Of a DNA stretch of 32,125 nt, positions 1-32,125 are shown piece by piece (within the stretch, counting starts at the first letter, position 1; each line of letters starts with the position of its first letter). This stretch comes from a virus (lineage: Duplodnaviria > Caudoviricetes). The position numbers and the translations under genes are program-made. The notes beneath the pieces are model-generated. The model saw nothing but the letters and a program-made list of their open reading frames with translations, ran no database searches and was not told where the DNA came from. The DNA lies in the IMG/VR virus record IMGVR_UViG_3300020045_018670, positions 1 to 32,125 of that record; one strand, given 5' to 3'.

Positions 1-1
1 T

Positions 2-337
2 GGCTGGGCAGTTCACTACTACAATGAAGACGACATCAAAAATATCAAGCCTATCAGCTGTCGTGTAGTCGTTAATCAAGCCGTGGAACTGACCGAAGAT
101 GAAAAATTAAAAGCCAGGGAAAAAGCGCTTCAAATCGCCACCAATGAAATGGTTGCAGAAGTAAAAAAGGATTTGAAAATTAATGTTCAATTATCTGAAG
201 AGGAAATTTCAGAAGCTAAAAAACAAGCAGTTGAAAAGGTATATTCTGATGTACAGGATAAGATGAAAATCAAAAAAACATCAAAGAAACCAACAACCGA
301 AGTAGTAGAACAAGTACAAGTAGACTTATTTGGATAA
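2..337 (+). CDS. PcfK-like protein (AcrIIA9-related family), 5'-truncated by window edge
   Basis: Frame is open from nt 2: GWAVHYYNEDDIKNIKPISCRVVVNQAVELTEDEK..., matching the remembered PcfK pattern AVHYYxEDxI...CxVVVN..VELTEEEK; ends QVDLFG; directly upstream of a PcfJ-like gene. Confidence 0.8.
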   Translation, partial: GWAVHYYNEDDIKNIKPISCRVVVNQAVELTEDEKLKAREKALQIATNEMVAEVKKDLKINVQLSEEEISEAKKQAVEKVYSDVQDKMKIKKTSKKPTTEVVEQVQVDLFG

Positions 338-339
338 TT

Positions 340-1701
340 ATGAAACCAACAACCAAAATTCAAAAAATAGTTGCGCCTTTGGTTAAAAAATTACCAAAAG
401 TAACTGATACTCAAGAAAAATGGGCTTATAATCTTTTAGATTGTTATGCAATGGTGTCCAGGAGTAGAATGTTTTGTTTGGAATGTGGACATAAATGGGA
501 TCCGGGTTCTGAAATAATAAAACAGGCTGAAATGCTACCTCAAAAACACACACTCCACTTAAACGTAAAATGTCCAGATTGCAAACGAAAATTAAAAGTC
601 TATAGATACAATATGCCTCAAATTAGCATTTCATCATTATGGGGAGTTTGGACAACATTCAAAGATTATCAGGTTTTAAGGGTTATGCATATTCAGAAGA
701 ATATGGCTAAAACCAAAAAACCGTATTGGCATTCCATAGAAGACCTGCAGTATTGGATTGGAAAGGACGGTTCGATTACGGTTTTCTCAAGAACATACAA
801 TGGAGGTTATGGAGGTTATTCAGGTTTTCAGGGAGATTTCACACTAAAACCAAACGGCACCGAAGAGCGCACTCAATATGACATTGATCTTAAACCTGAA
901 GTAATTTATCCAAAAATACAATTGCTTCCTGAGATTACTCGAAATGGATTTACTGGAGAATATTATGGTTTATCACCGCATCAAATGTTTGCTTTTTTGA
1001 TGAATGATGTCTATGGAGAAACGCTACTGAAAACAGGAAATATTGATTTGTTTAAATATTTTTCCAGAAATAGAATGGTGATGAGTAAAAAATTATGGAT
1101 TGCTATTCGAATTTGTCTTCGACATAAATACAAATTAAACCATCAAAACATATCCTATTGGGTTGACTACGTAAAACTTTTAATCTTTTTCAAAAAAGAC
1201 ATTCACAATCCGGTTTATGTGTGTCCTGCAGACTTGAATCGTGAGCACGACAGATTGGTTCAAAAGAAAATTCGTATTGACACCCAAAGACAATTGATGA
1301 AAAAAGCAGCTGACATCGAAAAAGAAGAGGGAAATTATTTTAAAAAGGTTGAGAAGTTTTTGAACCTGTGTTTTTCAGACAATAACGGTATTGTTATCAC
1401 GCCAATGAAATCTGTAAAACAGGTTTTTGAAGAAAGTAGTCTTTTAAAGCATTGTGCTTTTACAAATAATTACCATAAAAAAGAAAACACACTTCTTCTT
1501 TCCGCTTCAGTTAAAGAAAAGGTGCTGGAAACAATAGAAATAAACACGGCGCAATTGGAGTTGGTTCAGGCTAGAGGTATTCAAAACCAATATTCGAAAT
1601 ACCATAAAGAAATTATCGCCCTGGTAAAAGATAATTTAGAAGAAATCCGAAAAATAGTAATCAAAACAAGGCCGAGAGGCAAAAGCAAATCAGCAGCATA
1701 A
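340..1701 (+). CDS. PcfJ-like protein
   Basis: MKPxTKxQK start, two CxxC pairs (CLECGH, CPDC), WxDY..LL..F.KD..NP.YVCP.DL..EHD and C-terminal LKHC..TN.Y...ETIE.....VQARG motifs. Confidence 0.88.
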   Translation: MKPTTKIQKIVAPLVKKLPKVTDTQEKWAYNLLDCYAMVSRSRMFCLECGHKWDPGSEIIKQAEMLPQKHTLHLNVKCPDCKRKLKVYRYNMPQISISSLWGVWTTFKDYQVLRVMHIQKNMAKTKKPYWHSIEDLQYWIGKDGSITVFSRTYNGGYGGYSGFQGDFTLKPNGTEERTQYDIDLKPEVIYPKIQLLPEITRNGFTGEYYGLSPHQMFAFLMNDVYGETLLKTGNIDLFKYFSRNRMVMSKKLWIAIRICLRHKYKLNHQNISYWVDYVKLLIFFKKDIHNPVYVCPADLNREHDRLVQKKIRIDTQRQLMKKAADIEKEEGNYFKKVEKFLNLCFSDNNGIVITPMKSVKQVFEESSLLKHCAFTNNYHKKENTLLLSASVKEKVLETIEINTAQLELVQARGIQNQYSKYHKEIIALVKDNLEEIRKIVIKTRPRGKSKSAA

Positions 1702-1911
1702 ACAATTAAACAACAAATTATGAAAATTGGATTTATTCATAAAGCCACACTCCACATACACCACCGGCTTAACTCCAAGTTCTTTGTATGATTTCAACTC
1801 TTCGAACAGGTCAAAAAAAGTAAGGTTGTCAAGCTTCAATTGATTGCCTTCAATCCTTGCAAAACCGCTTTTGTCCACGTCCGGGTCGATTCCTATTAGT
1901 ATTTTACTCAT
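1690..1911 (-). pseudogene. RuvC-like (RNase H fold) resolvase, N-terminal half only; truncated at an inversion-type junction
   Basis: ILIGIDPD..KSGFA and VYVECG.MNKSNFH motifs, then the frame runs into antisense pcfJ 3' region (NLLFNCLCC*); only 73 aa. Confidence 0.7.
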
Positions 1912-2747
1912 CGTTCGAATATTTGCTGTTTTCCCAATTCCTTTTGCTTTTCGAAGTATTCCAATAAAACAATTTTCTTTGCCCGGATTATAACCTTTGT
2001 AGAACCTTCTTCTATAAAATCTTCATACACGGCTTTGGCGGCTTTCCTCACTGCATCATCTACTGAAAGCATTGCAGTTTCAATTTCTTTTTGAATTTGA
2101 CTTTTTGCTTGCTCCAGTTTGTCTTGATAGTATTGGACCAGCTTTGGGTTTTTGCCATTCTTGATAATTCCTTTTTCGTGAAGAAAATCAAAAATATATT
2201 CCGTTGGATCTTCGATTTCTCCGGTTTCTTTGTATTCGACAAACCTTTCATTTATTCCGGCTTTCACGATTTCTTCTTTTGCTTCTGGTGTCATTTCTGG
2301 AAGTCTGTTTTTGATTTGTTGCTTTTTTTGATCATAAACCCTTAAACTTTCATTCCTGAAGTTGGTGTACTGATTCAGGATTTCGCCAACAGAAACACAA
2401 TCAAGCAATCGAAAAACCTTGATATCTAATTCACGAGCCACATACATTTTGAAAGCTTCCTCCACTTCCTTGATGGTCAAATTGCCAAACTTGGAACGAA
2501 TCAAATCCAGAACCAGAACCATCTGCTTTTCCAATTCTGAAACCTCATCATCATTGGATGCTTTTATGTTCAGAACAGAAATCATGTAATTCATTAGATT
2601 ATCAATTTCAGAAACATTTTGAATCGTTTTGATTTTAGGATAATCTTCATTCAGTTTGGCCAGCGTTGGCTTTGTCAATGATTGATTGTGCGCTAAAGAC
2701 AAATGGTTGTTTTTTTGTTCCGGTTGGATTATTAACTGATCTTTCAT
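1908..2747 (-). CDS. Hypothetical replication-associated protein (helicase-loader position)
   Basis: 279-aa ORF directly downstream of and overlapping the initiator gene; function inferred from position only. Confidence 0.6.
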   Translation of the reverse strand: MKDQLIIQPEQKNNHLSLAHNQSLTKPTLAKLNEDYPKIKTIQNVSEIDNLMNYMISVLNIKASNDDEVSELEKQMVLVLDLIRSKFGNLTIKEVEEAFKMYVARELDIKVFRLLDCVSVGEILNQYTNFRNESLRVYDQKKQQIKNRLPEMTPEAKEEIVKAGINERFVEYKETGEIEDPTEYIFDFLHEKGIIKNGKNPKLVQYYQDKLEQAKSQIQKEIETAMLSVDDAVRKAAKAVYEDFIEEGSTKVIIRAKKIVLLEYFEKQKELGKQQIFER

Positions 2748-3417
2748 TTTTTTGATTTTTTGATTTTAAAATTTCTCCGGGAAGCCACCTTGAAAAATGC
2801 GAGGCGTATTCTTTTTTTGAAATTTTGGTGTCTAATTCAGAAATAAGTTTTTTGTTGAAGTCGTCAAGCCATTTTGGAATTTCTTCCGGAGTGATTCTGT
2901 TTTGCATCGAAATGGTTTCAATCCAAGTTTCACTTTCCAAAACCTCTTTGCTGAAAATTTCATTTTTTGAAATCGAAACTTTTTTAAATTCTTCTTTTGT
3001 TTCTTTTTCTAAAAGAATAACAGTATCAGTTACAGTACCATTTACAGTAACAGTATCATTAACAGTTACAGTTACATGTTCGTTTGGTTCGTTTTTTGAA
3101 CCATTGGTTCGTTTTGGTTCGTTTTGGTTCGATTCTGGAACGTTTGCTTTCCTTGCTTCACCGCTTTTTAGTCCTGCCAATCTGCCTAATTCCCTACGTC
3201 TTTCCTTGGTTGTTTCATATTTTACCAAGTCGCGTTTCATTTGACGTTTGATAGGTTCGAAAACTAAATCTATAAGCAAGTCGTCAACAATTGGGTTTTC
3301 ATCGTTCACATATTGCAGGATTGTCATAAATAATTCTCCTTGCTTATCCTTTGGCATTTTCCTGACGGTGTGTATTAAATCTGCATACAGTACAAATGAT
3401 TTCTTGTCTTCAGCCAT
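2647..3417 (-). CDS. Phage replication initiator (lambda O-like architecture; DUF6291-like N-terminus)
   Basis: KKSFVLYxD N-terminus, RRELGRLAGLKSG helix, low-complexity linker encoded by repeats, C-terminal EYASHFSRWL motif. Confidence 0.8.
   Translation of the reverse strand: MAEDKKSFVLYADLIHTVRKMPKDKQGELFMTILQYVNDENPIVDDLLIDLVFEPIKRQMKRDLVKYETTKERRRELGRLAGLKSGEARKANVPESNQNEPKRTNGSKNEPNEHVTVTVNDTVTVNGTVTDTVILLEKETKEEFKKVSISKNEIFSKEVLESETWIETISMQNRITPEEIPKWLDDFNKKLISELDTKISKKEYASHFSRWLPGEILKSKNQKNERSVNNPTGTKKQPFVFSAQSIIDKANAGQTE
3020..3131. repeat. Iteron-like repeats, putative replication origin inside initiator gene
   Basis: TGGTTCGTTT at 3085, 3105 and 3115, partial copy at 3125 and a degenerate copy near 3077; adjacent tract of ACAGT(A/T) repeats 3020-3075. 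Confidence 0.7.
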
Positions 3418-3424
3418 AATAATT

Positions 3425-4573
3425 CTACTTTTTAAAAGGTACGTTTGTCAGCTGTCTTCCGTTGTTCCAGATGGCGTATCTACCTTCGTTGTCGATTTGG
3501 ATTTTCATTGTTTCTACTTTGCCAAACATGTTGATGTTGCCACCCATATCCACAAACCAAGCATTCTCTTTGGTCGGCCATATTCGCATAGCCCTGCCAA
3601 TGATTTGGTAATACAAGGAAAGCGACATCGTGGATCTGGCCATCAAGACCGATTCGAGTTCCGGATAATCAAAACCGGTAGTCAAAACTCCCACGTTTAC
3701 CAAGCATTTTATAATTCCTTTTTTGAACTGTGAAAGGATTCGTTCCCGTTCCTCTTTCTTGGTGTCTGATGTCAAAAGAACGGCTCCTGGAATGCGTTTT
3801 ACCACTTCCTTGGCTTCGGTGATCAGGGCGCAAAAAATCAATAGATTAGGCTTTTTCGAAAGGATGTGATACGCATACTTCACGATTCGGCTTGGCATAT
3901 CGATGGACTTGTAATATCGGCTCAACGATGCTTGGGTATAGTCGGTTCCTGAACTGTTTAATTCCAGTTTGGAGCGGTCAATAACATCAAAAGAGTAATA
4001 CTCCAGCTTGGCCAAAAATCCGGCATCAAACAGCGTACTGTTTTGAACATAATACAGCACTTTGTTGAATATCTTTGGCGTGGAACGGGTCAAGAACGTC
4101 AATTGCGGTCCTTCGGATGTTTGCGACAATCGGTAAGGCGTGGCGGTCAATCCCAAGACTTTGGCATTGGGTAAATAATTGATGAATTCCTGATACATTC
4201 CATCTTCTGAATTAACCAAATGGCATTCGTCGATAAGGATGTTCTTTGTTCCGGCAAAAAGATGCTTTTTGTTGATGATGCTGCCAATGGTGCAAAACGT
4301 TACTTTGTCGATTCTTTTTTCGCCAACCGATGCACTGTAAATGGATGCTTTGCCATATTTGGAATACTTGCCGTAATTCTGCTCCAAAATCTCTTTCGAG
4401 GGCTGGAGAACAATCGTTTTGCCCTCCAGCGGTGCTATAATGCCAGCAATTACAATCGACTTTCCAGAACCGGTAGGCAAGATTTCAATTCCATTGTCGG
4501 AGGTGTCCGACTGGAAGAAATTAACGCCTATATCGATGGCTTCCGATTGATAATGTCTGTATTGAAATGCCAT
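3425..4573 (-). CDS. SF2 DEAD/DEAH-box helicase (RadD/YejH-like)
   Basis: LPTGSGKS (motif I), IDECH (II), GLTATPYR (III), LTTGFDYP (V), QIIGRAMR (VI). Confidence 0.95.
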   Translation of the reverse strand: MAFQYRHYQSEAIDIGVNFFQSDTSDNGIEILPTGSGKSIVIAGIIAPLEGKTIVLQPSKEILEQNYGKYSKYGKASIYSASVGEKRIDKVTFCTIGSIINKKHLFAGTKNILIDECHLVNSEDGMYQEFINYLPNAKVLGLTATPYRLSQTSEGPQLTFLTRSTPKIFNKVLYYVQNSTLFDAGFLAKLEYYSFDVIDRSKLELNSSGTDYTQASLSRYYKSIDMPSRIVKYAYHILSKKPNLLIFCALITEAKEVVKRIPGAVLLTSDTKKEERERILSQFKKGIIKCLVNVGVLTTGFDYPELESVLMARSTMSLSLYYQIIGRAMRIWPTKENAWFVDMGGNINMFGKVETMKIQIDNEGRYAIWNNGRQLTNVPFKK

Positions 4574-4575
4574 AA

Positions 4576-5190
4576 TTATATGGCTTGATCTTCAAATTTC
4601 CCTTTTTCGAATGCATCATCTTCCGAAGCAAAATCCATATAAACCTGTTCCGGTTGTGGAGCTGATTTACCGTTCATGTAATACTCAACTTCCTTGATGG
4701 CGTTGTCCAAACATTCGGTCAATTTGGTCAAATAAAGATAAGCGCCGTTGAGTTTTACCTTTGGAGAACTGAACTTGATTATGCCGTTTGTAACCTCCTT
4801 GTAACCGGACAAAACCAAGGATCTATTTTCTTCTACTCCGGCAATCGAAAATGAATTCACGTAATACTTTTCGGTTTCAGGTTCATCCTGCAGGAATGAT
4901 AATTCCGTGGCGTTGTCGTTTCCGGTAAAGGCATCGTCCAAGTGTGCCAGGAACACGTCAAACTTGTCAAAAGCGATTTGCAAATCTTCGTGAATGATGT
5001 GTTTTCCGTTTCTGGAAAGTCCGTCACCTTTGGTTTTTCCGGTTAGTAATTCGTAGGAATACGTGCAAAGTGCATCTTTGAGCGAAGCGCTTTTTATTTC
5101 TACCTCTTTTGCCGTTAAATTGGCCAAACCTTTGCTTAATTTGTCTGCATCGATTGTGAAAACTTTTCCTTTTTCTTTTGTTTCTGACAT
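4576..5190 (-). CDS. Hypothetical phage protein (acidic C-terminal tail)
   Basis: 204-aa ORF tightly packed in the operon. Confidence 0.75.
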   Translation of the reverse strand: MSETKEKGKVFTIDADKLSKGLANLTAKEVEIKSASLKDALCTYSYELLTGKTKGDGLSRNGKHIIHEDLQIAFDKFDVFLAHLDDAFTGNDNATELSFLQDEPETEKYYVNSFSIAGVEENRSLVLSGYKEVTNGIIKFSSPKVKLNGAYLYLTKLTECLDNAIKEVEYYMNGKSAPQPEQVYMDFASEDDAFEKGKFEDQAI

Positions 5191-5192
5191 GA

Positions 5193-5489
5193 TTATTGAT
5201 TGTTATTGATTAAAAAATACTCTTTGTAATTGCCTTCTATCATTTCGGAATCGATAGGTACGTTCCAAAAGTCCTTCAGGTCTTTAATTCGTCGGCTCAA
5301 ACCGCCTATTCTGTAGTCGAGCAATGCTTTGGTTGTCGTGAGTCTTTCACCTCGTAAAAGGGCTTCATACAAGATTCGGCATTGGTTGGAAAACTTCTTT
5401 TTGTTTCTTTCGAAATGCTCCTGATTGGAAACTTTGTTTTCAACATGATGAAGCGTTGAAAAATCGATTGGTATCTGGTTTGTTTTCAT
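5193..5489 (-). CDS. Winged helix-turn-helix protein
   Basis: ILYEALLRGERLTT..AL....IGGLSRRIKDLK pattern typical of small phage wHTH proteins. Confidence 0.7.
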   Translation of the reverse strand: MKTNQIPIDFSTLHHVENKVSNQEHFERNKKKFSNQCRILYEALLRGERLTTTKALLDYRIGGLSRRIKDLKDFWNVPIDSEMIEGNYKEYFLINNNQ

Positions 5490-5935
5490 AAATACTCTTG
5501 ATTACTGTGTTTACTAATTTCATTTTCTAAATCTTGAAGCAATGCCAGTTCTTTGGGTTCTGGTAGATAAATGCCAAGGTCATTGCTCGAAAAGTTCCTG
5601 AACCGGTCAATGGCCAAAGTCATATCGGCAGTATCCAAACTGGCGGTGCTTCGCCAACGTTCAATCTTGAATCCTTTAATCTTGCCCTCAAATTCGCCAT
5701 CATAAAAAAGCGTTGAATTCACGTGCTTCTTGAAAATTTCCTGTTTTACTTCTTCCATCGTGTAACCGGTTTCTATACCAAACCAAGTCAGAATCAAATG
5801 CAAGTAGCTGTTTTGGGAAATACTCCTTTTGGGATGCTTGGCTTTCAATTCGAAAGTCTTTTCGTTGGCGATGAAGTATTTCAACTTTTCGATGGCTTGT
5901 TTTTTCTGGAGTGCATTTGAGGCGTTGTAGATCAT
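5486..5935 (-). CDS. NinB/Orf-like recombination accessory protein
   Basis: KRSISQNSYLH motif, ST..L.T..M...ID.FR and GIYLPEP C-terminal pattern. Confidence 0.65.
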   Translation of the reverse strand: MIYNASNALQKKQAIEKLKYFIANEKTFELKAKHPKRSISQNSYLHLILTWFGIETGYTMEEVKQEIFKKHVNSTLFYDGEFEGKIKGFKIERWRSTASLDTADMTLAIDRFRNFSSNDLGIYLPEPKELALLQDLENEISKHSNQEYL

Positions 5936-5938
5936 GGG

Positions 5939-6496
5939 TTAATCGATTTTAAAGACTCCTAACTCATACAATTTGTGCACAATCTCGGCTTCAAAATAAG
6001 CGTCGTCCGCACCACGGTGTTTTTCAACATAACCCACATCACCAAAGAAATGCAAATGCGCTTCTTCTACTTTTGGCCATTTAAAACCAGAATTTTTTGG
6101 ATGTGGAATTTTGCAGATGTCGGTTGATAGTTTCATTGGACAAGGCAACTTTCTTGGAAAAACAAAGCCTCTATCTTCGAGAAAACCAAAGTCAAAAGCA
6201 TTGTTGAAAGCAGTTGCACCCAACGGATAATCATTCAAAATTTGTTGAATTCTTTTTCTTTTGCCGTCCAGACTACCTGAATACTTTATCATCTTGGTTG
6301 TTAGGTCAGAATTCTGGACTATCCAAGACTTTTCTACTTCGTCCACTGTTATTCCTTTTTCGTGGCACACTTCGCTAAACAAAACAACTCTTTTGCCGTC
6401 GTTCAGGTCAAGCTCCACGATACCAACCTCAACTATTTTACCACCTTGTGGAAGAAACCCCGTGGTTTCTATGTCTAATACTAATATTTTACGCAT
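5939..6496 (-). CDS. DEDDh 3'-5' exonuclease (DnaQ-like)
   Basis: LDIETTG, AFNNAFDFGFL and HRGADDA motifs; start taken at ATG 6496 (MRKILV) rather than 6550. Confidence 0.92.
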   Translation of the reverse strand: MRKILVLDIETTGFLPQGGKIVEVGIVELDLNDGKRVVLFSEVCHEKGITVDEVEKSWIVQNSDLTTKMIKYSGSLDGKRKRIQQILNDYPLGATAFNNAFDFGFLEDRGFVFPRKLPCPMKLSTDICKIPHPKNSGFKWPKVEEAHLHFFGDVGYVEKHRGADDAYFEAEIVHKLYELGVFKID

Positions 6497-6824
6497 CTTG
6501 AATTCTTTTTTCAAATTCCGGTTTATAATTATCAATGGCCATAAAAACATTTTCAGGACATCTACTTACCACCTCATCCTTGAAATGGATCAACTGATTG
6601 ATGAGCATATCCACTTTTTCGATCATTTCAATTTTCTCTTCGCTGTTGTTGAAATTGTTCCAGATGCGAACCGTATGGTTACAGTCGGAGATTCGAACTA
6701 TTGCCGTACCGTCTGATTTTATTTTGGCGTGAATGGCAGCCATGGAACGGATGCTTTTGGGTGCCAAGAATGATTTTTGATTGTAAGTGACGTGGGCTGT
6801 TTTTGGTTTCAATTTTTTGGTCAT
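6489..6824 (-). CDS. Hypothetical protein
   Basis: 111-aa ORF with short overlaps to both neighbours. Confidence 0.7.
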   Translation of the reverse strand: MTKKLKPKTAHVTYNQKSFLAPKSIRSMAAIHAKIKSDGTAIVRISDCNHTVRIWNNFNNSEEKIEMIEKVDMLINQLIHFKDEVVSRCPENVFMAIDNYKPEFEKRIQDA

Positions 6825-7414
6825 GATCTTTGGATTTTATAGATTATTTTGAAATAATAATTAGCTACTACAGGAATGCAGGAATGAAGCTCTGGGTAAC
6901 GAGCTTCCAAATCGGTTCTTGGCAAGAAGTTAGCCAGTAGTTCTACAGCCATATTGTCGCCCAAATGCCAACGAAGAGCCAAGTTGCCACCGATGGTAAG
7001 ATGGGCGCTTTTACCTCCCCATTCTTCGCCCCATCGATTAATCATGGTGGGTTCGAGGCTTGGTATAAAAACTGTCCTGATTACCGTGTGACCTATCCGA
7101 CCGTAAAGTGGGAAATGATAACCAACACCGATGCTGTATTTGTCAAATCGTATCGCATTGAAGCATTCGTAACCTATGTTTACTTCGATGTTTCTGGACA
7201 CTATCGCGAACTGATACAGCACATCGATTGCGGGTTTGTCCTGTGTGGGAGCACTTCCAATGGATGCGTTCCTGATGTCGAGTCCGGCAGAAAGACCAAA
7301 ATAATGATCACTGTCCTTGGTCTGGGATTGCCCTGACCAGATTACAAACAAACTGAACAGGATTACGAAAATCACGAAGAGTCTGTCGTTGCGGTGTTGG
7401 TTATTTGTTGTCAT
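6821..7414 (-). CDS. Putative exported small outer-membrane beta-barrel protein
   Basis: Hydrophobic N-terminal segment ending WSGQS|Q; alternating strands FGLSAGLD, IEVNIGYE, YSIGVGYHF, LTIGGNLALRWHL, MAVELLANF, YYFKIIYKI; start taken at ATG 7414. Confidence 0.65.
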   Translation of the reverse strand: MTTNNQHRNDRLFVIFVILFSLFVIWSGQSQTKDSDHYFGLSAGLDIRNASIGSAPTQDKPAIDVLYQFAIVSRNIEVNIGYECFNAIRFDKYSIGVGYHFPLYGRIGHTVIRTVFIPSLEPTMINRWGEEWGGKSAHLTIGGNLALRWHLGDNMAVELLANFLPRTDLEARYPELHSCIPVVANYYFKIIYKIQRS

Positions 7415-7415
7415 T

Positions 7416-8156
7416 TTAAAAAGGTGTTTTTCCAAAATTGATTCTCATTCCGTTGGTCGCCACTGTGACGTTTTTACCTGTGAGTTCCGACACTTCTTTA
7501 TGAAATTGCTTTTCGTCTGAATTGCTGTCGGACAAGTGTATTAATACAATGTTGTTTACTTTTGACAAGTCATTTGCTGACAACATATCCTTGCAATTCG
7601 CCAGTGAGAAATGCGATTTCAAAATCCGGTTTCTCAAAAATTCCTTTCCACTATCGGCACCAAACTTCCTTTCGATGATTTCCTTTGAATAATTGGCTTC
7701 GACAATGATGTTGTTCAGTCCAGGGAATGTGTATTTGCAATAGTAAGTGTCTGTCAGGAAAAGCACCTTTCCACAATCTGGATGATCAATGAAGAACCCT
7801 AATGGCTCTTTGGCATCGTGCATCACGTCGAATGGAAGTATCTTGAAATTTCCAACGGAAAATGATTTTTGAGACTGGATTACTTTGGCTCTGGATTGTT
7901 CGTCCACAAATCGGCTTTTCAGCGTTCCGCGTGAGCTGTAAACATCAATCCCCAATTTTATCACATCCCAGATGCTTTTGCTGTGGTCCATGTGCTCGTG
8001 GGTACAAATGCAACCAACTACTTTGCTTAAATCGAAATTCAAGGCTTGCTTGATTTCCTTGATGTTTACACCGCACTCTATGAGTAAAACCTCATCCTTG
8101 TTGCCAAGGATGTAAGCGTTACCTTTTGAACCTGTGCTTATGATTTGAAGTATCAT
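7416..8156 (-). CDS. MBL-fold metallo-hydrolase (YycJ-like nuclease)
   Basis: TGSKGN, THEHMDH, HDA, TDT, EANY, HLSD motifs. Confidence 0.93.
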   Translation of the reverse strand: MILQIISTGSKGNAYILGNKDEVLLIECGVNIKEIKQALNFDLSKVVGCICTHEHMDHSKSIWDVIKLGIDVYSSRGTLKSRFVDEQSRAKVIQSQKSFSVGNFKILPFDVMHDAKEPLGFFIDHPDCGKVLFLTDTYYCKYTFPGLNNIIVEANYSKEIIERKFGADSGKEFLRNRILKSHFSLANCKDMLSANDLSKVNNIVLIHLSDSNSDEKQFHKEVSELTGKNVTVATNGMRINFGKTPF

Positions 8157-8158
8157 GA

Positions 8159-8374
8159 TTACTGTTTTTTAGCTTTTAAACTTTCAAAATATTTATTCTG
8201 TTGGTCGTGTTCGAAATCAGTTTTCATCCACTGCAAACAAGGTCTTGTTTCGGGCAGAGTAAGTGATACTAAAAGTCCAATCATTTCATCATATCCTAGT
8301 TCTACACTTGATTTATTTCCTTGAATGATGGTATAGTGATTATCATCATTCTTTTTGATTATGATGTCTTCCAT
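8159..8374 (-). CDS. Hypothetical protein
   Basis: 71-aa ORF with 1-2 nt gaps to neighbours. Confidence 0.7.
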   Translation of the reverse strand: MEDIIIKKNDDNHYTIIQGNKSSVELGYDEMIGLLVSLTLPETRPCLQWMKTDFEHDQQNKYFESLKAKKQ

Positions 8375-8375
8375 T

Positions 8376-9248
8376 TTAGAAATTTAGTTGTGGAACTTGT
8401 TCTTCAATTTCTTGTTTTTCAGAATCCACATTTTCCGAATCTACAACAACCGCTTCCTCGATGTTGTTGTTGCTTTCAAAATCCAAGGATGATTTATTGG
8501 CATTAGTTTTGATTTCGTATTGTACGTTTTCTGATGTTACGTCAATCGTGTTATCTTCTTCTAACGGATCGTAAAGAATGGAATCATCAGAACTACTAAT
8601 CAGTAATTTACATGCTCTGTTTAATACTGTTTTCACCGCCATTTGGTCAGGAAAGTTTTTATGAGCCGGAGAATTTCCTTTTGAACCTCCTTGGTTCCAA
8701 GAAGCCTGAATTTGATTAATATTCATTACCTCAACATCTACAGTTCCATCAATCAATTCAAAAACAGCATAAGCTCCTTTGATTTTGTTTGAACCAACAC
8801 TTTCAAGAGTTTGAATGTGTTTTATAACTTTTCTTCTCCCGGTAGTTTGGTCAACTTCAAATTCGAAAGTATCGCCCTCAAAAATGGCATTCCCTTTAAT
8901 GCTTTTGAGTTTACCGTATCTTTTTGCAATGGCAATATTTCCGGCATAAGAAATGGAGCATTCCACTTTGTCGCCATAAGGAATGAAGTAACATTGTTTT
9001 TTGATGGGTGAAACTCCATAAACCACCATTTTTAGCAATGCTTCTGCAACGGATGATTTATCGCATTTTGCAAGAAGATTGTTCTTTGGGTCTGACAAAA
9101 TAATGTAAGCCGATTTCAAGGCGTTTTCTGCATTAAAATCTTTGGGAAGTGTTAACTCTCCTGATTTCTGAAATGAATCTATTTTGGTTAATACTTGGGC
9201 AGAAATATCTTTTTTTACCTCTACTAATTGTGTGTTTGTTGTGCTCAT
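8376..9248 (-). CDS. recT: RecT-family single-strand annealing protein
   Basis: G.SP.KKQCYFIPYG, ISYxG, GAYA, FPDQMAxKTVLNRACK motifs. Confidence 0.92.
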   Translation of the reverse strand: MSTTNTQLVEVKKDISAQVLTKIDSFQKSGELTLPKDFNAENALKSAYIILSDPKNNLLAKCDKSSVAEALLKMVVYGVSPIKKQCYFIPYGDKVECSISYAGNIAIAKRYGKLKSIKGNAIFEGDTFEFEVDQTTGRRKVIKHIQTLESVGSNKIKGAYAVFELIDGTVDVEVMNINQIQASWNQGGSKGNSPAHKNFPDQMAVKTVLNRACKLLISSSDDSILYDPLEEDNTIDVTSENVQYEIKTNANKSSLDFESNNNIEEAVVVDSENVDSEKQEIEEQVPQLNF

Positions 9249-9259
9249 TTTTGTAATTT

Positions 9260-9472
9260 TTAAATTTCTATTTGTAATTGATTGTTGGTGATGATGGCAT
9301 CACATTTTACATATTCTAAATCGAAAGCCTGTGTTTCTATTTCCTTTCGAGTGTTTCGATTGTGTGGACAATTGGCCGTACAATCAAAGCTTCCAATTTT
9401 AACCCCGATGTTTTCTTTGCAATTCTCGGCCAGTGTTTCGTCGGGGTTTCTTTTTATTTTATGGGAGTTCAT
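9260..9472 (-). CDS. Small Cys-rich hypothetical protein
   Basis: 70 aa, four Cys (C..IGSFDCTANCPH..C); TAATG overlap with upstream gene. Confidence 0.65.
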   Translation of the reverse strand: MNSHKIKRNPDETLAENCKENIGVKIGSFDCTANCPHNRNTRKEIETQAFDLEYVKCDAIITNNQLQIEI

Positions 9473-11484
9473 TAAGCCACTCTCAATTTCGAATCATTTT
9501 CAGAAACTATCAGGTTGATCAATTGGCTTTCGATTTCGATTACCTTGATGATTGATTCCCGGTTGTCAATGAAGATAGGAGCGGTCACTTGGTAGAATTC
9601 GCAAAGCGTGTTGATGATGTCCAATCCTGCATTTATTTTGGATGCGGTGTTGGCATCGCTGAACGGCACACCATCAATAAGAGCATCACAACATTCCACC
9701 TCGCCACCGTTGATTTGGGTTTCGAACATTCGGAAATTCACGAACTTGAATTTCTCGTTGATCTTGGCTTCGAGCGTGTCAATTTTCAGTTTGTTGAACC
9801 TTTCGATTAGGAACTGGGTTTTCTCCACATTGGCGATTTGTTGTGCCAATTCGCTTTCCTCTTTCTCCAAGTCGGCAATACGTTTGTCAACTGCTTTGAT
9901 TTGTTCCTCGTTGCGTAATCGTGATTTAATGGTGTCAATCTCCTGAACCAAGGCAGCTCTTTTAGCTTTCAGTTCTGAATTGTCTGCCGTTGGAACATCT
10001 TCGATGGCGATAGTCACCAAGGTTTCATATTCTTTCGTTTTAGCCATGTAATCGGTATTTTTTATCAGACTTTCTCTAATAAGAGAATCCTTGTCGATAG
10101 TTGCAGTTGCAGTAGTTTTTGCAGCTTCAGTTTCCACATTGCCTTCCAAAGTCTTGATTTCCGTTTTCAGTGTTTCTACAGACTTTCTACCGTTGTCAAT
10201 ACGCTCTTCCAGTCCTTTTGCTTCGGCTTGCAAGGCTGTTTTTTCGGAATTCAAATTGGCTCCACTGGTATTGATGTTTGCCAAGGCATTTACTTTGTTG
10301 GTTTTGAAATTCGCCAACATTTCGGCTTTTTTACCCTCAACATCTCCGGCTTCAAATTCTCTTTTACAGGTCGGACAATGAAAATCTTCATCGTTAAAGT
10401 TCAATTCTTTGGCATTCTCGGCAGCCCAATTGTTGCGAAGCGTGGCCAGTTTACTATCAATGATTTTTACTTGATCATTGATTGATTCTTCTTTTACAAT
10501 CAAGGTATTCACACCGTTGACATAACTGGTCAATTCTCCTTTTTTGGTTTCCAGATTTCTTTTCAAATTGTCCAAAGCGGAAGTGTCCGGTTTCAAACTA
10601 TTTTCGATTTCCGTTTTGGTGTTGGTTTGGATGGTTTCTATTTCGAATTTCAAGGTGTTTACCTTGGTTTTCTTCTCGTTGATGGCTTGAAGTTTACCGT
10701 CGAAAGCTTTGGAACTGTCGGTGATTTCATCATCAATTTTCGACAACTCTTTTTGTTTCATATCCAAACTGATTCCAAGATTGACAAAATCGAATGTTTC
10801 CGGCTTGCTTTTGGAAACCTCGTCAATTCGGGTTGGAATTGCCTTGATGTCGTCTTTGGCTTTTTTGATGGAAGCCGTGATCATCTTTTTGTATTCCTCG
10901 ACTGATTTGTAGGCTTTGGCATCATTCAAAAGGTTTTGAAATGCTTCATTGCCATCGGCCAGTTCCTCTTCGGTAACGGGAGCCATTGCAACAAGAATGT
11001 TTCTTCGGTCCTGCCATTTCATCGCATTGAAAGCAAGAGGATTGGTAATCATCTTGAAGATGGTTTCTTCCAGAATTTCCGAAACTCGCATCTGGAATTC
11101 TTTTTGTTGCATCGGTAAGCTGTTCCAGTAGTACTCGGTTACGTTTCCGGCAAACTCCGTTACTTCAGAACCACGTTTTTTAACCCAATTTTCTTTGAGT
11201 ATTCTCGAAATGATGATCTCGATACCATCTACAAAAATTACGGCTGAAACTTCGTGTTCTATTTTTGGGATGGCTACATTGAATTTGTCCAAAGTTTTGA
11301 TCTCAAAATCTTTTCTATCGGTAGAATCTTTACCAAACATCATCCATAAAAAAGCATCCATAATGGTTGTTTTTCCGGTTCCGTTTGCTCCGAAAATATC
11401 AGTGTTTTTCTCGAAACTGATTTTCTCGTTTCTCAACCCTTTGAAATTGGTAAGGGTGATTTCCTTGATTTGAATTGTTTTCAT
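9472..11484 (-). CDS. Rad50/SbcC-like coiled-coil ATPase
   Basis: LTNFKG, Walker A GANGTGKT, central CPTC zinc-hook-like motif between coiled coils, Walker B PIFIDNRES. Confidence 0.92.
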   Translation of the reverse strand: MKTIQIKEITLTNFKGLRNEKISFEKNTDIFGANGTGKTTIMDAFLWMMFGKDSTDRKDFEIKTLDKFNVAIPKIEHEVSAVIFVDGIEIIISRILKENWVKKRGSEVTEFAGNVTEYYWNSLPMQQKEFQMRVSEILEETIFKMITNPLAFNAMKWQDRRNILVAMAPVTEEELADGNEAFQNLLNDAKAYKSVEEYKKMITASIKKAKDDIKAIPTRIDEVSKSKPETFDFVNLGISLDMKQKELSKIDDEITDSSKAFDGKLQAINEKKTKVNTLKFEIETIQTNTKTEIENSLKPDTSALDNLKRNLETKKGELTSYVNGVNTLIVKEESINDQVKIIDSKLATLRNNWAAENAKELNFNDEDFHCPTCKREFEAGDVEGKKAEMLANFKTNKVNALANINTSGANLNSEKTALQAEAKGLEERIDNGRKSVETLKTEIKTLEGNVETEAAKTTATATIDKDSLIRESLIKNTDYMAKTKEYETLVTIAIEDVPTADNSELKAKRAALVQEIDTIKSRLRNEEQIKAVDKRIADLEKEESELAQQIANVEKTQFLIERFNKLKIDTLEAKINEKFKFVNFRMFETQINGGEVECCDALIDGVPFSDANTASKINAGLDIINTLCEFYQVTAPIFIDNRESIIKVIEIESQLINLIVSENDSKLRVA

Positions 11485-11508
11485 TTTACTCGTTGTTAAA
11501 TTTGATTG

Positions 11509-11628
11509 TTATTTGAAAATTAAGTAAGCTATTAATGCACCTATAAAAGCGCCAACCGAAAGTGCGAGAAGCACTCCGTAACAGAATACTGAAAAGATCC
11601 TGTTTGTTCTTTCGTCGTCGTGTTTCAT
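11509..11628 (-). CDS. Small single-pass membrane protein (39 aa; not in ORF track)
   Basis: Hand translation: MKHDDERTNRIFSVFCYGVLLALSVGAFIGALIAYLIFK*; ATGA overlap with upstream ORF. Confidence 0.65.
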   Translation of the reverse strand: MKHDDERTNRIFSVFCYGVLLALSVGAFIGALIAYLIFK

Positions 11629-11789
11629 GATACTTTTTTTAATCGTTTATCATATTGCTCACACTCGTATCGCCACCTCATTGCGATTATAAATTCATCA
11701 AAGAATGTTTTTTCTTTATCGCTTATTTTATCGTAAGTTTTGCCGTTTATAAGCCACTTACCGTCTGTTTTTTTGACTTCGATTCTCAT
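11625..11789 (-). CDS. Small hypothetical protein (54 aa; not in ORF track)
   Basis: Hand translation: MRIEVKKTDGKWLINGKTYDKISDKEKTFFDEFIIAMRWRYECEQYDKRLKKVS*; fills the operon gap exactly. Confidence 0.7.
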   Translation of the reverse strand: MRIEVKKTDGKWLINGKTYDKISDKEKTFFDEFIIAMRWRYECEQYDKRLKKVS

Positions 11790-11791
11790 TG

Positions 11792-12067
11792 TTATAGTTT
11801 CTCGATTAATATTTCAAGCGCTTTCGATTCAAAAGACACGTTTGTCACGATGGAATACAGCGCATTGGCTATGGTCGTGAATGCTGATCTTCTCACATTG
11901 TTTCCGGACACTTCGGCTTCATTCATACATTTGTGAATGAACTCCGTGTAATCTTCGAAGGTTTCGACTTTTCTATACGCACTCTCGATGTAGCAGTATA
12001 TAAAAGGGAATACCGGAAACTTAATGTCTGGTTTGTGGAATCCTGAATTATTTCGTAGGTTTGGCAT
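11792..12067 (-). CDS. Hypothetical early protein
   Basis: 91-aa ORF on the operon strand. Confidence 0.6.
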   Translation of the reverse strand: MPNLRNNSGFHKPDIKFPVFPFIYCYIESAYRKVETFEDYTEFIHKCMNEAEVSGNNVRRSAFTTIANALYSIVTNVSFESKALEILIEKL

Positions 12068-12111
12068 CTCTAAAAGTTTTTAATTATACTCGTGATTAAA
12101 AATTTGATTGT

Positions 12112-12140
12112 AAAACCGATTGTTAGCGCAGTCGGTTTTT
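12112..12140. terminator. Intrinsic terminator-like hairpin in early operon
   Basis: AAAACCGATTG-TTAGCG-CAGTCGGTTTT with A/T tracts on both sides, immediately after the stop of 12141..12359. Confidence 0.65.
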
Positions 12141-12359
12141 TTATTTCTGCAAATGCTTGGGTTTTGAATTCTTTTTCCCTGTACTCAAAATCTCAGCATA
12201 ATTATTTATTCGTTCTTTCTGAGTTGGCTCTTTCTTGACAGCTACTTTTATTTCACTGCCAAGTCCGAAACCAAAGCGTTTGAGTATCTCATCCGCTTTC
12301 ATTAAATGTTCCCTCAAACATTTTAATTCTTTTGCTGGTATCTGTATTAGTGCTCCCAT
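12141..12359 (-). CDS. Hypothetical early protein
   Basis: 72-aa basic ORF directly after the cro-like gene. Confidence 0.65.
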   Translation of the reverse strand: MGALIQIPAKELKCLREHLMKADEILKRFGFGLGSEIKVAVKKEPTQKERINNYAEILSTGKKNSKPKHLQK

Positions 12360-12377
12360 ATTTTATCACCAGTGGTT

Positions 12378-12590
12378 TTAAGTATTGGCAGTTTCCGATT
12401 CGAAAATGTCTTTGTCTTTTAATCCGGTGCTTTTGTAGAATTTGACCGCAGCAGCTTTGGTCAAATTGTCTGAATTGTTTTTGGCAAGAATTTGAACATT
12501 ACGCTCTGTAACACCCAATGCCAAGGCTGTTCTTAAACGAAAATCTTTATCGTTTACAATTTTTTCAAGTATTAATGTGCTTACATTCAT
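12378..12590 (-). CDS. Cro-like small DNA-binding protein
   Basis: 70 aa, RLRTALALGVTERNVQ HTH-like segment; first gene of the lytic operon, divergent from the repressor. Confidence 0.7.
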   Translation of the reverse strand: MNVSTLILEKIVNDKDFRLRTALALGVTERNVQILAKNNSDNLTKAAAVKFYKSTGLKDKDIFESETANT

Positions 12591-12600
12591 TTTTTATTTG

Positions 12601-12666
12601 TAATTTCGTTCGTAAATATATGCGAATATACAAAGTATTTACGAAGTACAAAATAATTTACGAAGT
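12601..12666. promoter_or_regulatory. Lysis-lysogeny switch region: operator-like repeats and opposed promoter elements
   Basis: ATTTACGAAGT at 12637 and 12656, inverted copy TTCGTAAATA at 12609; -7-like octamers TAATTTCG (+, 12601-12608) and TATATTCG (-, 12623-12630), each one mismatch from TAnnTTTG. Confidence 0.65.
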
Positions 12667-12702
12667 TTTTTAAAACTTTTTCAGGAAATATTTTATAACG
12701 CT

Positions 12703-13143
12703 ATGAATACAGTTGATAATCAGAAAGATATAAACTTTAACAAACTAAATTTTTTACTCAAAAAATTAAGTCTGGAATTCCCTGTTGCTGATTTATCAAG
12801 AAAAACAAAGTATTCACAGGCAACAATAAGTCCGTATTTAAGCGGAAAAATCAAACCTTCTACAAAGTTTTTACAAAGTATAATGAAAAACTTCGAAATC
12901 AATTTGGATGGTTTCGAGAATGAGTACAAACAAGACGGATCTTTAGATTCCACTTCAGAGGAAGCAGCAGATTATGGTTTGAATGAATCTGGAAAAAAAG
13001 AATTGAAAGGCAAAGAAAATCCATCTCCAAAAGGTGGTGAAAACGACTCGGTAGTCGTTAGTAGGTTGACAAAGATGTTGGAGGATGCTTATGACGAAAT
13101 AAAGGTTTTACGTCAACAATTGGAACGCAAAAAGAATAGTTGA
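12703..13143 (+). CDS. CI-like XRE-family repressor without S24 peptidase domain
   Basis: VADLSRKTKYSQATISPYLSGKIKPS HTH; acidic linker; short C-terminal coiled coil. Confidence 0.8.
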   Translation: MNTVDNQKDINFNKLNFLLKKLSLEFPVADLSRKTKYSQATISPYLSGKIKPSTKFLQSIMKNFEINLDGFENEYKQDGSLDSTSEEAADYGLNESGKKELKGKENPSPKGGENDSVVVSRLTKMLEDAYDEIKVLRQQLERKKNS

Positions 13144-13343
13144 AGTTTCAGTTTGAAAATAGTGCAATAAGCGTATATCAATTTAAAAATTAGAGATACG
13201 CAACTGATTCTTGAGTGCATTTTAATGAGGTTTTTTGGTTAAAAAGCCTAATTGTAAGTGTTTTCAAAATGTTTATTTTACGGTTTTCCTCATTATGGGA
13301 AATATTTTTCTTACTTATTTAAGTATCAATTCAATAAAAAACT

Positions 13344-13898
13344 ATGAAAAAAATTATTTTAGGGTTATTAATATTTTTCAATTTATCTCTATACGGACAA
13401 GAATCTGAATTTGTATTTACAAAAGATGGCCTGACAGATTATGTGGTTACTCCAGCGCCAGGAAAAACACAAAATGAACTTTACAAAAAAGCATTAGAAT
13501 GGGTTTCTTATTTTTTCAAAGTACCTGGAGAAGTGATAAAGGCAAATGTTGAAAATGATTATATACGAATAGAAGGGTCAAGCAAGGATCTCATTTGTTA
13601 TAGTTATATGGGAAAAAGATGCGGAGATACTAAGTATGAAATAGAAATTTCATTTAAGGATGGCAAATACAAATTTGACGTGTTAAGCATATCAGAGTTC
13701 AACAACATTTCTAAATCTACTTCGTGGACCAATTTCGAAATCAATAACACGGCTTCTTATTTTGACAAAAAAGGAGAAGTGAAAAGCTCATATAAATTTA
13801 TTATTAAAACGGTTCCGGAATATTTCAATAGCATCAACTTAAACTTGAAGGATTTTTTAACCGGTGAAGTTGTTGCGAGTAAGAAAAACGATTGGTAA
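13344..13898 (+). CDS. Exported DUF4468-like protein
   Basis: Signal peptide MKKIILGLLIFFNLSLYG|Q; ELYKKALEWV and YEIEISFKDGKYK motifs. Confidence 0.75.
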   Translation: MKKIILGLLIFFNLSLYGQESEFVFTKDGLTDYVVTPAPGKTQNELYKKALEWVSYFFKVPGEVIKANVENDYIRIEGSSKDLICYSYMGKRCGDTKYEIEISFKDGKYKFDVLSISEFNNISKSTSWTNFEINNTASYFDKKGEVKSSYKFIIKTVPEYFNSINLNLKDFLTGEVVASKKNDW

Positions 13899-14164
13899 TG
13901 TACACTTCAGACAAAAAAATAATAGAATTGATTGATCTTTTGAAATATCAAAAGAAGATTTCGTCTACAAAAGATTTTTGTCGAGAAATAGAAGTTTTGG
14001 CGCAAACCGTTTCTAAAATAAAAAAAGGCAGTAATCATTTTACGGTCCAGCAAATTGAAATCATTTGCAAAAAATATAACGTCAACGCCAACTGGATATT
14101 TGGTCTTCAGGATGAAGTATTTAACTATAAAATTAGTAACCAAAAAAGTGTACAAACCGTATAA
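13898..14164 (+). CDS. XRE-family HTH regulator
   Basis: KDFCREIEVLAQTVSKIKKG...ICKKYNVNANWIFG; TAATG coupling gives start 13898. Confidence 0.8.
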   Translation: MYTSDKKIIELIDLLKYQKKISSTKDFCREIEVLAQTVSKIKKGSNHFTVQQIEIICKKYNVNANWIFGLQDEVFNYKISNQKSVQTV

Positions 14165-14238
14165 AATAATCAAATTTTAAAAGCTTGTAAGGTCAGTAAA
14201 ATCAACCATTGACGAAATCAAATATATCTTTAGGAGTT

Positions 14239-14258
14239 TTCGATTCCCGGCGATTCCA
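14239..14258 (+). other. attP core: 3' fragment of tmRNA (or tRNA-Ala) from T-loop to discriminator
   Basis: TTCGATT (T-loop) CCCGG (T-stem 3' strand) CGATTCC (acceptor 3' strand, U at position 70) A; the 5' T-stem partner is absent upstream. Confidence 0.75.
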
Positions 14259-14260
14259 CA

Positions 14261-14286
14261 AAAAGCCCCTGTTTTACAGGGGTTTT
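14261..14286 (+). terminator. Terminator hairpin after the RNA-gene 3' fragment
   Basis: AAAAGCCCCTGT-TTT-ACAGGGGTTTT. Confidence 0.7.
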
Positions 14287-14375
14287 AAAGATTATTGAAA
14301 TAAAAGTGTACAAATAGTGTACACGGTTGATTTTTAAATGTTCCCTCAAGCATTTTAATTTTTAATTAAATTAAA

Positions 14376-15539
14376 ATGAAAAAATCAATCTTTACTGTTC
14401 CGAAAGTTGTCAAATATGATGACTTGAACAAATCTTGGTACGTATATTTCAGATACAACGGTACCAAGATTTGTTACAAAAAAGGAATCAATTACATTAA
14501 GAATTACAACAAACGTTTGACTGAAGCAAATGCTTTGGCGACTGCTTTGCACGATAAATTGAAAAGGGATTGGAATCCATTAATTCCTGACGTGATCAAT
14601 TCTAAAAGCAATTTAACCTTATCTGAAGCTTTAGATTTTGCTTTATTGGAGAAGAAAAAAACGCTGGCCAATAAAACTAAAATCGATTACAGCTGCACTG
14701 TTAAATTTGCAAAACAAGCTATTTACGATCTGCATTTCGATTATTTGGCAGTTGTCGAAACTAAAAGAATTCACATCAAATTAATACTTGAGAAGATAAA
14801 AGAAACACGTAAATGGTCTAACAAAGCATTTAATAAAAATCTTGGCTATCTCAAAGCGATTTTGAGTGAGTTGATGCAATGGGATATTATAGAAAATAAC
14901 CCGGCACATGGAATAAGATCTTTAAAAGTTGGAGAAATTACAGCCAATACTCCAGCTACAGACGACGAAATTATTAAAATAAAGAAAAAGATACTTTCTG
15001 ATTTCCCAAATTTTTACCCTTACATCACCTGCATATTTCACACCGGAATACGTCCTGAAGAACTTTTACACGTTCAGTTAAAAATGGTTGATCTGAACAG
15101 GAACCAAATCATATTGCCACCAGAAATAACAAAAACAGAAATCGAAAGAATTGTTCCAATAAATCAATTCCTGAAATCACATTTCGAACAAATGAAATTA
15201 TCCCAATATAGTCCGGACTTTTATTTGTTTGGAACAAAACGGGAATTTTCCAACCGTGGATTAAAAAAGGATCTCGATTTTATTCCAGGACCAAAAAGAC
15301 TTAACCGAGATTGCGCTTCAAAACTATGGCGTAAACTAATCAAAACAGATCTTGGTATCAATGTGAACATGTATTCTTTAAAACACCTTGGAGCCAACAA
15401 AAAGATACTGGCTGGTGTGGAACTGGATGCGCTTCGTGAACTTTATGGCCATACTTCCAAAATGATGACATTGCGATATGCTAAAGTGGTTAAAGAAGTC
15501 AATCGGAAACAGATTTTGGAGAAATCTCCGGACTTTTAG
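14376..15539 (+). CDS. int: Tyrosine recombinase / phage integrase
   Basis: HTGIRPEE (R), ITKT (K), YSLKH (variant HxxR box), YGHTS, TLRYA (Y); N-terminal WYVYFRY arm-binding-like domain; adjacent to att site. Confidence 0.95.
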   Translation: MKKSIFTVPKVVKYDDLNKSWYVYFRYNGTKICYKKGINYIKNYNKRLTEANALATALHDKLKRDWNPLIPDVINSKSNLTLSEALDFALLEKKKTLANKTKIDYSCTVKFAKQAIYDLHFDYLAVVETKRIHIKLILEKIKETRKWSNKAFNKNLGYLKAILSELMQWDIIENNPAHGIRSLKVGEITANTPATDDEIIKIKKKILSDFPNFYPYITCIFHTGIRPEELLHVQLKMVDLNRNQIILPPEITKTEIERIVPINQFLKSHFEQMKLSQYSPDFYLFGTKREFSNRGLKKDLDFIPGPKRLNRDCASKLWRKLIKTDLGINVNMYSLKHLGANKKILAGVELDALRELYGHTSKMMTLRYAKVVKEVNRKQILEKSPDF

Positions 15540-15676
15540 AAATACAATTTTCAGGTAAAATTATATACAATAAATGTCCAAAATTATATAATGCAAAAAA
15601 GGTGTCGAATTCGACCACTTTAAAATAATTCACTTATAAGTTAATTTTTCAACTAATTCAAAATAACCAAACTAAA

Positions 15677-16279
15677 TTATTTCCCTTCAATATTTATGAT
15701 TTGGCTTTCGCCGCATTTGTCGGTTAACTTGACCGTGGCTTGTTTTTTGCCCAGGAAACGGGTTTTGATACCGAGGAAAGACCATTGTCGGCGTTCCCAG
15801 TAACCAATGGCCGTTGTGTTTCCGGTGAAAATCCTGTCGGTGATGTTCAGCCCCAATACACCGTTTTTATATTCAATAGTGCCTTTAATAACCAAACAGG
15901 AAGTACTGTCTTTTATGGGTAAAAGGATATTTTGTTTTGTATTTATAGCGGTCAAAACAGCGGACAAATCAGTATTGACAATGGTTGTGTCACGGTATTT
16001 TAATAAGTGATTCAGAACCGATGTCACTCGACTCAACTTGATGTTGTTTTCTTTCAGAATCTCTTTGTAAGCTTTGCTTTCGTTCAATGCCGTTGCCAGT
16101 TGGTCTTTTGTGTAAACCAGGTATTTCACGTTCAACGAATCGTATTTGGCATTGGCCAATTCATTGGCGATGGTGGTTTTTTTGAATTCGGCTTTATCAA
16201 AATAGTCTTTGGTAAACCAAATTCCGGCACAAACGGCGATCAATATAACCGCCCATTTTATGTAGTTTAAGTAATTCAT
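15677..16279 (-). CDS. Membrane-anchored lysis accessory protein (spanin-position, DUF6549-like)
   Basis: N-terminal TM helix, coiled coil, DTTIV, C-terminal RRQWSFLGIK..FLGKK; ATGA overlap with the endolysin. Confidence 0.65.
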   Translation of the reverse strand: MNYLNYIKWAVILIAVCAGIWFTKDYFDKAEFKKTTIANELANAKYDSLNVKYLVYTKDQLATALNESKAYKEILKENNIKLSRVTSVLNHLLKYRDTTIVNTDLSAVLTAINTKQNILLPIKDSTSCLVIKGTIEYKNGVLGLNITDRIFTGNTTAIGYWERRQWSFLGIKTRFLGKKQATVKLTDKCGESQIINIEGK

Positions 16280-16818
16280 ACGTATAGTTTTTCGGCTTTC
16301 GCCAATTTTAGATCATAATTCAAAAGCCAGTAGTTTTCTCCATTGTAGTAAAAGGCCACGACTTTCCAAACCCCGTTTACCAAGGCATTGAACATTTTTT
16401 TGTTGGACTTGATGAAAAGCAAACCCAATCTTAATTGGTTGTATTCAGAAACTTTGGCATAATCCCACATTTCGCCAACAGAATTGAAACCCAACAATTC
16501 CCAATGAAATCCCATTACTTGCATCATTCCAACCGAAGTGGCTTCCATTGCTGCATTGGGATTTTTGGCAAAAGCATCATTGAAGGCTTCCCATTCTTTT
16601 GCCTGGCGTTCTACTTTATTAAGAGACCATTTTCCCGATGGCGTGTAAGGTGATTTACGCTTGAACCAAACAGGCTCAAACTGGATGATTATCTTTCCGG
16701 TGAGATCATCAAAACCTTTACCACCGCTTTCGACGTGTTTAACGGCTTGAATTCTGGAAGTAGGAACTCCGAACTCAACCGCAAGGGATTGGATTTCCTG
16801 AAGGGTGATGGTTTTCAT
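16276..16818 (-). CDS. Endolysin, N-acetylmuramidase (DUF3380-type)
   Basis: AVKHVESGGKGF, IQFEP.WF, ATSVGMMQVMGFHW, YNG..Y...YD.KL motifs. Confidence 0.92.
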   Translation of the reverse strand: MKTITLQEIQSLAVEFGVPTSRIQAVKHVESGGKGFDDLTGKIIIQFEPVWFKRKSPYTPSGKWSLNKVERQAKEWEAFNDAFAKNPNAAMEATSVGMMQVMGFHWELLGFNSVGEMWDYAKVSEYNQLRLGLLFIKSNKKMFNALVNGVWKVVAFYYNGENYWLLNYDLKLAKAEKLYV

Positions 16819-16824
16819 AATTAA

Positions 16825-17265
16825 TTATTTTTCGATTATATCGGTAACACTTGTCTTTACTTCTTTGGCTCTGCCCAATGCTTTTTTGAGCAATGAAAAA
16901 ACATCCAATCCGGTGGCACCTTCGAAGTTTTCTTTTATGGAAACGCTTTCGATGAATATCAAGAGTAAGGCACATATTTTGGTGGCAAAAAAGGAGATGG
17001 AAAACCATTTTAAGAAGAACTCCGTCAAAATAAAGAAGTCGATTACATATAGACAGATAATACACATTTGATACAATAGCATTTTTGAAATAATTTCGCT
17101 CAATCTTCGACTGGTAACAAAATGCCACCCTTTTATTTTAATAGATCTATATATTCCAAAAAAAGTGTCCAAGAAAATAGCCGCTCCAACAGCAATCATC
17201 AATCCAGTGATTGGAGCGAAGAATATACAGGTGGCGGTTATTATGTAGATAGCGTATGATTTCAT
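16825..17265 (-). CDS. Holin (phage holin family 4-like)
   Basis: Three hydrophobic segments, FLDTFFGI, TSRRL, ESVSIKEN motifs, charged C-tail; start taken at ATG 17265. Confidence 0.85.
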   Translation of the reverse strand: MKSYAIYIITATCIFFAPITGLMIAVGAAIFLDTFFGIYRSIKIKGWHFVTSRRLSEIISKMLLYQMCIICLYVIDFFILTEFFLKWFSISFFATKICALLLIFIESVSIKENFEGATGLDVFSLLKKALGRAKEVKTSVTDIIEK

Positions 17266-17322
17266 AATTACTTTGTCGATTTTGGTTTTTAAATAAAGGC
17301 GCAATTGCTCACGCCTTTTGAA

Positions 17323-17580
17323 TTACTTTTTCCCAGGACTACCGAAAGTCACTCCATAATAAGCGAGAGCGGTTCCCAAGGCAGTCTGACCGATGCTGAC
17401 CCAATTGACCACCGTTTTGAATACCGAAAAATCAATAGTTCCGCTGGTAAGGAATTCAGTCACAACTGGACCAATTGCACCCCATACCAAAGCCAACAAT
17501 GCTCCAAACACGGCAAGTGCCAAGCCTTTAATTTTCTCCCTGTTGTTTAGGCTCCACAAGCCTGATAATGCTTCATTCAT
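17323..17580 (-). CDS. Small two-TM membrane protein (second holin or antiholin candidate)
   Basis: 85 aa, two hydrophobic helices, basic C-terminus, directly upstream of the holin. Confidence 0.65.
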   Translation of the reverse strand: MNEALSGLWSLNNREKIKGLALAVFGALLALVWGAIGPVVTEFLTSGTIDFSVFKTVVNWVSIGQTALGTALAYYGVTFGSPGKK

Positions 17581-17611
17581 AATTTCTATATTTAAAAGTT
17601 AAAGTTTAAAC

Positions 17612-18001
17612 CTATCTCGCTCTCCAATTATCTGTGTAAATTGAATCTGCTTGCAAATTCAATAACAACTTTTGTTGGAGCAAAAAACCCTCAATTTCAT
17701 CTTCTGGCATATTTGCGATTTGTTCAGCGAAAAGCAATCTCAATTGCGCTTCTTGTTCGTCATATTATTCAAAAGAAACGCTGTATTCCGTTGGCTTGAA
17801 TTCACCATCCCTATTTCGTAAAATAGAAATGCTTTCATCTTCTGTGTCAACATTATAAATAATGCTGTCAGTTGCTTCCAGATGCACCATTTTTGTGTCC
17901 GGGTCACGGTTTACCACACGCAAATCAATTTGTACGTGTTCTATTAATTTACCTCTTCGGTCATTGTGCAATTGCACTTTATCTACTGATATTGCTTTCA
18001 T
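17612..18001 (-). pseudogene. Hypothetical protein (fibre-chaperone position) interrupted by in-frame TAA at 17765-17767
   Basis: MKAISVDK...SVSFE*YDEQEAQLRLLFAEQIANMPEDEIEGFLLQQKLLLNLQADSIYTDNWRAR*; 50 more sense codons in frame fill the gap to the next gene. Confidence 0.7.
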
Positions 18002-18017
18002 ATTGTTGTATATTAAA

Positions 18018-19748
18018 TTACCAATTTTTTCGCCCTGCAATTGCTTCACTTAAATCTATTACAGAATGCAATGCAGAGACTTCGCTATCACTAAATCCCT
18101 CGTGAAATATTACTATTTGAAACCTCTGCATTGAAACGCCCCAAACACTGCCAACATTTTGAGCACCAATAAATATAGTATTACTGGCAAGGGTGCCTGG
18201 AGCTACCACACTTGTATTTTTTAAAACACCATTTTTAAATAATTTTGTTGACGAACTGGTTTGCCTAACTCCCGTTAATATTCCTTTTGCGTCAACAGCA
18301 TCAGTATAAGTAGTTTCATATTTTGTTGACGAATATGACTTTTGCCCTGTAGAAGATGTATTTCTAGGCGAAATAAACATACTTGATGTTTCGCTATTAT
18401 ATGCACCTACGTCTCTTGCATTTCCAGAAGTGCCTGTAACAATATTGTTCGTACCGCAAACAATTGTCAGCCCATTATTATTTAATGACATACTAGAACT
18501 TGGAGAAAAATACGAATTTGCATAAGCACCATATCCATCGCATTTATAACCTAAATTGCTAAATTTCCCATTGCCGTTAAAAGTCAATCTAAAAGCGGCA
18601 TTTGTATCAATAGGATTTTTTGAATTATATTTATGTTGTGCCGAAGTAGTACCCTTGAATGTATATATTGCGTGGCATTTTGTATATAATGAAATTGTTT
18701 TTAACCCTGTAATCAAAACGTATTCACTTTCTTGTTCTGCGCCTGTCAACCCCTTGGCAGAAATTGAGGCATTAGCATCTGTATCTGTATATGAGTAGTT
18801 TGATGTAGATTGAGTTATTGAATTTGAAACAAGCGATTTATTATAAAAAACATCTATTACATAAACAGTGATATTAGAAGAAGTATTGATTGGAACATTA
18901 GCCGCGTATCCTCCACTTGCTGTAATTTTATTACTAAATACACCATTAACATACACATCATAAAAATCAATAGCATTCGTGCTTCCGGTTGGTGCAGTAA
19001 AATTGGTTTGAATCGCTGTATTGTAAATTGTTCCAGATGATAAATCTGTAATAGGATTAGGAGCAACAGAGCTAGTCACATAAACGACATTCGCTCCCTG
19101 TGAAATCGCAGAAGTAATGTCTCCATCAGGAGATCCTGCGTTGTTAGTAGCTAAAGCAGGATTTGCATATATTTTTATTGAATTATATAAACTAATAAAA
19201 ACATTATTTGAAACTGAAGTACTTCCTAACGATGTACACGCAGGGATATATATACTTTCTAAATAGCCTGTAGAGTTTGAAAAAGCAGAATCTCCTATGG
19301 ATGTTGCGTTTTTTAAATTTATACGATTGATATAATAACAACTATCAAAAGAGGCAATTCCTACCGTTGTTGCATTCTGAAAATCCACAATTCCTGATAG
19401 TCCTGACAACTCAAAACAATGGTCTCCCAATGCCGTAACTAAATTATCGGTATCTCTATAGTATCTAATGGATGAATTGCTTTGAAAAGCACTAGCAGGA
19501 ATCGCATAACTCCCTGTAATCTTACACTTAATATCACTGCCGACAACGGTAAAATTTGAAATATTACCTACTGAAATTCCAAGTTTAGTTGCTAAAGATG
19601 AAGCAGTAGAAATAGTAGAAGCAACGCCACCAATATAGGTATTGTAAGTTATAGCGGCTTTATTTCCAAAATTCTGCCTTGCAAAAAGATTGTATTGGGC
19701 GTTTCCAAAAGTTGAAACCAATAATAAAATTAAGAGATACTTTTTCAT
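18018..19748 (-). CDS. Adhesin / receptor-binding-like protein with signal peptide (BspA-type LRR, FN3-like and LamG/ConA-like regions)
   Basis: MKKYLLILLLVSTFGNA|Q; repeats IPASAF, LGDHCF, VGIASF, IGDSAF; APNPITDL...YDVYVNG (FN3-like); TKLFKNG...IFIGA...SDSEV..L (LamG-like). Confidence 0.75.
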   Translation of the reverse strand: MKKYLLILLLVSTFGNAQYNLFARQNFGNKAAITYNTYIGGVASTISTASSLATKLGISVGNISNFTVVGSDIKCKITGSYAIPASAFQSNSSIRYYRDTDNLVTALGDHCFELSGLSGIVDFQNATTVGIASFDSCYYINRINLKNATSIGDSAFSNSTGYLESIYIPACTSLGSTSVSNNVFISLYNSIKIYANPALATNNAGSPDGDITSAISQGANVVYVTSSVAPNPITDLSSGTIYNTAIQTNFTAPTGSTNAIDFYDVYVNGVFSNKITASGGYAANVPINTSSNITVYVIDVFYNKSLVSNSITQSTSNYSYTDTDANASISAKGLTGAEQESEYVLITGLKTISLYTKCHAIYTFKGTTSAQHKYNSKNPIDTNAAFRLTFNGNGKFSNLGYKCDGYGAYANSYFSPSSSMSLNNNGLTIVCGTNNIVTGTSGNARDVGAYNSETSSMFISPRNTSSTGQKSYSSTKYETTYTDAVDAKGILTGVRQTSSSTKLFKNGVLKNTSVVAPGTLASNTIFIGAQNVGSVWGVSMQRFQIVIFHEGFSDSEVSALHSVIDLSEAIAGRKNW

Positions 19749-21163
19749 AGTGAGCCTGCGGTTAAATATTCATTTGAAGTTCCTGTATTTACAATTGTGT
19801 GCGATAGTTTTTCCGCCATTGTTGTTCCTACGTTGTTAATCAAAGTCACGGAACCACCCAAGGCATAAGTCATTGTAACGCCAGCTTGCGTTTCAAACGA
19901 AACATTAAAACCACTCATCAATCCGTTTGGTAAAGTGACGGTGCAGGATGCCGTGAGCAGAATTACTGTACCGTTATCAGAATTGGCAAGGGTTGTATTC
20001 GATGATATTTTACGAACAGTTAAAACAGCGTTTGCTTTTAAATCCAGTGCTGTTTGCTGTGCAGTTGAAACTGGTTTTGCGGTGTCGCTGGTATTGTCCA
20101 CATTCGACAAACCAACCATTGTTTTTGTAATTCCAGACACCGTTCCCGTAAACGTTGGAGAAGCCAAAGGAGCTTTCAAACCTAAATCAGTAACCAAATT
20201 AGTCACCTGGCTTTCTGCAATATTTGGAATATCACCAGCAGTTAACGAAGTTCCCGAAGTGATTAATCCTTTGGAATCATAGGTTATCTTGGTATTTGTG
20301 GCTCCAGTTATGGACGTATTTTTGTCCACTTTTAGAGCCAAAGCATCATAAACTATATCTTCAGATGGAGAATAGTTTGTTTCGCCATTTCGCAAAGCTT
20401 GTGAAACCTGGTTCTTTGGTTTTGGTGATCCTGGTGTCGATGCTGCCGAATCGGTAACTACAAACAAAATCTGAATAGTGTTTGTTGGAACAGCTGGTGA
20501 AACAGGCGTTCCGGTAGTTTCCGTACCTGCAATACGAACAGCCGTGTTCGAAGCATTTAAAACAATCAAGTCAATTCGTTGATAGCCACTCGCTGCCAAA
20601 GGAATATTGATGGTTATTGGCGAAGCGTTCGTTTTATCGACGTTGTTAATTTTCCACGCCCAGCCTGCATTGATGGTGATGTCTTGAACGACTTGGCTAT
20701 ATCCAGCATCCGTAACGACATAAGTGTTGGGATTGATTTGGCTTTTCAGAATGTCCAGTTCCGCATTCACACCGTCAACCGTTGGGAACTTCGTGGCTGT
20801 ACCGTCAGTTGCTAAACTGTTTTGTTTATTGGCCGTGTCTTCTTTTCCTGAAATATCACCACCACCGCCAGAAATCAGGGTGTAAACAGTACCGTTCCAT
20901 CTGTAAAGTTTATTATCGTCTTTTGTTAGATAAATTTTAGCATCAGTTCCAGTAACTGGCAAAGCAGAAGCCGTGGCATATTCGATATAATCGATTAGAT
21001 CAGCTTTGGCAATGGTGTTAACTTCGCCATTGGTTTCTTGGACATTTACTTTTGTGGCTGTCGTGCTTGTGGTGTTACCCGTGATTTTTATCTTGGTAAA
21101 AGGTGTCGGGTTTTGTCCGTATAACGAAACCGAAAGCAGTAATAATAAGATGTATTTTTTCAT
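19745..21163 (-). CDS. Tail-fibre-like protein with signal peptide
   Basis: MKKYILLLLLSVSLYG|Q; fibre motifs TKITYDSKGLITSG, KAPLASPTFTG, VGLSNVDNTSDTAKPVSTAQQTALDLKA; Thr/Ser/Gly-rich. Confidence 0.8.
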   Translation of the reverse strand: MKKYILLLLLSVSLYGQNPTPFTKIKITGNTTSTTATKVNVQETNGEVNTIAKADLIDYIEYATASALPVTGTDAKIYLTKDDNKLYRWNGTVYTLISGGGGDISGKEDTANKQNSLATDGTATKFPTVDGVNAELDILKSQINPNTYVVTDAGYSQVVQDITINAGWAWKINNVDKTNASPITINIPLAASGYQRIDLIVLNASNTAVRIAGTETTGTPVSPAVPTNTIQILFVVTDSAASTPGSPKPKNQVSQALRNGETNYSPSEDIVYDALALKVDKNTSITGATNTKITYDSKGLITSGTSLTAGDIPNIAESQVTNLVTDLGLKAPLASPTFTGTVSGITKTMVGLSNVDNTSDTAKPVSTAQQTALDLKANAVLTVRKISSNTTLANSDNGTVILLTASCTVTLPNGLMSGFNVSFETQAGVTMTYALGGSVTLINNVGTTMAEKLSHTIVNTGTSNEYLTAGSL

Positions 21164-21169
21164 AGTGTT

Positions 21170-22003
21170 TTAGTTTGATCCTGTGATGTAAATGGTGTCT
21201 CCAGCTTCGAGTGTCAATAAGATAATTTCAATTTCGGTTGGTGAGTTTCTTTGCCAATGTGTGGTTTTGAATAAAACCCGACCTTCGCCAAGTGTCACGC
21301 TCATAATTTTTAGACCATCCGGAACCGTGAATTTTTGATCTCCTGATGCGTAGGTGAATAGGTTGGCGTATTCGTTTGATGAAATAGCGCTTTCGAGCGT
21401 AGTTATTCTGTTATCCAATAATCCAGCATCACCTGTGTAAGCGCCTTTGTCGAGTTTGTATGCTAAATCTTGGAGGGTAACTGGCGGTGTGGGTGTTCCT
21501 ATTGTAGTATCGTCAACATCAATTTCAGTTACCAAAATAGATCCAATTGGCACGTTTGGTCTGATTCGTATCGTTTCAGATTCATCGCCTTTGATCAACA
21601 CGATTTGGTTTGATTGGTTGGCCACCAAAATATCTTTCCTCAAATGATCAGCAGCGCACAATGTTTCCGTGATATTTGTATCGGCAATTGTTCCGTAATG
21701 AATTCCTTCATAAACCCATTTGGCATTGGCAGGAACCGTAACCACCAAACCTGCAACGGTAATGTCGCCAACCTCCAATAAGTGACTGAACATTTTATCG
21801 ACAATGGCATCAATGATTTTTTGAACCTCTAAACTTTCGGATACTGGACCGGAAACTCCATCCCTGGAAACGTGGATTAATGAAGTTGGATTGAGTGTTA
21901 ATTGACGTGGAAGTTCAAATATCCTCTTGGCATTTATAACCAACGCGTTATATTTTGCAGTAAGATCTTCCAATCTTTCGGTTACAAATGTTTGAAAACT
22001 CAT
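21170..22003 (-). CDS. Tail fibre anchor/adapter-like protein (no signal peptide)
   Basis: AKRIFELP N-terminal motif; RKDILV docking-like domain shared with the next gene; start taken at ATG 22003 (MSFQTF). Confidence 0.65.
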   Translation of the reverse strand: MSFQTFVTERLEDLTAKYNALVINAKRIFELPRQLTLNPTSLIHVSRDGVSGPVSESLEVQKIIDAIVDKMFSHLLEVGDITVAGLVVTVPANAKWVYEGIHYGTIADTNITETLCAADHLRKDILVANQSNQIVLIKGDESETIRIRPNVPIGSILVTEIDVDDTTIGTPTPPVTLQDLAYKLDKGAYTGDAGLLDNRITTLESAISSNEYANLFTYASGDQKFTVPDGLKIMSVTLGEGRVLFKTTHWQRNSPTEIEIILLTLEAGDTIYITGSN

Positions 22004-22024
22004 TTTTTCTGGATTTTGTTCCCA

Positions 22025-22032
22025 CAAATGTA
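22025..22032 (-). promoter_or_regulatory. Bacteroidota -7 promoter element for the fibre module
   Basis: TACATTTG on the - strand (consensus TAnnTTTG), 21 nt upstream of ATG 22003; no clear -33 TTG. Confidence 0.55.
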
Positions 22033-22044
22033 GAAAATATTTTC

Positions 22045-22067
22045 TTATTTAGAATCATTCTAAATAA
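22045..22067. promoter_or_regulatory. Perfect 11-1-11 palindromic operator, Fur-box-like
   Basis: TTATTTAGAAT-C-ATTCTAAATAA between two divergent -7 elements. Confidence 0.7.
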
Positions 22068-22100
22068 TGAATATTGGAAATAGTTTGCATTGTTATTTTG

Positions 22101-22108
22101 TAACTTTG
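22101..22108 (+). promoter_or_regulatory. Bacteroidota -7 promoter element for the moron
   Basis: TAACTTTG, 5 nt upstream of ATG 22114 (near-leaderless). Confidence 0.55.
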
Positions 22109-22113
22109 TGATT

Positions 22114-22335
22114 ATGGTCTTATTACTGTTTATTCTTGTATTATTTGTCGTGTTTGTGGGCGGTGGATGGCTTATTGGAAAGGCGTTCGGCAATCTCTTG
22201 TTTCCTAAAGAAAAAAAAGACACCTACACTTTTATTGACAAATCGGTTCATCATCATTACCACGAGCACAAGAATATTTCCATCATTGACGATGCAACCA
22301 AAAAGAAGATCTTCGAACTTAAAGACAAGAATTAA
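22114..22335 (+). CDS. Small membrane-anchored protein with His cluster (moron gene 1)
   Basis: N-terminal TM helix MVLLLFILVLFVVFVGGGWLIG, then VHHHYHEH. Confidence 0.7.
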   Translation: MVLLLFILVLFVVFVGGGWLIGKAFGNLLFPKEKKDTYTFIDKSVHHHYHEHKNISIIDDATKKKIFELKDKN

Positions 22336-22598
22336 TGGAAAACATAAAATTTTACTTCATAATCATAAAGCTATTCCTGAAAGGTTTTAGTGTTTCCGAA
22401 ATTCAAAAAGTAATTGAAGACTATAAGTATAAAACAATGATGCTTGAATTTAGATCCAATGCTTTGTGTTTTGGTTTTGACACTTCAACTTATTCCGATG
22501 ATGAACTTTTGAAAAGTGCAGGTATTGCTTCCAAAGAAATTGCAAAATGTGGAGTGACTGCTGAAGAATTAACCAAAGCATTTAAAGCGTTTAAATAA
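22335..22598 (+). CDS. Hypothetical protein (moron gene 2)
   Basis: 87 aa, TAATG-coupled to gene 1. Confidence 0.65.
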   Translation: MENIKFYFIIIKLFLKGFSVSEIQKVIEDYKYKTMMLEFRSNALCFGFDTSTYSDDELLKSAGIASKEIAKCGVTAEELTKAFKAFK

Positions 22599-22616
22599 AT
22601 TAAAGGAAAGCAAGGA

Positions 22617-22844
22617 ATGAAATACTACTTTGTAAAATCAATAGATTTGCCATTTGTAAAAGAATGGAGTATTTATAATGATTGGATTTCTACTGATAGA
22701 ACCCTTTTAATAGAAATGGTTAGAAAAAATTTAGAATCAGAAGTACTACTCGAACCTACAACGATTAATGAAAATGAAGGTTGGTTATTAGTTAATGGCA
22801 GCAAAGAAAAATGGTTGAAAATATGTGAATTAGAGCAAATATAA
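22617..22844 (+). CDS. Hypothetical protein (moron gene 3)
   Basis: 75 aa, followed by terminator hairpins. Confidence 0.6.
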   Translation: MKYYFVKSIDLPFVKEWSIYNDWISTDRTLLIEMVRKNLESEVLLEPTTINENEGWLLVNGSKEKWLKICELEQI

Positions 22845-22847
22845 ATT

Positions 22848-22874
22848 AAAAAAGCCTCCAATTAAGGAAGCTTT
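22848..22874 (-). terminator. Intrinsic terminator (- strand)
   Basis: - strand AAAGCTTCC-TTAATT-GGAGGCTTT then further T residues; one U-G pair. Confidence 0.65.
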
Positions 22875-22907
22875 CAAGTTGATCATTCATTCGAATGAAA
22901 CAAATCT

Positions 22908-22940
22908 AAAAACGGATAGCCCTGAAGTTATCCGTTTTTT
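22908..22940. terminator. Bidirectional terminator between tail operon and moron
   Basis: AAAAACGGATAGC-CCTGAA-GTTATCCGTTTTTT, 5 nt after the stop of 22946..24949. Confidence 0.75.
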
Positions 22941-22945
22941 GCATT

Positions 22946-24949
22946 TTAGTAACTCACAAATCCGGTATCTGTTTGGATTAATCCTGGCACAGCAACAGCG
23001 GTTCCATCAAAATCCATATTACCACTCGATTGGCTGGTGTAAACGCTTCCGGTTTTGATCATCGTGGCGGTCAAAACATAAAGATTTGATTCTTCCAGCG
23101 GTCCTTCAGTATTAAAGCTTCCATTTTTTACATAACCCACGCCATTGATAGTCACGTTTTCGTGTGACAAAGCCAATACCAATTTTCGCCAAATTTCCTT
23201 GGTCACGGGTTCGAAAACTATTTCGTCCACTTCATAAACATCGGCATTCAACAAAATGGAATTCGTGTCGGTTTTGTGAACCTCGCTATCTTCGTCCACT
23301 TTTCCTTTGATAAACGTGTAGGGAATATAGATCGTGTTTTCAATTCCGGTGGCGTAAAATATATCCGTATTGGTGGAATTGCTGTACTTGATTTCCAACA
23401 CTTTTTCGTGTTTGATTTTGCACCAAATTTTTTCAGTCAAATGGATTAAAGGCGTGAAATTCGGGTCGGTATTGTTTATTCGAACCATAAATACTTGATC
23501 GATATAATCCACCATATCAATGGCAAACTCATACACCTCATAATTGAAACGGTTGAAAACAGAAGCCACAATCACGCTTATATCTGAACCGGTGTAGGTA
23601 TTGGAAATTACCAAAACATCGGCATTCTTGGCTTCGTCATAAAACTCACCTTCTATCAAGAACCAGGCGCTTCCTATCTGCACATAATTGCCAGTTTCTT
23701 TCCATTCTGGAAGCAATCCATTCATAAAATGAGTGTCGGTGGCTAATCCTGTCACATAATCATAAATATTGCCGGAAATGAAATACAAGCCTGTTTTGCC
23801 GTTTCCTAAATCATACATAAAAGCATCACGCTTGTCTTTTATCCCGATGTTGGAAGTCTTTTTTACCACCGGAATATTTACCTCACTCAAGTCTGATTTA
23901 ACCACCTTGGCCGTGTTGGTTGCATAATTCGACTTGAATTGCGTAGTAATCACATTGGCACTCTGGAACCGTTGCACATCTTCGTGAACCACATTGGCAA
24001 CTACCTCACGACTCAAAGTGTTTTCGTCTGTTTTATAATTGGCAGAATCTCCCCAAGTAATGCGATTGGCAAAACGAAAAGAGTTTGATTTTGAAATGTA
24101 AAAATAAGGAATGTAAATTCCGGTATCCACAACCGAGAAACCACTTGTAACAAAATAACCCAGCTGATCTTTGATGTATAGATTGTATAATCCAACAGGC
24201 AATCCCGGAAAAACTGGCGATGTTTGCCAAGTGCTATTGTCCAATGAATATTCCAAATTCAGACCACCACTATTCACGTTTGAAACATTTAATGTGCCAC
24301 CGCTTGGAGAATTGACTATGTTCAACGTGAAATTATTGATGTTCAAATAAGCCGGAGTTGTCACGCTTTGCAAAACTTTCAAACCATTGACATCTTCCAC
24401 TTCGACATTGAATGTTGTTGCTCGATAGGCTGTAAACACAATGGGATTTGAAGCATTTGGATCTATAACAAACGGCTGAAGTAATTTTGTAGATAAATGA
24501 TTTGTATCTACATACACCAAACATTTATTGGATTCTTCTCCTGTTTTGGGCTGAAAAACAATAGAATCAATATTGAAAGGCGAAAATATAGCTTCGTTTT
24601 CAATAGTAACATTTGCATAGCTTTCTGCTATTTCAAAAAATTCGGCTCCTGAATAATTTGCTTGAATTACAACAGTTCCAAGTCCCGAACCCACAGATCC
24701 ATTAGTAGATGTTATGGTGTATAATCCGGTTGAATTATAATCCAAATTCAATGCGTTTCTAAAATTTTCTGAAATAAAACCAGTATAATCAGTTCCATTA
24801 AAATATGGAAGGACGGTTTGATACGACCCAAGCCTATTGGTTTTGAATATTTCGGTTATTGTTTTTCCTAAAAAAATATCATAAAAACTATAGTAATAAC
24901 CATTTCCAGGAATTGATGTAAATTCGATTGTTATTTTTGAATAAGCCAT
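22946..24949 (-). CDS. Tail tip / minor tail structural protein
   Basis: 667 aa, second gene after the TMP; Ig-like segment LEYSLDNSTWQTSPVF.GLP.G.Y.LYIKD..G. Confidence 0.7.
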   Translation of the reverse strand: MAYSKITIEFTSIPGNGYYYSFYDIFLGKTITEIFKTNRLGSYQTVLPYFNGTDYTGFISENFRNALNLDYNSTGLYTITSTNGSVGSGLGTVVIQANYSGAEFFEIAESYANVTIENEAIFSPFNIDSIVFQPKTGEESNKCLVYVDTNHLSTKLLQPFVIDPNASNPIVFTAYRATTFNVEVEDVNGLKVLQSVTTPAYLNINNFTLNIVNSPSGGTLNVSNVNSGGLNLEYSLDNSTWQTSPVFPGLPVGLYNLYIKDQLGYFVTSGFSVVDTGIYIPYFYISKSNSFRFANRITWGDSANYKTDENTLSREVVANVVHEDVQRFQSANVITTQFKSNYATNTAKVVKSDLSEVNIPVVKKTSNIGIKDKRDAFMYDLGNGKTGLYFISGNIYDYVTGLATDTHFMNGLLPEWKETGNYVQIGSAWFLIEGEFYDEAKNADVLVISNTYTGSDISVIVASVFNRFNYEVYEFAIDMVDYIDQVFMVRINNTDPNFTPLIHLTEKIWCKIKHEKVLEIKYSNSTNTDIFYATGIENTIYIPYTFIKGKVDEDSEVHKTDTNSILLNADVYEVDEIVFEPVTKEIWRKLVLALSHENVTINGVGYVKNGSFNTEGPLEESNLYVLTATMIKTGSVYTSQSSGNMDFDGTAVAVPGLIQTDTGFVSY

Positions 24950-24953
24950 AATT

Positions 24954-27176
24954 TTATCTGTTAGATTTTAATAATTTCCATTGTCCTTTTCCGTTTGGCT
25001 TGAGGTTGAAAAGGAAACCTTTTTCTTTTTCGTTGTCCTCGTTGATGAATTCTACCAATCCGTAGAAATTCATTATTTCCTTGCCTCGAATGACCGTTTT
25101 TCCTTCCACCATTTGCATAATCTTGAAATTGCAAGCGTGTTCAAACTCTATCCATTCCGGGAAGAAACGAGCTCTCATCAGTTCGGAATTGATGATGTTG
25201 CCATTCTCGGCATATTCCGGTTTACCAATGAATTTTGTTTTCAGTTGGCTGTTGGCCACGGAACTGCCATAACGCACATAATCCGTCAAGTACTTTTTGA
25301 AACCACCACCAAACCACCACGAATGGCGAATCATACAATTGAATGGTGAAAATCTCAAATTGGTGGCACTTGATGGGTCGAAAACTCCTGTTGGTTCTTT
25401 CTCGAAATCATCCTGCCATTTACGTTGCTCGAACATTCCAAACAAACCTCTTTTCAAGTCCATCAAAAAATTGTCATTATCATAAGGCGTGTCTTCGGTA
25501 TCGTTCAACGATTTGGGTTTACGTCTGGCAAATTCAGGACCATAATTATCGGTTCTGAACTTTGATATTTTGGTATAAGTTCCTTTGAGCCTATTAATAA
25601 CCGTTGTGTAATTGGATTTGGTGTTGTATTCGTCCAATCCCATCGCTTCTTCGTAGGTACCACCTTTTTCACTGCCAAACTCCAAGGATGAATAATAATA
25701 CTCCGTGGCCACGGAACGTTTTACTTTTTTAACTTGGTTCGGTAATCGAATGGTCACGTTGTTGTTGTAGAAAAAAGCCAGATCTTCCATTCGGACACGC
25801 TCTTTGTTGCCTATTGTTTCAATGCCAATTCCCACGTTCAAAACAGCATCCAACGAGGTAACAACATCTTTCACGGATGTAGTCAACGGCTTGAAAAGGT
25901 TTTCGATTTTGGAAGTTGTCGCGGTGGCTTCAGCTGGCAATGGCAGTTTGTCGAATTGTCGAATCCAGAAACCGTGTGTTCCGGCAATCAATGATCCCGG
26001 TCCATCTGCTGCATAACCCAAATCAGTCCTTCCTAATAATTCAGAATAAAAAGCATTTTCTTGCCCTGTTGCAATGGTTACCAATCTATCCATTAATTCG
26101 TGTGCCAAAACCGCATTGGTAGTTGATTTTTCGTGGAATGAATCTTCTTCAACAAATAAAGAACCTGTGATGTTTGATAAATTAACGGACATTTTTGCGT
26201 TTCCACTTACCTTGAAATCGGCTTTCTCGAATGCTTCAATTGCCAAACTTTCGCCAGATTCCACATCGATGGTACCCTCATAATTTATGGAATAGGTGTT
26301 TTCAATCGCTCCACCAATCGCATCTTTTGAACCCAATGAAAACAAGGGAATCCTTGTCGGTGTGTTATAGTCAACACCATTTTTGAATTTCGTCAGGTTG
26401 ATGCTGAAAGTGGACCAATCAATATGATCCTGGTGTGCATCAAATTTGAAGGTGAAATTTGTTTTGATGTGAAGTGTTCTCTTTTTATCGGAATTAGCAA
26501 AGAACATCATTCCGGTAGTTCCCACGTTTTCATTAGCCGTGTTGCCGGACAAAACATCCTGAACTTGTTCGTGGGATCTGTTGATTAACGCCAAAGGCAT
26601 TCCAGCCGTCTGGTCTCGGGTGTTTCCACCATTTGATTCACAATACAGGCTCAACGAATTATCGTTTGATTTGGTTTCAAATTTCGATTTCAAGAATATT
26701 CTTCGACCGTCCAAAGGCACCGTAATTGGCACTAAATCTGGAATTGTTTTACCGTCGATGGTGGTGGTTCTGTCAATCTCCACGCTTTCGGTTTCTTTGG
26801 CTTTCAGAACCTGCTCCAAACCTCCAGAATTGAACTTGATGGATACTTGGTTGTTCTCTTTTTCATAAGTAGACAGGTCAAGATATCCGGAATAAGTCAG
26901 TGTCCATTCGTCTGTTTGTGGGTGTTTTTCCTCCCGAATCAATTTGATATCGGCATTGATTCCCTCGATGTCGTAAACCAACTGAATGAATTCTTTACCG
27001 CTGCCAATGTATTTTGATGAATTGGAAAAACGAGACAGAATACCGTGGTACTGTTCGTGGCGTGCCAATTCTTTTTCATCAGAACGCCATCCAACAGGCT
27101 CTTCGATAATTAAAGAGCCTTGGTTTTTGTTAAATAAGGTGTATCGAACCCTGTCGTAGTAGTTTAGATTTCCCAT
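24954..27176 (-). CDS. Tail tip/hub protein
   Basis: 740 aa directly after the TMP; EPVGW and YSGYLDL motifs remembered from Bacteroidota siphovirus post-TMP proteins. Confidence 0.7.
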   Translation of the reverse strand: MGNLNYYDRVRYTLFNKNQGSLIIEEPVGWRSDEKELARHEQYHGILSRFSNSSKYIGSGKEFIQLVYDIEGINADIKLIREEKHPQTDEWTLTYSGYLDLSTYEKENNQVSIKFNSGGLEQVLKAKETESVEIDRTTTIDGKTIPDLVPITVPLDGRRIFLKSKFETKSNDNSLSLYCESNGGNTRDQTAGMPLALINRSHEQVQDVLSGNTANENVGTTGMMFFANSDKKRTLHIKTNFTFKFDAHQDHIDWSTFSINLTKFKNGVDYNTPTRIPLFSLGSKDAIGGAIENTYSINYEGTIDVESGESLAIEAFEKADFKVSGNAKMSVNLSNITGSLFVEEDSFHEKSTTNAVLAHELMDRLVTIATGQENAFYSELLGRTDLGYAADGPGSLIAGTHGFWIRQFDKLPLPAEATATTSKIENLFKPLTTSVKDVVTSLDAVLNVGIGIETIGNKERVRMEDLAFFYNNNVTIRLPNQVKKVKRSVATEYYYSSLEFGSEKGGTYEEAMGLDEYNTKSNYTTVINRLKGTYTKISKFRTDNYGPEFARRKPKSLNDTEDTPYDNDNFLMDLKRGLFGMFEQRKWQDDFEKEPTGVFDPSSATNLRFSPFNCMIRHSWWFGGGFKKYLTDYVRYGSSVANSQLKTKFIGKPEYAENGNIINSELMRARFFPEWIEFEHACNFKIMQMVEGKTVIRGKEIMNFYGLVEFINEDNEKEKGFLFNLKPNGKGQWKLLKSNR

Positions 27177-27181
27177 GTGCT

Positions 27182-30100
27182 TTACCAGTTAGTGTTTCTC
27201 ATTTTCCACAAATGATGGTTAATGTCGAATCCAGGCATATTGATTGTGGATCCATTTTTTTGTCTTTTAATCGCCTCGGTGTTGCGTTTTAATTCTTCGA
27301 GCATTTCCTTTCCATATTTTTCCTCGTTTTGCATTGCCTGAAAATCATTCATTAATCGTCCATCATTTTTGAAACCATTCAAAACGGAAGCCCTCATATA
27401 AGCCTGGTAATCGCCAATGGATTTATGCACGATATCGCCTTGGTTCAAATGTGTAAGCGTTGGAATGTTTGGTGTCAATCTTGGATTCAAACCTCTTGAA
27501 CTTGTAATAACCTCACTTACTCCACCGTCACCAACCCAAGCCGTTTCCGCTTTTCCACCTTTACGACCATCCTTGTATTTAGGAATTGGCGTGGCGATGA
27601 TTGCCCCGATTTGAACTGCTCCAAGAACTCCGGCCAATATTGCCATTGCAGGACCCATCGGAAGGAATGGCATAGTATTCAAACCGTTCAAAATAGCCAA
27701 TGCTGTTGCAATTCCGGCTTGTGCCAATGCCGTGGCTTTGTTGAAAACCGCCTGTTTGTGTTGTTCCTTACGCTTCTTTTTCTCTAATTCTTCGTTCTTT
27801 TTTTCGCGTTCTTTTTGAAGCAAAGTCTTTTGACGTTCATCGTTTCCGGCCAGCTCAATTTGTTTGTTGTAATACTCATCGTTTTTGGCAATTTCCTCTT
27901 CGATGTTTTGAATCTTTCTTTCAAAAACAGCGTTTCCAAGATCTGTTAATGCACCACTTAATGAGGACGACATTTCCAGAATCATTTCGGTTTTCTCCCT
28001 TTCGGTCAAGACTTCTTTGTCGTTATTCTTTTTGTTGGTGCTTACCTCAACCTCCGATAAATCCAGTTTGGCCTTGCTTAATGTTTCGGCAATTTTCTGT
28101 CTTTTGTCTGCCGATATTTGCTCATTTGCCGGAAGCGCATCACTCGCTGCTAATTCTGTTTCAAGGTTTTTAATTTGAAGTTTCAGCGCATCGATGGCAT
28201 ACTTTTTCTTGATTTCATAAACCCTTTTTTCGTGGTCCTCGATGGCGTTTTCACGATCCATCAATGACAAGGCTTCCAGATCTCCCAATTCTGCAAATCT
28301 TTTGTTCTCGGCTTCCAATTCGGCATTTTGTGCCACATTGAGTTTGGAAACTTTGTCCTCTAATTCTTTCTGGTATTTTGCTTCATCAAAGACCTTGATT
28401 TTATCGATTTCCTCTACCGTCTTTTTCTCGATGTCAACGATTTTGTTGGCAGCTTCTTCCTTGATTCTTATTTTCTCGTTGGATGATAATTTGTCTTTGT
28501 CCAAAACGAATTTGTCAGCATCCAAGGAATGTTTTTTGGTTAACTCGGCCAGTTCGACCTGCTTTTTTTGGCTGTTCAAAGCTGCTGCAATACGTACCTC
28601 ATCGCTCAATTTTTCATCCACTGCGATATCTCCATTTATCTTGATGGTACGTTCCAAGCGTTGTTTTTGCAATTCATACAAAGCATCGGATAGTTTTTTG
28701 GCTCTATCCAAGGCTTCTTTTGCTGCTTTGTCTTCTGCTTTTGAATTTATATCGGTAGAATTTGCATCCGCTTTCGGTGGTTTTGCTGTTCTTTGTTGGA
28801 TAAATCCCTTTACTGTGGCATTTTCTGCACCGGCAAAAGTGGTCTTGTTGTTTAATGCAGCGATTTTCTTCTGATTGTCTTCAATCATTTTCTTCCTTTT
28901 GCCACTATTGAAGAAAGAATCGTCTGCAGCTATTTTTTTATTGATTTTTTCCAACTCCAAAGCTGCTCTGGTGTTCTCTTTGATTTCGGCATTGTTCCAG
29001 GCAACTACGTTTTCCAAATCTTGCAAACTTCGTTTGTTCTTGTCGGAATAGTTTTTAATGGCGCTGTCAGCTCCTTCTTTCCTGATTTTTGCCAATTCTC
29101 TTTCACGAAGCACTTCTGAAGAAGTGAACAGATCATTTGTTTTTTCCAATGTCAAAGCCAAATCATCAAGAAGCCATTTCAATGCACCACCGGCACCGTT
29201 TCCTTTTTCGGATAAACTCAATACAAAACTTCCCCAAGCACTTTCCAACAAATCAAGTGAGCCCGTCAAGGTGTCCATTCTGGTATTGGCTTGCTCCAAT
29301 GCTGTTCCGTTCTCGTTCATTTTTTCCGTTAACTCTTTCAATCTATCGGTATGACCCAAAACATTCAAAGCTGCCGTGGCATTCTCCAAACCAAAGATTT
29401 TAACGATGGAAGCATTGTCTTTCAACAACGGTTTCAATAATTCCAGTTTTTGTTGAATAGGAATGGATTTGTCTTTCAAGGTTTCCAATGAAATACCCAA
29501 TCTGGCGAATTCTTCCTGTGCTCTTTTTGGCAAAGCATCTGGAGCACTAATTTTCAATAATACGTTTCTTAAAGCGGTTCCGGCATCGGCTCCCTTGAGT
29601 CCGTTTTCTGCCAACAACTCAATCAAAGCCGTACTTTCTTGAATGCTTACATTTGAAGTACGTGCAACGGCTCCAAATTTCAATAAGGCTTCCGTAACTT
29701 GCGGGATTTCTGCAGCACCAAACTTGGCACCATTCGCCAATGCATCCACGAATACAGTTGCTTGTGAAGCATCAGCCCCAAATTGGTTCATAGCATCTGT
29801 CAAGGCAATGGCAGCATCCGGCATTTCCATTCCAGAAGCTTGTGCCAAAGTCAAAACGGCTTCGGTTACTTGGTTCAATGCAGATACATTTTCGAGTAAT
29901 TCAGGTTTGGCAGAAGCAATCAGTTTATAGGCTTCGACCACTGCAACCGCACCGCCTTTTGTTCCTTTACCTAATTCAATGGCTTGGTTCTTCAAATAGT
30001 CCAAGTCTTTACCTGTTGCTCCTGTGATGGCGCTCAAATCGGCAAGGGCTTGATCAAACTGTTTGATGGTATCGAAAGCGTTTTTCAAAACCGATGCAAA

Positions 30101-30796
30101 CAAGGCAATACCTCCAACCAATCCGAAAGCGCCCACAAGGTTTTTAAGCCCAGAGGTAAGACTTGCTAATTTGGGATAGTTACCTACCGTTTTGTGAAAG
30201 TCACCAACTGCATGATCTGCTTTTCGAACACGAGCATCCAATCTTGCAAATTCTGCTTCCGCTTTTTTAACAGCTTCGGTGTTTTGATTTTCGGCACTTA
30301 ACAGATCCAGCAAATTCCTTTTGGCTATAGTTCGCTGTAGATTCAACTTCGTGTAAGCCGTGGTCATTTTGCTGGACAGGATGGCCTGTTCTTTTGCTAA
30401 TCGATTACTTTGTTCAATTGCCAATCTTTCTTCAACTGATAGCTTCGTTCCTGCTTTTATGGCAGCTTGTTTTTTATTGGCAACTTCCAAAGCCAATTTT
30501 TCCGTTCTCAAGGCTTCTTGTCTTACCTTTTCCAAATTGGTTTCGGCAATTTGTTGCTCTTTCAACGTTACAATGGATTGCTCTGACAATAGTTTTACTT
30601 CGTTTTTTTGCTTGATAAACTCGGTTTGGTTCTCGCTTCGACGTAGTTTTACGTTTGCTTCATTCAGCAAAACAATTGTGTCTACAAATTCCCTGTTTTT
30701 GGCAATTGCATCATTCAGGTTTTTGGCATAATCATCACCCCAACGCAATGCATCGTCCGTGATTATGTCTTTTCGGGTTATCGTTCCTTCTGCCAT
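27182..30796 (-). CDS. Tape measure protein (TP901-family core)
   Basis: 1204 aa helical; FDQALADLSAITGATG, GLKGADAGTALRNVL, LESAW motifs; hydrophobic segments near both ends. Confidence 0.95.
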   Translation of the reverse strand: MAEGTITRKDIITDDALRWGDDYAKNLNDAIAKNREFVDTIVLLNEANVKLRRSENQTEFIKQKNEVKLLSEQSIVTLKEQQIAETNLEKVRQEALRTEKLALEVANKKQAAIKAGTKLSVEERLAIEQSNRLAKEQAILSSKMTTAYTKLNLQRTIAKRNLLDLLSAENQNTEAVKKAEAEFARLDARVRKADHAVGDFHKTVGNYPKLASLTSGLKNLVGAFGLVGGIALFASVLKNAFDTIKQFDQALADLSAITGATGKDLDYLKNQAIELGKGTKGGAVAVVEAYKLIASAKPELLENVSALNQVTEAVLTLAQASGMEMPDAAIALTDAMNQFGADASQATVFVDALANGAKFGAAEIPQVTEALLKFGAVARTSNVSIQESTALIELLAENGLKGADAGTALRNVLLKISAPDALPKRAQEEFARLGISLETLKDKSIPIQQKLELLKPLLKDNASIVKIFGLENATAALNVLGHTDRLKELTEKMNENGTALEQANTRMDTLTGSLDLLESAWGSFVLSLSEKGNGAGGALKWLLDDLALTLEKTNDLFTSSEVLRERELAKIRKEGADSAIKNYSDKNKRSLQDLENVVAWNNAEIKENTRAALELEKINKKIAADDSFFNSGKRKKMIEDNQKKIAALNNKTTFAGAENATVKGFIQQRTAKPPKADANSTDINSKAEDKAAKEALDRAKKLSDALYELQKQRLERTIKINGDIAVDEKLSDEVRIAAALNSQKKQVELAELTKKHSLDADKFVLDKDKLSSNEKIRIKEEAANKIVDIEKKTVEEIDKIKVFDEAKYQKELEDKVSKLNVAQNAELEAENKRFAELGDLEALSLMDRENAIEDHEKRVYEIKKKYAIDALKLQIKNLETELAASDALPANEQISADKRQKIAETLSKAKLDLSEVEVSTNKKNNDKEVLTEREKTEMILEMSSSLSGALTDLGNAVFERKIQNIEEEIAKNDEYYNKQIELAGNDERQKTLLQKEREKKNEELEKKKRKEQHKQAVFNKATALAQAGIATALAILNGLNTMPFLPMGPAMAILAGVLGAVQIGAIIATPIPKYKDGRKGGKAETAWVGDGGVSEVITSSRGLNPRLTPNIPTLTHLNQGDIVHKSIGDYQAYMRASVLNGFKNDGRLMNDFQAMQNEEKYGKEMLEELKRNTEAIKRQKNGSTINMPGFDINHHLWKMRNTNW

Positions 30797-31407
30797 TATT
30801 TGCGGTTTTTAGCGTTGTTTTTTTCGATGGCTGCTACTTTATGCTTCACTTGATGTTCCAGTGATTTGAATTTTTCCACCGATATGGTGTAGAAATCAAA
30901 ATCATATCCCAAGACCGAAGAGTAACTGGCCATAAGATCAATGATTGAACTATTCTTGTTTTCGGTTCCCGGTGCTTCGACCTTTGGAAGCCCTTGCTTG
31001 AGTTGGTTTATTTTTTGGATGATTCCTTTGCTTTCACGCTCCACACGTTCCAGATCATCGTTGTAGTTTTCGTCACGGAAACGGTATCCGTAATCGTGAA
31101 GAATTGAAATCAATTTTTGGGAAACATCAAACTTCAAGGCTTCGACGATGCACTGTATTTCAAAATACTTCTTGTCCAGGTACTCGATTTCTTTGGAAAG
31201 ATTGAAAACCTTGTCGCTGTTTTGCTTGTTGTATTTTTTCTGGTACCGTTCGTTCAATTCATTCCAGATGGCGGTCAATTCATCGATTTGAATGGCCGTT
31301 AATTTCTCAATAGGTGTTTCTTCATCCAAAAGCAATGAAACATTCTCTGTTTCCAGAATTTCGATATAAGTGACCATTGGTAGTTTTCGGAGCGTTCTAT
31401 AAATCAT
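30796..31407 (-). CDS. Putative tail assembly chaperone
   Basis: Start at ATG 31407 (ATGA overlap with upstream gene), TAATG overlap with the TMP; function from position. Confidence 0.65.
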   Translation of the reverse strand: MIYRTLRKLPMVTYIEILETENVSLLLDEETPIEKLTAIQIDELTAIWNELNERYQKKYNKQNSDKVFNLSKEIEYLDKKYFEIQCIVEALKFDVSQKLISILHDYGYRFRDENYNDDLERVERESKGIIQKINQLKQGLPKVEAPGTENKNSSIIDLMASYSSVLGYDFDFYTISVEKFKSLEHQVKHKVAAIEKNNAKNRK

Positions 31408-31853
31408 AATCCTAATTGTTTGCGGTTGTAATTCATTACGAATGGTTTGATTTTGGTGTCGATTACATCTTTTAAATTCTCGTCTGTCAATCCATAAAGA
31501 CTTTGGGAAAGCCAATGTGGACTGTCGTGGATATCATCGGCTTTGGGGTCTGTAGAACCAAAGAAAAACACATCATCGAGGACGGTTACGTAAAATTTAT
31601 CCAACCAATTGCCAGTATCTTTTCCGGTGAAAGGCGTGCCCCATTCTTTTTGTCCGTTGGTCAATATGTCCGTAGCTTTGGAATAGAACCCAATGGCTTT
31701 TCCATAAATATCCTGACTGTCTTTGTTGATTTGGGCTTTGTTCAATTCCACCATGTACTCACTGACCGATTTTATGAATGCAAACAATTCCCTGGAAAGG
31801 ATTTCAGGACTGATGCTTTTTGATCGCTCTAACTGTTGTTGGAATGTGGCCAT
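31404..31853 (-). CDS. Putative tail completion / morphogenesis protein
   Basis: 149 aa; G..IGFYS.AT, KDTG.W, YGLTDEN motifs; position in tail module. Confidence 0.6.
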   Translation of the reverse strand: MATFQQQLERSKSISPEILSRELFAFIKSVSEYMVELNKAQINKDSQDIYGKAIGFYSKATDILTNGQKEWGTPFTGKDTGNWLDKFYVTVLDDVFFFGSTDPKADDIHDSPHWLSQSLYGLTDENLKDVIDTKIKPFVMNYNRKQLGL

Positions 31854-31862
31854 ATTTGGTAT

Positions 31863-31902
31863 AAAAAAAAGAGGCTAAACCATCAGATGATTTTAGCCTC
31901 TT
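31863..31902 (-). terminator. Intrinsic terminator within late operon
   Basis: AAGAGGCTAAA (31869-31879) / TTTAGCCTCTT (31892-31902) stem followed by a T tract on the - strand. Confidence 0.75.
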
Positions 31903-31922
31903 GTTCAATAAAATTTTTTATT

Positions 31923-32004
31923 CTATTTTTCTTCTTCCGCAACTACTTCATCGGTAGCTGGTTTTTTGGTAGCGATTTTAAACGCTTTTTTTAGCTCTAT
32001 CAGC
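31923..32004 (-). CDS. C-terminal fragment of a small late gene, cut by the terminal junction
   Basis: Hand translation ...LIELKKAFKIATKKPATDEVVAEEEK*; 5' part replaced by duplicated TMP sequence. Confidence 0.55.
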
Positions 32005-32125
32005 CTTTACCTGTTGCTCCTGTGATGGCGCTCAAATCGGCAAGGGCTTGATCAAACTGTTTGATGGTATCGAAAGCGTTTTTCAAAACCGATGCAAACA
32101 AGGCAATACCTCCAACCAATCCGAA
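32005..32125. repeat. 121-bp exact direct copy of 30007-30127 (internal TMP sequence)
   Basis: CTTTACCTGTTGCTCC...CCAACCAATCCGAA identical at both positions. Confidence 0.95.

What the first reader, a model, noticed from the sequence alone, without database searches (positions are those of the whole stretch)
18018..21163. Tail fibre and adhesin pair that both carry Sec signal peptides: a possible exported receptor-binding system
Seen: two ATGA-coupled genes in the receptor-binding position, between tail-tip and lysis genes, start MKKYILLLLLSVSLYG|Q and MKKYLLILLLVSTFGNA|Q. Neither has a nearby downstream Met that would skip the leader, a lipobox Cys, or a recognisable T9SS C-terminal domain. 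The 472-aa protein carries typical fibre repeats (KAPLASPTFTG, GLSNVDNTSD..KPVSTAQQTALDLKA); the 576-aa protein has LRR, FN3-like and LamG-like regions. Established: virions assemble in the cytoplasm, so fibres normally lack signal peptides, and cleavage before Gln is typical of Bacteroidota SPI substrates. Inference: the pair is exported to the periplasm and either joins virions only at or after lysis, or serves the lysogen as a receptor-blocking or adhesive factor derived from a fibre.
Basis: partly seen in the sequence, partly recalled or inferred. Interest (0 to 1): 0.85.

Follow-up and report, generated by a model that had tools for sequence, protein, structure and literature searches.

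The report
Split phage fibre with export signals
A phage that likely infects Flavobacterium splits its tail fibre into a signal-less anchor piece and two outer pieces carrying predicted host secretion signals, so its host-recognition tip likely matures outside the cytoplasm and would plug onto the particle only at lysis, a route I found in no paper.

Summary
Confirmed, with a missing third part. Both genes start with Bacteroidota-type signal peptides (cut before Gln; rule-based, no SignalP). The gene just upstream (21170-22003) is the fibre's signal-less inner piece. Close relatives L151, L155 and L039 carry one signal-less fibre made of this piece's N-terminus plus our fibre's C-terminal domain. 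In our phage the inner piece instead ends in a 65-aa domain resembling XD domains, on which CBA120 and T4 dock partner trimers. Among 68 related fibres, all 20 with a signal have such a capped stump nearby; none of 48 without one does (18 of the 20 share one dataset). The adhesin's signal sits directly before the peptide that begins signal-less relatives; its nearest relative (79%) has no signal. In cultured Cellulophaga phages phi10:1 and phi18:3, comparable signal-bearing genes are annotated as MS/MS-supported structural proteins. Best model (0.62): fibre and adhesin are Sec-exported, mature in the periplasm and dock on the virion stump at lysis. This scan reported signal-bearing fibres before on other genomes (eight notes, one split).

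The parts
22025..22032 (-). TACATTTG, a Bacteroidota -7 type promoter element (consensus TAnnTTTG, recalled) about 22-29 nt before the stump ATG; it overlaps the TTG that the ORF tool takes as start
   Evidence: the same octamer lies 26-30 nt before the first fibre gene in L179, L039, L151 and L155; the pattern is not enriched window-wide (33 found vs 40 expected)
21170..22003 (-). Stump: signal-less proximal fibre piece (277 aa from Met9 of the listed ORF), predicted to be virion-anchored
   Evidence: 51-52% identical over 175 aa to the N-termini of single signal-less fibres in L151 and L155, and 37% over 286 to L039; no signal by rule
21173..21382 (-). XD-like beta-sandwich cap at the stump C-terminus, the predicted docking site
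   Evidence: family profile hits 9k4a at E 3e-8 and 9d80 at E 0.013; model pLDDT 94; Z 8.5, rmsd 1.8, 64 aligned to CBA120 TSP4 residues 187-250
21116..21163 (-). Predicted Sec/SPI signal peptide of the distal fibre (16 aa, then Gln17)
   Evidence: sequence; 15 of 15 homologues of this N-terminus have signal+Gln
19745..21163 (-). Distal fibre, 472 aa: mature N-terminal segment, fibre repeats, C-terminal domain
   Evidence: PHROG tail-fibre matches; alignment of mature N-termini
19748..20032 (-). Fibre C-terminal domain, the predicted adhesin-binding end
   Evidence: 67-71% identical to the C-termini of the signal-less fibres of L151 and L155; its class co-varies with the adhesin N-peptide class; common phage fibre-end domain
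19698..19748 (-). Predicted Sec/SPI signal peptide of the adhesin (17 aa, then Gln18)
   Evidence: sequence; 29 of 120 listed family members carry signal+Gln
19668..19697 (-). Mature N-terminal peptide QYNLFARQNF, counterpart of the first residues of signal-less adhesins; predicted to plug into the fibre end
18018..19748 (-). Adhesin, 576 aa: BspA-type LRR (81-181), FN3 (about 228-318), LamG/ConA-like lectin domain (about 320-576)
   Evidence: 79% identical over 550 aa to signal-less P0122
17765..18001 (-). Small signal-less gene that travels with the cassette in both signal-bearing and signal-less loci; role unknown
   Evidence: 22 locus genes match it, duplicates included
16276..17304 (-). 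Holin (Phage_holin_4_1) and N-acetylmuramidase endolysin, the lysis step at which the two compartments would mix

Best explanation
The tail fibre is split into a signal-less stump and a distal fibre plus tip adhesin with predicted Sec signal peptides, which are likely exported, cut before Gln and assembled in the periplasm, and would dock onto the stump's XD-like cap on finished virions only when lysis mixes the compartments. Shown from sequence: the split, the signals, their co-occurrence, and the fused signal-less form in close relatives. Predicted: the XD-like fold of the cap. Inferred: Sec export, cleavage and pyroglutamate formation (established for Bacteroidota SPI substrates in general), adhesin peptide binding the fibre end, fibre N-terminus binding the cap, and the timing at lysis. 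The likely benefit, inferred weakly, is that receptor-binding parts stay off the particle until release, and a periplasmic surplus covers receptors on the debris of the dying cell.
For: (1) Fused form: L151, L155 and L039 share the upstream 667-aa tail gene (57-66%) and carry one signal-less fibre whose N-terminus matches our stump and whose C-terminus matches our fibre end. (2) Of 68 distinct fibres with this C-domain, 20 have a signal; 19 of 20 have a capped stump within four genes and the twentieth has one 1.7 kb upstream; 0 of 48 signal-less fibres have one within four genes. The next gene has a signal in 17 of 17 scorable cases against 0 of 48. (3) Whole-record search: the cap is found in 3 of 5 records, the three signal-bearing ones, and not in G004 (100% complete) or G005. 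An independent prophage in genome G191 has the same split layout. (4) The cap resembles XD domains, which bind partner trimers in CBA120 TSP4 and T4 gp10 (PMC8825819, abstract and passages). Stumps of L007 and L021 begin with the baseplate fibre-connector domain phrog_677. (5) The adhesin peptide class follows the fibre-end class: 31 of 31 EK-type ends go with ARQ/WQ-type peptides (16 with signal, 15 without), and 22 of 23 RRG-type ends with the other class. (6) The nearest adhesin relative, 79% identical, has no signal; the label changes 21 times on a quick tree, at least 9 forced. (7) Cellulophaga phage phi10:1 has a 116-aa signal-less gp090 followed by gp091-094 with signal+Gln, all annotated 'structural protein, experimental MS/MS'. 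Its gp087-089 are 34-52% identical to tail genes of the split-fibre loci L017, L140 and L164. phi18:3 gp085-087 are annotated likewise.
Against: No SignalP run, and no data on export, cleavage or virion content for this phage. 18 of the 20 signal-bearing fibres share one IMG/VR dataset number, so the counts are not independent. The cap profiles were built from these same stumps, so the positives are circular; only the 0 of 48 is not. Peptide and fibre-end classes were defined by eye after seeing the data. The XD match is a middling Z, tied with a DT57C neck protein (9.2) and other phage beta-sandwiches, and Foldseek gave nothing at E <= 0.001. phi10:1 gp090-095 did not match my stump, fibre or adhesin profiles, so phi10:1 is a parallel case, not a homologue of the pair. 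I could not read the paper behind the MS annotation; that it used purified particles is recalled, and co-purified free fibres are not excluded. L104 has a signal-bearing adhesin after a gene with no signal. No reason for export shows in sequence: cysteine counts are equal (5.3 vs 5.7, p 0.33) and glycosylation motifs are not enriched.
Confidence: 0.62

Rival explanations
1. The exported fibre-adhesin complex never joins the virion; released at lysis, it acts as a soluble receptor mask or decoy, while the virion adsorbs through the tail tip and the stump.
For: Export separates the pair from the site of assembly; an exported receptor blocker has precedent in the T5 lipoprotein Llp (recalled).
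Against: The stump has no receptor-binding domain and ends in a docking-type fold. Stump and signal co-occur 20 of 20 against 0 of 48. Comparable proteins are MS-supported structural proteins.
Confidence: 0.13
2. The pair is a lysogen-expressed periplasmic or surface factor (adhesion or superinfection exclusion) derived from a fibre.
For: The phage has an integrase and repressor. A conserved TACATTTG element lies before the cassette, and TATATTTG lies directly before the signal-bearing fibre in L017, L140 and L146. Bacteroidota prophages carry Q-rule genes proposed to modify the host surface (PMC10367356 passage).
Against: The same element precedes signal-less fibres. No terminator-like site was found between adhesin and holin on that strand. 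There is no T9SS domain or lipobox to reach the surface. phi10:1 and phi18:3 counterparts are annotated structural.
Confidence: 0.1
3. The leaders are not used for export: they are uncleaved membrane tethers or hydrophobic assembly peptides, or are bypassed by an internal start, and assembly stays cytoplasmic.
For: About three quarters of adhesin homologues work without a leader. There is an in-frame TTG at adhesin codon 10. No experiment shows export.
Against: Gln follows a small residue right after the hydrophobic core in 29 of 29 adhesins and 20 of 20 fibres, the Bacteroidota SPI signature (PMC5837995 abstract). The leader resembles that of the phage's own DUF4468 gene. The fibre has no alternative start before codon 68.
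Confidence: 0.1

Closest known systems
Branched receptor-binding complexes built on XD domains: CBA120 TSP4/TSP2, G7C gp66-gp63.1, T4 gp10 (PMC8825819)
   Same: A virion-anchored protein presents a small beta-jellyroll domain on which a separately made trimer docks; the stump cap resembles TSP4 XD2 and XD3 (Z 8.5 and 7.4).
   Different: Here the anchor has one cap and no receptor-binding body, and the partner is a fibre with a predicted Sec signal; the known partners are tailspikes assembled in the cytoplasm (recalled).
Multi-part fibres with a tip adhesin: T4 gp34-gp37, T2/S16 gp37-gp38 (recalled)
   Same: Proximal and distal pieces join end to end; a separate adhesin sits at the fibre C-terminus by its N-terminal segment.
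   Different: The adhesin is LRR-FN3-LamG rather than glycine-rich gp38; no signal peptides are known to me in those systems.
Cellulophaga phages phi10:1 (gp090, gp091-094) and phi18:3 (gp085-087)
   Same: Fibre-region genes with signal+Gln, annotated as MS/MS-supported structural proteins; phi10:1 has a short signal-less gene in the stump position.
   Different: No detectable homology to our pair or cap by my profiles; four or five exported genes instead of two; the record notes I saw do not mention the signals.
Signal-less single fibres of close relatives (L151, L155, L039)
   Same: Same tail gene upstream, same fibre N- and C-termini, same promoter element.
   Different: One unsplit gene, no cap domain, no signal on fibre or (where present in the locus) adhesin.
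Porphyromonas gingivalis prophage Q-rule genes (PMC10367356)
   Same: Phage genes with Bacteroidota signal+Gln leaders.
   Different: Of unknown function and read there as possible outer-membrane modifiers; not linked to fibres in the passages I saw.

Membership tests
Bacteroidota Sec/SPI (Q-rule) substrate | Basic n-region, hydrophobic core, small residue at -1 | tested here: met
   MKK, 7-8 hydrophobic residues, G or A at -1; rule flags 3 of 39 window genes
Bacteroidota Sec/SPI (Q-rule) substrate | Gln at +1, conserved | tested here: met
   29 of 29 adhesins, 20 of 20 locus fibres, 15 of 15 fibre N-terminus homologues
Bacteroidota Sec/SPI (Q-rule) substrate | SignalP call; actual export, cleavage and pyroglutamate | not testable with these tools
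   no predictor or proteomics for this phage
T9SS cargo | C-terminal sorting domain | tested here: not met
   no such family in Pfam or NCBIfam; the C-termini are the fibre-end and lectin domains
Lipoprotein / type V pilin | Lipobox cysteine after the signal | tested here: not met
   first Cys at residue 407 (fibre) and 75 (adhesin)
XD-domain docking platform (TSP4, gp66, gp10) | About 65-aa beta-jellyroll XD fold | tested here: inconclusive
   profile E 3e-8 to 9k4a; Z 8.5 to TSP4 187-250 but tied with other phage sandwiches
XD-domain docking platform (TSP4, gp66, gp10) | Trimer binds the N-terminal head of a partner trimer | not tested
XD-domain docking platform (TSP4, gp66, gp10) | Virion-anchoring N-terminal region on the same chain | tested here: met
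   stump N-terminus matches that of unsplit fibres; phrog_677 in the stumps of L007 and L021
gp37-gp38 type fibre-adhesin pair | Adhesin N-terminal segment binds the fibre C-terminal domain | tested here: inconclusive
   class co-variation 31 of 31 and 22 of 23, classes set by eye
gp37-gp38 type fibre-adhesin pair | Glycine-rich gp38 adhesin fold | tested here: not met
   LRR, FN3 and ConA/LamG-like domains instead
Moron (lysogenic conversion gene) | Own promoter and terminator, independent of the late operon | tested here: inconclusive
   promoter-like element present but shared with signal-less forms; no terminator-like site before the holin

The most novel reading that the evidence does not exclude
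A two-compartment assembly pathway for tailed phages: heads, tails and a capped fibre stump are built in the cytoplasm, the whole receptor-binding arm is Sec-exported and built in the periplasm, and particles are armed only as the cell bursts. The signal-plus-cap module is swapped in and out among Flavobacterium phages with different tail types.
Probability: 0.55. Interest if true: 0.92.

Novelty: categorically new. Interest (0 to 1): 0.82.

Why it matters
Tailed-phage particles are taken to be complete in the cytoplasm before lysis. Receptor-binding parts that mature in the periplasm and join at lysis would be a new step in morphogenesis. It would make host Sec, signal peptidase and glutaminyl cyclase requirements for infectivity, and would allow arms from co-infecting or resident phages to be exchanged at release. 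This locus makes the question testable: split and unsplit versions exist in close relatives, the docking parts are small and named, and a cultured phage (phi10:1) shows a parallel layout. The parts themselves are of known kinds; the novelty is the route.

Tried and rejected
Complex prediction of stump cap with mature fibre N-terminus was not available, so binding has no structural verdict. Read-through of the stump stop into the fibre: in frame here (6-nt gap) but in only 7 of 22 split loci, as chance gives; rejected. Export for disulphide formation: adhesin cysteines 5.3 (n=19) vs 5.7 (n=87), p 0.33, fibre cysteines 0.45 vs 0.41 per 100 aa; rejected. Export for O-glycosylation (motif D[ST][ALVIMT], recalled): below shuffled expectation in both groups, 17 vs 62 expected with signal and 62 vs 145 without; rejected, and the stronger depletion is only a hint. 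Cultured phages with this stump: tblastn gave no match and one irrelevant repeat hit; laban6-1 and FL-1, hit by parts of the pair, have signal-less genes there. The single-sequence viral scan found nothing. The whole-fibre homologue search returned mostly repeat matches. The fibre C-domain has no solved relative by sequence. The careful tree did not finish; only the quick tree is used. Neurotoxin and sialidase rows reflect the generic lectin fold and were not followed. Ten paper searches found no description of Sec-exported fibres of tailed phages; the library lacks most subscription journals, the Cellulophaga genome paper was not held, and no supplements were read, so a remark there could have been missed.
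Full report
Setting. The window is a 32,125-base virus record of a temperate, long-tailed phage: integrase, repressor, RecT and helicase on one side; tape measure, two virion proteins, holin and muramidase on the other. The host is inferred to be Flavobacterium from relatives of the adhesin in seven Flavobacterium or Flavobacteriales genome loci and a syntenic prophage in a genome of that genus.

Observation. Both genes, their ATGA overlap and their leaders are as described. The next methionines are residues 349 and 420; the only near alternative start is a TTG at adhesin codon 10. SignalP was not available, so I used a rule (basic n-region, hydrophobic 7-mer, small residue then Gln). It flags 3 of 39 window genes: these two and the DUF4468 gene beside the repressor. 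Gln at +1 is the signature of Bacteroidota signal peptidase I substrates (PMC5837995, abstract). No T9SS domain or lipobox was found. The adhesin has LRR_5 at 81-181; its model (pLDDT 92) matches FN3 and ConA/LamG-like folds.

The leader is an add-on. The adhesin search found 287 proteins and listed 120, query included. The rule flagged 30; I dropped P0166 by eye as a false call, leaving 29, all with Gln. In these 29 the Gln lies 17-20 residues before the conserved NTxIGG motif. In 66 of 88 signal-less members the start Met lies 9-20 residues before it, and in 22 it lies 33-36 before; three fragments lacked the motif. Fourteen signal-less members begin MNLxARQ-like, the counterpart of QYNLFARQ. 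The nearest relative, 79% identical over 550 aa, has no signal. On a quick tree of 117 rows the label needs 21 changes, at least 9 forced by strong branches, against 26 for shuffles (the careful tree did not finish). The same body is therefore used with and without a signal. For the fibre, all 15 homologues of residues 1-105 begin with signal+Gln (read by eye).

The fibre is split. The gene upstream (ATG at 22003) has no signal. Three close relatives, L151, L155 and L039, share the 667-aa tail gene at 57-66% and have a single signal-less fibre. Its N-terminus matches our upstream gene (51-52% over 175 aa; 37% over 286) and its C-terminus matches our fibre end (71%, 67%, 34%). So stump plus distal fibre together stand where one fibre stands in the relatives. 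The stump ends in a 65-aa domain that a profile search finds mostly at the C-termini of short proteins with varied virion-type N-termini (137 hits; 1 of the 120 under 620 aa flagged for a signal). A second cap type occurs in four loci.

Co-occurrence. From 137 adhesin loci and 39 fibre-end loci I took 68 distinct fibres with this C-domain, the window's included. Twenty have a signal: 19 have a capped stump within four genes and L146 has one 1.7 kb upstream. None of the 48 signal-less fibres has one within four genes. The next gene carries a signal in 17 of 17 scorable cases (three lie at contig ends) and in 0 of 48. A whole-record search found the cap in the three signal-bearing records and not in the two signal-less ones, one of them 100% complete. 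In 401 genomes of the genus, 2 matched; one, L179, repeats our layout. Limits: 18 of the 20 share one IMG/VR dataset number, although they differ in neighbouring tail genes (baseplate wedge in L002, portal in L001, phi10:1-like tail in L017, L140 and L164). The cap profiles were built from these stumps. L104 has a signal-bearing adhesin after a signal-less gene near a contig end.

What the cap is. Its family profile matches the N-terminal region of a K1 depolymerase (9k4a, E 3e-8) and a tail fibre (9d80, E 0.013). Its model (pLDDT 94) aligns to CBA120 TSP4 residues 187-250 (Z 8.5, rmsd 1.8, 64 residues) and 265-333 (Z 7.4), but equally to a DT57C neck protein (Z 9.2) and other phage sandwiches; Foldseek found nothing at E <= 0.001. 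In CBA120 and T4, XD2 and XD3 trimers are binding sites for other trimeric tail proteins (PMC8825819, abstract and passages). That these TSP4 ranges are XD2 and XD3 rests on my recall and on the paper's construct names.

Fibre to adhesin. The class of the adhesin's first peptide follows the class of the fibre end: 31 of 31 EK-type ends go with ARQ/WQ-type peptides (16 with signal, 15 without); 22 of 23 RRG-type ends go with the KK..FG/QNT.FG class; 10 others were unclassed (classes set by eye). In signal-bearing forms this peptide lies directly behind the cleavage site.

Cultured parallels. Following leads from earlier scan notes, I fetched Cellulophaga phage phi10:1: a 116-aa signal-less gp090 is followed by gp091-094, each with signal+Gln, and all five are annotated 'structural protein; experimental MS/MS proteomics analysis'. 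Its gp087-089 are 34-52% identical to tail genes of split-fibre loci. phi18:3 gp085-087 have signals and the same annotation. These proteins did not match my profiles, so they are parallels. The source paper was not held; that purified particles were analysed is recalled.

Mechanism. Most likely (0.62) the stump is built into the tail in the cytoplasm; fibre and adhesin go through Sec, are cut before Gln and assemble in the periplasm; at lysis the arm docks on the cap. Spontaneous attachment of fibres or spikes to finished particles is known for T4 and P22 in vitro (recalled). Rivals: a soluble receptor mask that never joins (0.13), a lysogen factor (0.10), leaders not used for export (0.10). 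A TACATTTG element before the cassette is conserved in four relatives, with and without signals; no terminator-like site separates adhesin from holin. Cysteine and glycosylation tests gave no reason for export. Read-through from stump to fibre is rejected.

Literature and novelty. Ten searches found no account of Sec-exported fibres in tailed phages. Read as passages: PMC10367356 (Q-rule prophage genes of unknown function), PMC5723332, 10.1101/2024.11.15.621889, PMC13288928, PMC8776804 (no mention of signal peptides). No supplements were read. This scan has noted signal-bearing fibres on other genomes (eight notes); look-ups by sequence, by relatives and by narrower words found none for this locus. 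The parts are of known kinds; the two-compartment route would be new. Interest 0.82.

Noticed in passing
window 13344-13898 +: DUF4468 gene with its own signal+Gln leader beside the repressor and integrase; a likely lysogen-expressed periplasmic protein, and a positive control for the signal rule.
   Followed up: partly
window 22090-22844 +: Three small genes on the opposite strand interrupt the late region between the tail gene and the stump, with terminator-like hairpins at 22850-22939; the first has a similar small membrane ORF at the same place in L179.
   Followed up: partly
window 17765-18001 -: Small signal-less gene present in both kinds of locus, between fibre and adhesin in some signal-less ones; if it is a fibre chaperone, its substrate in the exporting phages is unexplained.
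   Followed up: partly
window 17323-17580 - and 15677-16279 -: An 85-aa two-helix membrane protein before the holin, and a 200-aa N-anchored protein after the endolysin (spanin-like position); no confident family match.
   Followed up: no
window 20420-20690 - (fibre residues about 160-247): The distal fibre carries a second copy of a domain also present in the stump and in the N-terminal part of the unsplit fibres.
   Followed up: partly
L053:514-2177, L054:3528-9196: Flavobacterium genome loci with alternating signal-less 290-aa genes and signal-bearing fibres next to an endolysin-like gene and unsplit fibre-adhesin pairs; prophage remnant or tailocin-like cluster.
   Followed up: no
L055:6994-14702, L173, L174: Tandem arrays of short fibre plus adhesin pairs, three or more in a row, suggesting interchangeable tips.
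   Followed up: no
L017, L140, L146 (stump to fibre gap 1.7-1.9 kb): Inserted genes separate stump and signal-bearing fibre, and a TATATTTG element sits 23 nt before the fibre start in all three.
   Followed up: partly
P0020, P0036, P0062, P0110: Signal-bearing proteins that share the fibre repeat and look like cellular Bacteroidota proteins; a possible reservoir of exported fibre modules.
   Followed up: no
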